Source of the DNA: Patescibacteria group bacterium | GTDB taxonomy: Bacteria > Patescibacteriota > UBA1384 > 2-12-FULL-50-11 | Direction: 5' to 3' | DNA: 61,807 nucleotides | Assembly (NCBI GenBank): GCA_040900165.1 | Contig: JBBDZM010000009.1 | Span: 18,636 to 80,442 of the forward strand | Shown: positions 1 through 61,807 of the stretch, one piece after another | How positions within the stretch are numbered: position 1 is the stretch's first letter | Layout of the letters: each line of letters begins with the position of its first letter | The notes under the pieces: model-generated | The model's input: only the letters and a program-made list of their open reading frames with translations | What the model was told of the DNA's origin: nothing | Databases searched by the model: none | Made by a program: the position numbers and the translations under genes

Positions 1-40
1 CTATAGTGAGCGAAACGGCAGTGAAGCGAACTATACGAAG
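1..40. repeat. Partial copy of a short-hairpin / TATA-linker repeat family, truncated by the window edge
   Basis: ctata-GTGAGCGAAAC-ggca-GTGAAGCGAAC-tata parallels, in reverse orientation, tata-GCGACCGAAC-gtca-GTGAGGGAGC-tata inside the 24562-24834 element. Confidence 0.45.
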
Positions 41-76
41 TTGCCAAGGGCAACTGACTACTCCCTCTCCTGGCAC

Positions 77-799
77 ATGAAACAATTGAAAGTTGAAGAA
101 AAAGACCTAAGGCGGTTATTTATTAATGACACACCCTTGGCGGTATTTTGGCGGCGTTTTCGCCAATTTGCCAAACAGCTACTGGCCCTGGCAGCGCTGT
201 ATTTGCTGTTTTTTGTCCTGCTGAACTTTGGCGCTTATTGGACCCGGTTCCAATACAGCGTTAACGCCCAGCCAGTTGAAAAAGTTGCCGTCATTAAGCC
301 ACCGGTTAAAAAGATCCAGTACAAACCGGAGCTGCGGATACCGAAAATCGGCGTAGTGGCGCCACTGCAGGTGGATGTTCACCCAAATATTATTATTGAG
401 AGCTTAAAAACCGGCGTATCTCAGTACGCCGGTACCGCCACTCCCGGGCAGATCGGCAATAGCGTTATCGTTGGCCACTCGTCGGACTTTCCTTGGAGCG
501 ATGGGCGTTACAAAAATATTTTTGCCCTGCTGGACAAGCTAACGGTCGGCGATCAGATAATTATTACCTACAAAACCGAGAAATATATTTACGTTGTCAC
601 CGGTCAGAAAATTGTCGCCGCCACCGACTTGTCGGTGCTAAACATTACCGCCAAGCCAACAGTCACGCTGCTGACTTGTTACCCGGTTGGAACATCCAGA
701 AACCGCCTAATTATCACAGCAAAGTTGGTGAGCGATAACGCCGGAAGTGTCCAGATCGGTCAGCCCGGCTCTACGGACTCGTTACCGCGGCCACGCTAG
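77..799 (+). CDS. Sortase family transpeptidase, membrane anchored
   Basis: N-terminal TM helix, VIVGHSS His motif, TLLTCYP catalytic Cys motif and downstream Arg (SRNRLII). ATG at 77 is in frame with the TTG at 41 of the ORF track. Confidence 0.85.
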   Translation: MKQLKVEEKDLRRLFINDTPLAVFWRRFRQFAKQLLALAALYLLFFVLLNFGAYWTRFQYSVNAQPVEKVAVIKPPVKKIQYKPELRIPKIGVVAPLQVDVHPNIIIESLKTGVSQYAGTATPGQIGNSVIVGHSSDFPWSDGRYKNIFALLDKLTVGDQIIITYKTEKYIYVVTGQKIVAATDLSVLNITAKPTVTLLTCYPVGTSRNRLIITAKLVSDNAGSVQIGQPGSTDSLPRPR

Positions 800-1481
800 A
801 CTCAACGACATCAACTAAGTAGTTACTATTGCCGTCCTTGAGGGCAAATGACCAGCTAAATAATTTGGGATTGATAGTCGGATCGGCAGCGGCAGTCTTG
901 GTTACAAGTAAGTCTTGCGATGTTTCAGGGATATAAAGGCGAATTTCATTATTGAGCAGGTACAAATAGGCATTATTGAATCGATAGACTTTTTCTGGTG
1001 TTTGGGAGAAACGAGTGATTAGCTTTGAGCCGTCGTAAAGCTCGCTACGCACCAAACTTAATCCGGTGCTAAGTTTGCCGATATCAACGAAGCGGTAGTT
1101 TTTGGCAAGCGTAGTTTTGAGCGGGGCGATAGCAACCATCAGGACGTCTTTAACTAAACCAACCTGACCGGGGCGTAAGTGGAATGATTTTTCGTAGCTA
1201 TAAAAACCGGCCCGTTTAATCTCAAGTTCGTAGGAACCAGGATTAAGGTTGCGTTTTTCAAACGGTAGGGTGTTAGAGACTTTGAGGCCGTTGAGCCAAA
1301 CGGTGACGTTAGAAATTTTACTATCGACGGCAATAACCGATGTTTGCTCGAAGGTGCCGCTGGCTTTGTCGTAGCTTAGGCCGTTGACCCAAATCAAAGA
1401 GAAGATAGCGATTGTCACAAAGGCGGTGGTGCCGAACAATCCGACCAGAAAGTTCTGGAGAAGTCGCTCTTTTCGCGTCAT
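771..1481 (-). CDS. PEGA domain-containing membrane protein
   Basis: Start moved to the internal ATG (MTRKERLL...), which is followed by a TM helix. PEGA-like segment NLNPGSYELEIKRAGFYSYEKSFHLRPGQV. The upstream part of the 326-aa track ORF overlaps mreB and looks non-protein-like. Confidence 0.7.
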   Translation of the reverse strand: MTRKERLLQNFLVGLFGTTAFVTIAIFSLIWVNGLSYDKASGTFEQTSVIAVDSKISNVTVWLNGLKVSNTLPFEKRNLNPGSYELEIKRAGFYSYEKSFHLRPGQVGLVKDVLMVAIAPLKTTLAKNYRFVDIGKLSTGLSLVRSELYDGSKLITRFSQTPEKVYRFNNAYLYLLNNEIRLYIPETSQDLLVTKTAAADPTINPKLFSWSFALKDGNSNYLVDVVESSVAAVTSP

Positions 1482-1557
1482 TTTAGCAAGTGTAGCACCG
1501 TTGGAGCGAAAATGCTTTGTTAAGGGGAAAATTGCTGGTAGTATTTGGTCTGTTAAT

Positions 1558-2565
1558 ATGGTTAGAAAAATTGGCATCGATTTGGGCACAAATAATATCC
1601 TGATTTTTATTCCCGGACAGGGGATAGTTATTGATGAGCCAGCCGTTGTGGCTATTGATGCCTTCGATAATAAAATTGTCGCCTTTGGCGAAGAAGCCAA
1701 GAAAATGCTCGGCAAAACTCCCGACAGCATTATTGCCGCCCGGCCGCTCAAAGACGGCGTTATCGCTAACTTTAAAGTGACCGAGGCAATGTTGCGCTAT
1801 TTTATCAACCGAATTTCCGGCCGGCTAAGATTATTTCGGCCGGATATTATGGTGGCCGTACCGGTGGGTGCGACATCGACCGAGCGACGGGCGGTGATTG
1901 ATGCCTGCGTTTCGGCCGGCGCTAAAAAAGCTTATTTAATCAAAGAGCCGATCGCCGCCGCTCTGGGGGCTAACGTGCCGATCGCCGCCGCCGAAGGTCA
2001 CCTAGTTATTGATATCGGCGGGGGAACTACCGAGGTAGCGGTAATTTCGCTTGGTGATGTAGTGGCCTCAACATCGGTACGGGTGGGCGGTAATAAAATG
2101 GATACTGCCATCGCCAACTATATCCGCAAAAAATATTTGTTGGTGATCGGCGAGCAAACGGCCGAGATGCTTAAGATAAAGGTTGGCTCGGTATTGCCGA
2201 TGAAAAAGGAATTAACAACCGAATTGTCGGGAACCAACTCCGTTACCGGTCTGCCCGAGAGTGTGTTGGTTAACTCCAGCGATGTGATGAACGCCGTTCA
2301 GGAAGAGCTCAAAGAGATTATCGGTGCCGTTAAGGCTGTGCTTCAAAAAACTCCGCCCGAGCTGGCAGCTGATATTATGGACAAAGGAATGATTATGACT
2401 GGCGGGGGATCGCTACTACGAGATATGGACGAGTTGTTTACCAAGGTCACCGGTGTGCCCTGCCAACTCTCCGAAGATCCGCGACTTTGTGTGGTCCGAG
2501 GAACAGGGATTGCCGTTGAACACCTAGACGAATACGTCCGCTCGGTCCTGTGGGCCAAGCGATGA
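1558..2565 (+). CDS. mreB: Rod shape-determining protein MreB
   Basis: MVRKIGIDLGTNN start, actin-fold phosphate motifs (DIGGGTTEVAV, MTGGGSLL). Start set at ATG 1558 inside the longer track ORF. Confidence 0.95.
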   Translation: MVRKIGIDLGTNNILIFIPGQGIVIDEPAVVAIDAFDNKIVAFGEEAKKMLGKTPDSIIAARPLKDGVIANFKVTEAMLRYFINRISGRLRLFRPDIMVAVPVGATSTERRAVIDACVSAGAKKAYLIKEPIAAALGANVPIAAAEGHLVIDIGGGTTEVAVISLGDVVASTSVRVGGNKMDTAIANYIRKKYLLVIGEQTAEMLKIKVGSVLPMKKELTTELSGTNSVTGLPESVLVNSSDVMNAVQEELKEIIGAVKAVLQKTPPELAADIMDKGMIMTGGGSLLRDMDELFTKVTGVPCQLSEDPRLCVVRGTGIAVEHLDEYVRSVLWAKR

Positions 2566-2580
2566 ACACAACTAACGACA

Positions 2581-3294
2581 ATGGTAAGCCAAGCTAAAAT
2601 CCTGGGAGTAAATATCGATATCGTTACCTGGGCAGAGATTGTCCGGTTCTGCAAACAAGCCCTTGTCCAAGCGGCTCCACAGATGATTACAACCATTAAC
2701 GGGGAAATAATTCTTATCGCCACCAAAAACCCCTCGTATAAAAAAGTTCTTAATACGGCCAATTTGGCGATCGCCGATTCAACTAACGTCGTTTGGATGG
2801 GGCGACTGAAGGGATTTAAGTTTCCTTACCGCACCCCGGGCAGCGAGCTGTTTTGGGAGATCTGTGAGATCGCCGAAGATATGAAAAAGTCAGTCTACTT
2901 TTTGGGAGGGGCAGAGAATACCGCCCAGCTAACTGCCGAAAAGGTCCAAGAGCGATTCCCAGCACTAGAGATTGCTGGCTTTAGTAACGCCGACCCGTCG
3001 GAGCAGACGGCGCTAGAAGTCCGCAAGAAAAACCCGGATGTGGTGTTTGTGGCCTACGGCGCACCCGTGCAGGAGCTGTGGATTGCTCAAAACAAAGACA
3101 AAATTACTGCCAAGATAATGGTCGGAGTGGGGGGAACGTTCGATATGGTATCGGGCAAACTGCGCCGGGCGCCGGACTGGATGTTAAAAATGCACTTAGA
3201 GTGGCTCTGGCGGCTCTATCTCCAGCCAAAGCGAATCATTCGGATATTTAAAGCGGTGATAATCTTTCCAATCCGGGTGCTATTTAGCTCATAA
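2581..3294 (+). CDS. WecB/TagA/CpsF family glycosyltransferase
   Basis: ILGVNIDIVT... N-terminus, VGVGGTFD motif and a family-typical C-terminus (LEWLWRL..P.R). Confidence 0.85.
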   Translation: MVSQAKILGVNIDIVTWAEIVRFCKQALVQAAPQMITTINGEIILIATKNPSYKKVLNTANLAIADSTNVVWMGRLKGFKFPYRTPGSELFWEICEIAEDMKKSVYFLGGAENTAQLTAEKVQERFPALEIAGFSNADPSEQTALEVRKKNPDVVFVAYGAPVQELWIAQNKDKITAKIMVGVGGTFDMVSGKLRRAPDWMLKMHLEWLWRLYLQPKRIIRIFKAVIIFPIRVLFSS

Positions 3295-3307
3295 CTAGAA
3301 AAACTCC

Positions 3308-3480
3308 GAGCCAGGACCGAGCAAGCCTGCCCGGTCAGCGAGGAAGTTTTTCACCACCCGCCTGGGGCAGCGTGCGGGGGTGGGCCGCGCTCGCAACGCT
3401 AGCACTTGCTTAGCGGGCGAGAGTGCAGAGGGTAGGGGGCTGCTTCGCAACTAAGCCCCCTGTCCTCTGCAGAAATTGCG
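3308..3480 (+). repeat. Structured repeat element, copy A (possible ncRNA or 3' UTR element)
   Basis: The 73-nt core 3308-3380 is about 85 percent identical to the reverse complement of 24762-24833, including an identical 24-mer caccacccgcctggggcagcgtgc. A 16-bp stem 3425-3440/3455-3470 has two G-U pairs only on the plus strand. Both copies end in agaaattgc. Confidence 0.6.
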
Positions 3481-3499
3481 TTCTTTTGATAATGCGGAA

Positions 3500-3528
3500 T
3501 TGATAACTTCACATATTGATGTTATTAT
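3500..3528 (+). promoter_or_regulatory. Sigma70-like promoter upstream of nusA
   Basis: TTGATA (3500-3505), 17-nt spacer, TATTAT (3523-3528). Confidence 0.5.
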
Positions 3529-3538
3529 TACGATGTAG

Positions 3539-3564
3539 ACCAGGATTTAGTCCTGGTTGTTTTT
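3539..3564 (+). terminator. Intrinsic terminator/attenuator hairpin in the nusA leader
   Basis: accagga-tttag-tcctggt stem-loop followed by tgttttt, starting about 5 nt after the predicted transcription start. Confidence 0.5.
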
Positions 3565-3661
3565 AAATAAAAAACCAAACAGTGATATTCTAAATAAAAG
3601 GAGATTAAACTATACTCATGTATAACATTCGTTTATTCAACCTCCAAAAAGAGGTTTCATA

Positions 3662-4915
3662 ATGGCCATTTCACCATTTAGCGCCGCCCTAAACCAACTA
3701 GCCGACGAGCGAGGACTACCCCGTGAGATTATCGTGGAAGCGATTGAATCGGCCGTCGGTGCCGCTTATCGCAAAGACTACGGCAACCCCGACCAAGAGA
3801 TAATTTCGCGCTTAAACGATGAAAGCGGCCAATTCGATATCTTCCAGGTATTTGATGTTGTCAAGGAGGTGGAAAACGAGCACGCCCAGCTAACACTTAA
3901 GCAAGCCAAAGAAATGAAAAAAGGCGCAAAGCTCGAGGACAAAATCGAAATTGAGCTCGAGCCCCACACAGAATTTGGCCGTATTGCTGCCCAAACTGCC
4001 AAGCAGGTTATCTCTCAGCGCCTACGTGAGGCCGAGAAAGAAATACTTTATGCCGAGTACAAAGAAAAACAGGGCCAGCTAATTAACGGCTACGTCCAAC
4101 AGATCGAGGGACCAAACGTTATTATGAACATCGGTAAACTTAACGGCCTGATGATTGCCTCTGATCAAATTCCTAACCAACATTACTACGCTGGCCAGCG
4201 CTTAAAAATCCTGGTCTACAACGTCGAAGAAACCCCGCGCGGTCCCCGCGTTCTGGTAACCCGCTCCAGCCCCGACTTTATTAAAAAGTTATTTGAGTTG
4301 GAAGTTCCAGAAGTCGCCGCCGGCAACGTGGAAGTGAAAGTAATTGCCCGAGAAGCCGGAACCCGAACCAAAATGGCCGTTATCTCCAACCAACCCGGGC
4401 TCGACCCGGTCGGCTCATGTGTCGGTCAGCGCGGCAGCCGCGTTCAGGCCGTTATTAGCGAGATTGGCGATGAAAAAATCGATATTATCCCTTGGAAAGA
4501 AGACACCGAAGGATTCTTAATCGAAGCCCTTAAGCCAGCGTTAATCGAAAAAATCAAACTCTCTAAAAAAGAGCTGCGAGCAACTGTGACTGTTCCGGAA
4601 GATCAACTATCTCTAGCGATCGGTAAGAACGGCCAGAATGTTCGCTTGGCTAGCAAACTAATTGGCTGGGAAGTCGATATCGTCAAAACCGGCGAGGACA
4701 AGCGCCCGGAAAGAGCCGAGCGAGTAGAAACACCGGCACCAACCGAAACTCCAGCACCAGAAGTGAGCGAAAAAACCGCAGTTGTCGAACAAGTAGAAAC
4801 CGCCGAAATTGTCGAGACCGAACCGCCAATGCCAACGGACAAGGCGATCGATGCTCAGACTCCCGAAGACCAAGTCGCCGAGCAAGAGCAGGTGGCCGAC
4901 GAAGCCAGTAAGTAA
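3662..4915 (+). CDS. nusA: Transcription termination/antitermination factor NusA with an acidic C-terminal tail
   Basis: NusA N-domain, S1 and two KH segments (GLDPVGSCVGQRGSRVQ, LSLAIGKNGQNVRLASKL). Pro/Glu-rich tail. Confidence 0.95.
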   Translation: MAISPFSAALNQLADERGLPREIIVEAIESAVGAAYRKDYGNPDQEIISRLNDESGQFDIFQVFDVVKEVENEHAQLTLKQAKEMKKGAKLEDKIEIELEPHTEFGRIAAQTAKQVISQRLREAEKEILYAEYKEKQGQLINGYVQQIEGPNVIMNIGKLNGLMIASDQIPNQHYYAGQRLKILVYNVEETPRGPRVLVTRSSPDFIKKLFELEVPEVAAGNVEVKVIAREAGTRTKMAVISNQPGLDPVGSCVGQRGSRVQAVISEIGDEKIDIIPWKEDTEGFLIEALKPALIEKIKLSKKELRATVTVPEDQLSLAIGKNGQNVRLASKLIGWEVDIVKTGEDKRPERAERVETPAPTETPAPEVSEKTAVVEQVETAEIVETEPPMPTDKAIDAQTPEDQVAEQEQVADEASK

Positions 4916-5026
4916 GTGTAAAGTACACTTTACACTACCGGTTCAACGATTTGCAGGGTTAATTGGGATAATCTCCAATAATTTTACCTGACAAACCGGT
5001 AACGGTTTGCTATATTTAGAGCGAAA

Positions 5027-7525
5027 ATGAAAGACAACAACCAGCCAGAGGGTCACATCAACCGCCTAAGCGAGACGGCTCAAAAGATTCTTAACGACGC
5101 CGAGCTCTACGCCAAGGCACTTAACTCCGGCTTTGACACGCATCACTTACTAATCGGCATCGCCAGCAACCCCGGGACACTAGCCTACGAGTGGCTAAGG
5201 GAGGTTTACGTGACGCCCGAGCGGCTTAGCTACGCCCTCCACTCCAACAACAGTTTGCTCAAAACGAAAGAAATAATCTCCGTCGATTTAAAGAGGGCTT
5301 TAATTACTGCCCATAAAAAGGCCGCCAAATACAACACCCCAACCGTTGATTCGGAGCACCTACTGCTATCGCTAGTCTGCGCCAAGGACTCCAACGCCTA
5401 CCAAATATTATTATTATTAGAAGTCGATCCCAAGCTCTTGCGCGATCAGATCGAGGAGTATTTCGACCAACTCCAAGACGGCGTTGATGACGACGATGAC
5501 GATATCGAACAGCCCAACAATTTTTCCCAACCAACCAGTCGAGAATTGCCCCAGTCGGCTCAGCAAACCCGAGCCAAATCAGCGATCGATTACTTTACCA
5601 CCGATTTAACCAAGCTCGCCAAAGACCATAAGCTCGATCCGGTCATTGGCCGCCAAAAAGAAATCACCCGAATGACCCAAATATTAATCCGCCGGGTCAA
5701 AAATAACCCGGTCCTAACAGGTGAGGCCGGTGTCGGCAAAACCGCCATCGTCGAAGGCCTGGCGCAAAAGATTGCTGCCGGCGATGTCCCTACCCAGCTG
5801 GCCGACAAACGGGTTTTAAGCTTGGATTTAGCGCTGTTGATATCGGGCACCACTTACCGCGGACAGTTTGAGGAACGAACCAAACGGCTCGTCGATGAAA
5901 TTATTAAATCCGGTAATGTCATCCTCTTTGTTGACGAGCTCCACACTATTGTCGGGGCTGGCGCCGCCGAAGGATCGATCGATTTAAGCAACATCCTAAA
6001 ACCAGCGCTGGCCAAAGGACAGTTGCGATTAATCGGTGCCACCACTAACGATGAGTATCGCAAATACATCGAAAAGGATCCGGCGCTGGAGCGCCGGTTG
6101 CAGAGAGTCAATGTCGACGAGCCCAGTGTTGAGGAAACGGTGGCAATTCTTGCCGGCTTAAAAACCGCTTACGAGAAACATCACAACGTCATAATTGAGC
6201 AGGAGGCGATCGCCGCCGCCGCCGATCTGTCTAAACGCTACATCTCCGACCGATTCTTACCCGATAAGGCCATTGACTTAATTGACGAAGCCGCCGCCGC
6301 TACCCAGCTAGAGGAAAAACAGCTTAAAACTCATAACCGATTGACTGATTTGGAGAAACGTCGTAAACGGGCTAAAGGCGAGCATCTCAAACACGCCGAG
6401 AACTTGGAGTACGAAAAGGCCGCCGAGTGGCGGGTGTTGGAGTTTAAATTAATCGATGAAATCGAGAAATTAAAAGCTAAGTTACCGAAACGCTCCAAAA
6501 CCCGCGCCATTACTCGCGAAGACATCGCCAAAATTGTCTCAATGTGGACCGGCGTGCCGGTCCAAGCCCTGGCTAAAACCGATAAAATTCGCCTGACCAA
6601 CCTGGAGAAAAACTTGTCCGAGTTTATCGTTGGCCAACAGCAGGCAATTAAAACCATCGCCTCGGCGATTCGCCGTTCCAGCACTGGCGTTGGCGACCCA
6701 AACCGACCGCTCGGATCGTTTATTTTCCTTGGCCCAACCGGTGTCGGTAAAACCGAGTTAGCTAAAGTGTTAGCCCGGGAAGTCTACGGCCGAGAGGAAG
6801 CGTTGATCAAGGTAGATATGAGTGAATTTATGGAAAAACATAATGTTTCACGTTTAGTCGGCGCTCCTCCCGGATATATCGGCTACGAAGACGCCGGCAA
6901 ACTAACCGAATCAATCCGTCGCCAACCCTATTCAGTGGTCTTACTTGACGAAATCGAAAAAGCCCACCCCGATGTCTTTAATATGCTCCTTCAGGTAATG
7001 GAGGACGGCTACTTGACCGACGCCAAAGGCCGAAAGGTCAACTTTAAAAACACCATCTTAATTATGACCTCCAATATTGGGATGAGCGAGCTCAATCGCC
7101 AAGCGGCGATTGGCTTTAAAACAATCGGCGATAAATCGACCGAACAGCGCTATGAAGAGATTAAGAGCAAGATTCAGGACGAACTCAAACAGCATTTCCG
7201 CCCGGAGTTTATGAATCGCTTAGATAAGACGATTATCTTCCGCCCGCTGGGCAAGCCGGAGGTCAAAGAAATTGTCCGCCGCCAAATCCAGCTCTTAAGC
7301 GACCGGCTGCTGCCGGAGGGAATTGAAATTCAGGTGGCGCCAGAGGCAGTCAGCTTTCTGGCCGAAAAGGGCTTCGACCCAGAGTTTGGCGCCCGGCCGG
7401 TCCGGCGAGTGATTACTGAATACATTGAAGACCCACTTTCCGAATTATTGCTGACCGGACGGCTGTCGAAATCCGCCCCCATACGGGTGTTGCGCAAAGG
7501 CGCCAAGCTAGCACTAATAAAATAG
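5027..7525 (+). CDS. clpC: ATP-dependent Clp protease ATP-binding subunit ClpC-type
   Basis: Clp_N repeats, two AAA modules ([16 protein letters not shown]) and a UVR-like EYEKAAEWR linker. Confidence 0.95.
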
Positions 7526-7532
7526 TGCTAGC

Positions 7533-7593
7533 GAATTAAGAAGTACGAATTAAGAATTAAGATTTTTATATTCATAATTCATAATTCTTCCCC
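7533..7593. repeat. Heptamer-periodic imperfect hairpin (GAATTAA units facing NTAATTC units)
   Basis: GAATTAA-type heptamers at 7533, 7540, 7547 and 7554 face TTCATAA units at 7571 and 7578. The gaatta/taattc blocks pair, with A-A mismatches every 7 nt. Ends in ttcttcccc. Confidence 0.7.
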
Positions 7594-7662
7594 TAGGTCT
7601 TGACTTTTCCACCGTTTTATGGTATGGTTGGCGCGTCATCCTCACGGATGAGGTACAAAGAC

Positions 7663-7947
7663 ATGAAAATCAAGTTATGGATCTTTCTCGTAGTAGTCGG
7701 GATTCTCCTTGTGTTATTACATGAAGAGATGACTGGCGGAATGACAATTCTGTCAGATATTCCCGACGATCCGAGCGTCAGCGATGGCTGGCCATGGTGC
7801 ATCGGAGCCACCGGCATTTTGTCGGTTGTCTTGGGCACCGTAATCTGTTTCGTTGAAAGGATTCAGCGGAGCAACGACCGGCTTGACGGAAGAGATGTTC
7901 GAGCCGAGGAGCGCCGACGGCGCACCCTCGAGCAACTCTCCCAATGA
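7663..7947 (+). CDS. Small membrane protein, two predicted TM helices and an Arg-rich C-terminus
   Basis: ATG 7663 follows ggatgagg. MKIKLWIFLVVVGILLVLL and WCIGATGILSVVLGTVICFV hydrophobic segments. No recognisable family. Confidence 0.55.
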   Translation: MKIKLWIFLVVVGILLVLLHEEMTGGMTILSDIPDDPSVSDGWPWCIGATGILSVVLGTVICFVERIQRSNDRLDGRDVRAEERRRRTLEQLSQ

Positions 7948-7989
7948 CTCATAAAGGCCCTCAAGCACATCGTGCAAGCGGGCCTTTCT

Positions 7990-8033
7990 CATAATCATAA
8001 TTCGTAATTCATAATTCTTAATTCTTCTTCCCC
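7990..8033. repeat. Tandem heptamer array (NTAATTC)x4-5 ending in ttcttcttcccc
   Basis: ataattc, gtaattc, ataattc and ttaattc at 7997-8024. A direct-repeat relative of the right arm of the 7533-7593 element, so the two arrays bracket the small ORF. Confidence 0.7.
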
Positions 8034-8092
8034 AACTTTCGGTTGACGTTCGGTTTTCCACTTATCCACAGAGTTTTCCCCGAACATTAGCC

Positions 8093-8120
8093 AAAAGAAA
8101 AAGGGCCGCTGATGCGGCCC
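8093..8120 (-). terminator. Intrinsic terminator of the LuxR-type gene
   Basis: gggccgc-tgat-gcggccc (8103-8120), followed on the minus strand by tttttctttt. Confidence 0.7.
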
Positions 8121-8177
8121 GATGAAAGTCTTGTGATCGCTCTCCGAGTAGAATCGGGGAGCTTCCGTGTGTTGGAC

Positions 8178-8462
8178 TTAGGATTCCTCTTGGTCTTGCT
8201 CAAAGAACGGCTCAAAAGGAATCAGACAAAGTCGAGTGGCGTTCCTAACCGCCTGTATCCGGTTGTTAACTTGAAGTTTGTCATAGATGTTGGCCAGGTG
8301 AAAATCCACCGTCCGCTTCGAAACGACCAGCCGGTCAGCAGCTTCCTTGCTGGAGTGGCCTTGAGCGATTAAGCTCAAAACCTTAATTTCTGTGGGCGTG
8401 AGGCGCACGCCGCGCTGGGGAACAATCCCCTGAATCGGTTGAGGTGCTACAGCTACAGCCAT
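8178..8462 (-). CDS. LuxR/GerE-type helix-turn-helix transcriptional regulator (stand-alone DNA-binding domain)
   Basis: LTPTEIKVLSLIAQGHSSKEAADRLVVSKRTVDFHLANIYDKLQV matches the GerE HTH pattern. Confidence 0.85.
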   Translation of the reverse strand: MAVAVAPQPIQGIVPQRGVRLTPTEIKVLSLIAQGHSSKEAADRLVVSKRTVDFHLANIYDKLQVNNRIQAVRNATRLCLIPFEPFFEQDQEES

Positions 8463-8544
8463 AAAGTTCTCGTTCCCTCGCTTAAGTAAGCAGGGGAGAG
8501 TTATCTTACCGCAATTATGCTCAAAAATCTAGTCTTGGGTGGTA

Positions 8545-8575
8545 TTGACAAGTTTGGTATTTGTTCGGCTATGAT
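8545..8575 (+). promoter_or_regulatory. Promoter with an embedded putative LexA operator (GTTT-N7-GTTC)
   Basis: TTGACA 8545-8550, GTTTggtatttGTTC 8552-8566, TATGAT 8570-8575, ATG 6 nt further on (leaderless geometry). Confidence 0.55.
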
Positions 8576-8581
8576 AGCGAC

Positions 8582-8848
8582 ATGACTAATGTTGCCGTTG
8601 AGTCATTTGAACAGGTACAAGAGCCAATCCGGGTGGTGGCTAGTTTCGATGGCCCGAAGGTACGATTGCACTCGTTTGAGTGGCGGGGACGAATCTACCA
8701 AGTGGAAACCGTCAACCTTTTCCACATTGAAAAAGACGCTAAAAAGTCGCTCTACCATTTTGCCGTTTCTTCCGAAGGGAACGATTACGACATTGTCTTT
8801 AACCCGATTAGCTTGGCTTGGAAACTTCAGGAAGTCGTCAACGCTTGA
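8582..8848 (+). CDS. Hypothetical protein, putative SOS-regulated
   Basis: ATG 8582 lies right after the -10 element. The 88-aa product has no recognisable motif. Confidence 0.55.
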   Translation: MTNVAVESFEQVQEPIRVVASFDGPKVRLHSFEWRGRIYQVETVNLFHIEKDAKKSLYHFAVSSEGNDYDIVFNPISLAWKLQEVVNA

Positions 8849-8905
8849 CAGGCTCTGGCACAAAAAATAGTATTAGCGACAGTGTGCACATTCTACGGAG
8901 GGAAT

Positions 8906-9172
8906 ATGAGTAGGCCGGAGTACTTGATACTACTGCGCCCGACTAATGACGGCTGGCGAGCCGTTATTTTAAAGGGCCAGGAGCAGATCTGCCCGATTCT
9001 GCCAGCGACCAGGGAAAAACCAACCGTATCTGGGGAGTGGTGGCTGGATTATCTGATTAAACCATCGCCGGAGATTGACCAGCTCCACTGGGAGCCCCTC
9101 AATATGGCTATCCAACAAGTTCCGGGGAAAATTCCCCACGACCTTGCTTGCATCCTGATTCGACATCTTTAA
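8906..9172 (+). CDS. Hypothetical protein, probably co-transcribed with 8582-8848
   Basis: ATG 8906 is preceded by ggaggg. The 88-aa product has no recognisable motif. Confidence 0.55.
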   Translation: MSRPEYLILLRPTNDGWRAVILKGQEQICPILPATREKPTVSGEWWLDYLIKPSPEIDQLHWEPLNMAIQQVPGKIPHDLACILIRHL

Positions 9173-9206
9173 AGGCGCGTCAACCGCGCTTTCTCTTTTT
9201 TATCCA

Positions 9207-9240
9207 TTGACTGTTCGGCTTTTGTTCGCCACTGTAGAGT
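9207..9240 (+). promoter_or_regulatory. Promoter with an embedded putative LexA operator (GTTC-N7-GTTC) upstream of dinB
   Basis: TTGACT 9207-9212 is followed directly by GTTCggcttttGTTC 9213-9227. Candidate -10 is TAGAGT at 9235-9240. Confidence 0.55.
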
Positions 9241-9393
9241 ATATGGAGGAGAAAGTGTTTTTTATGACATTTGCAGGCAATTTTGCATGGCTCGACGTAG
9301 TCGAAAAATTGCCGAAAGTTAAGGCCCGAGACACGCTGGGTCGAGCGGCCGGTCATAAAAAAGATTTTCTCCTCCATAACCAAGGCGTAACAA

Positions 9394-10803
9394 ATGGCCA
9401 TCATCCTCCATCTTGACGTCAACTCTTACTACGCCACGATGGAACAACAGGCCTACCCGAGCTTGCGCGGTAAACCGATTGGGGTGGCGGGCAAGGGTAG
9501 GGGAGAGCGCACCGTTATGGTCGGTGCTTCGATTGAAGCCAAAAAGCTCGGTGTCCGGGGCATTATGCCCACCTGGGAGGCCAAAAAACTCTGCCCGCAG
9601 ATTATTATCGTCCCGGCCAACTACGACCGCTATATTTTTACTAGCAAGCGAATTTTTGCCCTGCTCGAGCGTTTCAGCCCAAAGGTAGAGATTTTTTCGA
9701 TTGATGAAGCCTTTCTGGAGTTACCAACTCCAGAAAGCTCGAAACTCGAAGCACGAAATACGAAACAAGTTTTAAATTTCATAAATTCTAATTTTGAGAT
9801 TGTTTCGGATTTAGGATTTAGAATTTCGGATTTCTGCCAACCAAAAAACTTACCCTACCTTTACGCCATAAAGACGGCTATTCAAATAAAACAGCTCATC
9901 AAAAGTCATATTGGCAGCTGGGTAAGCGTTTCTGTTGGTATTTCCTACGGCCGGACTTTGGCCAAACTGGCTAGCGAGCTGGAAAAACCAGACGGGCTAG
10001 TAGTGATTCGCCCAGAAAACTTCGCCAAAATCGCCGCCCAAACACCAATTGAAGAGCTCTGCGGCATTGGCTGGGCTCTGCAGCCACGGTTGAACCAGAT
10101 GGGAATAAAAACCATTGCCGAACTAGGGGCAATGCCGCTAGAAATGCTCGTAACGGCTTTTGGGCCGCATACCGGCAGTTGGTTGCACCGGATCGGTAAC
10201 GGCATTGACGACGGACAACTGCGCTCGTTCCGAGAACTACCGCAAGAAAAATCCGTTGGCCATTCCTACACTTTGCCGCGCGACATCACCAACCCGGAGG
10301 ATGCTAAAAGGTCAATGTTGCTACTGGCCGAGCGGGTGGCGGTGCGACTGCGCCGCAAGGGATTACTGGCCAGGGGCGTTAATGTTTATATCCGTTTCGG
10401 GGATAAAACCGGCTTCGGGCAACATCTACTGACTAAAACTTATACCGCCGACGGCTACCAACTCTACCAATGGGCACAGAAATTACTGGAAGCTGTACCA
10501 CAAGGCAAACCAATCCGTTTAATTGCTATCAGCGCCTACGAGCTGGTTAAACACGTTGAGCATTCCCGCTCACTGTTTCTGGACGACCATCACCACGAAA
10601 AGCTGTTGGGGGCGCTCGACAAAATCAACAACCGCTACGGCGAATTTGCTGTCCACCGAGCCGCGTTGTCACGAGTGAAACAGCGGATTTTCAAACTGCC
10701 CGATGGTCGTAATAAAGGGCTGTACACGCCAGAGCTGGAGAGCGACCAGACCACTTTACGCCGTCGCTCCATTTCCACCAGCCCCTTTTTAAAACGGCTT
10801 TAA
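9394..10803 (+). CDS. dinB: DNA polymerase IV (Y-family) carrying an in-frame insertion of about 38 aa
   Basis: LHLDVNSYYATME, SIDEAFLEL, SVGISYGRTLAKLASELEKPDG and SVGHSYT motifs. Extra segment at residues 116-153. Confidence 0.9.
   Translation: MAIILHLDVNSYYATMEQQAYPSLRGKPIGVAGKGRGERTVMVGASIEAKKLGVRGIMPTWEAKKLCPQIIIVPANYDRYIFTSKRIFALLERFSPKVEIFSIDEAFLELPTPESSKLEARNTKQVLNFINSNFEIVSDLGFRISDFCQPKNLPYLYAIKTAIQIKQLIKSHIGSWVSVSVGISYGRTLAKLASELEKPDGLVVIRPENFAKIAAQTPIEELCGIGWALQPRLNQMGIKTIAELGAMPLEMLVTAFGPHTGSWLHRIGNGIDDGQLRSFRELPQEKSVGHSYTLPRDITNPEDAKRSMLLLAERVAVRLRRKGLLARGVNVYIRFGDKTGFGQHLLTKTYTADGYQLYQWAQKLLEAVPQGKPIRLIAISAYELVKHVEHSRSLFLDDHHHEKLLGALDKINNRYGEFAVHRAALSRVKQRIFKLPDGRNKGLYTPELESDQTTLRRRSISTSPFLKRL
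9739..9852 (+). repeat. Heptamer-periodic hairpin element inserted in frame within dinB
   Basis: CGAAACT, CGAAGCA, CGAAATA and CGAAACA units face GATTTAG, GATTTAG, AATTTCG and GATTTCT units. Inner arms cgaaacaa/ttgtttcg pair. Translates as SKLEARNTKQVLNFINSNFEIVSDLGFRISDF. Confidence 0.7.
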
Positions 10804-10850
10804 TAGAGTATTATTCGCTCAAACCGTCTCTGACGGCGCACGAGGAAACT

Positions 10851-11258
10851 ATGAAATTAATCGGATTTCTTGTTCTGGTAGTGGGGTTCGGCTTGGGTTT
10901 AGTAAAGATATACTTTGGTCTTACGGATAATAACGCCGTACAGGCCGTCCAAGGGCTGCTAACGATGCTCGGAACGCTCTGTCTATGGTGTGGAGTTGTT
11001 ATACTCTTCTTAAACTCCTCAAAAAACGAACCAAGAACTGGCGAAAGAGTTCAGGTCGTTGAGGTTATTGTTGGAGGCCTGCTCTCTCCGCACAAGGCGA
11101 TGATGGTAGCCGATAGCAAACGGCAATATGAGGACATGTTCAGAGTCTACTACGCCCCACTCAAAGACCTGCCAAACGGCAACCAAACCCTTAAGGGACA
11201 ACGACTGCTCTACTCGATGGACAACAAGTGGTACGAAGATCCCAGCCCCGCGGAGTAA
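10851..11258 (+). CDS. Hypothetical membrane protein (two N-terminal TM helices plus a soluble C-domain)
   Basis: Hydrophobic N-terminal 55 aa. A terminator hairpin ccccgcg..cgcgggg follows the stop. Confidence 0.6.
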   Translation: MKLIGFLVLVVGFGLGLVKIYFGLTDNNAVQAVQGLLTMLGTLCLWCGVVILFLNSSKNEPRTGERVQVVEVIVGGLLSPHKAMMVADSKRQYEDMFRVYYAPLKDLPNGNQTLKGQRLLYSMDNKWYEDPSPAE

Positions 11259-11345
11259 TTTCGCGGGGTTTTCTCTGGATTTTTTTACACGATAAACGTA
11301 TACTATTTAGGCATTCGCACCTGTCAGCCAGACAAGGAAGTTGCT

Positions 11346-11840
11346 ATGGAAAAACTACTCGAAAATGAAATCGCTCTCCGCCTGCTCTCGCTCCGAGTCC
11401 AAACAATCGCCGACGCTCTCTTAGTTACCACTGACCGGCACTTCGTGCTGGGAAGGATGGCCGATCGGGACGACGTTGTGAACCGCCTTAAAGGTGAGTA
11501 CCACGTTCCTGGCACCGGCGTCAGCGATGCTTCGGAAAAGGACATTCCGTCGGCGTTGCGGCTCTATCTGGCTTCGGCCTTGTGGTTGCAACCCGAGCTA
11601 CTCGACGTGATTGGTGTCAGCTATCGAGAACCGGACGACCGCTTCGTCCGGCACATCCACTACTGGGGTCGGATCAATCTGACGGCCAATGAAGCCGAAA
11701 AGGAAGCTAGACCCGGACTCGATCTCTCGCATGTGGTTATCGTCACCGGCTGTAAAGCGGTCGAGCTAATTGCCAGCTCGAAGGTGGCTTTCGAGCGGAC
11801 GCCAAAAGTGTTCCAGACCATGTTTAATAGCCGTGACTGA
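11346..11840 (+). CDS. Hypothetical protein
   Basis: 164-aa ORF between two terminator hairpins. No motif recognised. Confidence 0.55.
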   Translation: MEKLLENEIALRLLSLRVQTIADALLVTTDRHFVLGRMADRDDVVNRLKGEYHVPGTGVSDASEKDIPSALRLYLASALWLQPELLDVIGVSYREPDDRFVRHIHYWGRINLTANEAEKEARPGLDLSHVVIVTGCKAVELIASSKVAFERTPKVFQTMFNSRD

Positions 11841-11892
11841 ACGGCCCACCAGCCCCGCAATCCGCGGGGCTATTTCTTTATGCAACCCGCTC

Positions 11893-11921
11893 TTGACACG
11901 TTCGGTATTTGTTCGTAATCT
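11893..11921 (+). promoter_or_regulatory. lexA promoter with an embedded GTTC-N7-GTTC operator
   Basis: TTGACA 11893-11898, GTTCggtatttGTTC 11900-11914, TAATCT 11916-11921 (17-nt spacer), ATG 6 nt downstream. Confidence 0.65.
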
Positions 11922-11927
11922 GGGGAT

Positions 11928-12524
11928 ATGTTAACGCCAAAGCAGAAACAAATTTTAGAATTTATCGAGAGCTTTATTAAAGAAAACGACTACGCCCCTA
12001 GCTACCGCGAGATCGCCGAGAACTTTGGCTTCAGCTCGGTGGCAACAGTGGCCGAGCATGTTGATAATTTGAAAACTAAAGGATATTTAACCAACGACGA
12101 CGGCTACCGCTCGTTAAGGGTTGTCGGTGTCCAAGTGGAGGGTGACTCTATCTTTGCTGGCAGTGTGCCGATGTTGGGCGCCATTAGAGCCGGTAAACCT
12201 ATTGAGGCCGTTCGGACTAGCGAAACCCTGGAGATACCGCGCGATATGATGTCCAACAATGTTTTTGCGCTCAAGGTAAAAGGGGACTCTATGCAAGATG
12301 ACGGTATTTTGGACGGCGATTACGTGGTAGTCGAGCCCTGCCAGAATCCCAAAAACGGCGATATCGTGGTGGCGCTAATTAACAAAGACGAAGTTACCCT
12401 CAAGCGTTTTTATCGAGAAAAAGACCATATCCGCCTCCAGCCAGCCAACGCCAAATATAAACCAATCCGGGTAAAGAAAATTACTATTCAAGGTAAAGTT
12501 CGGGGAGTAATTCGAAAGTTTTAG
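11928..12524 (+). CDS. lexA: LexA repressor
   Basis: Winged-helix N-domain (SYREIAENFGFSSVATVAEHV), AG-type cleavage region (GAIRAGKP) and S24 peptidase motifs (KVKGDSM, VTLKRF). Confidence 0.95.
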   Translation: MLTPKQKQILEFIESFIKENDYAPSYREIAENFGFSSVATVAEHVDNLKTKGYLTNDDGYRSLRVVGVQVEGDSIFAGSVPMLGAIRAGKPIEAVRTSETLEIPRDMMSNNVFALKVKGDSMQDDGILDGDYVVVEPCQNPKNGDIVVALINKDEVTLKRFYREKDHIRLQPANAKYKPIRVKKITIQGKVRGVIRKF

Positions 12525-12638
12525 GCTTGTAAAAGTTAAGCGACCCCCGCTGCGATGCCGTGATGGCTGCGTTGTGGGTCGTTTCGAGTGCCTTTGTTGT
12601 CCGGGTCAGGCCTAAACCTGTATACGGGCGCAAGGCTA

Positions 12639-12668
12639 GGCGGTATTTTGCCGCCATGGTTTTTGTTT
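12639..12668 (+). terminator. Probable lexA terminator
   Basis: ggcgg-tattttg-ccgcc hairpin, then atggtttttgttt. Confidence 0.45.
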
Positions 12669-12737
12669 CGAACATGATGTCCGTCTGACGAGAATCGTCT
12701 CTAGACAATCATCAAAATAATTATACAAACTATCAAT

Positions 12738-12920
12738 GAAAAGCGAAAGGCTCCGAACGAGTCGGAGCCATGATCAATGGATAGGTACGGGTGGCCTCTG
12801 CGGGCATTTCGGGATGTTTGGCCTTCTCCAGCTGGTTACGCTTTGGCAGCCTGTCTCGCGGCCGCTAGGTTAGCGCTCCAGTTGCTGGGCAGAGCCACCC
12901 GTCGTGTTCTCGTATGGACG
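12738..12920 (-). ncRNA. Orphan small RNA transcription unit of unknown class
   Basis: Minus-strand TTGACA (12953-12948), 16-nt spacer, TATACT (12931-12926). A 12-bp closing helix gggtggctctgc/gcagaggccaccc encloses about 90 nt. Terminator ggctccg-actcgtt-cggagcc plus tttcgcttttc (12769-12738). No ORF of 60 aa or more on either strand. Confidence 0.5.
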
Positions 12921-12998
12921 TGATAAGTATAGCCAAACCAGATGTGATGTCAATATACAGCTAGTAAAAAAATTGCCAACGGCCATAAGTATTGATAT

Positions 12999-13256
12999 AT
13001 GTCATTTATGGCTAAAACCACTCGTCGCAAACTATTCTTGTTTGGTAAATATTCATTAGCGCTCCTACCACCGAAAAAATGGCTAAGCAAAATTGGGGTA
13101 AAAGTCGGTGATGAGGTGGAGATAGAGCTCGATAGTACTAAACGACGGTTGATTGTTCGCTTTGACCCCAAATTACTTCCCGAGGGCAAAAAAACTAAAA
13201 AATCCGTCTCGCCAAAAACCAACCCAGACGACTGGGAGCCAATTGCCGAACTCTAG
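12999..13256 (+). CDS. AbrB/MazE/SpoVT-type DNA-binding protein (putative)
   Basis: KYSLALLPPKKWLSKIGVKVGDEVEIELD resembles the SpoVT-AbrB swapped-hairpin motif. Small basic protein. Confidence 0.5.
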   Translation: MSFMAKTTRRKLFLFGKYSLALLPPKKWLSKIGVKVGDEVEIELDSTKRRLIVRFDPKLLPEGKKTKKSVSPKTNPDDWEPIAEL

Positions 13257-13293
13257 CATTGAGAACTGGCAGTTAAGTCGTTAATCTAGACCT

Positions 13294-13788
13294 ATGGCAC
13301 GCGACTTTGATTTTAAATCTCGGACAGTCAAACGACCACCGGAACTCCAACGCCGCCAGAGCGTTGCTCGAAAACCCAAGGTTCGCCAGGCCAAGTGGTG
13401 GCTGGTGTTGGCAGTAATTGGCTTATCTTTGGTTGGATACGCCGTTTACCGACAGTACAGCTCACCAACAATCACAACCAACACTGACAACAGCTCCCAG
13501 CCAGATAGTACTACCGCCCAGACCAGCCAACGAATACAAGTATACAACGGCGGAGCTGGGGAGGATGTAGCCAAGCAATTGGTCGCCAAATTAATTGCGG
13601 CGGGGTATCTTGCCAGCTACGTTGGGCCGACATTAGACAGCTACCAAGGCGCCGAAATTTGGTACAGCCCGGGTAATGGCGAGCTATCCAAACAAATCAT
13701 CAAGGAAATCACCGCTTCCAAGATTGTTACCCACGAATCGCAGATAGCCACCGGTTACGCTATCCAGATATTTCTCGGTGGTAATTAG
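13294..13788 (+). CDS. LytR_C domain-containing membrane protein
   Basis: Single TM helix, then IQVYNGGAGEDVAKQLVAKLIAAGY, typical of the LytR cell-envelope-related C-terminal domain. Confidence 0.65.
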   Translation: MARDFDFKSRTVKRPPELQRRQSVARKPKVRQAKWWLVLAVIGLSLVGYAVYRQYSSPTITTNTDNSSQPDSTTAQTSQRIQVYNGGAGEDVAKQLVAKLIAAGYLASYVGPTLDSYQGAEIWYSPGNGELSKQIIKEITASKIVTHESQIATGYAIQIFLGGN

Positions 13789-13819
13789 TAGAAACGCAAT
13801 TATTTGCTAAAGTAAAGAT

Positions 13820-14326
13820 ATGTTAGGTAATCCATCGCAACGAGTTGGGGTCTTTGTTGACGTACAGAATCTGTACTACAGCGCCCGGGCAATGCACGAC
13901 TCCAACGTTAATTTTGGCAAACTCTTACAGACCGCCGTTGGTGACCGTCAGCTAATTAGAGCGATTGCTTACGTTATTAAATCCGAGGCACCAAAGGAGC
14001 AGGGGTTCTTCGACGCTTTAGCTAAGGCCGGGTTGGAGGTAAAAAGCAAAGATATTCAAATTTTTGGCGACGGCCAGAAAAAGGGGGACTGGGACGTTGG
14101 AATCGCTGTTGATGCCATTAAGATCGCCGACCGGCTGGACGTGGTAGTGCTAGCAACCGGTGACGGCGATTTTGTACCACTGGTGACTTATCTACGTGAA
14201 AATCGAGGCTGTCTAGTTGAAGGAATCTCTTTTGAACGCAGTACCAGCGCCAAATTAATCGAAGTCCTTGATAACTTTACCGATATCGCCGCCAACCCTA
14301 AACAGTATTTATTTAGGAGTCGGTGA
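13820..14326 (+). CDS. NYN/LabA-like (PIN-fold) domain protein
   Basis: VGVFVDVQNLYYSAR and ATGDGDFVPLV acidic motifs. Confidence 0.8.
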   Translation: MLGNPSQRVGVFVDVQNLYYSARAMHDSNVNFGKLLQTAVGDRQLIRAIAYVIKSEAPKEQGFFDALAKAGLEVKSKDIQIFGDGQKKGDWDVGIAVDAIKIADRLDVVVLATGDGDFVPLVTYLRENRGCLVEGISFERSTSAKLIEVLDNFTDIAANPKQYLFRSR

Positions 14327-15060
14327 TGCTTAAGGTTAAAAACCTTAATGTGCTCCACCCGGCCGGCCAAGAACTAGTTGATATTTCCTTTGCTGTTGAA
14401 AAAGGCACAGTAACCGCTGTTATCGGCAGGACCGATAGCGGCAAGTCGGTCTTGGGGAGGGTGATAGCCGATCAATATATTGAGCACGACGGCGAGATAA
14501 TCATCAACCACCTTAGTCGCCGCCATGAATCGGCCAAGATCGCCTACCAACTTGGCTATGCACCAGCCGAACCACTGCTGGAGAATTATCTAACCGGGTA
14601 CGAGCAGATTGATTTTATTGCCAGTTTTTTTGAGATCAGCCCGGCCGAACGCTCAAAAAAAATCATTGAATTAGCCAAAACCTATAATGCCACCAACGCC
14701 CTGTACCGGTTAATCGAGCAGCTCTCTGGCGCCGACCGAAAGAAAATTTCCTTAATTAGCTCGCTCGTCCACGCTCCCAGCGTGGTTGTTTGGGACGAGC
14801 CGACTAGCCATCTTGACCCGTTCGACCAACAAATAGTTTATCGCCAGCTGGCCAAGATGAAAGACGATAAAATGGCCGTATTATTAATAACCAACGACTT
14901 AACTCTAGTGAGCACTAGCGCCGATCAGATTATTATTCTTGAGAACGGACAGATAAAAATGTCCGGCAATGTTAGCCAGCTAAAGAACCAAACTAGCAGT
15001 AAAACCAACTCTTTGGCCGAGATCCTAGCCAGGAGTGAGCCGGGCGATGTCAGAGCTTAA
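14326..15060 (+). CDS. ABC transporter ATP-binding protein
   Basis: Walker A GRTDSGKS, signature LSGADRKK, Walker B VVVWDEPTSHLD. ATG overlaps the NYN stop (TGATG) and follows aggag. Confidence 0.85.
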   Translation: MLKVKNLNVLHPAGQELVDISFAVEKGTVTAVIGRTDSGKSVLGRVIADQYIEHDGEIIINHLSRRHESAKIAYQLGYAPAEPLLENYLTGYEQIDFIASFFEISPAERSKKIIELAKTYNATNALYRLIEQLSGADRKKISLISSLVHAPSVVVWDEPTSHLDPFDQQIVYRQLAKMKDDKMAVLLITNDLTLVSTSADQIIILENGQIKMSGNVSQLKNQTSSKTNSLAEILARSEPGDVRA

Positions 15061-16420
15061 GCTAGCTTACTTAGAGCTAACCCAACTCTCTAGAAAATCT
15101 GGACGAACTAGCGCCAATACTACCAGTACCGTTTTCGTCGTTAGTGCCGTCGTCGCCTTAACAATTCTCACGCTCTGGCTATCGCCAATAACCTACACTC
15201 GCGAAATTTCCCAAATAATTCTCTACAGCCTGGCTATCATCCAAATTGTTTTTGGATTAAGGGTGGGGTTTTTGAAAATTGGCAGCCGCAACAACGAATA
15301 CTTCCTGCCGCTAGCAACCCGATACTGGCAGCGGGCCCTGCCGTACTTAATAATCGCCTTGCTACTACCAGCTCCAATAGTAATTGCCACAACCACCCAT
15401 CTAGCTAATGGAAGCTACCAATGGTCGACAGTATTTATCTCCCAAACAACTAACTACTTGATGTTTTTTCTAATTGGATTAACCGGTGCGATGGTTATAC
15501 GATCGTTAGTAAAACGATCGATTGTCAGGATAATTATTGTGGCGATAGCCTTAATTGGAACCATTTTAACCCTTAGCTCCGGCAGTTTTGTTTTTCGGTC
15601 GGTTTTTGTCAATGAGATTACTACTTATTCACAGCTTTTCGTTATCGCCGGCCAACTTTCAGTTATTGCCATACTAATAATGATCACCGATTTGTTGGCC
15701 GAGCGGCTACCGTTAACCGTCGCCAAGGTTGGGCGCTATTGGCCACTTTTTTTGGGGCAGCGAGCGCTTGGGTTCGGACAGGGAAGTGGGCAGTTCTTTA
15801 AAACCAACCGAATTTTCTTGCGCGATACCCAGCTCCACCGCCGATTGTCTGCGATAGTGATTGGGCTGGTGATATTTATTTCGCTCCTCCACGTCACCTT
15901 GCTGGTTAACGGTACGGCGGTTTCAGAAACGTTAGTCTTGATAACCCTAACAATTTTCAGCGCCATTTCGGCTTTGGTCATATCCAAACTGGCCGAGGAA
16001 ATTTACTATCAAGGCACCGTCCACAACCTCCATCTGCCTATCGATCTAGTACGGAGCCGGGTCGGAAACTGGCTGATTAGCTGGTTCTGGCAAGTTGGCA
16101 TTACCGTAGTGCTCTGGGGAATTATTGGCAGCTGGTATACGACTACTCAACAGTTAATATGGCCACTACTGGTTGCCGCCACTACCCAACACCTATTGGT
16201 TTACGGCTGGTCGGGGAAATTAATCCACGCCCGCCATCAGACACTGGCAAACTTAGCAGTATTCGGGTTGACGATATTGGTCGGGGTGATGCCAGTGGCA
16301 TTACTCCAAGTAACGCCGATTAGCCAAACTATATTTATCCAATTGATCTGGCTGTTGTTTGTCGGTATTCTTTTACAGCTTACTTCGAATAAAAAGGTTG
16401 GTGATAACTCTTATGCTTAA
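15047..16420 (+). CDS. Polytopic membrane protein, putative permease partner of the ABC ATPase
   Basis: About 10 or more hydrophobic segments. Overlaps the ATPase stop. No family motif recognised. Confidence 0.6.
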   Translation: MSELKLAYLELTQLSRKSGRTSANTTSTVFVVSAVVALTILTLWLSPITYTREISQIILYSLAIIQIVFGLRVGFLKIGSRNNEYFLPLATRYWQRALPYLIIALLLPAPIVIATTTHLANGSYQWSTVFISQTTNYLMFFLIGLTGAMVIRSLVKRSIVRIIIVAIALIGTILTLSSGSFVFRSVFVNEITTYSQLFVIAGQLSVIAILIMITDLLAERLPLTVAKVGRYWPLFLGQRALGFGQGSGQFFKTNRIFLRDTQLHRRLSAIVIGLVIFISLLHVTLLVNGTAVSETLVLITLTIFSAISALVISKLAEEIYYQGTVHNLHLPIDLVRSRVGNWLISWFWQVGITVVLWGIIGSWYTTTQQLIWPLLVAATTQHLLVYGWSGKLIHARHQTLANLAVFGLTILVGVMPVALLQVTPISQTIFIQLIWLLFVGILLQLTSNKKVGDNSYA

Positions 16421-16480
16421 GGTAATTATTTGGATAACGATTCTATTTCTGATGGGCGGGACTTTTCTGTTTTTTCTCCA

Positions 16481-17842
16481 ATGATTCCCACACTGCCGGT
16501 CCACCTGGAGCGCCTGGCGGGCGTTTTTGAGCAATCGGGGAAAGATTTCTACATTGTGGGCGGAGCGCTACGAGATCAGCTGCTTGGCCGAACCCATCAC
16601 GAGTGGGACGTTGCTACCAATGCCAAGCCCGATGAAATAATTAAGTTACTACAAAAGGGCGGCTGTCAAAAAATTAATTTAGTCGGTAAACGGTTCGGAA
16701 CAATTGCTGGCGAATTTCATAACGAACCAATTGAAATAACCACCTACCGAACCGAACAATACCAAGAAGATAGCCGCAAACCGGCTGTTTTATTTGGCGA
16801 TAACTTATCTGACGACTTGTCGCGTCGCGATTTCACCATCAACGCCCTGGCCTATAGCCCAACCGAAAAGAAATTAATCGACAGCCACGACGGCCAGCAA
16901 GATTTACAGCTCAAGCAAATCCGTTCAGTCGGCAACGCGGTTGAGCGCTTCCACGAAGACCCCCTGAGAATGCTTCGGGCAATTCGTTTGGCCACTCAGC
17001 TAGGCTTTTCGATCGAGAGAAAAACATTTTTAGCCATCATCGGCGAGAAAGATCGCTTTGGCGTGCTCTCGGCCGAGCGTGTCCGCCAAGAGATTGATAA
17101 AATATTACTCTCGCCAACCCCCAGCCAGGGGATAGAGCTACTCAAAGAAAGCGGTTTGATTGCCTATATCTTACCGGAGCTCTTACCCTCTATTGATATC
17201 GAATTTGACCCGCGCGAGCACAAAGATATTTATCACCATATTATCCAAGTGCTTGACAACACTCCGCCCCAATTAGCCCTGCGTTGGTGCGCCCTGCTCC
17301 ACGATATCGCCAAACCGATCACCCGCAAAAAAATTGGTGGCGAGTATCATTTCCTCGGTCACGAGATTGTTGGGGCAAGAATGGCTAAAGATGTCTTGGG
17401 GCGACTAAAATACTCTACCGACTTCACTAAGTACGTTACTAAGCTAGTCAGGTTACATCAACGAATCCCTAACGACGATGGCCAATGGACAGATGGGGCG
17501 GTCCGCCGGTTTGTCAGGGACGCTGGCGAATGTTTAGAGGATTTATTTACGTTTGCGGAGGCCGACTCAACCGGCAAAAACGAGCGAAAACTTGAGCAGT
17601 ACCGCCAAAAGCGCCAAGAGCTAAAATCTCGAATTGCCGAGCTAGAAAAACTAGCTGAAATCGCCAAGATAAAAAGTCCGCTCTCCGGCGAGGAACTAAT
17701 GGAGCTGTTCCACCGGCCAGCTGGCCCGTGGATTAAACCGGTCAAAGAAGAGCTATTACGCCAGGTCATTGAAGGCGACTTAAAGCAGGACGACAAAAAA
17801 AAGGCCGCCGAGATTGCCCGGCGGCTAGTGAAAAAGGTCTGA
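16481..17842 (+). CDS. cca: CCA-adding tRNA nucleotidyltransferase with HD domain
   Basis: IVGGALRDQLLGR, DFTINALA and an HD region (HHIIQVLD, LLHDIAKP). The start could instead be the TTG at 16430. Confidence 0.85.
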   Translation: MIPTLPVHLERLAGVFEQSGKDFYIVGGALRDQLLGRTHHEWDVATNAKPDEIIKLLQKGGCQKINLVGKRFGTIAGEFHNEPIEITTYRTEQYQEDSRKPAVLFGDNLSDDLSRRDFTINALAYSPTEKKLIDSHDGQQDLQLKQIRSVGNAVERFHEDPLRMLRAIRLATQLGFSIERKTFLAIIGEKDRFGVLSAERVRQEIDKILLSPTPSQGIELLKESGLIAYILPELLPSIDIEFDPREHKDIYHHIIQVLDNTPPQLALRWCALLHDIAKPITRKKIGGEYHFLGHEIVGARMAKDVLGRLKYSTDFTKYVTKLVRLHQRIPNDDGQWTDGAVRRFVRDAGECLEDLFTFAEADSTGKNERKLEQYRQKRQELKSRIAELEKLAEIAKIKSPLSGEELMELFHRPAGPWIKPVKEELLRQVIEGDLKQDDKKKAAEIARRLVKKV

Positions 17843-17847
17843 CTGGT

Positions 17848-18273
17848 TCACGGATTCATGACGGCGGTGGCCATTTTATCAGCGTATTCATCGGCTCTTG
17901 AGACTCCCACCTTCTTCAGGATTTGAGCCATGTACAGCCGGAAATATGCCCGGTTCGCCTCGCCATGAATCGATCCCGGCGGAACCACCCCGTAGTAATA
18001 CGGAACCAGCTCCTCACTTGGGACAATGACGGTTAGCTGGTTACGGTCAAGGAAGTCGAGGCACTTGACGGTATCCTCGAGCTTGATACCTAGTGCTGGG
18101 TCACAGAAGAGGGAGACATTAGAGTACTTGTTCGCCTTGACGATGTCGGCCAGCTGCTGCCCTTCCAGGCAGGTGACGATCGTGTCGCCAGATCTAATAA
18201 CCTGCTCCGTCGGGAACACGGGTTCCCCGCAAATCATCATGTTCTGGCTACCCAAGATTGAGTAAATGTTCAT
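17848..18273 (-). CDS. Hypothetical protein
   Basis: ATG 18273 is preceded by ggag. 141 aa, no motif recognised. Confidence 0.5.
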   Translation of the reverse strand: MNIYSILGSQNMMICGEPVFPTEQVIRSGDTIVTCLEGQQLADIVKANKYSNVSLFCDPALGIKLEDTVKCLDFLDRNQLTVIVPSEELVPYYYGVVPPGSIHGEANRAYFRLYMAQILKKVGVSRADEYADKMATAVMNP

Positions 18274-18391
18274 GTGCGTAAACTCCACGTTTGGAAATCT
18301 TATCAAAATATAGCGCAATTGTCACCCCTTACGGTGGAAATTATCACCGCCCAGACAGTGTGGTACTATAATTACTGTTAAGGAGGGAACC

Positions 18392-19504
18392 GTGTGGAAT
18401 AAATTAAACATTTGGATTAAAACTCATAAAAAAGCGGTAATTATTGGCGTGCCGGTTATCTTAATAGTGTTATTTTCCGGGATTGTGTTGATGATTCGCT
18501 ACTTGAACAACTACCAGGATCCAGTGGTTATTACCCACCCTAATACCGAGGAGGAAAAACCGGTACTAGTGGCTAGCTTATTGAACGGGACGTTAGTTGA
18601 TCCGGCGACTGCTAATCGCCACGTTGTCGCCACAATGATTGAGAACTCCCAGGCGGCTCGACCACAGGTCGGCCTAACTAGCGCCGATGTTGTTTACGAA
18701 GCCGTTGCCGAGGGCGGAATTACCCGGTTTATGGCACTCTATCAAACCAAATACCCGGCCAAAGCTGGCCCGGTTCGATCGGCCCGAAGTAACTATATCG
18801 ACTGGCTAAGCGAGTTCGATGCGTTTTATATGCACGCTGGGGGGTCGCCAACGGCGCTAGGCCTAATTAATAGCTATCGGATAAAAGACTACCCCCACAG
18901 TAACGACGGCACCTACTGGCGTGAGCCGACTCCGGGCGTAGCCAGTGAGCATACGTTGTTTGCCAACGTTGCCCTGGTTTATAAAAATGGCGTCAACATA
19001 AAAAAGTGGCCAAAAACGTACAATTTCGATCCCTGGAAGTTTAAAGATCCCGAGCCGACAATAGAGTTGGGCTCAACGCTAACCATCAACTTTTCTTCTG
19101 CGCCATTTGCTGTTAAATGGACGTTTAGCAAAAAAACCAACACCTATAGTCGAGAGATGGCCGGTACCGCTCATAAAGATCGATTAACTGGCAAACAAAT
19201 TACTGCCAAGACAATAATTGTTATGACCGTCAAACGCTCGCCCAACCCACCGTTCGCCAATGGCAAACAATCAGAGTGGACAATGAAGACAATTGGTTCA
19301 GGTAATGCCTCGGTATTTATCGATGGCAAACAGATTAGGGGAACTTGGAAAAAACCATCAAGAAAAGAGCGGACCCGATTTTATGATTCGTCCGATCAAG
19401 AAATTACTCTCAATCGAGGCCAGATTTGGGTCGAGGTAATTCCCGAGACTGGTTCCTACAAATTCACCGCCGAAAAACCTCCAACTACTACCACTAGTAA
19501 CTAG
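18392..19504 (+). CDS. DUF3048-like secreted/membrane-anchored protein
   Basis: GTG start follows aggagg. N-terminal TM anchor. VATMIENSQAARPQVGLTSADVVYEAVAEGGITRFMALY is typical of DUF3048 (YerB-like). Confidence 0.7.
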   Translation: MWNKLNIWIKTHKKAVIIGVPVILIVLFSGIVLMIRYLNNYQDPVVITHPNTEEEKPVLVASLLNGTLVDPATANRHVVATMIENSQAARPQVGLTSADVVYEAVAEGGITRFMALYQTKYPAKAGPVRSARSNYIDWLSEFDAFYMHAGGSPTALGLINSYRIKDYPHSNDGTYWREPTPGVASEHTLFANVALVYKNGVNIKKWPKTYNFDPWKFKDPEPTIELGSTLTINFSSAPFAVKWTFSKKTNTYSREMAGTAHKDRLTGKQITAKTIIVMTVKRSPNPPFANGKQSEWTMKTIGSGNASVFIDGKQIRGTWKKPSRKERTRFYDSSDQEITLNRGQIWVEVIPETGSYKFTAEKPPTTTTSN

Positions 19505-19632
19505 AAAAAGTTGTCATAAAAGTGTGTCGTAGACATTTTTGCTTGGTTCGCCAACGGCGAAAAAATGTCGAGACCCAAGCGGTATGATTCGCTGGAGATC
19601 ATAACCGCGTCTTTTGTGGCAATTTTTTCTAG
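19501..19632 (+). other. 132-nt multi-helix structured element overlapping the DUF3048 stop codon
   Basis: 13-bp closing stem ctagaaaaagttg/caattttttctag with one G-U that pairs only on the plus strand. Internal hairpins gacatttt..ttcgcc-aac-ggcgaa..aaaatgtc and gcggtatgat..atcataaccgc. Confidence 0.5.
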
Positions 19633-19636
19633 TTAC

Positions 19637-19663
19637 AAAAAAGACCTCTGAAGAGGTCTTTTT
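19637..19663. terminator. Bidirectional intrinsic terminator
   Basis: aaaaaa-gacctc-tgaa-gaggtc-ttttt between convergent genes. Confidence 0.75.
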
Positions 19664-19671
19664 CGCGAACG

Positions 19672-20301
19672 TCAATACGTTCGAGCAATTGACAGAACTA
19701 GATTGACATAAGCCATGGAGTGGTTGTAGCGAAGCAGAGCTCCGACAACATTACCGCTGGCCGCACCGTTGGCGGCCAACAGTTTGGCCGCACCAAACAA
19801 ACAGTCTGGAGCGTAAGTTACGTCTTTAATACCGTCGCCGTTTCCGTCAACAGCATAAGCTCGCCAAGTACCAGGCATAAACTGGCATGGGCCAGTTGCC
19901 CCGGCATAGGACCTAACCGATCGATACCAACTTTGACCAGACTCTACTTGCCAAACGGCCTGTAGAACCTTCCAGTCAATTCCGTAAGCAGCGGCGGCTT
20001 TTTTAGCCAACGCTCTCTTACCAGCTGGGCCGGGATCCGCTAAGTAGTGCTGGTAGCTTACCAGCCTAATTTCGACTGGTTTGGCAACTACTTTTTGGGG
20101 CTCCGGCTTAATAACGATTTTCAGGTTAAGCTGTCTACCGGCAACCGAAACAATATTAGAAGTAAAACTATTAAGTTTAACCTCTACATTACTGGTATTC
20201 GATACCGGTTCGTGCGCCTGGGTGATTGTACCAACTGGCAAAACCAAAGGTATCGCCAATAGTAAGACCGAGGCACTTTTAGTGAACTTATTATCTGTCA
20301 A
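19672..20301 (-). CDS. Lytic transglycosylase domain protein, secreted
   Basis: Signal/anchor peptide. GATGPCQFMPGTWRAYAVDGNGDG motif. Confidence 0.8.
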   Translation of the reverse strand: MTDNKFTKSASVLLLAIPLVLPVGTITQAHEPVSNTSNVEVKLNSFTSNIVSVAGRQLNLKIVIKPEPQKVVAKPVEIRLVSYQHYLADPGPAGKRALAKKAAAAYGIDWKVLQAVWQVESGQSWYRSVRSYAGATGPCQFMPGTWRAYAVDGNGDGIKDVTYAPDCLFGAAKLLAANGAASGNVVGALLRYNHSMAYVNLVLSIARTY

Positions 20302-20520
20302 AGTGCTTTTTACCCTCCTTGAGATCCCACTTACGAGATTCCAAAGATTAATATATATTTTCTATCACTCCTTATCTTTTGCCGGTAAAACGGCGCTTCT
20401 CGGTTATGCTTGGGCGTCTGTTACCAGACTGAAAAGCTTCCCGAAAGAAGTTAGGGCATTGTACCGGTTCTGCCATAATTGTCAACCAGTAGGGGATGAT
20501 TTTTCTGTTAGTATTGTCCT

Positions 20521-20853
20521 ATGAATACTTGCCTATTCTGCGACATTGTCTCGGGTAAATTACCGAGCGATAAGGTACTGGAAACCGCCTATTTTATGGC
20601 ATTTAAAGATATCCACCCAAAGGCACCGGTTCATGTGCTGATTGTTCCAAAAAGGCACCTTGAGCGGCCGGAAGAACTACGCGGCGAGGAAATTCACAAC
20701 ATGTTGCTTGGCAGTGAGGAAATCGCTCAAATTCTCGGTGTCAAAGAGAGCGGCTACCGATTGCTGTTTAATGTTGGTAAGCACGCCGGCCAAGAGATTG
20801 ATCACGTCCATCTCCACCTGATTGGCGGCAAACCCGCTGGGGCAATGTATTAA
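20521..20853 (+). CDS. HIT family (histidine triad) protein
   Basis: CLFCDIV..., HVHLHLIGG triad. Confidence 0.9.
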   Translation: MNTCLFCDIVSGKLPSDKVLETAYFMAFKDIHPKAPVHVLIVPKRHLERPEELRGEEIHNMLLGSEEIAQILGVKESGYRLLFNVGKHAGQEIDHVHLHLIGGKPAGAMY

Positions 20854-20937
20854 ACGCCTAGTGCATCCGAAACACCTGAGCGTTGCCGGTTAGATTAGTC
20901 CTTAACAACTACCAATTATTTTGCTAAAATTTCCTTA

Positions 20938-21135
20938 ATGTCTGAATCAGATCGCCGAGAACGAAGCTCATCGCCAGAGGTGCAACTGCGCCGATTTTTC
21001 CGCGAGGTTCAGCAATCAGATCTGATGACCGAAATTAAGCGCCGCCGTTACTTCGAAAAGAAACCGTCTCGCAACGCCCGCCGCAGCTCCGCCCACGGCA
21101 AAGAAATTCGCCGTCAAGAAAAACGGGGCTACTAA
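20938..21135 (+). CDS. rpsU: 30S ribosomal protein S21
   Basis: LRRFFREV....IKRRRYFEKKPSRNARR pattern, highly basic, followed by yqeY as in many bacteria. Confidence 0.8.
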   Translation: MSESDRRERSSSPEVQLRRFFREVQQSDLMTEIKRRRYFEKKPSRNARRSSAHGKEIRRQEKRGY

Positions 21136-21599
21136 TGACCCTTCTGCAACGAATCGAGGATGATTTGTTGGCAGCAGTTAAAGCCCAAGAACCTTTAGCC
21201 CGCGATGTTTTGCGTGGCGTCAAAAGCTCGTTAAAGAATCTGGCGATTGAGATTGCCAAAGCCGATTTATCGGAGGAACAAGTTGAGGGTGTTATCGCCA
21301 AGGAAGTAAAGCGTCGCAAAGAATCGATCGAGGCCTATATCAACGCCGGCCGCCAAGAGCTGGTCGAAATTGAGCAAAACGAGCTAAAAGTCCTGGAGAA
21401 ATACCTTCCGGAACAGCTCGACATCAAAGATGTTGAGAAAATTATTGATTCGGTGATTGCCGAATTGGGCAAAGCTGCTAATACCGGCAACGTTATGGGC
21501 AAACTTAGCGGCTTATTTAAGGGTAAGGCCGATATGGGACAGATTGCCAAACTTGTTAACGAAAAACTCTCTCGAATCAGCCACGAGCTCAACAAGTAA
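21135..21599 (+). CDS. GatB/YqeY domain protein
   Basis: LLQRIEDDLLAAVKAQEPLARDVLRGVKSSLKN. ATG overlaps the rpsU stop. Confidence 0.8.
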   Translation: MTLLQRIEDDLLAAVKAQEPLARDVLRGVKSSLKNLAIEIAKADLSEEQVEGVIAKEVKRRKESIEAYINAGRQELVEIEQNELKVLEKYLPEQLDIKDVEKIIDSVIAELGKAANTGNVMGKLSGLFKGKADMGQIAKLVNEKLSRISHELNK

Positions 21600-21622
21600 A
21601 TGGGTTATTTAGAGGACTAAAT

Positions 21623-21991
21623 ATGGCCCAGTTGGTGGTTAGCTTTACCAATCAAACGAATTTTACCGTCAATAAAAAATCCCTCATCCAATCGCTCGAA
21701 CTTATCTTGCTACGCCTTAACCACCTTGGTAGAGTAAATATTGAGTTGTTATTGGTGGGGGATGAAAAAATCAAGCTTTTAAATAAAAAATTTAGAGATA
21801 TGGACAAGGTTACCGACGTACTAAGCTTTTCAAGTAATGAACCGCCGGCCCAGGATTTTTATGGTTCGATTGTCATATCTGCCAACACCGCCAATAGACA
21901 AGCCAAACAGGCCGGAATTAACCCCCAAAGCGAGATTAACACCTTAGCCGGGCACGGATTACTCCATCTGCTTGGCTATAATCATTCCTGA
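21623..21991 (+). CDS. ybeY: rRNA maturation endoribonuclease YbeY
   Basis: HGLLHLLGYNH zinc-binding motif. Confidence 0.85.
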   Translation: MAQLVVSFTNQTNFTVNKKSLIQSLELILLRLNHLGRVNIELLLVGDEKIKLLNKKFRDMDKVTDVLSFSSNEPPAQDFYGSIVISANTANRQAKQAGINPQSEINTLAGHGLLHLLGYNHS

Positions 21992-22013
21992 TGAATAGCG
22001 GAGGGTGCTGGTA

Positions 22014-23252
22014 ATGGCTAAGGATCAATACTTCGTTGGTATTGACGTTGGCAGCTCAAAAATCGTTGTTTGTGTGGCGACTGTTCACGATAACGAAACC
22101 CAAATTATTGCCTTGTCGTCCATCGGTCATAACGGTGTTCGCAAGGGAGTGGTTAGCGATATCGAGGAAACCGTTAGCGCCTTATCGCACGGTTTAGAGG
22201 AGGCCGAAAGGATCGTCGGCTCGCCACTAACCCACGCCTATATCTCGATTAGTGGAGCTTCCATTGAGGCGATTCCGGCCCGGGGAGTTATCGCCGTCTC
22301 TAAGCCAACTGGCGAAATTGACACCAACGACGTCGCCCGGGTAATCGACGCCGCTCGGGCATCAACCCTGCCTCAGAACCGCGAACTCGTTCATCTTTTC
22401 CCCATCCAATATTTAATCGACGGACAGATTCAAGAACGAGACCCAGTCGGAATGAATGGGGTTCGCTTGGAAGTCGATTCCTTAGTAATTAGCTCCACGG
22501 CTGCCGCCATGCGCAACCTAACCAAAACCGTTTTTCAGTCGGGCATTGAGATCGACGGCGTGGTTTACGGACCGTTGGCCACTGCCCTTGCCCTAACCAC
22601 CAAAAAACAGCGGGAGAACGGGGTGGTGGTGGTAGATATTGGTGCCGGCTCAACTGATATGGCCGTTTACGAGGAAAGCCAGCTAATTCACGTTGCTTCG
22701 ATTCCAATTGGTTCAAACCATATTACTAACGATATCGCCATCGGTCTGCGAACCAATTTGGATATCGCCGAGGCGATCAAAGTTAAATACGGCCACGCCC
22801 AACCGGACAAAACCCGTGACGGCGAACAGATCAATCTGTCGGCATTTGATCCGGCTGAAACCGAGCGTATTTCCCGTAAGCACGTTTCGGAAATTATCGA
22901 GGCTAGAACTAGCGAAATTTTTCATTTAATCAAAGAAGAGCTGCAGAAGGTTGGCAAAGATGGACTATTGCCGGCCGGTGTGATATTTACAGGAGGTGGA
23001 AGCGATCTTGAGGGCATCACTGAGGCTGCCAAAGAAACGCTTCGATTACCAGCATCGATTGGGTACCCAGTTGTTCCACTTTCGGGAATGATTGACAAGA
23101 TCGATAGTCCGATATACGCTACCAGCGTCGGACTGGTACTCTGGGCAGTAGAGGCAGCCGGAGATAAAAGCGCACCTTGGCGGCTCGATATCGGTAAATT
23201 TGGGGGGGTAGTTGACCGTTTTCGGGGTATTTTTAAGAATTTTACAAACTAA
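22014..23252 (+). CDS. ftsA: Cell division protein FtsA
   Basis: YFVGIDVGSSKIVV, VVDIGAGSTDMAVY. ATG 22014 follows ggaggg. Confidence 0.9.
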   Translation: MAKDQYFVGIDVGSSKIVVCVATVHDNETQIIALSSIGHNGVRKGVVSDIEETVSALSHGLEEAERIVGSPLTHAYISISGASIEAIPARGVIAVSKPTGEIDTNDVARVIDAARASTLPQNRELVHLFPIQYLIDGQIQERDPVGMNGVRLEVDSLVISSTAAAMRNLTKTVFQSGIEIDGVVYGPLATALALTTKKQRENGVVVVDIGAGSTDMAVYEESQLIHVASIPIGSNHITNDIAIGLRTNLDIAEAIKVKYGHAQPDKTRDGEQINLSAFDPAETERISRKHVSEIIEARTSEIFHLIKEELQKVGKDGLLPAGVIFTGGGSDLEGITEAAKETLRLPASIGYPVVPLSGMIDKIDSPIYATSVGLVLWAVEAAGDKSAPWRLDIGKFGGVVDRFRGIFKNFTN

Positions 23253-23261
23253 CCTAAGTTT

Positions 23262-24491
23262 ATGGATAGGGAAACATTAGACACTTTTGCAAATATTAAA
23301 GTTTGTGGTGTAGGCGGTTCCGGTGGGAACGCTATTGCCAGAATGATAGCCGCTCGCGTACGAGGGGTTGAGTTTATTGCGATCAATACTGATGCCCAGG
23401 CGCTAATGAATAACGCCGCGCCGGTTAAGGTGCAGATCGGTAAAGATACTACCCGCGGCCTTGGTGCCGGCGCCGACATTGAGGTTGGCCGTAAGAGTGC
23501 CGAAGAAAATAAAGATGAAATTTACGAGGTCCTGAAAGGGGCCGATATGGTTTTTGTAACTTTTGGCGCTGGTGGCGGTACCGGTACGGGCGCCGCACCA
23601 TTAGTTGCCCAAATCGCTCGGGAGCTGGGAGCCCTGACTGTTGGTGTCGTTACCAAACCGTTTAGCTTTGAGGGTTTGCGCCGCAAAAAGATGGCCGATA
23701 TCGGCATCGAGGAGCTGCGCGACAAAGTTGATACTTTAATTACAATCCCCAACGACCGGCTATTGCAGGTAATCGACAAAAAAACTTCTCTGCCCGATGC
23801 CTTTGGTATCGTTGACGATATTTTGCGCCAAGGCGTTCAAGGAATCTCCGACTTAATTGTGATCCCCGGCATTATTAACGTTGACTTTGCCGACGTCCGA
23901 ACAATTATGCAAGATGCTGGGTCGGCGCTGATGGGTATCGGCCGCGCCTCCGGTGAAAACCGGGCGATTGAGGCCGCCCGCCAAGCGATCGATTCACCGT
24001 TGCTGGAGCTATCAATCGACGGTGCCATGGGTATTCTTTACAACATCACTGGTGGGCCGGATATGACAATGTACGAAGTCGAAGAGGCCTCCAAGGCTAT
24101 TACCGAAGCGGCTCATCCAGAGGCCAATATTATCTTTGGCGCCATGGTAGATGATGCGATGAGCGGGGAGATTAAGATTACCGTTATTGCCACCGGTTTT
24201 GAGACCGAAACACCAAAGCCCCAAACCAAGCGTCGAGCTCAAGGAGAATCACTTGGCTACGGTTTCAATCAAGGCCAGAGTGAGCCGATTGGGTCGCCAT
24301 CCGTCTCAAATATTCCATTTTTTGGCTCCTCTCAACCAGCTAAACCAAGTTTCGGCGATGATTATGACTCCGACGGTAGGGAGCACCGCCGCGAACGACC
24401 AATCCCACCGAAAGAGGAAGAAACTAAAAAAGAAGACGACGACAAAGACGAGCTCGACGTCCCGGCGTTCATACGACGGAAGTTGCGTTAG
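23262..24491 (+). CDS. ftsZ: Cell division protein FtsZ
   Basis: [22 protein letters not shown] tubulin signature, C-terminal DVPAFIRRK peptide. Confidence 0.97.
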
Positions 24492-24561
24492 CAACTGTAG
24501 GAGTACGACCACAGGAAGATCCGTAGGAAATTACGCTAAATATTATCATTATATTGGGATT

Positions 24562-24834
24562 GGCAATTTCTCTTTTGTGAGGGTGAGGGCATACCCTCCG
24601 CTTCGCTCCGGTATAGCTCCCTCACTGACGTTCGGTCGCTATAGCAACTGGGACGTTGCTTAGTGTCCGTTTCTAGGACACTATCAGAGTTAGCACCTAC
24701 TGCGAGCAAGTTTCTACTTGCGAGAAGTGAAGCGACAGCGTAAACACCCTCACACTCCCTACCCCGGCACGCTGCCCCAGGCGGGTGGTGAAAATTAACT
24801 CGCTGACCTGGGAGGCGTCCTAGGTCATGGCTCA
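24562..24834 (-). repeat. Structured repeat element, copy B (inverted relative to copy A, with an extra multi-hairpin insert)
   Basis: The core 24762-24833 matches copy A in reverse complement. The outer stem is gtgagggtg/caccctcac. The internal array of short hairpins (24644-24659, 24663-24681, 24706-24721) is separated by ta/tata linkers and is absent from copy A. Confidence 0.6.
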
Positions 24835-24862
24835 TTAATTTTCGATTAATATGTAGGCATAT

Positions 24863-24891
24863 TTGTTCGGGTATAGTTTGGTATATATAGT
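24863..24891 (+). promoter_or_regulatory. Candidate nrdJ promoter overlapping a GTTC-N7-GTTT half-degenerate box
   Basis: TTGTTC 24863-24868, 17-nt spacer, TATAGT 24886-24891. GTTCgggtataGTTT at 24865-24879. A TTGACA at 24893-24898 has no well-spaced -10. Confidence 0.3.
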
Positions 24892-24958
24892 CTTGACACA
24901 GTACGGTTTTAATATGCTAGGGTGATTGAAGGAACCATAAAAAATAACGGGAGGTGCA

Positions 24959-27900
24959 ATGGCAAAATCAAAGGATAGCGGTAGGAATATTTCGGACATT
25001 GCCTTAAAACCCGTTGAAATTTCCGTTAATTTACCCACTGATAGAAATGATAAATCATCAAAAAAGACCGGCCTAAAAGTATCTCGCCGTTTCACCAAGC
25101 CCGGTCAGGATGTGTTTGCTTCCGTGGAGTGGGATACTCGCGACTCAATTATCTCGGACGAAAAAGGTAATATTATTTCGCAAATCACCGGTATCGAAGT
25201 ACCAAAAACTTGGACCCAACTAGCCACCGATATTGTTTCCTATAAATATTTCCGCAAAGCCGGTCTGCCAACCAAAGAAGGCCGAGAAACATCCGTCAGA
25301 CAGCCAATTATTCGCATTAGTAAAACCATGGCCGACTTCGGGGAAAAGTTCGGTTACTTTGCCTCCAAAGCCGAGCGGGAGACCTTTGAGACCGAGTTGA
25401 TGTATATATTGCTTCACCAGCGCGCCGCCTTCAACTCGCCAGTTTGGTTTAACTGCGGCCTTTATCATCAATACGGCATTAAAGGTAGTGGGGGATCGTT
25501 CTACTGGAATTTTAAAGAAAATAAGGTTCTAGAGTCCGAATCTGCTTACCGCAACCCTCAATGTTCCGCTTGTTTTATTTTATCGGTCACCGATACCTTG
25601 CCAGGGATTTTTGAGTTAGTAAAAACCGAAGCCCACATCTTTAAATACGGCTCTGGCTCCGGCGCTAACTTTTCGCCGCTACGCAGTCGATACGAAAAAC
25701 TCTCGGGCGGTGGTTACTCCAGTGGGCTATTAAGCTTCTTGCGAGTATTCGATCGGGCCGCCGGTGCTACTAAATCTGGTGGAACAACCAGGCGGGCCGC
25801 TAAAATGGTCGTTGTCGACATTGAGCACCCAGAGATTGAAGACTTTATTGATTGGAAAGTTAACGAAGAGAAAAAAGCCCTGGCCTTAATCGAAGCTGGC
25901 TATGAATCGGACTTTAACGGCGATGCTTACAGTACGGTTTCCGGTCAAAATGCCAACAACTCCGTTCGGGTAACCGACGACTTTATGAAAGCGGTGGAGA
26001 ACGACGGCGAGTGGCAGACCCGTTTTGCCACCAGCGGCGAGCCATACAAGACATACAAAGCCCGGGATTTAATGGATAAAATTGCCCAGGCCGCTTGGAA
26101 ATGCGCCGACCCAGGGCTGCAGTTTGATACCACTATCAACGACTGGCACACTAGTCCAAATACCGATCGAATCTACGCCTCCAACCCTTGCTCGGAGTAT
26201 ATGTTTCTCAACGACTCGGCCTGTAACTTGGCGTCGATCAATTTGGCGAAATTTATTAAGGACGACGGCTCATTTGATATCGCTGGCTATCGCCACGCCT
26301 GCCGGATAATGTTTATTGCCCAGGAAATTGCCGTCGATCTATCCAGCTACCCAACTAATGTAATCGCCAAAAATAGCCACGATTACCGACCGCTTGGATT
26401 GGGTTACGCTAACCTAGGGACGCTGTTAATGCTCCAGGGCGTTCCTTATGACTCGCCAGAGGGCTTTGCCATCGGTGGGGCCTTAACGGCCATTATGACT
26501 GGTCACGCCTATAAAACTTCTGCCGAGATGGCCGCCGTTAAGGGGCCCTTTGAAGGATTCGCTAAAAATCGAGCACCGATGCTTAATGTGATGCGCAAAC
26601 ACCGCTCGGCTGCTTACCGAATTAGCGAAAAGCACTGTCCCACCGACATCTTAGATGCCGCTCACCAGGACTGGGACGAAGCGGTGGCACTGGGAGAACA
26701 GTTTGGCTATCGCAATAGCCAGGCAACGGTGATTGCTCCAACCGGCACGATTGGCCTACTAATGGACTGCGACACGACTGGTGTCGAGCCGGACTTTGCC
26801 CTGGTTAAATTTAAAAAATTAGCTGGTGGTGGATCGATGAAAATCGTTAACAACGCCGTACCAAAAGCACTGGAGAATCTTGGGTACAGCCCATTAGAAC
26901 AACAGGCGATTATCGATTACGCCATCGGTACCGGTACGCTCAACGGCTCAACACCAATTAACGCCGAGAGTTTAAAGGATAAGGGATTAACCCAAGAGGA
27001 GATCGCCAAGCTCGAGAAAACCCTGCCAACAATGTTCGATATCAACTACGCCTTCAATCGAACGGTAATCGACAGTAATCTTTTTGAGAGATTGGGGGTT
27101 ACCAGTGAACAAGAAAACAAGCCGACGTTCTCGCTCCTAAAAAAACTCGGTTTCAGCCAGACAGATATCAATCAAAGCAACGAGATAATCTGTGGCACCC
27201 AAATGCTGGAGGGCGCACCGCATCTCAAAGAAGAACACTACCCAGTCTTTGACTGCGCCAATCGCTGCGGGCCAAACGGCAAGCGTTTTATCCGACCAAT
27301 GGGACACGTCCAGATGATGGCGGCCGTTCAGCCGTTTATTTCTGGTGCAATCTCCAAAACTATTAATATGCCTAACGAGGCAACAGTTGAGGATGTTAAG
27401 GAAGTTTACATTGAGTCATGGAAGCTTGGTATTAAGGCATTAGCTTTGTATCGAGACGGCTCAAAATCTAGCCAGCCACTCAATACCAAGCGCCAAGACG
27501 AAGCAGACGAGCTGGAGGTTAAAAAAGAACAAGTGATCGTCTACAAGCCTCGCCGGCGTCGTCTTAACGACGAGCGCCAAGCACTCACTCATAAATTCAG
27601 TATCGCTGGCCACGAGGGCTATATTACCACCGGTCTGTACGACGACGGGATGCCCGGAGAGATATTCATTACCATGGCCAAGCAAGGGAGCGTTATCTCC
27701 GGCTTAATGGATGCTTTCGCTACCTCGATATCGATTTCTCTCCAATACGGTGTACCGCTCAGTGTGGTTGTTAGAAAATTTGCCAATAGCCGCTTTGAGC
27801 CGTATGGCTTTACCTCCAACCCACAGATTAGGATTGCTAAGTCGATCGTTGATTACCTAGCTCGCTACCTGGGGCTAAAATTCCTATCGCCGGGGGAACT

Positions 27901-28171
27901 CCAAGATATCGGTATCAAATCCGACAGCCAAGCTGCTTCAAGCCAAGCGCCGTTAGAACTCGAGGTTGGTAGCCAGGGGCAATCGGTCCCGATTACCATC
28001 AATGAGAACACTGATAAGACTGAAGATAATACCGACACTGACATCACCCAAGATCAGCCCATCGTCGCCTCTGATGCGCCGCCCTGCCCAACCTGCGGAT
28101 CGATGACCACCAAAACCGGCACTTGCTACACCTGCTTGTCGTGCGGCTCCACCACCGGCGGCTGCAGCTAG
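24959..28171 (+). CDS. nrdJ: Adenosylcobalamin-dependent (class II) ribonucleotide reductase
   Basis: [32 protein letters not shown], C-terminal CPTCGS...[15 protein letters not shown] zinc ribbon and redox tail. Confidence 0.93.
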   Translation: [1070 protein letters not shown]

Positions 28172-28173
28172 TA

Positions 28174-28737
28174 ATGCCTATTTACACAAAGAAGGGGGAC
28201 CGGGGTGAAACCGGTCTTCCTGGCAAAAGACGTCTATCCAAGACGGACCAGCTTTTTGAAGTCTTGGGAAACTTAGATCAAACCAGCGCTTCGATTGGTT
28301 TAGCGCTATCGTACACTGAGAAAAAGGAAAGTGAGTTGATAGCGTTATTGAAATCTGTCCAATCAGACTTTTTGGGGATTGGCGCCTACTTGGCCTCAGA
28401 AAACCACAGCCAGAGGGCAATATTAAATCACCTACCAAAACAAATTACGTTATTTGAGAAAACCATCGACAAACTAGAAAACGAGACAGGTTCGTTGCAG
28501 AATTTTATCCTGCCTGGCGGAGGAAACGCCGGTTCGGCTCTTCACTTAGCCCGAACAATCGCTCGAAAAACCGAACGGGAATTTCATAATTTAACTGGAG
28601 TAAAGTCGCCTGAAATCAGCCAGTACCTCAACCGATTGTCAGACTTACTTTTCCAAATAGCCCGAGCGATTAACCATCGACAGGGTAATGTTGAGGATAA
28701 TTGGAAGTATCTACAAAACAAAGCTGATAATCGTTGA
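28174..28737 (+). CDS. PduO-type ATP:cob(I)alamin adenosyltransferase
   Basis: MPIYTKKGDRGETGL start motif, FILPGGGNAGSALHLARTIARKTER. ATG lies 2 nt after the nrdJ stop. Confidence 0.88.
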   Translation: MPIYTKKGDRGETGLPGKRRLSKTDQLFEVLGNLDQTSASIGLALSYTEKKESELIALLKSVQSDFLGIGAYLASENHSQRAILNHLPKQITLFEKTIDKLENETGSLQNFILPGGGNAGSALHLARTIARKTEREFHNLTGVKSPEISQYLNRLSDLLFQIARAINHRQGNVEDNWKYLQNKADNR

Positions 28738-28870
28738 CTTTACCCTAACTAATTGATATATTGCAACCGTCTTGAAAGGGGTATGTTTCAGACAATCCTT
28801 TTAGGTTTAGTTGTATCGGAAACGGTCGATCCCCTCCCGTCGTTTCCGGTACTACCAAGCTTAAAAGATG

Positions 28871-28892
28871 GAGCCGAGTGGCTCTTTTTTTT
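28871..28892 (+). terminator. Hairpin plus T8 tract between the adenosyltransferase gene and the membrane-protein gene
   Basis: gagcc-gagt-ggctc followed by tttttttt. Either the operon terminator or the expression platform of a leader. Confidence 0.55.
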
Positions 28893-28922
28893 ATGACCAT
28901 ATGCTGGTATTTTGATTTGGCT

Positions 28923-29471
28923 ATGCAAAAACCGACTGCTTCGATATTAACAGTAATTACCATCTTGAGTCGGCTAATTCCTCATCCCGCCAACTTCACC
29001 ACCTTGGGCGCAACGTCACTTTTTTCCGGCAGTAAACTTGGGCGCCCGTGGAATTATATTGTTCCCTTTGTGGCGATGGTTGTGACCGATTTGATTATTG
29101 GGCTACACGGTACGATGGTCTATGTCTATCTAAGCATCGCTATCAGCATCTGGATTGGCGAGAAATATTTAAAGACGGACGACGGCAGTAAGAGGGTGGC
29201 GGCTGCCGCCATCGCCAACTCAACAATATTCTTTGTTATCACAAATTTTGGCGTTTGGGCCAGTAGTACCCTTTATGCCAAAACTTTTAGCGGCTTGGTA
29301 GAAAGCTACGCCATGGGATTACCGTTCTGGCGAAATATGCTGTTGGCAGATATGTTATTTAGCGTTGGCATATTTGCGCTCTATCGCTATGCTCAGCAGC
29401 AAACAGCAGTTGATAGATTTGACAGAAAATTAGGCAATATTATGGGAATAAATAATGGAGGGGGAAATTAA
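28923..29471 (+). CDS. Small polytopic membrane protein, putative vitamin/cofactor transporter (DUF6580-like)
   Basis: SRLIPHPANFTTLGATSLFSG motif and 5-6 TM segments. Alternative in-frame starts at GTG 28878 and ATG 28893. Confidence 0.6.
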   Translation: MQKPTASILTVITILSRLIPHPANFTTLGATSLFSGSKLGRPWNYIVPFVAMVVTDLIIGLHGTMVYVYLSIAISIWIGEKYLKTDDGSKRVAAAAIANSTIFFVITNFGVWASSTLYAKTFSGLVESYAMGLPFWRNMLLADMLFSVGIFALYRYAQQQTAVDRFDRKLGNIMGINNGGGN

Positions 29472-29755
29472 TGGGCAAAGGTGGGGTTAAGTTGTTAGAT
29501 TTTTGGGCAGCGTGGTGTGGGCCGTGCAAGATAATGAATCCAATTTTGGAAGAAATTGAGAAAGAATACGGTTCGAAAATTACTATTGTAAAGTACGACG
29601 TTGACGATGCTACTAACCAAGAAATTGTTCAAAAATATCAGGTAATGGCCATGCCAACCTATTTTATTGAAAAAGACGGCCAAGTTGTTGGACAGTTTGT
29701 GGGAGCTCAGTCAAAATCGACTCTGACAAAAGCCCTTGATCAAGCATTGGGCTAG
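29471..29755 (+). CDS. trxA: Thioredoxin
   Basis: WAAWCGPCK active site. Confidence 0.92.
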   Translation: MGKGGVKLLDFWAAWCGPCKIMNPILEEIEKEYGSKITIVKYDVDDATNQEIVQKYQVMAMPTYFIEKDGQVVGQFVGAQSKSTLTKALDQALG

Positions 29756-32652
29756 CTGTAAATCCGACAGACCTCACAGCCATTATTATAGTCGGCGTTA
29801 GTGTGTTTAAAATATTTGAGAGCGAGCATCTCTTGGCGCATAGCGATCACCAGTTTCTCTAAATCGGCGATCTCTTCGTTAGTCACACTAAAAACCTCGT
29901 CTTTAAATTCGCCCTTGTCATCGACAATGCTAATTTGAAATTGTTTGGCAATAAACGGAAAAAGTGGGTCGTGCTTGGCGAGCATGGCATAGAATACCAG
30001 CTGCCTTTTTATCTCCCCGTCGCTACTTTGGGTTTTGCCCTCGATCTCGTTGCGACTGATCGAGCGGCTCTTGGTTTTATAGTCGACGATTGTAACGGCT
30101 TTGGTAACTGGGTCTATTAGATCGATTCGGTCAAATTTGCCGGTAATCCACATATCGCCGTAGTAGACGTGGTGATGGGTAAAAGAGTACTCAATACCCG
30201 CTGGTACCCGCCATATCGGTAATTTGGCGTCGTAGTATCGATCCAGTACGGCAATCGCATGGTCGATAATCCGTTTCTGCCACTGGGGGCTAACTAGCTG
30301 TGACGTTGCCTCCGTAGCGAGCTCAATAAGTCGTTTTTTCGGTGGTAATTTTTTGTAGCTGCGATATTCACGCATCAACATCTCCAGTGCCCTGTGGACA
30401 ACATTGCCGTACATTAACGGCTCACTCGGTGGTTGAGGCAGGCGAAGCACCCGAGAAAAATAATATTGGGAAGGGCAGGTTTGATAGGCCCGAATGTCCG
30501 AGTAAGAAAGCGGCGATGAGGCGATAATTGAGCGAATATAGTCGAGTTGTTGATCGGAAAGTATCTGGGCGGGTGTTTTCTGGAGCAGCCGTTTAATGGT
30601 TAATTTGGACGTTTTTTCGTCCGAAACGGTGTTCTTGTGGTTAATATCGCCTAGTTCAATCACAAACTGGCTCGGTAGAACAGTTTTTTGATCGCTGGTT
30701 AATTTGGACATCGTCAAGGACAGACTTTTTTTAGCTCGGGTTAGCCCAACATAGAAGAGTCGGCGTTCATCCTCCTCGTTGTCGTCTTGCCAGTCCGTTA
30801 AACCAACAATCTCGCTAGGAAGTTTGATTAGCTCGGGCTTACTTTTGAGTGACCAATTTTTTTCATCAACCCCGGCCAGAATCACTCTTTCAAATTCTAA
30901 TCCCTTGGCGCTATGAACGGTTCCAATAAACAGCCCGTTCTCGGGAAGGAGTTTAGCGATCGGCACATCGAGGTTGCGGGATCGAACCATTTGGGTGTAT
31001 TCCAGAAAACTTATAAGCGTGGCATCTTTTTGATCGGCGTAGCCAGCAGCTAGGTTATAAAACGATAATAACAGCTCCGCCCCGGCCAGCGTATCCAGCG
31101 ATAGGCGTTTCTGGAAGTGCCTGGTTTCATCCATCAGCCATTCGATAGTTTCCTGGACAGTCAAAGTATCAGAAAGTTTATGGACTTCCAGTAGCTGCTG
31201 GGCTGTCTGACGAAGCGATTTAGAGGCTGTTAGTAATTTTTCGACAATTGGGGTTGTCGAACGAATTGATCGGTTAATTTTATAAAGCTCGAGTAGGTCG
31301 CTATCGGAGAGTATTGGTCGAAGAGCCGCTATGACTAACAAGTTATTCGTTGGCTTAGCAATCGCCGACAGCAGGTTCAATAGCGATCTAACCGCTGGCT
31401 CATCAAAAAGCTCAAGCAGAACTTGCCCGGAAATCGGTAAATTATTTTTTTGAGCAAACTGGGCGAATTGTTTGACGTTTTCCCGTTTTCTCCATAACAC
31501 CGCTATTTGCGGTAGTGCTGTGCCGGTTTTCTGATATGTCTCAACTAATTGAATAATTTGAGCTAGCTGGCCAACGCTACTGGTCGATTCAAAAAGAGTT
31601 ACTGGGTCGGCGGAAGGCAAGTTGGCGACTACTTCATTATCTTGACCCTTAACCAGCTTATTTATCTGGTAGCGATTATGGGAGATCAGCTCTTTGGCAA
31701 CTGCCAGTATCTCCGGCGAACTTCGATAGTTTTGTTTCAAATTAATTACAACCATCTCTGGGTAGCGTTGTTTGAAATGGAGCATATTAGCAACGGAGGC
31801 ACCTTGAAATCGGTAAATTGCCTGCTTGTCATCGCCCACGACAAACAGGTTGGGATTTTGATAAAAGTCGGCCAATACCCCGACTAACGCATTCTGTGAG
31901 TTGTTCGTATCCTGATATTCATCTACCAACATATATTGGTAACGCTCTTGAAAATAGGCCCGAACTTCCTCGTTGGTTTTCAGGGCATCAACAACAAATA
32001 CAATGGTATCCTCGTAGTCGTACCAACCCCGCTCGGAGAGCTGACTATTATACTGCTGGTATATTTTCACAAATTCTTCCAGCCGTTGTTTTTCGGATTC
32101 CGTTGGTTTTTTTCCGGCAGATTGTTTGATAATTTTTTTTAACTCGTCTGGCGAAACATTCTCTTGTTTGGCGGTTTTTATTCGCTGGCTAATCTCGTAA
32201 ACATAAAGATCGGGTTTGCGCAGTGGCCTAAGTACTTTCAATGACTGTTCGTTATTTAATATTTCTTCGATCAGTAGGAAGCGCTCAGCATCACTGATTA
32301 ACCGGAGCGTTTGGGTTTGAGTAAACAAGTGGGGGAATATGCCAATAACTTCATTGGAGAATCCGTGAAAAGTGGAGATTGTTACACGATAAGCGGTTGG
32401 TCCAATTAATTTTATTAATCGATCACGTAGAGCTGTAACGCCGGCTTCGGTAAAAGTCAGCGCTAAAATATTATTTGGACCCATTTGGGTCTGGGAAAGA
32501 ATTTGAGCGATCCGTAGCGCCACTACTTGGGTTTTGCCGGTACCAGGGCCAGCTAAGACCATGACCGGGCCCTCAATCGTTTCAACCGCTTTTCGCTGTT
32601 CGGTGTTGAGTTTTTTTAAGGCTAACTGAAAATTTTTAGGCGTCGCTAACAT
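29752..32652 (-). CDS. UvrD/PcrA-family helicase fused to a C-terminal PD-(D/E)XK (RecB/Cas4-like) nuclease domain
   Basis: AGPGTGKTQ Walker A, VDEYQDTN, GTVHSAKGLEFE, YVGLTRAK. C-terminal DRIDLID...VDYKT nuclease motif and terminal CEVC cysteines. Start set at the internal ATG 32652. Confidence 0.85.
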   Translation of the reverse strand: MLATPKNFQLALKKLNTEQRKAVETIEGPVMVLAGPGTGKTQVVALRIAQILSQTQMGPNNILALTFTEAGVTALRDRLIKLIGPTAYRVTISTFHGFSNEVIGIFPHLFTQTQTLRLISDAERFLLIEEILNNEQSLKVLRPLRKPDLYVYEISQRIKTAKQENVSPDELKKIIKQSAGKKPTESEKQRLEEFVKIYQQYNSQLSERGWYDYEDTIVFVVDALKTNEEVRAYFQERYQYMLVDEYQDTNNSQNALVGVLADFYQNPNLFVVGDDKQAIYRFQGASVANMLHFKQRYPEMVVINLKQNYRSSPEILAVAKELISHNRYQINKLVKGQDNEVVANLPSADPVTLFESTSSVGQLAQIIQLVETYQKTGTALPQIAVLWRKRENVKQFAQFAQKNNLPISGQVLLELFDEPAVRSLLNLLSAIAKPTNNLLVIAALRPILSDSDLLELYKINRSIRSTTPIVEKLLTASKSLRQTAQQLLEVHKLSDTLTVQETIEWLMDETRHFQKRLSLDTLAGAELLLSFYNLAAGYADQKDATLISFLEYTQMVRSRNLDVPIAKLLPENGLFIGTVHSAKGLEFERVILAGVDEKNWSLKSKPELIKLPSEIVGLTDWQDDNEEDERRLFYVGLTRAKKSLSLTMSKLTSDQKTVLPSQFVIELGDINHKNTVSDEKTSKLTIKRLLQKTPAQILSDQQLDYIRSIIASSPLSYSDIRAYQTCPSQYYFSRVLRLPQPPSEPLMYGNVVHRALEMLMREYRSYKKLPPKKRLIELATEATSQLVSPQWQKRIIDHAIAVLDRYYDAKLPIWRVPAGIEYSFTHHHVYYGDMWITGKFDRIDLIDPVTKAVTIVDYKTKSRSISRNEIEGKTQSSDGEIKRQLVFYAMLAKHDPLFPFIAKQFQISIVDDKGEFKDEVFSVTNEEIADLEKLVIAMRQEMLALKYFKHTNADYNNGCEVCRIYS

Positions 32653-32701
32653 CGGTTTGAGCTTAACGACTTTTACTCGCTTCGCCAAGCGTAAAACAGG
32701 T

Positions 32702-33409
32702 ATGATTAACTTAATGTTGCCAGAAATTATTAGCGAAAATGCCCAATATTGGGTAATCAACAAGCCCGCCGGCATGGCCACCGAACCTCCTTCCCGCAGC
32801 CTAACGTTGCGCGACTGGCTAATTGAGCAAGGTAGAATCAAACCGGGGGAGTGGGACGAGAATGACCGCGCCGGAATCGTTCACCGGCTCGATACCGACA
32901 CCTCCGGCGTTATAATCTGGGCAAAAAATCACGCTGCCCAAAAACATCTCCGGGAACTCTGGCAGGGGAGAGCGGTTCGGAAAAATTATCTCGCCCTAGT
33001 AACGGGTAACGCCCCCGATCAGGGAATAATCGAAGCCTCGTTGATGCGCGACAATAAAAAAGATCGCCAAGTAGCCGCATTATTTCCCCACCCCAAAGCT
33101 CGCCCGGCAATTACTGAATATGAGCGTCTGGCAGTAGGGGAGTGGGAGGGAAACAAGGTTTCCCTTATTCGGGCTCACCCGATTACCGGTCGGACCCATC
33201 AAATTCGCGTTCATCTAAAATCAATTGGTCATCCAATTATCGGCGACAGTCTGTACGGCGAAAAATCCGGCGATGCCATCGCCAAAGGTCTCCATCTTAA
33301 TCGGCAGTTTTTGCACGCTGAAAGTATTGAGTTGGAAGGGAATAGTTACTCAGTCGAACTACCGAAAGAACTTGCCGATTGCTTAAAACAGGTTAATATC
33401 AGTCTGTAA
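32702..33409 (+). CDS. RluA-family pseudouridine synthase
   Basis: HRLDTDTSGVIIWAK catalytic Asp motif, ITGRTHQIRVHL. Confidence 0.88.
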   Translation: MINLMLPEIISENAQYWVINKPAGMATEPPSRSLTLRDWLIEQGRIKPGEWDENDRAGIVHRLDTDTSGVIIWAKNHAAQKHLRELWQGRAVRKNYLALVTGNAPDQGIIEASLMRDNKKDRQVAALFPHPKARPAITEYERLAVGEWEGNKVSLIRAHPITGRTHQIRVHLKSIGHPIIGDSLYGEKSGDAIAKGLHLNRQFLHAESIELEGNSYSVELPKELADCLKQVNISL

Positions 33410-34666
33410 ATGCGTAGAAATTTTTGGATTGGTTTTGTGTTAATTCTTGCCACCATTGGGCTGGCTTTTTACATTAGCCTACCATCGACAACCAGCTTTC
33501 TTGGACGTAGTACGACCATCCGCCAGGGGCTTGATCTCCAGGGCGGTGTCAGGTTGGTTTACCAACTAGACTTGTCTGCTTCAGCTGATGTCGACAAAGC
33601 CGGGGCGATTAGCTCGACCCGGGACGTTATTGAACGACGAGTCAACACTACTGGCGTCGCCGAGCCAGTAATTCAATCGGGTAAGGCCAGCGGTCAAGAG
33701 ACAGTGATTGTTGAGTTGCCTGGCATTAAGGATGTCCAAGAGGCGATTAATTTAATCGGCCAGACTGCTCAACTAGAGTTCAAGGAACAGGATAGTCGTA
33801 ACCCCGACCAGTGGATCAATACCGGCCTAACTGGTAAACAGCTAAAGAATGCGACTGTTTCTTTTGATCCAACAACTAACGCCCCCCAGATCAACTTGGA
33901 ATTTAGTAGTGAGGGAGCGAGCCTATTCGAGGAAATCACCAGCCGAAACGTCGGAAAGCAAGTGGCAACGTTTCTTGACGGCGAAGTCCTCCAGATTGCA
34001 ACAGTTAACGAAAAAATTGCTGGCGGTCAGGCCGTGATTACGGGCCAGTTTACAATTCAAGAAGCTAAGGATTTAGTCAGCCTACTTAACGCCGGAGCCC
34101 TAGATGTACCAATTAAGCTGATCGAACAACGAACCGTTGGGGCAACATTGGGGGAGCAGTCCGTTAAAAACAGTCTGGTTGCCGGAGTAATTGGCTTGTT
34201 ATTAGTAATAATTTTTATGCTCGTCAACTACCGGGTGGCTGGCTTGGCGGCGGTCTTGGCATTGAGTGGTTATGCCGTAATTGTGGTGGCGATGTTTAAA
34301 CTAATTCCGGTCACCATTACTTTGTCGGGCATTGCCGGTTTTATTCTGTCGATCGGTATGGCCGTGGACGCCAATATTTTAATCTTTGAGCGGATGCGCG
34401 AAGAGCTACGCGACGGCAAAAACCTGTCACTGGCGATGGAAGAGGGATTCACGCGGGCTTGGCCGTCGGTACGTGATTCCAATATGGCGACAATTATCAC
34501 CTCGGGAATTCTCTTTTTCACGACAACCGGTTTGGTTAGGGGATTTGCCTTAACTCTAGCGCTGGGTGTTTTGGTCTCTCTCTACAGCTCAATTACTGCC
34601 AGCCGAGCATTCCTGCGACTGTTTGCAATGAACAAATGGCTAGCGAAAGATATGGAGAAAATATAA
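33410..34666 (+). CDS. secD: Protein translocase subunit SecD
   Basis: GLDLQGG motif, C-terminal 6-TM block with AGFILSIGMAVDANILIFER. Confidence 0.92.
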   Translation: MRRNFWIGFVLILATIGLAFYISLPSTTSFLGRSTTIRQGLDLQGGVRLVYQLDLSASADVDKAGAISSTRDVIERRVNTTGVAEPVIQSGKASGQETVIVELPGIKDVQEAINLIGQTAQLEFKEQDSRNPDQWINTGLTGKQLKNATVSFDPTTNAPQINLEFSSEGASLFEEITSRNVGKQVATFLDGEVLQIATVNEKIAGGQAVITGQFTIQEAKDLVSLLNAGALDVPIKLIEQRTVGATLGEQSVKNSLVAGVIGLLLVIIFMLVNYRVAGLAAVLALSGYAVIVVAMFKLIPVTITLSGIAGFILSIGMAVDANILIFERMREELRDGKNLSLAMEEGFTRAWPSVRDSNMATIITSGILFFTTTGLVRGFALTLALGVLVSLYSSITASRAFLRLFAMNKWLAKDMEKI

Positions 34667-35583
34667 TGAGCTACCGCTACTTAGGAAAACGAAAAACTAT
34701 GTGGCTGATTATCTCCGGATTATTGCTAGTACCGGGAATATTGTCGTTGATTTTCTGGAAGTTGCCGTTGGGAATCGATTTCCGTGGAGGTGGTACGGCC
34801 GAATGGCAGTTTGCCAAATCCGTCACGGATCAGCAACTACGAGATACGTTGGGTGAGCAGGGGATTCTCAAGGGATTTTCTGTTTCTAGTTCTGGGGAGG
34901 GAAGCGTTTTTGTCAAATTCTTACCAATTGAGGTAGGGGAGTATCAAAAAAGTTTTGCCACAATTAAAGAAAAGTACGGTCAGGCAACGGAGCTAAAATT
35001 TGAGAACGTCGGTCCAAGTGTCTCCAAAGATTTAACCAAAAAGGCGATTATTGCAGTAGTAATTGCTTCGCTATTTATACTAGTCTATCTCGCCTATTCC
35101 TTCCGGGGAGTTACCTATCCGGTTTCGTCCTGGCGCTTTGGCAGCGTTGCCTTAATTGCCTTGCTTCATGACGTCGCTATATCGATTGGAGTGTTTTCAA
35201 TCCTGGCGCACTTCTTTGGATATGAAGTCGACAGTTCATTTATTACTGCTACCTTAACGATTATGGGATTCTCGGTTCATGACACGATCGTTGTCTTCGA
35301 TAGAATTAGGGAAAACTTGCACGGTAAAAATATCGATACAGCCGAGCAGTTCGAACAGATCGCCGAGTCTTCTCTGGCTCAAACCCTGAACCGCTCGTTA
35401 GGAACCAGTCTAACCCTTATATTCACCTTAGTAGCCCTATTATTGCTTGGCGGACAGACTATTAAACCGTTCGTGCTAATGATGACAGTCGGCGTGGCCG
35501 TTGGAACGTATTCATCGATATTCACCGCCACGCCATTGCTAACAATTTGGCAAAGTAAGATATTTAGCCGAGCAAAAAAGTAG
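34666..35583 (+). CDS. secF: Protein translocase subunit SecF
   Basis: GIDFRGG motif, MGFSVHDTIVVFDRIRE. ATG overlaps the secD stop (TAATG). Confidence 0.92.
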   Translation: MSYRYLGKRKTMWLIISGLLLVPGILSLIFWKLPLGIDFRGGGTAEWQFAKSVTDQQLRDTLGEQGILKGFSVSSSGEGSVFVKFLPIEVGEYQKSFATIKEKYGQATELKFENVGPSVSKDLTKKAIIAVVIASLFILVYLAYSFRGVTYPVSSWRFGSVALIALLHDVAISIGVFSILAHFFGYEVDSSFITATLTIMGFSVHDTIVVFDRIRENLHGKNIDTAEQFEQIAESSLAQTLNRSLGTSLTLIFTLVALLLLGGQTIKPFVLMMTVGVAVGTYSSIFTATPLLTIWQSKIFSRAKK

Positions 35584-35982
35584 GTTAGACGACCCATTAA
35601 TCAGCGCCGTATTAAACTTGGCTCTGTGAGCGAATTTTAACGGTATTTTATATTTAACTGGTATAAATAGGAGACAAATGCCTAATTAAGTACAGATTAT
35701 TAGGTAAAGCACCGGTAAATTACCTAGACACGTTAGTAACTGTGATTTGATATATATCTATGTCGGACAATGTATCTTATGCGACACAACAGCAATGAGG
35801 TCTTTCAGAAAATAACAAAAATCGGCAATCCAACACCAGGGCCAAAACAGGCGATATTACTACTTTGCTAGCACCAGCACCCGGCCTGGCCACCCAGGTA
35901 TTAATGAAATTTGCAAAAATATTAGCACTCTCCCCCGCGGCGGTGGGGGAGAAGAGAGTAAAAAATAAAAAATCTCTGTTAA

Positions 35983-38913
35983 CTACAGCTCATCAATTGG
36001 CTCAAAATCGTCGTAATTGGTTGGCCTGGCTACGTCCTTGTTTGGCAGTTTCAGGCCTAGTTGGTCGGCTTGTTCCCAGGATATCAACTGTGTTTCATCG
36101 GTTTTCTCTCCCCTATCTCCCCCACTCTGCGGAGTTTCCATGTTATATTTTTCAATCACTTTTTCGGAAAGCGCCGCTGGCGGGCTGATAGTTTCAGTTT
36201 TTTGTTCTGGAGCAATTTCGTCTTTTTTAGCCACTCCCCCATCTTCGAGAGTTCTCTCGATGGGCGTAACACCATACCACTGTCGATCAAACCGGTCTTT
36301 GATAATCTCAATCTTGTTGTTCTTGAGAGTTTCTTTGAGTTTTTCCCCATCCTGATCCTTGGGTTTTGTATCTGAATCCCCCGCCGGCTGGACGAATCGC
36401 TGGGGCTCCTCTTTGGCTGTCGGCGACGTCACTATCCGATCAGTTTCATCTTTGCGTCTGGCTCCCCCACTCTTGCCCGTGCCATCTTCTTCCGACAAAT
36501 TAATTGGCATGGACCATTCAGCGATATAATCCTCAACGTCTGTTCTTGGCGTTGAATAGCTGGCTCGGCTAGCAGCAACAACGGCATCTTTGAGGTTGGA
36601 TTTTTCCTCGGGCGGCGGTAGAGTTCCGGCCGAGAAAGCTGGGACGGTTACCCCATCGATCGCCATTTTGATATAAATCTGCCGATTCGGTAGATTAACT
36701 AAATCGTTAACTTCGAAAATCGGCTCGTATTCTTTCCTGAGAACTTCGGCGTCCGACGCCCCAACCCTAAACGAAATCATTGTTCCAACATTGCCAAAGA
36801 CTGCATTGGCGACAGTTTCCGGCATTTGATTAATATACTGGTTAATCATTACCAAATTTAGCCGGTATTTGCGGGCTTCCGATAGAATTGTCGCGAACGA
36901 ATCGGTGGCAAAGTTCTGAAACTCATCAACGTACAAGTAGAAATCCCGGCGGTTTTGTTCCTCGATATTAGTTCGTCCCATCGCCGCCAACTGGATTTTG
37001 GTAATCAGCATCGAACCCAATAGCGCCGAGTTGTCCTCGCCAATTTTTCCGGTCGACAGATCGGCTAGCAGAATCTTCCCCTCGTCCATAATCTTGCGGA
37101 TATCCATAGTCGTTTTTGGCTGGCCAACAATATTGCGAATAATCGACGACGACAAAAACTGGCCAACCTTGTTTTGAATCGGTGCAATCGCTTCCTGGCG
37201 AAACTTTGGCTCGTATTTTTCATACTCATTCAAAAAGAAGTCTCGTATTACCGGATCCTTGATTGCGTTGACGACTTTTCGGCGGTAAGCATTATCGGTT
37301 AAGACCCGCATTACCCCTAGTAGAGTGGAGTTTGGATAATCAAGTAGAGCGATAATAGCGTTGCGTAAAATATACTCCAGCCGCGGGCCCCAACTCTCGC
37401 CGAAGATTTTCTTAAAAATACCGACCACTCCAGAGGCGATAATATTCTGAACTTCTGGCTCAACGTTCTCCAGCACGTTAAACCCAATCGGGAAGTCCCG
37501 ATCAGCTGGGTTGAAATAAACCACATCTTGAACCCGATCTTCGGGAATAAAATTCAGCACGTGGTCGATTAATTCGCCGTGCGGATCGACCACGGCGACG
37601 CCGCGGCCTTCGCGGATATCGTCAAATATCATATTCTCCATCAGCGTCGATTTTCCGGTGCCGGTTTTACCGATAATATAGCTATGTAGTCGCCGGTCTT
37701 GTTTTTTAATCCCAAATTTACGGACGCTATTGCGGAAGTTGGTTTGAGCAAAGACCGTTAGTTCATCGGCCGCAACGGATCCAACCACCGGCAAGTTGGC
37801 AGGCGGTTCCCCTTTCTTCGACCCCGCCCAAGCAATGGTTGGGGTAGTAACGGTTTCGGACGGGAAATGAAAGATCGAAGCCAACTCGGTAATATTCAAC
37901 AACAGAGCCGCATCCCCTACTACGCGGTTGCGATACAGCTCGAGCGCCGCCTTATCATCGCTAATCGCCGATGTAACAAAAGAGTTAATATTTATTGAGT
38001 TAAATTGTTTGTATCCACCAATCACCTGCTCAAGCTTGGCCTTGGCCGAGAACGAGTCTGGCGCTACCGCCACCAAACGAATTGTCGCCTCAAAGCCGAG
38101 CTTGGTGATTTTTTCCTCAACCCCCTTAAGAGCTTGTTGAACCGGTCCGCTTAACTCTTTGCCTTTGTCATCCTTTTTCTTTTTGTCATCTGGTAACGGT
38201 TTGGCCGCGCCGGTAAAAACCGAGCTGAAAAAATCACCGCCTAAATTTTTTAGCTCGTTGGCAACTAGCGATACTGGACCACTGCTTTTGGCGGGCGGTT
38301 CTTTGATATTTTTTACTTCCTTCTCCCCTTCTTCCTGCCAAGAGTCGTCGATCGGTTTAATAATAATTTGCGACCAAACCTCTTCGTTATCACCGGTCGA
38401 GCTAAGTACTCCCGTAATTGCCGAAAGCGGGTCGACCTCAAAATTCACAAAAGTCTTAATCGGGTAAACCCGGGGCTTGCTGAAATGGAGCTCGCTGGCA
38501 GCAATGGCCATTTCTGGCTCTACCACAGCGTAGTCATGCTCTAACTCCTCGACATCTATCGTTGGGTACTGGGCGTAAATCTGGCTCAAAACAAAATCAC
38601 GCAAACGCTTGGGAACGTGAAAATAAAATTTTATTGCTCGGTGATGCGAGACAATCTCCAGCGATACTTGCGGTTGGTTAGTAGTGTCGGAGCGATAAAT
38701 ACCGTGGAGGGCGGCAAACATCTGCTCGGCCGCTAACGGTGTTTTCTCGTTATTGCGCGGCACCGATATCGATAATATCGAATACTCATCGGGTAGTGCC
38801 AGACCACCGTCAACTGTTCGATTTTTTAGTTTTCGAGTCTGTTGCCAGAAAAATAATGCGCCCAACAAAAACAAAGCGGTGAAAATGATATTAATTAGTG
38901 TGAAATAATTCAT
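35983..38913 (-). CDS. Membrane-anchored FtsK/HerA/TraD-superfamily P-loop ATPase, paralog 2, with a long disordered C-terminal tail
   Basis: N-terminal TM helix. About 350-aa N-domain shared with the upstream paralog (DPLSAIT, GFEATIRL, ELASIFHFP). Walker A IIGKTGTGKST at 37648-37675, VVDPHGEL, Walker B LYVDEFQNF. About 180-aa Lys/Glu/Asp-rich tail. Confidence 0.8.
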   Translation of the reverse strand: MNYFTLINIIFTALFLLGALFFWQQTRKLKNRTVDGGLALPDEYSILSISVPRNNEKTPLAAEQMFAALHGIYRSDTTNQPQVSLEIVSHHRAIKFYFHVPKRLRDFVLSQIYAQYPTIDVEELEHDYAVVEPEMAIAASELHFSKPRVYPIKTFVNFEVDPLSAITGVLSSTGDNEEVWSQIIIKPIDDSWQEEGEKEVKNIKEPPAKSSGPVSLVANELKNLGGDFFSSVFTGAAKPLPDDKKKKDDKGKELSGPVQQALKGVEEKITKLGFEATIRLVAVAPDSFSAKAKLEQVIGGYKQFNSININSFVTSAISDDKAALELYRNRVVGDAALLLNITELASIFHFPSETVTTPTIAWAGSKKGEPPANLPVVGSVAADELTVFAQTNFRNSVRKFGIKKQDRRLHSYIIGKTGTGKSTLMENMIFDDIREGRGVAVVDPHGELIDHVLNFIPEDRVQDVVYFNPADRDFPIGFNVLENVEPEVQNIIASGVVGIFKKIFGESWGPRLEYILRNAIIALLDYPNSTLLGVMRVLTDNAYRRKVVNAIKDPVIRDFFLNEYEKYEPKFRQEAIAPIQNKVGQFLSSSIIRNIVGQPKTTMDIRKIMDEGKILLADLSTGKIGEDNSALLGSMLITKIQLAAMGRTNIEEQNRRDFYLYVDEFQNFATDSFATILSEARKYRLNLVMINQYINQMPETVANAVFGNVGTMISFRVGASDAEVLRKEYEPIFEVNDLVNLPNRQIYIKMAIDGVTVPAFSAGTLPPPEEKSNLKDAVVAASRASYSTPRTDVEDYIAEWSMPINLSEEDGTGKSGGARRKDETDRIVTSPTAKEEPQRFVQPAGDSDTKPKDQDGEKLKETLKNNKIEIIKDRFDRQWYGVTPIERTLEDGGVAKKDEIAPEQKTETISPPAALSEKVIEKYNMETPQSGGDRGEKTDETQLISWEQADQLGLKLPNKDVARPTNYDDFEPIDEL

Positions 38914-41315
38914 CGGGTTGCCTGAACCTTTCGGCCGTATTTTTGACGACTAGCATTTTTAATCCAAATCGCCATTTCCTGGCTGCCGGCATTGGGGCTT
39001 TTTACCCCACGCATATTAAAGGGTTTGGACGGTTTCAAATCAATTAGAAGCTTAACATACGCCTGAAATCTATCAAGATTGGTTAAGTCCTCGGCGCTAA
39101 CGCCCGGCAGCTCGTGAGTCAGAAATTCGGCATCTTCGGCACCAATCCGGTAGCTAATTAGCGTTCCCACGTTACCAATCACAGCATCGCGGACGTTCTC
39201 TGGTAGTTGGGCAAAATATTGGTTGGTGATATTCAAGTTAAGCCGGTATTTTCGGGCTTCCGCTAAAATTGTCGCAAAGGTATTAGTAGTGAAGTTTTGG
39301 AACTCGTCTACATACATATAGAAGTCCTGGCGTTGCTCTTCCGGCAGATCGGCCCGGCTAAAGGCAGCTACTTGCAGTTTTGAGACCAAGATTAGCCCAA
39401 GTAGATTGGCGTTGATGTCGCCGATTTTGCCTTTGGCTAAGTTTACAAAGAGAATTTTTTTATCATCCATAATATTGCGAAAATTAAACGACGACGTCGG
39501 TTGGCCAATAATATTGCGCATTAAATCATTAGTCATAAACCGACCAAATTTGGAGATAAAATAGTTGTACATCTCCGATTTGTGGAAATCGGCGGTCTTA
39601 GCCAATTGTTGCTGCCAAAAGGCCTTAACAGCTGGATCGGCGACATTGGCAATCGCCTGTTCCCGAAAAGCATCGTCCGTAAACAATCTCGGCAGATCGA
39701 TAATCGTTCCACCCCCTGGTTGAGCCATGACCGTCAACGCCGCGTTACGGGCCCAGTGCTCCCACTGCGGTCCAACAATACCGGTGCGATTGGGGTCGAA
39801 TAACTTATAGAAAATTTCGATTACTTCCTGAATAAGAAAATCGCGCTCCTCGGGTTTTGAAAACTCCAGCAAGTTTAGACCCAGCGGAAAACTGGTGTCG
39901 CTAGGATCAAAAAGGATTACATCGTTCGCCCGGTGGGTTGGCACTTTGGCGATTAAGCTCTCAATCGCATCACCAAGTGGATCGATAAAACAGAGCCCGC
40001 GGCCGTTGTGCATATCCTGCTCGATCATCGTCTCAAAGAGCGTAGTTTTACCAGTACCAGTTTTACCGATCATAAATAGGTGCCGGCGCCGGTCGTCGTC
40101 TTTAAGCCGCACCAGTTTGTTAATATCCCGATAAGCCGATTCCCCAATTACCACCCCAGCTGGTGGCAGATTTTCCGGGGCCGGTAAGGTTTTAGACATC
40201 TCCCACTTGAGCCCCGGCGTTTCCAGTAAACGGTTGGGCAGATGAAAAATGCTCGAAATTTCTTCGACGTTTAAGATCATCTTGGGGGCACCCGCAAACA
40301 TTCTCAGTAGGTACTGTCGAGCAATGTTGTCGGACTTGGCTTTTTTATATTTAAAAGAATTAAACTGCGGTGAGTAAAACTGGGAGAACCCGGAAATTAG
40401 CGCCATCAGATTCCCCTCGGCTTCGGCGGAATTTTGGCCAGTTGCAATAAGGCGAATAATTGTTTCGAAGCCGGTTTTTGACGACTTTTCTTCCAACCCT
40501 TTCATCACCTGCTCTTGCTGGGGGGTGTATTGCCGCGGTTTATTTGAATCAATTTGTTGGGTCGATGGTTGTTTAACAGTATTGGCAATATTACCGGCGA
40601 TTCGGCCAGCCGTTGATTGATTAACTAAATGCAGTTTATTTTCGGCCGCGTTTTGGGTGGCAATGTTACTGTGAATTCGCCAGGATTCGCTAATTGGCCT
40701 AATCAACATCTGCAAACCGACACCGGCATCGTTATTAACTTTGGTCATTACTGTTGTGATCGCGCTCAACGGATCGGCATCCATTGTCCGGTAGGTCTTA
40801 ATCGGCAAGACAAAATTCTTGGCTTGTTCCATCACCGCCCCGGCAATGGCCGGGTTTGACATCGAGAAAATCGGTGGCGGGCTGGCGTAATGGACTTCGG
40901 CGGTGGGAAAGTAGCTGTGCAGCTGGCGTTCAACGATAGATTTAATGCGCTTCGGGCAAACAATTGAAAATTGAATCGACCCGCCAACCGAGCTAATCTC
41001 AAAACTAATATGGGCTGGGGTACTAAATAGCCAGTCAATAAAATGCCGCTGGTGGATAATTGTCGTCAACGAGGCAAAAAACTGCTCCATCGGCGAAATT
41101 AAGTCTTTAAAATCCTGCCCTCCCTTATTTTGCTCGGCCGCAGTTTTGGCGCTTTCTTTGGGGATTGCTACCACCAAGCAAACCAACGATTTAACATCGG
41201 CAACGGTATCTTTTTTCTGAAACAATCTGAAAAACAGCATCAACCCAGCTGGTATAACAACCACTAAGGATAATATTAAATAAAGCGCAAATGTTGGGAC
41301 GCTATCAAGCAGCAT
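38910..41315 (-). CDS. Membrane-anchored FtsK/HerA/TraD-superfamily P-loop ATPase, paralog 1
   Basis: TM helix. N-domain motifs DPLSAIT, GFETIIRL, EISSIFHLP. Walker A MIGKTGTGKTT, FIDPLGD, Walker B MYVDEFQNF. Its stop overlaps the paralog 2 start (ATGA). Confidence 0.8.
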   Translation of the reverse strand: MLLDSVPTFALYLILSLVVVIPAGLMLFFRLFQKKDTVADVKSLVCLVVAIPKESAKTAAEQNKGGQDFKDLISPMEQFFASLTTIIHQRHFIDWLFSTPAHISFEISSVGGSIQFSIVCPKRIKSIVERQLHSYFPTAEVHYASPPPIFSMSNPAIAGAVMEQAKNFVLPIKTYRTMDADPLSAITTVMTKVNNDAGVGLQMLIRPISESWRIHSNIATQNAAENKLHLVNQSTAGRIAGNIANTVKQPSTQQIDSNKPRQYTPQQEQVMKGLEEKSSKTGFETIIRLIATGQNSAEAEGNLMALISGFSQFYSPQFNSFKYKKAKSDNIARQYLLRMFAGAPKMILNVEEISSIFHLPNRLLETPGLKWEMSKTLPAPENLPPAGVVIGESAYRDINKLVRLKDDDRRRHLFMIGKTGTGKTTLFETMIEQDMHNGRGLCFIDPLGDAIESLIAKVPTHRANDVILFDPSDTSFPLGLNLLEFSKPEERDFLIQEVIEIFYKLFDPNRTGIVGPQWEHWARNAALTVMAQPGGGTIIDLPRLFTDDAFREQAIANVADPAVKAFWQQQLAKTADFHKSEMYNYFISKFGRFMTNDLMRNIIGQPTSSFNFRNIMDDKKILFVNLAKGKIGDINANLLGLILVSKLQVAAFSRADLPEEQRQDFYMYVDEFQNFTTNTFATILAEARKYRLNLNITNQYFAQLPENVRDAVIGNVGTLISYRIGAEDAEFLTHELPGVSAEDLTNLDRFQAYVKLLIDLKPSKPFNMRGVKSPNAGSQEMAIWIKNASRQKYGRKVQATR

Positions 41316-41607
41316 CGTTTTGCGTTTCGTGTTCTTGGGCACTTGTTTCCATTTGGCTAGCAAGTTGGGCCTGTAGCTCTACAGCCGGTGGGTTCTCGGT
41401 CCCACTAACAACCGCCGATAAGTCATAGTGTTTTGGTTGCTCGGCTGGGGCACTCTGGGCTTGATCGGGATGGGGGGTATTATGCTCTGGGGCTTGTTCA
41501 ACTGTTTTCTCGGTGTGAGAAAATGTTGTTGACAGTTCGCCACCGTCAACACGTGGCGCTTCGAATTGCTCCGAACCGTTCGGTAGTAGATCTCCCCTCT
41601 CAACCAT
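41305..41607 (-). CDS. Small acidic, low-complexity hypothetical protein
   Basis: 100-aa ORF overlapping the start of paralog 1 by 11 nt. Compositionally disordered, weak RBS. Confidence 0.35.
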   Translation of the reverse strand: MVERGDLLPNGSEQFEAPRVDGGELSTTFSHTEKTVEQAPEHNTPHPDQAQSAPAEQPKHYDLSAVVSGTENPPAVELQAQLASQMETSAQEHETQNDAA

Positions 41608-41642
41608 ATTAAAAGTATACCAACCTCTTGAAAAACTGGAAG

Positions 41643-42773
41643 CTAAATTTTCAGATATTGAGCATACTTTTGTTTGAACGAACCGTCGTTAATTGCCAGG
41701 CGAATTTGGCGCATCAGCTCCAATAGAATATGAACATTATGATAGCTTAGTGCCCTGGCCGAATTAATCTCGTTGGCCAGATAGAGATGACGCAGATACG
41801 AGCGCGAAAATGTCCGGCAGGTTTGGCAGGCGCAGTCCGGATCGAGCGGCTGGTCGTCGTCGGTGTATTGGGCGGCGTCAATGCTTTTGCGTGAGAAATC
41901 TTTGGTTAGCCAGAACGAGCCGTGACGGGCGTAACGGGTGGGAATAACGCAGTCGAACATATCCATACCTTTATCGACCATCCGAATTAAATCCACCGGC
42001 TCCCCTACTCCCATCAAATAATGGGGGCGGGCCTTGTCTAAAAGTGGCGCGACGAAATCGACCGCTTTGTTCATTAAATCCTTCCCCTCCGACTCAATCG
42101 CCACTCCCCCAACAGCAATGCCGTCGAATGGGCGTGATTGGATAGAATTAAGCGATTCCAGACGATGCTCCTTAGAGAGTCCACCTTGGATAATCCCGAA
42201 TAATGCCCTCCCCTGCTCCCCCATTTTTTGTTCATGCCAATAATTTATCGACCGCTCGGCCCAGCGCGCTGTACGGTTTATAGCATCACGGGAGCGCATT
42301 ATTGTTGCCTCAATAGGCGGGCAATCATCCAAAACCATGGCGATATCGCTGCCCAGCTTGGATTGAATATCTAATACCCCCTCCGGCGTAAAAGTTAATT
42401 TTTTACCGTCTAGGTGAGATTGAAAGGTTACCCCATCAACAGTAGTTTTAGCCGTCTTTAGACGGGTCGAGCCAAGTGAATACGCTTGATAGCCGCCAGA
42501 GTCAGTTAGAATTGGTTTGTTCCAAGCGCTCCATTTCTGCAGACCGCCGTGCTTGGCGATTAAGTCCTCGCCCGGCCGCAGGTGCAAATGATAGGTATTG
42601 CCTAAAATTATCTCGCTGCCTAGTTGCTCCAATTCCCAAGGCATCAGACCGCGAACGGCGCCGTAGGTGCCAACCGGCATAAACACCGGGGTCTGGATTG
42701 TCCCGTGCGGCGTCTCCAGCTCTCCCGTGCGCGCTAGCGAATCAGCGAGCGTTTTGCTAACGGTGAATTTCAT
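41643..42773 (-). CDS. tgt: tRNA-guanine transglycosylase (queuine tRNA-ribosyltransferase)
   Basis: TPVFMPVGT, LTDSGGYQ, FDCVIPTRYARHG, zinc motif CxCxxC (CACQTC). Confidence 0.93.
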   Translation of the reverse strand: MKFTVSKTLADSLARTGELETPHGTIQTPVFMPVGTYGAVRGLMPWELEQLGSEIILGNTYHLHLRPGEDLIAKHGGLQKWSAWNKPILTDSGGYQAYSLGSTRLKTAKTTVDGVTFQSHLDGKKLTFTPEGVLDIQSKLGSDIAMVLDDCPPIEATIMRSRDAINRTARWAERSINYWHEQKMGEQGRALFGIIQGGLSKEHRLESLNSIQSRPFDGIAVGGVAIESEGKDLMNKAVDFVAPLLDKARPHYLMGVGEPVDLIRMVDKGMDMFDCVIPTRYARHGSFWLTKDFSRKSIDAAQYTDDDQPLDPDCACQTCRTFSRSYLRHLYLANEINSARALSYHNVHILLELMRQIRLAINDGSFKQKYAQYLKI

Positions 42774-43287
42774 GGTTGGCGGGCGTCAGCTTGGTTGCCT
42801 GGACAAATACGTCGCCGGCAAAAACCAGCCGGTACATCTCCCCCATTAGGCACGGAAACTCGGCTTCTTGTTCGCTAACGTCATATGATCGCAAAACAGT
42901 CTCAATAACGTCTTGATGCGACACACAGACCACCTGCTCACCGGCGTGTTTGGCAATAATTGATTGGAAAAATTTAGGCAGGTGCTTACCGATACTGTAA
43001 AAACTGTCGTTGTCGTAAATTTCATAGAGATCTTGGCCAGTAATTACTTCGCCGGGAATCTCTGCCAACTCCTTGATAATGCTGGAGGTTTCTATCGTCC
43101 GATGGAGCGGGCTGGAGTAAATTGCGGTTGGGCGAAAGGCCTTGAGATACCGGCCGTTCCGGCGGGACTGGCTCTGACCTTTTTCGGTTAATCGGCGCCG
43201 GTCATCGACCGTTGGGTCGTTACTGTACGGGAAATCGGTTTGTCCGTGTCGCACCAAAAATATCACTGTCTGAAGTTTCTTGGACAT
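42757..43287 (-). CDS. Histidine phosphatase (phosphoglycerate mutase-like) family protein
   Basis: FLVRHGQTDF RHG motif, later SHQDVI. Confidence 0.8.
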   Translation of the reverse strand: MSKKLQTVIFLVRHGQTDFPYSNDPTVDDRRRLTEKGQSQSRRNGRYLKAFRPTAIYSSPLHRTIETSSIIKELAEIPGEVITGQDLYEIYDNDSFYSIGKHLPKFFQSIIAKHAGEQVVCVSHQDVIETVLRSYDVSEQEAEFPCLMGEMYRLVFAGDVFVQATKLTPANHEIHR

Positions 43288-43303
43288 ACGGTAATTTTAC
43301 CAG

Positions 43304-43510
43304 CTATGCGGGTGGCCAGAAAGCAATAAATCGGCCTTCGATTGTTTTAACTTTTTCGGTTTCCCAGCTGGCTTGTTTGGCAAGTTTTTTTACCACAGCG
43401 TTGCGCTCGACTTGGGTTAGACGGTTGAACTTTTCGTTTTCTTGATCGGTTGCTACCCGGCCATTAGCGGCCAAGAACAAATCGGCAAAGCTGTAGGCGC
43501 AGTAGTGCAT
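43304..43510 (-). CDS. Hypothetical small protein
   Basis: 68-aa ORF with ATG start. No motif recognised. Confidence 0.4.
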   Translation of the reverse strand: MHYCAYSFADLFLAANGRVATDQENEKFNRLTQVERNAVVKKLAKQASWETEKVKTIEGRFIAFWPPA

Positions 43511-43613
43511 TAGCTCTAAATTGCCAGCTCAAAATTGACATTACAAGCCTTGCTTAGTAATTTTCCGCAGAGTATACTATTCAGACCGCACGTTTGTACC
43601 AAGGAAATGCGTT

Positions 43614-43928
43614 ATGAGACAACAGGAAGTCACCGTACCTAAAATCGCCACTCTTCCCGACTCACTGATGGGTTCCGCTGCCGTTGACCAGATCTATGTG
43701 ACGTTTGGCGTACCAGCCGAATATCGCGATCAGGCTCGCTCGACGTTAGCCAACAACCTGGTGCCGATGGGAGATGTTGCTGGGAGAGATTTGGCGATAT
43801 TCAACTCTTTACCCGAGGATAGTCGGGTGGAGTTGTGGGAGAAGATCGCCAAAGCCAATCTGGCCATTACTAACGAGTTCAAGCAACTCATCGCCCAACC
43901 GCCCCCCGTACTTGTTCTTATCCCCTGA
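43614..43928 (+). CDS. Hypothetical protein
   Basis: 104-aa ORF with an upstream TTGACA-type promoter and a downstream terminator hairpin cggctcgcc..ggcgagccg. Confidence 0.5.
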   Translation: MRQQEVTVPKIATLPDSLMGSAAVDQIYVTFGVPAEYRDQARSTLANNLVPMGDVAGRDLAIFNSLPEDSRVELWEKIAKANLAITNEFKQLIAQPPPVLVLIP

Positions 43929-44033
43929 CGCTTCGCGTCATCTCACGGCTCGCCGCCCCGGCGAGCCGTTCTCTTTTGCGCCCAAAAATCGTATCCTAGT
44001 AGGAGTTTGGTCTTTACCAACTAGGTGTCCACT

Positions 44034-44864
44034 ATGATTGAAAGACTTAAAAAACAACTATCATTGCGCGATGAAGAAACAGGAGAATTCAAGTATGGAA
44101 AGTTCTTCGCATTCTACATTGTGCAATACGCCCTCTTTGTCGCTCTTGGCTTGTCCGTTTTCTCGTCATGGGAAAACACATTCCAATCGCCTTGGTACAG
44201 CTACGTCGCCTGGTTCGTCGGAACCCACTTCGTCCTCTCCGGATTTGAGTGGGGATACCACCGCTACCTGCTTCATACCGTTGTTGCTAGATGGTTTAAA
44301 TCCCAGTGCGAGGCTCATACCCTGCACCACAGCCACACAGACGTAACAACGATCAAGAACCAATACGAGATCCGTCACTCCCATCAAAACGAGGCAGCCA
44401 CATTCCCTGTGTATGCCCTTTCAGCGTTCTGCGCTGTGTTCACGCCCCTGATTTGGGGACTGCAGTATCTACTTCCCGCCGCGCCAGTAATTATTGGCGG
44501 ATACTCAGGAGTAATGTTCTCTTTGGTTCTTTACGAGGTGTACCACGCCGTAATGCACCTGGAGTACGATAGGTACTGGCGTAGATGGGTGGAAAAATTC
44601 CACTTGGTTCGCCAGCTCTACGGCTTTCATCTGATGCATCATGCCAGCATTCGGATTAATCAGGCCATCGGAGGGTTCTTCTTCCTGCCAATATGGGACT
44701 GGGTATTCGGGACATACTTTGTACCGACCAGCAGTCTTCCGTTGCCAGGTCAGGAGCTACCCCAGCCTATTCCCAAGCCTCCACCAGCAAGGTGGTTAAC
44801 AAGGAAACTGGACAAGATTACCAACAACGCCCAAAAACGTGTTGTGCTCAAATCCAGGCCCTAG
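44034..44864 (+). CDS. Fatty acid hydroxylase / sterol desaturase superfamily membrane protein
   Basis: Histidine boxes HRYLLH, HTLHH, HAVMH and HLMHH in a polytopic membrane protein. Confidence 0.75.
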   Translation: MIERLKKQLSLRDEETGEFKYGKFFAFYIVQYALFVALGLSVFSSWENTFQSPWYSYVAWFVGTHFVLSGFEWGYHRYLLHTVVARWFKSQCEAHTLHHSHTDVTTIKNQYEIRHSHQNEAATFPVYALSAFCAVFTPLIWGLQYLLPAAPVIIGGYSGVMFSLVLYEVYHAVMHLEYDRYWRRWVEKFHLVRQLYGFHLMHHASIRINQAIGGFFFLPIWDWVFGTYFVPTSSLPLPGQELPQPIPKPPPARWLTRKLDKITNNAQKRVVLKSRP

Positions 44865-44890
44865 TTGATACTGCGGACACCTTTCCTTAA

Positions 44891-44918
44891 ATGACCCACC
44901 CGTGTGGGTCATTTTTTT
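44891..44918 (+). terminator. Intrinsic terminator
   Basis: atgacccac-ccgt-gtgggtcat followed by ttttttt. Confidence 0.8.
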
Positions 44919-44923
44919 ATGGC

Positions 44924-44948
44924 AACAAAAACCCGCTCCTACGAGCGG
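44924..44948 (-). terminator. Intrinsic terminator of the beta-helix gene
   Basis: ccgctc-ctac-gagcgg, with tttttgtt on the minus strand. Confidence 0.7.
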
Positions 44949-44971
44949 ATTTTTGTGTACTAACTAGAATC

Positions 44972-45967
44972 CTAGAACCAAGCGTTCCCTTGCTGTGGAC
45001 CGCCGACGCGAATATTCTTGCCGCCGGTTACACCCTCATAGGCAGTGTCGAACCCTCTAACCACGTTGTGCTTAACTACGTTTCCGGTCCCGTCGTTAAA
45101 TACTCCGTAATCACCGTGTGCTCCATCTTCCCCTTCGTCAAAGACCCGATTATTGGAGATGTTACTGTCGTTGGCGAAACCGTAGATCCCAACGTCCGAA
45201 TTACCACGAATGTTGTTAAAGCGCACTTCGGCGCCGTCAACATCAAACAGTAAAATGGCCGTGGCCGAAAAGCTGCTCGCCCCCAACCATTGATTACCCA
45301 TGACCTGATTGTGTTGAATTGTGCCGATCGCTCCAAAGCCCAACTGGATGCTGTTAGCCGCCAAGTTTGCTTGAGTGGCTGATTGGCCGATTTGGTTGTG
45401 AGCGATTAAGACTTCTACATCGCCGTTAGCGACGATGCCGCTCTTTTGAAAACCGTCGAGTGAGTTGAACATCACATCCACACTCATTGTGTTTGGATGA
45501 GTACCGTCGAACGGAGCGTTGCGTACCTCAATGGCGTTACCTTCCTGGCAACCACTCGCCCCTTTGTTAATACCGTTAACCGTGTTGTTAACGATCGAGC
45601 CGCTGGCGCCGTCAAAGAGAATGCCGCGCAGCCGGTTATCGGTTGGCGCGCCCGGTTTGCAGGTGTTTATTAACCCACTAACCGTAACATTGAGATTTCG
45701 GACTCGGGCTTCATCACCGTCGTTTTTGACCACGGCGCCGTTAAAGCCGCCCGGGGCATCAATGCCCGTAATAGTGAACCCTTGGCCGTCGAGCATCATC
45801 CCATCCGGAATTACAATTGTTGAGTCGGTTGTGCAGTCGGCGTCCAAATACATTACGTCGCCAACCGTCGTGAACGAACAGGTTGTTACTGCATGTGCCA
45901 AACCAACCCAGACAAACGACGCCGCTACTAGCGGAAGTGCTGTTAGAATTATTGTCAGTTTTTTCAT
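44972..45967 (-). CDS. Secreted right-handed parallel beta-helix repeat protein
   Basis: Signal peptide MKKLTIILTALPLVAASFVWVGLAHA follows aggagg. Repeated N-x-hydrophobic-x-G-N rungs (IVNNTVNGIN, IAHNQIG, IQHNQVMGN, ISNNRVFD, VKHNVVRG). Confidence 0.75.
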   Translation of the reverse strand: MKKLTIILTALPLVAASFVWVGLAHAVTTCSFTTVGDVMYLDADCTTDSTIVIPDGMMLDGQGFTITGIDAPGGFNGAVVKNDGDEARVRNLNVTVSGLINTCKPGAPTDNRLRGILFDGASGSIVNNTVNGINKGASGCQEGNAIEVRNAPFDGTHPNTMSVDVMFNSLDGFQKSGIVANGDVEVLIAHNQIGQSATQANLAANSIQLGFGAIGTIQHNQVMGNQWLGASSFSATAILLFDVDGAEVRFNNIRGNSDVGIYGFANDSNISNNRVFDEGEDGAHGDYGVFNDGTGNVVKHNVVRGFDTAYEGVTGGKNIRVGGPQQGNAWF

Positions 45968-46076
45968 CTGTCTCACCTCCTTCCCCACTTTTTATCGTTG
46001 CTACTGCGACCGTAGTTGTTGAGATTAGCGATGTCAATATAAATTGGCCGCGGTTGAAAAACCGCGGCCAGTCTTG

Positions 46077-46469
46077 CTACCCAAGCGCTTGAGCTGGCTC
46101 GGAGTACTCCGCTGCCAGCTGCTCAACAATCAAACCAATCACTTTCGGTAGGTTGGCGTCCAACGCCGGCAGATCGAATTTGTCGATTTCAATCTGCCTG
46201 TTGTTGCAGAGCAGGTGCATTGCCTCAACGACAATAATCACTGCTTCATGCTTAAAGGTGCCTATTCCAATCCGGCGATTTTCCACCCAACACTCAAGTT
46301 GATACCATTGCTGGTCGTTGAGATTGCGTCGCAATCGACGGACAATCCCATCGCAGTCCTCGTCCAGTTGATCGGCGGCCAAGGTGACGCAGTAGTCACA
46401 GGCAAAGCCAAATCGTCCCAGTTCAGTCAGCGTGCCCTTGCACGCAACGCAAATGTTGTTGATTTCCAT
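46077..46469 (-). CDS. Hypothetical Cys-rich protein
   Basis: CVAC...CDYC pairs near the N-terminus (zinc-ribbon-like). Start uncertain (46469 or 46493). Confidence 0.45.
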   Translation of the reverse strand: MEINNICVACKGTLTELGRFGFACDYCVTLAADQLDEDCDGIVRRLRRNLNDQQWYQLECWVENRRIGIGTFKHEAVIIVVEAMHLLCNNRQIEIDKFDLPALDANLPKVIGLIVEQLAAEYSEPAQALG

Positions 46470-46619
46470 GTACAAACGAGCCTCTGCTGCCAAGTTTACT
46501 GCGGCTAAATACGATAATCAACAGTCTTTGGGCAGTTTTTGAATATGCGTTTAAATGCGGGAAAAATATAACTTCTGAACCTTGAATAGTCGAGGAATAT
46601 TATCTATAATTTTGCCGAG

Positions 46620-46958
46620 GTGTATCTTACATTGGCAACAGACATTAAACTACCCAACTTGCAGTCGGAGGATTTCTGGAAAGTTTGCAGAGAAAAATTC
46701 CCCAAGGAGCATGACTGGCTGGTCTCGCTTGTAAAATCATTCCGAGTGAAAGGACTTAAAAACGTGCTACTTGACGACCGTCGTATGCAGCATCAAATCG
46801 AAAGCTGTCAATTTGCCGAAAAGCTTGGTCTCGTGACGTTCTCGGAAATCGGTTCGGACGAAGCGCAGTACACCGGCTGGGTTTACACTCCTACCGAGTT
46901 GGGCAAAAAGGTCTTTTTGGATCCGAACGCACCAACTGTGTATGTCCTTCCGGGCTAA
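46620..46958 (+). CDS. Hypothetical protein
   Basis: 112-aa ORF with GTG start. No motif recognised. Confidence 0.4.
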   Translation: MYLTLATDIKLPNLQSEDFWKVCREKFPKEHDWLVSLVKSFRVKGLKNVLLDDRRMQHQIESCQFAEKLGLVTFSEIGSDEAQYTGWVYTPTELGKKVFLDPNAPTVYVLPG

Positions 46959-47058
46959 AGATTTCACTTGCCGCATGGTTCGCCCAGCGGCTTTTTCTTT
47001 ACCAAAAAGCCCCCACCAGTTGGCAGAGGGGCTAATTTGTTTTTAAAAAGTTTAAGAG

Positions 47059-47445
47059 TTACTTTAACTCTACGGTTGCGCCAGCTTCTTCGAGCTTGGC
47101 TTTAGCGGCTTCGGCGTCTTCTTTTTTCATCACACCAAGCTCTTTAGGAGCGGCATCAGCCAGGTCTTTAGCTTCTTTAAGGCCAAGGTCCGGTTTGATT
47201 TCGCGGATTGCTTTAATAACAGCAATCTTTTGGTCGCCAGAGGCGGCTAGCACCACTTGGTACTCGCTCTTCTCTTCGGCGGCTTCAGCACCGGCGGCGG
47301 CACCAGCGGCTGGGGCGGCTCCGGCAGCCATCATCGGCATGGCCGATACACCAAATTTCTCTTCCAAGCCTTTAACCAGCTCGGACAATTCCATTACGGA
47401 CAACTTCTCTACTTCTGCAATAATTTTTTCTACTTTTTCTGCCAT
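47059..47445 (-). CDS. rplL: 50S ribosomal protein L7/L12
   Basis: Ala-rich hinge, C-terminal [21 protein letters not shown]. Confidence 0.95.
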
Positions 47446-47518
47446 GTTATTCTCCTTTATTCCTTAAATTATTTATTATTCTAGGTCGTTGTATGGGATA
47501 TACCCCATACAATGCTTT

Positions 47519-48049
47519 TTAGCTTTTCTCTCCCTTGCTTACTTCAACTGCCTTTACCACAAAAGCAAATTGCTGGAGTGGGAAGTTCAAGTTGTAAACC
47601 AAGCCCTGGATTAAGCCAGCCAGTCGGCCAACTACTTGAGCTTGCAGGGTTTCTTTGTTTGGAAGCGAGGCCAGGGTTTTAACATCGGCGGCGCTGAAGA
47701 ATTTGCCGTCAATCCAACCACCCAATACTTCTAACGCTTCGGTTTCTTTGGCGAAATCTGCCAGCAATTTGGCGGCGGTAACTTCGTCCTCAAAACCGTA
47801 GGCCAAGGCCAGCTGACGGGACGGGATCTCCAGCTCTTTGTCTAGGCCGAGGTTCTTCAAAACCAGCTTCAACAGGTTGTTGGAGAGCATTTTCAGCTTG
47901 CCGTTTTGCTCAAACGCTTTATCACGCAGCTGCAAGTTGGCTTGGGCGTTCAAGTTTTGGTAGGCCACAATTAAGCTAATCCGGGATTCTTTTAGCTCCC
48001 CGACTAACTTTTCAACTAAACTTTCTTTTTGGGCTCGTAATATCGGCAT
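47519..48049 (-). CDS. rplJ: 50S ribosomal protein L10
   Basis: Position upstream of rplL plus an L10-like sequence. ATG 48049 follows gagga. Confidence 0.88.
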   Translation of the reverse strand: MPILRAQKESLVEKLVGELKESRISLIVAYQNLNAQANLQLRDKAFEQNGKLKMLSNNLLKLVLKNLGLDKELEIPSRQLALAYGFEDEVTAAKLLADFAKETEALEVLGGWIDGKFFSAADVKTLASLPNKETLQAQVVGRLAGLIQGLVYNLNFPLQQFAFVVKAVEVSKGEKS

Positions 48050-48295
48050 TGGTATCCTCAATTAAAATCGACGCTCAAAGATGACGTCGCGTAAGCTTCG
48101 TCCTCGGCCAGAGATTAAGGCGTCGAGCGCCGCTGGCTTTCTTTGGAACGAAATAATTATCGCAAAATAGCAGTGGAACGTCAATTAGTTATTAGTCGGC
48201 AAGATCTGCCGACTAAATGGCCAGGATGCCATTTAGTCGTATATTGCAGCTTGATAAGCAATAAAATTAGTAATAAGTTCGTCCTAGAGGAATTT

Positions 48296-48676
48296 ATGCA
48301 CTTTTCACTAGAAAAAGCACTGTCGATGGCTATTTCCAAAGCTCAAGATGCCAGCGACAATGCCCCACAAAACGGCGCTACCAGTACGGATGAGCAGCAA
48401 TGCCTCAATATTCTCTGCTGGCTCAAGCAAGACTTGGAGCCAATCTTTTGTAGATTCGATGGAGGAATCGAATGGGTTGAGGTTACCATCGCCCGACCCT
48501 ATATCTCGCCGGCGGTTTATCGAATCTCCATCAAGCTCAAGGGCGGTAAGAAATTGAAAGGCAACTTCTTTAAAGCGATGCAATTTATCGCCCACTTCAA
48601 ATCCATGGAAGCCCCTGGTGACGAAAACGACCCAGCTGGCTTTTGGAGAGGAACATCGTCTATTGTTTTAGTTTGA
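48296..48676 (+). CDS. Hypothetical protein inserted between rplA and rplJ on the opposite strand
   Basis: ATG 48296 follows agagga. 126 aa with its own terminator. No motif recognised. Confidence 0.45.
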   Translation: MHFSLEKALSMAISKAQDASDNAPQNGATSTDEQQCLNILCWLKQDLEPIFCRFDGGIEWVEVTIARPYISPAVYRISIKLKGGKKLKGNFFKAMQFIAHFKSMEAPGDENDPAGFWRGTSSIVLV

Positions 48677-48679
48677 ATG

Positions 48680-48707
48680 AGCCGCGCTTTCAGCGCGGCT
48701 TCTTTCT
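48680..48707 (+). terminator. Intrinsic terminator
   Basis: agccgcgc-tttca-gcgcggct followed by tctttct. Confidence 0.65.
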
Positions 48708-48710
48708 AAT

Positions 48711-48755
48711 TAACAAAAAGGCGGCCGTGTCCCAGGGAGGGGGACAACGGCCGCT
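48711..48755 (-). terminator. Strong intrinsic terminator on the minus strand, 180 nt downstream of rplA
   Basis: 13-bp interrupted stem gcggccgt-gtccc..gggac-acggccgc, followed on the minus strand by tttttgttaa. Confidence 0.65.
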
Positions 48756-48935
48756 GGATGCCTGGTAGACCGGGGGGTGGCGGTACTACCATTCTTGCGA
48801 TTCGGCCGGAGTGCGGATTGGCCTATTCGCGGAGAGTCCGCTGTCGTCGGCAACGGACATTCGTGCCAGTGTTGGGTCTGGCAGCTGAACAGAAAAATTT
48901 TACCCCAAAGTTTATCTGGAGTCAATGGCTGGACC
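48756..48935 (-). other. GC-rich structured 3' region of rplA, or an independent small RNA
   Basis: No ORF. Several mutually exclusive stems of 8 bp or more (ggtagaccg..cggtactacc, cctggtagacc..ggtctggcag). Confidence 0.35.
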
Positions 48936-49844
48936 TTACTTGGCTTTAATTAAATCCAGGGAAACTGATGGCGCCATGCTGGCGGTGAGATAAGCAGCAG
49001 CGACTCGTGAGAGTTGAAAACCAGAGAGAATGGCGTTGATGTTTTCGGCCAATTTCTGGCTGTCCCACGAGCATTTACCAACAAGCTGGTGGATATTATT
49101 GGCGGCATCGATCCGATACTCAATTTTACCGGAGTTAATCTCCGCAATCGCCTTTTTAGGATCATCGGTAACGGTTCCGGACTTTGGGTCGGGCATTAAG
49201 CCACGTGGCCCTAAAATCTTGGCAATTTTGCCAACTTTCGGCATCAATTCGGGTGTGGCAATGGCAATATCAAAGTCGATCTTTTTGGTTTTGGCAATCT
49301 GTTCAATTTTCGCCTCGTCCAAAACGATAATGTTTTTGATTTTCCCGGAGCCGTGCGGCAGGTGAAAAATGCCTTTGGTTGATTCGTTTCCAGATTTGGC
49401 TTTCTTTTTAGTTAATTTTAAATGTAGCTCCACCGAGCCATCAAATCTGGAGTAAGAAGCGGCTTTGACCAGTTCAATTGCTTCGTTAACGCTGTAGAGT
49501 TTGCCTTTTTCAATCTGCTCGCTGGCTTTAATGTGCTTCGGCGAGCGTTTTGATTTTGGCTGGGGTTTTTCTTTTTTTACGGCATTTTTTACCGGTTTGA
49601 CGCCTTTGGGAATGTCTTGATTAAGAGCTTGAGCAGACTCGTTGTCTTCGTGGATGGCGGCCACTTCGGCTGGTATTACTGTGTCGGCATCGGCGGCCTG
49701 TTCGGCAATTAGGCCTTTTTCGGCTTGCTCGTCGAGGTTAATCTCGGCCTCAACAGCGTTGTCGGGTTCGTTTACTAATACCTCCGCTTCGTTTTTAGCG
49801 GCTTTTTCGTCGGCAACTGGATTATTTTTTAATTTCTTTGGCAT
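48936..49844 (-). CDS. rplA: 50S ribosomal protein L1 with an acidic N-terminal extension of about 95 aa
   Basis: The canonical L1 core begins near KSKRSPKHIKASEQIEKGKLYSVNEAIELVK and includes HLPHGSGK and GPRGLMP. There is no in-frame ATG, GTG or TTG near the canonical start, and the frame stays open to ATG 49844. Confidence 0.85.
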   Translation of the reverse strand: MPKKLKNNPVADEKAAKNEAEVLVNEPDNAVEAEINLDEQAEKGLIAEQAADADTVIPAEVAAIHEDNESAQALNQDIPKGVKPVKNAVKKEKPQPKSKRSPKHIKASEQIEKGKLYSVNEAIELVKAASYSRFDGSVELHLKLTKKKAKSGNESTKGIFHLPHGSGKIKNIIVLDEAKIEQIAKTKKIDFDIAIATPELMPKVGKIAKILGPRGLMPDPKSGTVTDDPKKAIAEINSGKIEYRIDAANNIHQLVGKCSWDSQKLAENINAILSGFQLSRVAAAYLTASMAPSVSLDLIKAK

Positions 49845-50406
49845 TGAAAGTGGTTGACTCAATTGTTCCTTTGTCTAACGATTTTAACAGATAGGAAGAG
49901 GCTTGGTCAATGATAGTTGCTAGCTCATCTTGCTCGGCATCGGTAAACGGCGATAAGACAAATCGGGCAAGATCGAATCCAACGTATTTGGGCTTGCCGA
50001 TCCCCACTCGCATCCGCCAGTATTTATTGCCAATAGCTTTGTCGATCGATTTAATGCCGTTGTGCCCAGCCGAAGTGCCAGCGTATTTAACCCGGATTTC
50101 ACCGAATGGGATCTCGGTGTCGTCGTGGATTATCCAGAGGTCTTTGGTGTCGGCATCGCGGTAAAAATCAAATACTTGGCGAATCGCATCGCCGGAGTTG
50201 TTCATATAGCCCAGCGGCAATGTTAGTACCACCTCGTCGTCCTTGCGTTTAGTTTTGAAATACATATTGGCCCGATACGTGCTGGCGTCTTCTAGAAAAT
50301 TGAGCCCCAATTTATTGGCTAAATCGATAACGATCCGATACCCGATATTGTGTCGGGTATTTTTATACTCTTCGGTCGGGTTGCCTAAACCGGCGATAAC
50401 TAACAT
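49822..50406 (-). CDS. pth: Peptidyl-tRNA hydrolase
   Basis: GLGNPTEEYKNTRHNIG, GHNGIKS. Confidence 0.93.
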   Translation of the reverse strand: MLVIAGLGNPTEEYKNTRHNIGYRIVIDLANKLGLNFLEDASTYRANMYFKTKRKDDEVVLTLPLGYMNNSGDAIRQVFDFYRDADTKDLWIIHDDTEIPFGEIRVKYAGTSAGHNGIKSIDKAIGNKYWRMRVGIGKPKYVGFDLARFVLSPFTDAEQDELATIIDQASSYLLKSLDKGTIESTTFNAKEIKK

Positions 50407-50723
50407 TAACCACCCAGACCCGGTAAGTTCATGTCTTTGAGCAGCGGCTGCATGCGGGTAGCAGATTCGGTCTGGGCCCGGCTCATGGCTTGGCCGATGG
50501 TTTCTTTAATGGCCATTTCCAAGCGAGTTTTGTTCTCCGGTTTGAGTGCTTCTTCGGCGATGGTAATTGAGACCAGTTTCATCTCGCCACTGACAACGGC
50601 GTTAACCGTGCCGTCAGCCGAGCTAGCCTCGATCTCCATGGCTTTGAGCTCTTTTTGCATTTGTTTGGCCTTTTTTTGCAAAGAGTAGAGCTCTTTCATC
50701 TGGCCGAAATTTGGGATTGCCAT
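50406..50723 (-). CDS. YbaB/EbfC family nucleoid-associated protein
   Basis: MKELYSLQKKAKQMQKELKAMEIEASSADGTV...V. Its stop overlaps the pth start. Confidence 0.88.
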   Translation of the reverse strand: MAIPNFGQMKELYSLQKKAKQMQKELKAMEIEASSADGTVNAVVSGEMKLVSITIAEEALKPENKTRLEMAIKETIGQAMSRAQTESATRMQPLLKDMNLPGLGG

Positions 50724-50867
50724 ACGCGTTCCTTTCGAGGTTTATTTACTTCCCTATTCTACTCTTAACCGAGCAGAAAATAAAGATTACAGAAAATAAT
50801 AAATAAAATATAATAGCTAATAAATATTGAGTCGCTCTGCGACACCTTAATTATTATCTTATATCTA

Positions 50868-51845
50868 TTATCTATTCTTCACTGCTTGCCACTTGGCATA
50901 GCTCTCTAAAAATGGCTCGATTTTGCCATCTAGAGTATCTATCGTGGCGCTGGTTTCGTAGCCGCTGCGCAAGTCCTTAACCATTTGGTAGGGCTGGAGC
51001 ACGTAGGAACGGATTTGATTGCCCCAGGAGGCTAAGATTGAGCCGCCTTTTAGGTCACTTTGCTCCACTCGCCGCTTAGCGTCTTCCAAAATCTGTAGTT
51101 TGGCTTGGAGTATTTTCATTGCCTGCTGTTTGTTTTGTAGTTGACTGCGCTCGTTCTGGCAGGTAACAACAATCTTACTCGGTACGTGAGTGATTCGCAC
51201 CGCTGAATCGGTGGTGTTAACGCCCTGCCCCCCGTGGCCGCCGGCGCGAAAGACATCGATTCGTAGATCCTCGGGTTTAATCACAAAATCGTCGTCGTCA
51301 GTTTCCGGGACAACCTCCACTAGCGCAAACGAAGTATGGCGAGATTTGCTCGCATCAAACGGGCTAATCCGCACTAACCGGTGGACGCCGTTCTCGCCTT
51401 TGAGCTTGCCGTAAGCGCGGAAGCCTTTGAGATAAAGGGTGGCGCTCTTGATGCCGGCTTCCTCGCCGGTTGATTTGTCGAGTAGCTCGGCCTTAAAACT
51501 AGCCTGTTCGGCGTAGCGGCTGTACATTCGCAGCAGCATTTCCGCCCAATCCTGGGCTTCGGTGCCGCCCGAGCCAGCGTGAACCGATAGATAGCAGTTG
51601 GCGTTATCGTGCTTGCCGGTAAAGATGGCTTCTTTCTCTAGTTCGTCCAGCTCGTGTTCAGACTCGGCGACTTCGTATTTTAAAATAAAATCCTCCAAGT
51701 GTTTGAGCTCTTGAGCGGCTTTGCCGGCTTTCTCGTGATCCGACCAAAAATCCGGGTCTTTCATCTGCTCGGTAATCGCCTCCAGCCGAGCTTGCTTGCC
51801 CGGAATATCGAGGATTTTGGCTAGTTCGGCCTTGCGTTCGGTCAT
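50868..51845 (-). CDS. prfB: Peptide chain release factor 2, single uninterrupted ORF
   Basis: SPF tripeptide (RISPFDA), GGQ (GGHGGQGVN). No CTT TGA frameshift site upstream. Confidence 0.92.
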   Translation of the reverse strand: MTERKAELAKILDIPGKQARLEAITEQMKDPDFWSDHEKAGKAAQELKHLEDFILKYEVAESEHELDELEKEAIFTGKHDNANCYLSVHAGSGGTEAQDWAEMLLRMYSRYAEQASFKAELLDKSTGEEAGIKSATLYLKGFRAYGKLKGENGVHRLVRISPFDASKSRHTSFALVEVVPETDDDDFVIKPEDLRIDVFRAGGHGGQGVNTTDSAVRITHVPSKIVVTCQNERSQLQNKQQAMKILQAKLQILEDAKRRVEQSDLKGGSILASWGNQIRSYVLQPYQMVKDLRSGYETSATIDTLDGKIEPFLESYAKWQAVKNR

Positions 51846-51895
51846 ATCCCCTATCTTAAACCAGATAGAAGACTAAAGAAACTGACCCGATGGGA

Positions 51896-52045
51896 TCAGC
51901 TAAATATTCGTGGTGGACCAAGTGGTCGCTGACGCTGCTTGGATGTCAGGCGAGTTTTGCGCCGCCACACCTTCATATCGTTCTGGGCTTTGTGAATCGC
52001 TTTTTTTACGCGATCTAGTGTCTTTTTGTCTAAGTCGAGTGACAT
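51896..52045 (-). CDS. Possible 49-aa basic ORF
   Basis: ATG 52045 follows ggag. The longer track ORF runs through a terminator repeat, so only the short form is plausible. Confidence 0.3.
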   Translation of the reverse strand: MSLDLDKKTLDRVKKAIHKAQNDMKVWRRKTRLTSKQRQRPLGPPRIFS

Positions 52046-52079
52046 AATATAAGGTACTCCAGAATCAATATAGATATTT

Positions 52080-52134
52080 TTGGGTAACAAAAAAGACCCC
52101 GTTTTCACGAGGTCTAATTTGTTTGTTTGTTTTT
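52080..52134 (-). repeat. 55-bp perfect direct repeat, copy 1, containing a minus-strand intrinsic terminator
   Basis: Identical to 52720-52774. On the minus strand it reads agacctcg-tgaaaa-cggggtct followed by tttttgtt. Confidence 0.85.
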
Positions 52135-52165
52135 TAGACAACAACACCACCACCCCCTTAAAACA

Positions 52166-52193
52166 CAGACTATCTGATATATCAGATAGTCTG
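52166..52193. promoter_or_regulatory. Perfect 28-bp palindrome sharing the ATCTGATATATCAGAT motif with the XRE gene upstream region
   Basis: cagactatctgata|tatcagatagtctg, 5 nt beyond the XRE stop codon. Confidence 0.6.
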
Positions 52194-52197
52194 CCTA

Positions 52198-52554
52198 TCA
52201 ATCTTTGACAAGTTTTTTGTCTGATATTCTCAGTATCAACTCCACCCCAATCGCCCGGCAGTAGCGATCAATAAATTTCAGTGTCGGATTGTCTCTCCCC
52301 GTCTCGAAATAAGATATGTAGGACTGGCTGGTCCGCAATTTCTTTGCAACAGCTTGTTGGGTTAGGCGCTTGCTTCGCCTACGCGACACCAAATAGGTTA
52401 TGTACTCGTCTGGTTTGGGATTGATTGATTTGGGTTTTGGACGAGATGGGCTTTTCTCACCCTTCATTCGCTTAGCTCTGGCACTACTGTAATATTTCTT
52501 CGATCCTAAATGAAATAATTGACTAAGCTCGCTTTCACCCGACGTTTCTGTCAT
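52198..52554 (-). CDS. XRE-family helix-turn-helix transcriptional regulator with a Lys/Pro-rich N-terminal extension
   Basis: LTQQAVAKKLRTSQSYISYFETGRDNPTLKFIDRYCRAIG matches the HTH_3 pattern. Confidence 0.8.
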   Translation of the reverse strand: MTETSGESELSQLFHLGSKKYYSSARAKRMKGEKSPSRPKPKSINPKPDEYITYLVSRRRSKRLTQQAVAKKLRTSQSYISYFETGRDNPTLKFIDRYCRAIGVELILRISDKKLVKD

Positions 52555-52633
52555 CGATTTTTACCTGATTTCTAACATTACATTCGTTATTAATTGTAAT
52601 TACTAAATATTTATTTGAAATATAATCTCTTTT

Positions 52634-52666
52634 ATCTGATATATAGTATATATGATATATCAGATA
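52634..52666. promoter_or_regulatory. Inverted repeat operator candidate upstream of the XRE gene
   Basis: tatctgatatat-gtatatatg-atatatcagata (12-bp arms, 9-nt spacer), 80-110 nt upstream of ATG 52554. Confidence 0.55.
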
Positions 52667-52719
52667 CTCTGAGGGGTAGACGGTGCGAATAATAAAATAA
52701 TTAATAACTAAATAATGAA

Positions 52720-52774
52720 TTGGGTAACAAAAAAGACCCCGTTTTCACGAGGTCTAATTTGTTTGTTTGTTTTT
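52720..52774 (-). repeat. 55-bp perfect direct repeat, copy 2, terminator of the Ala/Ser-rich gene
   Basis: Identical to 52080-52134. Overlaps the stop codon at 52773-52775 by 2 nt. Confidence 0.85.
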
Positions 52775-53327
52775 AGGCAAACAAAGCAGCTTCTTTACGA
52801 GCCAATACGTAGCGTCGGAAGGCAGCCGCAAAGGCTGTCATCGCGCCAGGCAGTAAAGCAACTTCGGCACCGGCTGCTGGCAAGCGGTTAGTCTTGCTAG
52901 TTTGGGCAACCGTTACGCAACTGGTCTTAGCGACGGCAGCTGCGCTGGAACTGGAACCAGCACTGGCACTAGCACCGGAAGCACTGGCGGCAGCTGCAGA
53001 TGCAGCGGCAGCGGAAGCACTTGGGCAAGTAACCTGTTTGGTAACAGTTTTTTCTGTCTTAACTGTCTTGCCGTCATTTTTGACGGTGGCAACAGCGACA
53101 GAGCTCGAACTAGAGCTCGAAGCGGCAGAGCTAGAAGCACCGTTACCAGAGCTGGCCGAAGCCGCACCGGAGGCACCACTAGCAGCAGCCGCACCGCCAG
53201 AGCCGCCAATAACGACAGCCGAGGTGGTTGAGCTTGTAGAGCTAGAGCTTGTTGACGCAGCCATTGCTGAACCGGCAAAACCGGCAGCCAAAACAACGCC
53301 AAACAGTGAAAGAATAATTTTATTCAT
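52773..53327 (-). CDS. Ala/Ser-rich low-complexity surface protein with an LPxxG-type sorting signal
   Basis: Signal peptide MNKIILSLFGVVLAAGFAGSAMA follows aaggag. About 120 aa of A/S/G repeats. C-terminal LPAAG, then the hydrophobic stretch AEVALLPGAMTAFAAAF, then RRYVLARKE. Confidence 0.7.
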   Translation of the reverse strand: MNKIILSLFGVVLAAGFAGSAMAASTSSSSTSSTTSAVVIGGSGGAAAASGASGAASASSGNGASSSAASSSSSSSVAVATVKNDGKTVKTEKTVTKQVTCPSASAAAASAAAASASGASASAGSSSSAAAVAKTSCVTVAQTSKTNRLPAAGAEVALLPGAMTAFAAAFRRYVLARKEAALFA

Positions 53328-53416
53328 CAATTATTTCTCCTTTTGTTAATTCATCTACATTCCCAACCAATTCGACCTGTACGCTTGCGCGCAGGATTAG
53401 TTAGGTATGGAATGAA

Positions 53417-53442
53417 CCGAGTCGCGCGGATGCGCGACTCGG
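53417..53442 (-). terminator. 11-bp perfect hairpin downstream of the 53461-54237 gene
   Basis: ccgagtcgcgc-ggat-gcgcgactcgg. The minus-strand trailing sequence ttcattcc is only weakly U-rich. Confidence 0.4.
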
Positions 53443-53460
53443 CAAGGAAAGGAAGTGGCT

Positions 53461-54237
53461 CTAGCGTGAACCAGAGCCGGAGCTGCCACCACCGCCTCCA
53501 CCGGCTGCCCCGGAAGAACCGGAGCCGCCCGAGCCGGATGTACCGGCGCCGGAGGTCGGGGTTACAGCGGTTGAGGACGTGCTGGCCGCGGCGGCGGCTG
53601 CCGCTGCAGCAGCGCCGTAACCGTTAGCGCTGACGCGCGAGTTGTTGAACGAGAACCCTGGGATCCCGTTGAGGACCGGTGTGATGACCGTTGGCGGTGC
53701 CATCTGCCCGACATAGCTGATCTGCGACCCGTGGATAAAGACGGGCAGCCATCGATCAACGTAATCTGTCTTGTATTCGGTCCTGTACTCGACCGGACCG
53801 GGTACGTCGACCCTGTAGGGTACTGGGATGTACTCGGTATCGCCCTTGATCTTGATGATCTTATCTCGCTCGACGATTTTTTCTTTCTCCACAACAACCC
53901 GAATCAAATCGGTCCAGTTGCCGCAAGCAAGAATCACTAGGCGATTGTATTCGTCCCAGGCCGCCCAAGTCCCGGCTTTGTGCCATTGGGGCTTGGTGTG
54001 CTCACCGTTGGCGCCATACATCGCCGTATAGACGTCCTCGGGTAACTGGAACGGTGTCCAACCACGCGCTTTTGCCTGCTCCGGCGTAACGCCACCCTTA
54101 ATCATCGGGTTGCGGCCGTAGGTCGCATACTTGCGCTGGGAAGGGTTAGTCAGGTCGGGGTTTTGGGCAAAGCCCATCACCCCGAGAACGACGAGAAGAA
54201 CTATGGCGGCAAGCCGCCCTTTTGCTGTGTGTTTCAT
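53461..54237 (-). CDS. Secreted hypothetical protein with a poly-Ala and Gly/Ser-rich C-terminal tail
   Basis: Signal/anchor RLAAIVLLVVLGVMGFA. Tail AAAAAAAAAASTSS...GGGGGGSSGSGSR. Its ATG overlaps the upstream stop (ATGA). Confidence 0.65.
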   Translation of the reverse strand: MKHTAKGRLAAIVLLVVLGVMGFAQNPDLTNPSQRKYATYGRNPMIKGGVTPEQAKARGWTPFQLPEDVYTAMYGANGEHTKPQWHKAGTWAAWDEYNRLVILACGNWTDLIRVVVEKEKIVERDKIIKIKGDTEYIPVPYRVDVPGPVEYRTEYKTDYVDRWLPVFIHGSQISYVGQMAPPTVITPVLNGIPGFSFNNSRVSANGYGAAAAAAAAAASTSSTAVTPTSGAGTSGSGGSGSSGAAGGGGGGSSGSGSR

Positions 54238-55412
54238 CGTGCCTCTTTGAACTTGATTTCCTTGGTCGTACCGCCCACCGTAATGAGCAATTTGCCGGTT
54301 GGTTTTTGACCTCGCCCGAGAGTGAGATTAACCAACGCCGAGTAGATCGGACCATCCGGTGTGTCGGCGCGACCGTTTTTGTAAACGTGACGCTGGCCAT
54401 CGGACGAAACGTACTCAATCTTCATCTCTTCTCTCGAAAAGATTAGGATCGCCACGCCGTCCCCATTGTTGGGAACGCCGATTGTGTCGCCCTGATGCGG
54501 TTGCTGTTCGCTGGCCCTAAGGGCCAAATGACGCATAATCGCATCTTTGTCGCCGACCTTGCGGTCAACGTCATCGTAGCGATAGACGTGGATTTCAAAC
54601 AAAGAATTGCGCTCGGTCGATAGATCGGGCGGGCTCTGTTTGATTTGGTAGCCCTGGCCGCCCCAACTGGTGTTGGCTTGGCCTTGACTGCCCTGAACTG
54701 GCGGCTCTTGGCGCTGGAAGCCCTGCTGTTGCATGGCGGCCAATTCCAACTGCATCTGCTCAAGCGACGCGAAGTTACGGACTGTTCCATCTGGCAAAAG
54801 AGCAGTGAGTGACTGCCACGCAGGCGTCATACTTGCTCCCCCACCAGTTGCCGCCAATCGGTTTAGTTCCGATTGAAAGGCCCGGATAAAGTCCGCTTCG
54901 TTTTGGCGTGAGAAGATCGCAGTACCCCATTCGCCACGTCCACCTAGGACCTTGAATTGGTGGACGCCGATTGGGATATCCCGAGCTCTGATGAATGGGT
55001 AGCCATCAATGACACCCTTGGCACCGATGATCTTCTTTTTTGAGAAGGACCAGTCGCCAGAGTCAACGTCGCGGAATGCGATCATTTGGTCGTCCAAGTA
55101 GTATTTCAGATCACGAGGCGGCGGACCGCTCGTGAAAGCTTTCACCTGGAAGACTATGTCGTCGGGCCAGTATGTCAGAGTTGGAACACGCGATGCCGGC
55201 CAAACGCCAAGGTAGTGGAGGTTGCCCTCACTGTCCTCACGATAGACATCGCATTCAATTGCCAGCGTTCCGATTTCGTCACGCTGGCTGTTAGCCAGGG
55301 CGCTGTTGGCGATGCCACCAAACAGCAGTGCTCCGAGTTCCAGAAGCTGGGCCGGTGTCGCTGAGGCGAACATCAGGCCCAGCAAGATAACGAGAATTTT
55401 GAAGTTTTTCAT
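54234..55412 (-). CDS. Secreted hypothetical protein (two domains joined by a Gln-rich linker)
   Basis: Signal peptide MKNFKILVILLGLMFASATPA follows gagagg. No motif recognised. Confidence 0.65.
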   Translation of the reverse strand: MKNFKILVILLGLMFASATPAQLLELGALLFGGIANSALANSQRDEIGTLAIECDVYREDSEGNLHYLGVWPASRVPTLTYWPDDIVFQVKAFTSGPPPRDLKYYLDDQMIAFRDVDSGDWSFSKKKIIGAKGVIDGYPFIRARDIPIGVHQFKVLGGRGEWGTAIFSRQNEADFIRAFQSELNRLAATGGGASMTPAWQSLTALLPDGTVRNFASLEQMQLELAAMQQQGFQRQEPPVQGSQGQANTSWGGQGYQIKQSPPDLSTERNSLFEIHVYRYDDVDRKVGDKDAIMRHLALRASEQQPHQGDTIGVPNNGDGVAILIFSREEMKIEYVSSDGQRHVYKNGRADTPDGPIYSALVNLTLGRGQKPTGKLLITVGGTTKEIKFKEAR

Positions 55413-55959
55413 AACTGTATCGCCTCTCGCATACTGACTTTTTCTTGTCAGTACCGTCTCAGCCAGGAAAAGGGAAGGAGGGAAATTGCCGTAGATAGCA
55501 AGCTATCAATAGTGGCAACTCTCCCTAATCCCAGCCGAGACGGTACTGACAAGTTACTCTCTCCAATTTGCCCGCAACAAATTCGGTAGAAAAAGTTGCG
55601 GGCAAGTTGGAGGGGGCGAACTCTTGCGAGCTCGCCCCTAGGTAGACATGACAAAAGATTGATGGAGGTGGGGGCACCTGGCCCACCACCTCCAGTTCGC
55701 GCGCTCTGGAATGAAGGAACACTAGGACAGGTTGACTACACCTGCAGTAGGCGCACCTACTTTCGTCCGTTCGATCCGCCAATGGCGGAGGTATTTCGAA
55801 TGACATTATCCCTTTGCCGTTGCAGCCCCATGGGTCTAGGAACGATGAGCGCGCTTAAAAAGCGTTTTGAGGTTACCCTCTAATCCATTAATAGCACTGC
55901 TACAAATGGGTTGGAAGGGGCGACGCGTTCGAAAATGCGTCGCCCGGGCTGTGTCCCCC
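55413..55959. other. 547-nt non-coding, hairpin-dense region
   Basis: 17-bp perfect inverted repeat 55444-55460/55537-55553. 18-bp stem 55561-55578/55595-55612. Stems at 55613-55638, 55664-55693, 55747-55760, 55776-55788 and 55918-55945. Only non-protein-like ORFs. Confidence 0.6.
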
Positions 55960-56616
55960 CTACGAAGAGAGGACGGGCTCATAATGTTCGACGGCCTTTT
56001 TGAGTTCGTCTAGACAGTCTTCGGCTATGCCACCGCCGAACAACTCTAATAGCTCCGGGAACTGTGTCTCGTGCATACGAGACAATAACCCCCATTCTGG
56101 CACTGCGTTCCCTTCAGGGTCGAAGATTGTGTACCATCCGTCCATAGACAGGATAGTCCAATCTTGCCCCTTGTCTTCTAAGGAGCCAAGGTAAAGGCTG
56201 ATCACGCGGTTCCCGACTGTTCGGGACTGCATGGTCATCTGAACAACGTAACCCCTGCAGACGCCCCAGGAGTTGGGCTCTATGTCAAACCCTACCCGGT
56301 ACACCACCCGGCCACCCGGGCTTGCGTATGTCCACCCGTTGCCTGTGTGGTGCCATGCAAGAGCCCTGTCGGTGTATTCCGACCCTGGGTGGTCGCCCCT
56401 CCGAATTGCTTCTTCCGCATTGTAGCGGGATTCAGCGTCGAGCATGCATCGCATAATTCTGCGATGCATGTCATTGCCGCCATGCAACTCGTTGCTACTC
56501 TCGTAAAGGTCTTGCGGGGTGATGGCGAAGGCCCACCCGTGCGCTAGAGCGCGGGCAACCATCGTAATAATGGTTAACATGCTTAGGGGCAGTTGGTTGA
56601 TTGTTTCTGTGCTCAT
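55960..56616 (-). CDS. Hypothetical cytoplasmic protein
   Basis: ATG 56616 follows ggagtg. 218 aa, no signal peptide, no motif recognised. Confidence 0.55.
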   Translation of the reverse strand: MSTETINQLPLSMLTIITMVARALAHGWAFAITPQDLYESSNELHGGNDMHRRIMRCMLDAESRYNAEEAIRRGDHPGSEYTDRALAWHHTGNGWTYASPGGRVVYRVGFDIEPNSWGVCRGYVVQMTMQSRTVGNRVISLYLGSLEDKGQDWTILSMDGWYTIFDPEGNAVPEWGLLSRMHETQFPELLELFGGGIAEDCLDELKKAVEHYEPVLSS

Positions 56617-56747
56617 ATTCACTCCAATCCACCTGCATATATAAATGTAGGCGCGTTGGAGAGAACAAGATGTTAAGGTTCGGCCGCTTTTGGGAGATTG
56701 CTCATTAGACGCAACCCTCACAGCCGTGTCCGTTCATTAGACGGCAC

Positions 56748-56852
56748 CTTCAAAGAAAACAAAAAGCACTTGCGGTTATGCCGGAAACATCCAGCGACCG
56801 CGTTTCTACCGCTGCGGTTGGGCAAGTGACAATCTATGTTTTTGTTTTTGAA
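56748..56852. other. Long imperfect hairpin between cysS and the accessory genes
   Basis: cttcaaagaaaacaaaaagcacttgc ... gcaagtgacaatctatgtttttgtttttgaag. Confidence 0.4.
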
Positions 56853-56931
56853 GAACACTGTTGCATACTGCAACCGTATGCCGGGATATTAGCATATGTT
56901 ATTAATAAAGTCAATACTTTGAGGGTATTTT

Positions 56932-58266
56932 TTAACGCGGTAAGTAGGTAGTCTGGTTAGGTGTATCCACTACTTCGTAGCCCATCTGGTAGATTTCGGC
57001 TTTGCGGTTGTCGGCCGTAAGGAAATCGTTCCTGGCTCGAGCGGCATCACGTTGAGTGGCTAGTTCTGTTGCCTCGGCGCTCTCTCCTATATCTACGTAC
57101 TTGATTCCGAAAAGTTCAAATAGCATATGTGTTTGTTCTTGACCAAGTTTCAGATAATTCTCGCTCCAGGTTCGAATAGCTGTTGGTGTGTCTAGATCGT
57201 CATCTAGGGCCGCTAGAATTTCTTGATAGATCTCCTGTCCGGCCGATTTCTCCATCAGCGGGTAGGCCTGGAAAATCTTCCGGCGCAAGGCCACCCCCTG
57301 CTCCATTACCTCCTTGGTATAGTCAAAGGGTTTGCGGTAATGGGTTTGGAAAAAAGCTAACCTAATTTCGTTAGCCGAGTATTCCTTTAGAGCATCCTGG
57401 ACATTAACCTGGTTATGGAGGGATTTACTCATTTTTTTACTGTCCACCGTCAACATCCCGGTATGAACCCAGTAATTGGCCATTGGTTTACCGGTTAGGC
57501 TCTCGGTCTGGGCAATCTCATTTTCGTGATGGGGGAAGACATGCTCCACCGCTGAACCGTGAATATCAAAGGTATCGCCCAGGTATTTCCGGCTCATTGC
57601 TGAACACTCGATATGCCAGCCCGGATAACCCTTGCCCCACGGTGAATCCCAGGTCATCTCTGGATCGTTGATCCGAGAATTCTTCCAGAGAGCAAAATCG
57701 GCGGATGAGCGCTTATCGGCAGCAGTTTCTACCCGTGTACCAGTTAATAGCTCGGATATGGAGCGGTGGCTAAGCTTGCCGTAATCAACCTTCTTAGAAA
57801 CGGCAAAATAGACGTTTCCTTGGTTGGTAACATATGCGAAACCGGCGTTAATTAGCCCCGTAATAAACTCCTGAATTTCCTTGATATTAGCCGATGCCTT
57901 AGGGAGCTGGCTCGGCAAAAGAATATTGAGATTTTTTAGATCCTTCAGGTGTGACTCGGTAAAATGCTCAGCAATTTGGCGGGGAGTTTGGCCAGTTTCG
58001 GCAGCTTTCTTTTGAATCTTATCGGCACCGACCTCGGCATCATTAACCAAATGCCCAACATCGGTGATGTTCTGGATATAGTTAACGCTAAATCCTTGGT
58101 TTTTTAGCACCCGGTTGAGTAAATCGAAACTTAGATAGGTTCGGGCATGGCCAATATGGTCGTAGTCGTAAACGGTGGGACCGCAGACATACATCGACAC
58201 CTCGCCATCTATAATCGGCTTGAACTCGTCTTTTTTACCGGTGAGGGTATTGTGGATTTTCAACAT
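56932..58266 (-). CDS. cysS: Cysteine--tRNA ligase
   Basis: CGPTVYDYDHIGHARTY (HIGH), KMSKS. Start set at the internal ATG 58266 (MLKIHNTLTG). Confidence 0.93.
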   Translation of the reverse strand: MLKIHNTLTGKKDEFKPIIDGEVSMYVCGPTVYDYDHIGHARTYLSFDLLNRVLKNQGFSVNYIQNITDVGHLVNDAEVGADKIQKKAAETGQTPRQIAEHFTESHLKDLKNLNILLPSQLPKASANIKEIQEFITGLINAGFAYVTNQGNVYFAVSKKVDYGKLSHRSISELLTGTRVETAADKRSSADFALWKNSRINDPEMTWDSPWGKGYPGWHIECSAMSRKYLGDTFDIHGSAVEHVFPHHENEIAQTESLTGKPMANYWVHTGMLTVDSKKMSKSLHNQVNVQDALKEYSANEIRLAFFQTHYRKPFDYTKEVMEQGVALRRKIFQAYPLMEKSAGQEIYQEILAALDDDLDTPTAIRTWSENYLKLGQEQTHMLFELFGIKYVDIGESAEATELATQRDAARARNDFLTADNRKAEIYQMGYEVVDTPNQTTYLPR

Positions 58267-58448
58267 CTTGTTTCTTTGTATCTCAATTCCCCCCTTATAT
58301 AAAGCCTGGCGACGAAACATTATTTTTACGGTATCCGCAGGTGATTTTTGCATGGTCCGCGCTGATTAAATGGCGCGGAAAAATCACCGAGGATTAAAGC
58401 CCGAGACTCGCTGGGTCGAGAGGCTGTCCGAAAAAATAATGTTTCTAG

Positions 58449-58721
58449 CTACGCCTCGTCGTCAAACGAATCGTGACGATAATCCTCGTCGTTTTCTTCG
58501 TGCTCTTTACTAGCAAGCGCCTCTAGCGATTGGGTGCCAGCACCCGCGTCATCAACACCGACACTACTGTCCAATTCATCGTCTTTGAGATTTTCTGGGT
58601 TTGGCTCAACGTTGTCGTCCAATACAATCATCTTGCCGCCGCAGTTAGTACAGGTGTCGTTATCGACCGGTGTGGTCTGACCGCAGGACTCACAGACAAA
58701 TAGTTTTTCGTCGTCTGACAT
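58449..58721 (-). CDS. Zinc-ribbon protein with an acidic tail
   Basis: CESCG...CTNCG, followed by a D/E-rich C-terminus. Confidence 0.55.
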   Translation of the reverse strand: MSDDEKLFVCESCGQTTPVDNDTCTNCGGKMIVLDDNVEPNPENLKDDELDSSVGVDDAGAGTQSLEALASKEHEENDEDYRHDSFDDEA

Positions 58722-58764
58722 TTCCGAATAATTGTAGCTTAATTATTTTTGCTGCAACAGTATT

Positions 58765-59397
58765 TTATTGTTGGTCGTAACTCCGGCGACCCTCGAGCGC
58801 TCGTGAAAGAGTTAGCTCGTCGGCATACTCCAAATCGCCCCCGACCGGCAGACCTCGGGCTAGCCGAGTAACGCTTAGCTTGGCATCGATCTTACCGTCT
58901 TTAATCGCCTGGGTAATTTGTTCACCGATATAAAGCGATGTTGCCTCGCCCTCCAGCGATGGGTCAGTCGCCAAGATTACTTCCTGAACGCCGTCTTCTT
59001 CCAGCCGAGCCAATAGCTCTTTGATTTTTAAATCATGGGGTCCAACGTTATTGATCGGTGAAATTTGTCCGCCCAACACGTGGTAACGCCCAGCAAACCG
59101 GGCTTTTTCTAAAGCTATCACGTCCAATGATTCTTCAACCACCGCTAATTTCTCTGTTTCCCTCTGACTATCGGCGCAAATTGGGCATGGGTCGGTCTCG
59201 GAAACCAAATTACACTGCGAGCAGTAGGTAAGGTTTTTTCGCAGATCGCCAAAGGCCTGACCAAATTGGGTTAGCTCGTCGTCGGAACGAGTGAGCATAT
59301 AGAAAGTTAGGCGGTTGGCGGTTTTGGGGCCAATACTCGGTAGACTACTTAAGGCCTCTGCCAACTTCTGAACCGACTTAGGAAGGATGTTTTGCAT
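58765..59397 (-). CDS. recR: Recombination protein RecR
   Basis: HhH N-terminus (LPSIGPKTANRL), C4 zinc finger CSQCN..CPIC, Toprim region. Confidence 0.93.
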   Translation of the reverse strand: MQNILPKSVQKLAEALSSLPSIGPKTANRLTFYMLTRSDDELTQFGQAFGDLRKNLTYCSQCNLVSETDPCPICADSQRETEKLAVVEESLDVIALEKARFAGRYHVLGGQISPINNVGPHDLKIKELLARLEEDGVQEVILATDPSLEGEATSLYIGEQITQAIKDGKIDAKLSVTRLARGLPVGGDLEYADELTLSRALEGRRSYDQQ

Positions 59398-61631
59398 TAC
59401 TTATTCGTCTTACCAACTTCTACCTTGTCCGTCACTTGATCGTCCTTGGAAAAACCGCATTGGCTGCAGGTTAGGCCAGATTTTTTATTGACCATCACCC
59501 CTTGGCACTGCGGGCATTTTTCGCCCGTTGGCTCGTCCCAATAAGCAGTTTTACAGTTTGGGTAGCCCGAGCAACCCCAAAATACTTTGCCTTTGCGAGT
59601 ATTTTTGCGCACCAATTCTTTACCGCAATTTGGGCATTTAACGCCGGTGCCAACGACAATCGATTTAGTGTATTTGCAGTTGGGGTAATCGGAGCAGCCG
59701 ATAAACGAGCCAAACCGACTTTGTTTCATCTCCAAGGCCTTACCGCACTTTGGGCAAGGGTTTTTTGTTTCTTCGGTAATTTCCTTGGACAGTTCTTGGT
59801 CTTTTTCGTCGATTACCGGCGCAGTGTGGTCACACTGTGGAAAACCGCTACAAGCATAGAATTTGCCAAATCGGCCCAATTTAATAACAACATCCTTACC
59901 ACATTTCGGACATTTTTTGCCGGTATTTTCGTCGACGACAGTTTTTTTCTCAATCGTTTTTTCTTTTTCTTTGAGTAGCTGGGCAAACGGATCGTAAAAT
60001 TCTTTAAGCACTGGCTCAAGCTTTTTGCGGCCTTCCGCAATCTCGTCCAGCTTGTCTTCGAGCTGGGCGGTAAAATCGTAGTCGACAATATTAGGAAAAT
60101 TATTGACTAACAAATCAATAACAATAAATGCCACGTCTTCCGGAAAAAATCGGCCGGTTTGTTTGGTGACGTAGCCGCGATCAACAATCGTCGACATAAT
60201 CGGCGCGTAGGTGGACGGACGGCCAATGCCGCGCTTTTCCAGTTCGCGCACCAACGACGCTTCGCCAAAACGAGCCGGTGGCTCGGTCATATGACCCTCG
60301 TCGTTAAGTTTTTTTAATTTAAGCGCTTCTTTTTCGGCTAACCCCGGCAGTGGTTCGAACCGCTCATCATCGCTAGGAAGCTGGGCGAGAAAACCATCGA
60401 AAACTAATTTACGACCCCGAGCAATAAATTGTTGGTTGCCGCCGGCAATGGTGGCGACGGTGGTTTCGACAGTTGCTGGGGTCATCTGCGAGGCGGCGGC
60501 GGTATTGTAAACTAGCTGATAAATTTTTCGCTGATCTGGTGATAAATCACTTTGGATATCGGCTGGCTTTAAACTAAAGTGGCTGGGGCGGATCGCCTCA
60601 TGGGCTTCTTGGGCGCCGCGGACTTTCTTGGAAAAAACATTGGGGCGCTCCGGCAAATATTGGGCGCCGTAGGTTTTGGCAATGACATCGCTGGCTTCCC
60701 GACGGGCTTGATCGGCAATGGCGTGGGAGTCGGTTCGCATATAGGTAATCAGCCCAATGCTCCCCTTGCCCGGGATATCGACACCCTCGTAGAGTTCTTG
60801 GGCAATTTTCATTGTCCGTTTGGCGCTAAAGCCGTAAAAACGAGCGGCCGCTTGTTGGAGGGTTGAGGTAATTAACGGTGGCTGGGGGCGCAATTGCGAA
60901 TCGGCAACGGTGAGGGTGTTAACCGAAAAATCGGCATTCTTTAGTTGCTTGACAATCTTGTCCACCTCCGCCTTGGTGGCAAATTCCTGCTTGCCGGTCG
61001 AGCCAGCTTTGGCGATGTAGGCCGAAAATGCTCCGTTTTTAGCGCTAAATTCGGCGGTAATTGTCCAAAACTCCCGAGGTTTAAAGGCCTTGATTTCCCG
61101 CTCTCGCTCAACAATCAACCGGACCGCTACTGATTGGACTCGCCCGGCCGACAGCCCCCGATAAACCTTTTTCCACAACAACGGCGACAATTTGTAGCCA
61201 ACTAGTCGGTCGAGAATTCGCCGGGCTTGTTGGGCATCAACCAGCTCTTGCGAAATATTGCGGGGGTTAGCAACGGCATTAGTTACAGCGGTTTTAGTAA
61301 TTTCGTTAAAGCTAATTCGGTGGACGGGCACCTTGGGTTTAAGCGCGGCCACCAAGTGCCAGGCAATTGCTTCGCCTTCGCGATCGTGATCGGTTGCGAG
61401 TAGTAGTTCATCGGTATTGATTAACTCTTTTTTGAGTTGGTCGATTATTTTTTTAGCTCTCGGGATATTTTGATAAGTTACCTCGAAATGTTTGGCTGGA
61501 TCGATTCCTAGTTTGGTTTTTGGCAAATCCCGGACATGGCCAAACGAAGCCATAACAACAAAGTCGCTTCCTAAATATTGGCCAATCGTCTTGGCCTTCG
61601 CAGGGCTTTCAACAATAACGAGCTTTTTCAT
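59397..61631 (-). CDS. topA: DNA topoisomerase I with C-terminal zinc ribbons
   Basis: LVIVESPAKAKTI Toprim, TYMRTDS active-site Tyr region, four CxxC...C zinc-ribbon repeats. Confidence 0.96.
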   Translation of the reverse strand: MKKLVIVESPAKAKTIGQYLGSDFVVMASFGHVRDLPKTKLGIDPAKHFEVTYQNIPRAKKIIDQLKKELINTDELLLATDHDREGEAIAWHLVAALKPKVPVHRISFNEITKTAVTNAVANPRNISQELVDAQQARRILDRLVGYKLSPLLWKKVYRGLSAGRVQSVAVRLIVEREREIKAFKPREFWTITAEFSAKNGAFSAYIAKAGSTGKQEFATKAEVDKIVKQLKNADFSVNTLTVADSQLRPQPPLITSTLQQAAARFYGFSAKRTMKIAQELYEGVDIPGKGSIGLITYMRTDSHAIADQARREASDVIAKTYGAQYLPERPNVFSKKVRGAQEAHEAIRPSHFSLKPADIQSDLSPDQRKIYQLVYNTAAASQMTPATVETTVATIAGGNQQFIARGRKLVFDGFLAQLPSDDERFEPLPGLAEKEALKLKKLNDEGHMTEPPARFGEASLVRELEKRGIGRPSTYAPIMSTIVDRGYVTKQTGRFFPEDVAFIVIDLLVNNFPNIVDYDFTAQLEDKLDEIAEGRKKLEPVLKEFYDPFAQLLKEKEKTIEKKTVVDENTGKKCPKCGKDVVIKLGRFGKFYACSGFPQCDHTAPVIDEKDQELSKEITEETKNPCPKCGKALEMKQSRFGSFIGCSDYPNCKYTKSIVVGTGVKCPNCGKELVRKNTRKGKVFWGCSGYPNCKTAYWDEPTGEKCPQCQGVMVNKKSGLTCSQCGFSKDDQVTDKVEVGKTNK

Positions 61632-61720
61632 TAGAGAAAACGAGTTACGATGCTCTTGGTTGAGATAATAAGTGTCTTTTTGGGGTTAGTCATATTATTT
61701 TTGGCCGTAAATTACTTTAT

Positions 61721-61807
61721 ACACGGCGGGATACGCCGTGTAAGTCGCGTACTAGCGACTATAGTGGCCAGTAAGCCACTAAGCAGTTTACCGGCTGCTA
61801 TAGTGGC
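61721..61807. repeat. Array of short hairpins separated by ta/ata linkers, truncated by the window edge
   Basis: Hairpins 61721-61741, 61743-61760, 61764-61779 and 61782-61799. The gtggc arm restarts at 61803. Same architecture (ctata-hairpin-ta(a)-hairpin-tat) as 24640-24685. Confidence 0.55.

Follow-up and report, generated by a model that had tools for sequence, protein, structure and literature searches.

The 547-nt spacer at positions 55413-55959 of the window, by which we mean the whole 61,807-nt stretch of patescibacterial DNA analyzed here, separates the stop codon of one open reading frame (ORF, 55960-56721) from the start codon of the next (54234-55412), and both of these ORFs are encoded on the minus strand. 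The features of the locus and the inverted repeats within the spacer are as follows:

54234-55412, minus strand: downstream cargo gene, encoding a 392-aa secreted protein with a signal peptide
55413-55442, minus strand: short linker from the leader to the start codon, with a Shine-Dalgarno (SD) sequence GAGAGG at 55428-55423 that was read from the sequence
55443-55554, minus strand: conserved structured leader RNA of ~112 nt, delineated by fold, covariation and covariance model
55561-55612, minus strand: H2, a hairpin of the UCCAAC...UUGGAG type directly 5' of the leader (-30.5 kcal/mol, z -8.7)
55613-55638, minus strand: H3, an 11-bp GC clamp with a GCAA loop that abuts H2 (-22.4 kcal/mol, versus -17.2 kcal/mol on the plus strand)
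55650-55694, minus strand: H4, a GGAGGUGG...CCACCUCC hairpin followed by the U-rich tail UCAAUCUUUUGU (-25.7 kcal/mol)
55697-55877, minus strand: filler with small hairpins (55747-55760 with a UGCG loop, 55776-55788, GAGG-GUAA-CCUC)
55878-55916, minus strand: H2', a degenerate UCCAAC...UUGGAG copy with GGAG mutated to UAGAG and no ORF behind it
55918-55945, minus strand: H8, a GC clamp without a U-tract, 14 nt past the stop of the orphan ORF
55960-56616, minus strand: orphan ORF of 218 aa from the AUG at 56616 (the ORF listing extends to a GTG at 56721)
56622-56661, minus strand: M1, a UCCAAC...UUGGAG hairpin whose 3' arm supplies the orphan ORF with its SD, a GGAG 5 nt before the AUG
56886-56914, minus strand: ancestral promoter TTGACT-17-TAATAT with a TG extension, right after the cysS stop and followed by CAUACGGUUG
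55444-55475 / 55522-55553: inverted repeat I1, with its outer 17 bp perfect
55561-55578 / 55595-55612: inverted repeat I2, 18 nt, 94% complementary
55613-55623 / 55628-55638: inverted repeat I6
55663-55674 / 55683-55694: inverted repeat I4
55918-55929 / 55934-55945: inverted repeat I5

The original prediction described the spacer as packed with long hairpins, and every stem it listed was recovered in place, the small hairpins at 55747-55760 and 55776-55788 being seen in minimum-free-energy folds. Folding goes far beyond that of shuffled sequence: for the whole 547 nt, the minus-strand energy is -260 kcal/mol, where dinucleotide shuffles give -178 ± 5.9 (z -13.96), and the plus-strand energy is -247 kcal/mol (z -11.2). 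Folded singly, all of the major hairpins are significant (z -3.9 to -11.2), and the stretch enclosing the filler (55697-55915) folds with a z of -3.06. The strand preferences that had been read from two wobble pairs were also borne out, with the 18-bp stem of H2 favoring the plus strand (-34.1 kcal/mol, versus -30.5 on the minus) and the 11-bp stem of H3 the minus strand.

The leader RNA has a basal helix of 25 bp, with G.U pairs among the inner 13 bp (GUCUCGGCUGGGA / UCCUGGCUGAGAC). Outwards from this helix follow a 3x3 loop, the pairing GGGA/UCCC, a bulged CCCUCCU and a distal part in which the helix GAGUUGCC/GGCAAUUU carries a variable apical hairpin. Its largest internal loop is a 7-nt bulge, and its minimum free energy is -68.5 kcal/mol (z -11.2). 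The core pairs an SD-like GGGAGAG with the anti-SD-like CCCUCCUU, which has 7 nt in common with the 3' end of 16S rRNA (CACCUCCUUUCU); the ~160-nt leader variants of other families keep the pyrimidine tract, and do not always keep CCUCC. As an alternative structure, GUCAGUA of the linker (55438-55432) could pair with UACUGAC (55453-55447) on the 3' strand of the basal helix, and this alternative, of which an equivalent is present in the relative G002, may be functional. A small peptide encoded in the hairpin was considered and rejected: a 68-codon frame is open in the window but broken in relatives, and the apical indels of the leader are not multiples of three.

Covariation in relatives, put forward originally as a way of checking the structure, upheld the pairing of this stretch. 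In the family set of 15 sequences 17 of 40 pairs covary; across families (38 sequences) 22 of the 28 basal pairs do so, with 94.7% of cells paired. The observed values were reached by none of 500 shuffles, and slid controls gave 0.12-0.17 against 0.61 observed. The leader RNA holds one invariant U.G pair flanked by two pairs that are mostly G.U (30/38 and 27/38), and all three wobble pairs are invariant within the family. Because these near-invariant pairs would turn into A.C mismatches if the plus strand were read, the leader RNA is assigned to the minus strand, on which both RNAalifold (-58.9, versus -34.5 on the plus strand) and the covariance-model score (130 versus 54 bits) are also the more favorable. 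Thirteen paired positions of the leader are invariant within the family, an invariance that would exceed the needs of a simple stabilizer stem and that hints at a specific partner.

BLAST located the leader RNA in 17 of 18 genomes of the family, and a search with covariance model R2 located it in 93 of 151 genomes of the class (Berkelbacteria-type Patescibacteria), at one locus per genome in both cases; the same model had no hit in 144 genomes that represent other classes of the phylum. The position of the locus is syntenic in relatives across many families, and the class-wide conservation of the RNA is stronger than that of the protein gene behind it. The Rfam scan called for by the original prediction returned no family: at E <= 10, Rfam 15 gave only sub-threshold miRNA-type matches on the spacer, which are usual for long hairpins, nothing in the whole window reached gathering score, and the leader RNA had no match in 20 loci of diverse families. 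Literature searches found no published description of the motif, and the Southlakia paper contained no relevant content. The ~112-nt leader is a class-wide structured RNA that had previously not been catalogued. ARAGORN detected no tRNA or tmRNA in the window; the genome carries its tmRNA on contig C20, and the spacer bears no relation to it.

Immediately upstream of the leader locus, on the same strand, lies cysS at 13 of 16 family loci and 19 of 33 distant loci. A sigma-70-type promoter, called when at least 9 of 12 consensus positions matched, was found 19-100 nt upstream of the leader at about 33 of 42 loci. The promoter seen in the window stands 19-35 nt from the leader in other genera of the family; in the window itself this family-type promoter (56914-56886) is ~1.3 kb away. 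No good promoter adjoins the leader in the window or in its genus, so that expression here would require transcripts to run through terminator-like hairpins. Two further family motifs were observed, CGUACGUUAAG after the -10 box and GUUUACAU after the leader hairpin.

Behind the leader, about 40 of 44 loci carry a same-strand ORF with a signal peptide, at a distance of 20-100 nt in most of them, and the ORFs in this position fall into at least eight BLAST-unrelated clusters, three of which occur inside one family. The 392-aa protein of the window is predicted to contain two Ig-like beta-sandwich domains and a Q/P-rich linker (AF2 model, pLDDT 63). Foldseek matched this model to Ig-fold pairs at low TM scores (0.18-0.3), and a word-indexed search returned only two homologous sequences. 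Neither this protein nor the orphan ORF on the other side of the spacer matched Pfam, NCBIfam or PHROGs. Terminator-like sites downstream of the leader occur in few loci only, and in most loci the leader is located between a promoter and a same-strand start codon with no convincing terminator in between. Several family members have a weak 4-5-bp hairpin with a U-rich tract ~20 nt past the leader, which could end a discrete small RNA.

The best reading of the leader RNA is that of a cis-acting 5' leader that would affect mRNA stability or translation. In most relatives, the dedicated sigma-70 promoter just past cysS would start transcription ~15-90 nt before the hairpin, and since no convincing terminator lies past the leader, the RNA would be read into the downstream gene and serve as 5' leader to the message of a variable, Ig-like secreted surface protein. 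Its action in cis may be on mRNA stability, on translation initiation or on both. RNase III, which the genome encodes, could plausibly cleave the 25-bp basal duplex, or the duplex could protect the 5' end; alternative registers would leave the pyrimidine tract bulged, and the tract could then mask the real SD of the gene or bind a factor. The match between CCUCC of the leader and the downstream SD is a generic anti-SD match only, and thus does not discriminate between readings. A role as a CsrA sponge was rejected, as the genome encodes no CsrA.

It is also conceivable, if unlikely, that the 112-nt element acts in trans, as a housekeeping or regulatory sRNA in its own right that is processed or terminated before the downstream gene, with a protein or an RNA as its partner and with a variable neighbor that reflects sRNA genes as hot spots of gene turnover. 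Such an RNA would be consistent with the strong promoter that most leader loci have of their own, with an element that is single-copy, class-wide and better conserved than the protein behind it, with the weak hairpins and U tracts past the leader in some family members, and with invariant internal loops and paired positions that suggest a specific partner. A convincing terminator is nevertheless missing at most leader loci, the start codon is close, and a same-strand signal-peptide gene comes next at almost all loci, while housekeeping RNAs of similar shape are excluded by the lack of matches to the SRP and 6S models and by the absence of Ffh and FtsY.

The proposal of a structured 5' UTR or ncRNA preceding the secreted-protein operon is supported for the first ~112 nt of the spacer only. 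These are class-conserved and covarying, are read in the direction of the gene and lie 31 nt ahead of the start codon of the secreted-protein gene; in the other ~430 nt we found no conservation beyond the genus. These ~430 nt hold two recurring hairpin types, GC clamps and UCCAAC...UUGGAG hairpins. The UCCAAC...UUGGAG family, which includes H2, comprises 11 copies, in which 92.6% of cells are paired and covariation is seen at 10 of 16 pairs, and is found at the leader/cysS locus only. The loop motif of H2, UCUACCGA, is conserved in the genus, and its stem shows four compensatory changes between the window and G001; M1 is conserved in G002. H2' aligns with the same family, and the direct repeat D1 joins 55606-55619 and 55910-55923. 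H3 keeps its position in relatives but not its sequence, G001 and G002 having different GC hairpins there. H4, which is terminator-like on the gene strand, matches G002 at 73% (C3:46368-46423) and is akin to the GC hairpin ahead of module M4 of that genome, and H8 shows an 85% match to the GC hairpin before its module M2. A terminator scan called none of H3, H4 and H8, of which only H4 has a U-rich tail.

In G001, G002 and G003, hairpin modules precede each ORF of an inserted array, with the GGAG of the hairpin 3' arm 5-10 nt before each array AUG. Four species of the genus have entirely different array contents between conserved flanks, which are formed by the cysS promoter and the leader. 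The orphan ORF of the window, which sits between the ancestral promoter and the leader, has no homologue in 162 genomes of the class. The filler (55697-55877) has no DNA or translated similarity, tblastx included, to genus relatives or to its own genome, and is probably what remains of a small gene since lost. These observations suggest that the ancestral promoter and the leader became separated by insertions of small unrelated genes, with GC-clamp and UCCAAC...UUGGAG hairpins at their boundaries, and that the UCCAAC...UUGGAG type may sequester the SD of the next ORF. In the window, one inserted gene would survive (55960-56616) and one or two would have decayed with their hairpins left behind; the stretch 55697-55916 appears to record this decay of former genes. 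We put at roughly 60% the probability that the spacer combines a conserved cis-acting leader RNA with genus-specific hairpins around inserted small genes.

The region had also been proposed to be a cluster of recombination or binding sites. This was not demonstrated, but the hairpins outside the leader did prove to form a family that is repeated at this locus alone, around small genes unrelated to each other, and may therefore have a role at the DNA level. They might act as recombination sites of an integron-like gene-capture array behind a fixed promoter, possibly including the leader, although we deem this quite improbable. The array does consist of unrelated, promoterless, co-oriented small ORFs between conserved imperfect hairpins, its content is replaced between species within fixed flanks, and its hairpin family is confined to one locus; moreover, the ends of these hairpins, YYCCAAC...GTTGGAG, are similar to the attC core sites RYYYAAC...GTTRRRY, with (C/U)UCCAAC...(G/A)UUGGAG matching 6 of 7 core positions at each end. 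The genomes of the genus, however, have no integron-type integrase, each encoding one tyrosine recombinase (PF00589) on another contig or in another region. The hairpins lack an unpaired central spacer and extrahelical bases, their stems being continuous save for one or two 1x1 mismatches, and at 38-60 nt they are shorter than attC. No cassette was found at a second location, and a translational role fully explains the placement of GGAG before each AUG. We would likewise give long odds to the more inclusive proposal of a CPR gene-capture and expression platform, made up of the cysS promoter, attC-like ribosome-binding-site hairpins, the leader and a swappable surface protein, in which cassettes recombine. 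Each promoterless gene would there be bounded by a YYCCAAC...GTTGGAG hairpin doubling as a ribosome-binding site, and cassettes would be gained or lost at the hairpins without a canonical integron integrase.

It is very improbable that the Rfam models overlooked a divergent SRP (4.5S) or 6S RNA in the 112-nt hairpin. The leader does occur in single copy, as a long hairpin of ~110 nt whose internal loops are conserved, and no SRP or 6S RNA is detectable elsewhere in the genome, but it has neither a GNRA-capped domain IV motif nor a 6S-type central bubble. RF00169 and RF01854 had no match at E <= 10 in its own genome (G000), in 19 family genomes or in the spacer, and RF00013 (6S) had none in its own genome. 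A search for the Ffh M domain (PF02978) was negative in all 41 relatives and in all 81 genomes of a phylum-wide sample; five near-closed genomes encode no SRP-type GTPase, PF00448 giving P-loop-level matches only, and G000 has no DTAGR-motif ORF. A phylum without Ffh argues that the leader is not an SRP RNA, and loss of SRP in Parcubacteria has already been published (PMC4508563). Finally, the idea of the first 110 bp as a MITE-like insertion with 17-bp terminal inverted repeats has next to no likelihood: a perfect 17-bp inverted repeat does surround 76 nt, but the search for paralogous copies and target-site duplications yielded only self-matches in the 590-kb assembly and no duplication in the flanks, the element occupies one syntenic locus per genome across many families (93 genomes), and compensatory changes show that what looked like terminal repeats are the two strands of an RNA helix.

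Most Patescibacteria (CPR) have not been cultured and, to our knowledge, almost nothing is known about their non-coding RNAs or about the control of their host-contact surface proteins. A class-wide single-copy RNA before a repeatedly replaced secreted Ig-like gene would mark a conserved expression site for host-interaction proteins. The leader is a candidate new Rfam family and a small, concrete target for structure probing and reporter assays, and may serve as a marker for the most variable surface-protein locus in such genomes. The hairpin-bounded variable gene array of one genus offers a second, smaller lead on gene acquisition by reduced genomes.

Several known systems share features with this locus. 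With MITEs and REP/BOX palindromes it has in common stable inverted repeats in intergenic DNA, which here are not dispersed, the leader occurring once per genome and the other hairpins at one locus. Like attC/CALIN arrays, it places imperfect palindromes with YYYAAC...GTTRRR-like ends between promoterless co-oriented ORFs under one promoter, with content that varies between close relatives; unlike them, it has no IntI, central spacer or extrahelical bases, and its sites are shorter and overlap functional SDs. The leader resembles the bacterial small SRP RNA (4.5S, RF00169) in being a widespread, single-copy, irregular hairpin of ~110 nt with conserved loops, but it matches neither RF00169 nor RF01854, its conserved motifs are different and its lineage has no Ffh or FtsY. 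Both hairpin systems can be compared to SD-sequestering hairpins and RNA thermometers (ROSE, fourU), given that UCCAAC...UUGGAG pairs CUCC with the GGAG SD of the next ORF and that the leader pairs an SD-like with an anti-SD-like tract. The array stems, however, are far more stable than thermometers (-15 to -30 kcal/mol) and tandemly repeated at one locus, and the GGGAGAG of the leader is the SD of no ORF.

Stabilizers and processing hairpins in 5' UTRs include the E. coli ompA 5' UTR, the Bacillus SP82 RNase III-site stabilizer and the cryIIIA STAB-SD, and long 5' UTRs are known for S-layer genes. The 5'-UTR stabilizer elements that we know of are short and conserved within a species or genus only. 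Like them, the leader would be a promoter-proximal stable stem-loop on a specialized secreted or surface-protein mRNA, combining an SD-like purine tract unused for initiation with a long duplex suited to RNase III. Unlike them, the leader, known here from its sequence, is near-invariant inside and has kept its G.U pairs throughout a class while its cargo was replaced.

The 547-nt spacer at 55413-55959 lies between two minus-strand open reading frames (ORFs), after the stop of 55960-56721 and before the start of 54234-55412. All of the inverted repeats reported there by the original prediction were found, and the large hairpins are each individually significant in folding statistics. The complete spacer folds at -260 kcal/mol as minus-strand RNA, against -178 +/- 5.9 kcal/mol for shuffled sequences (z -14), and with z -11 on the plus strand. 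In a BLAST comparison with 40 relatives, the conserved part was limited to query positions ~31-142, corresponding to 55443-55554 in the window. This minus-strand element of ~112 nt, here termed the leader, gives a single match per genome in 17 of 18 family genomes, at 76-93% identity, whereas the rest of the spacer has matches within the genus only.

In an alignment of 15 family leader sequences the inner arms are invariant, while the outer and apical portions vary; the RNAalifold energy is -58.9 kcal/mol on the minus strand versus -34.5 kcal/mol on the plus strand. The inner helix, 5'-GGCUGGGA / UCCUGGCU-3', contains three wobble pairs, all invariant within the family, which would become A.C mismatches if the leader were read on the plus strand; one U.G is invariant in 38/38 sequences, and the flanking G.U pairs are present in 30/38 and 27/38. 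Compensatory changes occur at 17 of the 40 predicted pairs in the family alignment. The covariation analysis proposed in the original prediction, performed on a 38-sequence leader alignment spanning many families, shows pairing to be kept in relatives: 94.7% of cells hold a standard pair and 22 of 28 pairs have changed on both sides, values matched by 0 of 500 shuffles, with a covariation score of 0.61 for the true structure and 0.12-0.17 when partners are slid by 1-3 columns. A first covariance model located the leader in 63 of 151 genomes of the class, and a second one, built on the wider alignment, in 93 of 151, with one locus of 94-169 nt per genome and no instance in 144 genomes of other classes in the phylum. 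The Rfam 15 scan, also proposed at the outset, returned no matching family for the leader in the window or in 20 related loci. This comparative evidence strongly supports the leader as a new RNA motif whose general kind is familiar. It also disposes of the suggestion that the leader is a MITE with 17-bp terminal repeats, since the element is syntenic, its arms covary and a search of its own 590-kb assembly gave no second copy.

That assembly comprises 20 contigs and is 93% complete. A pattern scan of public genomes for the RNA core matched entries named Candidatus Berkelbacteria, including MEZX01, from the window's family, and CP011213.1, a complete genome, together with 'Patescibacteria group bacterium BroJett034' (a congener) and MAGs that carry Saccharibacteria or Saccharimonadales labels. 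The core was also observed on two contigs whose records bear Pyrinomonadaceae and Clostridia MAG names (L096, JBJMGP010000185.1, and L107, CAZXKH010000218.1), which are probably mis-binned Patescibacteria.

Upstream of the leader, most family loci have the cysS stop 77-160 nt away, in the same orientation; cysS is directly adjacent in 19 of 33 loci of other families, and a canonical promoter (TTGACA-17-TAnnnT, >=9/12 matches) is located at 19-100 nt in about 33 of 42 loci. Downstream, about 40 of 44 loci carry a same-strand signal-peptide ORF of 300-500 aa within about 20-100 nt. Convincing terminators between leader and ORF are rare, and a weak 4-5-bp hairpin with a U-rich tract occupies this position in some members of the family. 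Taken together, these features are the signature of the 5' leader of a secreted-protein mRNA, and they point to this identity for the RNA; with its conservation and covariation, they support for 55443-55554 the structured 5' UTR or ncRNA envisaged by the original prediction. The downstream proteins, or cargo, form at least eight clusters that BLAST does not connect, and three of these occur inside the single family, so conservation of the leader RNA exceeds that of its cargo. The 392-aa cargo protein of the window has no Pfam match and was modelled as two beta-sandwich domains with a disordered Q/P-rich linker (pLDDT 63), its likeness to Ig-fold domain pairs being generic only.

Two short conserved motifs flank the leader in family loci L010-L023. 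One, CGUACGUUAAG, includes the palindrome CGTACG and coincides with the predicted start of the transcript, immediately behind the -10 box; the other, (G)UUUACAU or GUUAACAU, lies some 20 nt beyond the leader hairpin and 3' of a small ACGC-loop-GCGU hairpin. They may represent an operator, an RNA pairing or a weak terminator. GUACAUUA recurs upstream of the leader RNA in some other families. In several distant families (e.g. loci L055, L058, L060, L063 and L070) the promoter is separated from the long hairpin by a small AAGGAGG-loop-CCUCUUUUU hairpin, immediately 5' of the leader, whose U-run contributes to the leader basal helix; this hairpin might act as an attenuator or represent a second RNA domain.

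The leader is predicted to form a very stable rod (-68.5 kcal/mol) with a 25-bp basal duplex, long enough for RNase III, which is encoded in the genome. Its conserved core sets an SD-like purine tract, GGGA-NNN-GGGAGAG, opposite the pyrimidine tract CCCUCCUUCCC-NNN-UCCU. CCUCCUU coincides with a seven-base stretch at the 3' end of the 16S rRNA, CACCUCCUUUCU; any SD is complementary to CCUCC, which makes pairing of this tract with a downstream SD a generic match. The pairing register of the two tracts varies by family and fold, and the family consensus leaves the heptamer CCCUCCU as a bulge. The stable rod, the RNase III-length duplex and the SD-like/anti-SD-like core lead us to favour a role in cis, whereby the leader would act on mRNA stability and/or mask or present the ribosome-binding site, possibly via a protein partner, because the family shows no variation at 13 paired positions.

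Other RNA classes were rejected for the leader. Its shape suggested the 4.5S RNA of SRP, and no SRP RNA is detectable in the window's own genome or in the family; this candidate was discarded because the partner proteins are missing from the lineage as well. Searches for the Ffh M domain found it neither in 41 relatives nor in 81 genomes drawn from across the phylum, the SRP GTPase domain yielded no more than P-loop-level matches in five near-closed genomes, and the window's own genome has no ORF with a DTAGR motif. Loss of ffh and ffs has already been published for Parcubacteria (PMC4508563); our results agree with that report and, as far as the searched genomes go, widen it to include this Berkelbacteria-type class. 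A 6S RNA is dismissed by the lack of a 6S bubble and of any RF00013 match, and a CsrA sponge by the fact that no CsrA is encoded.

The remaining ~430 nt of the spacer belong to a variable array. The family-type promoter of the window lies at 56914-56886, directly after cysS, and is followed by CAUACGGUUG, resembling the family's CGUACGUUAAG; its distance from the leader indicates that about 1.3 kb have been inserted between them. This interval is expanded in all four genus genomes, with completely different content. In the congener G002 it contains four unrelated small ORFs, including a PurS-like one and one that encodes a small membrane protein, and every ORF has in front of it a three-part module composed of a variable GC-rich hairpin, a conserved imperfect hairpin, 5'-(C/U)UCCAAC...(G/A)UUGGAG-3', and 5-10 nt leading to AUG, a spacing that identifies the GGAG of the 3' arm as the SD of the next ORF. 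The pattern of a GC hairpin plus an SD-bearing UCCAAC...UUGGAG hairpin was noted at 55561-56914 in the window and in L110 (G002), L111 (G001) and L112 (G003). The array hairpins in the window are as follows:

56661-56622, minus strand, UCCAAC...UUGGAG hairpin M1, followed by the orphan ORF
55945-55918, minus strand, GC hairpin H8 (9-12-bp stem)
55916-55878, minus strand, degenerate UCCAAC...UUGGAG hairpin H2' (GGAG changed to UAGAG), no ORF after it
55694-55650, minus strand, GC hairpin H4 (12-bp stem)
55638-55613, minus strand, GC hairpin H3 (11-bp stem)
55612-55561, minus strand, UCCAAC...UUGGAG hairpin H2 (the '18-bp stem' of the original prediction), followed by the leader

When 11 copies of the UCCAAC...UUGGAG hairpin are aligned, 92.6% of cells are paired and 10 of 16 pairs covary; the family is confined to this locus in the four genomes. 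H3, H4 and H8, all among the stems listed in the original prediction, supply the GC-rich half of such modules. H4 consists of GGAGGUGG...CCACCUCC plus a U-rich tail, and the direct repeat D1 (gene strand, UCGCCCC[C/U]UCCAAC) marks where a GC hairpin passes into the beginning of the UCCAAC hairpin that follows it. The orphan ORF, with its real start at AUG 56616, has no homologue among 162 genomes of the class. Filler sequence at 55697-55877 is only modestly structured (z -3.1 for the fold of the enclosing 55697-55915) and has no similarity to anything tested; we infer that it is the relic of a lost small gene.

Inside the array of a sister species (G001) there is a short tmRNA-like gene (L111 4143-4325, minus strand; C1, roughly 663142-663324), called by ARAGORN at 183 nt with tag AKSERGSSSWENA* and by Rfam RF00023 with 75 bits, over 138 nt only. 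Its 3' end (TTCCCGGCGCCTCCACCA) is repeated after the gene; this may be a mini-tmRNA or the footprint of integration into a tmRNA-like site. In the window, 58449-58721 (minus strand) encodes a 90-aa ORF between recR and cysS, with only a weak N-terminal RadA/zinc-ribbon-like match (E 0.025).

The recombination cluster put forward by the original prediction is unproven. We give a low probability to the array hairpins being integron-attC-like recombination sites of a cassette array: the array genes are indeed unrelated, promoterless and co-oriented behind one upstream promoter, and their content differs between congeners, but the conserved GGAG is explained by a translational role and the one tyrosine recombinase per genome is located elsewhere. 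Compared with attC/cassette arrays, the array hairpins differ in having neither the central spacer nor the extrahelical bases, and the likeness resides in the array layout and in hairpin ends that resemble attC core sites.
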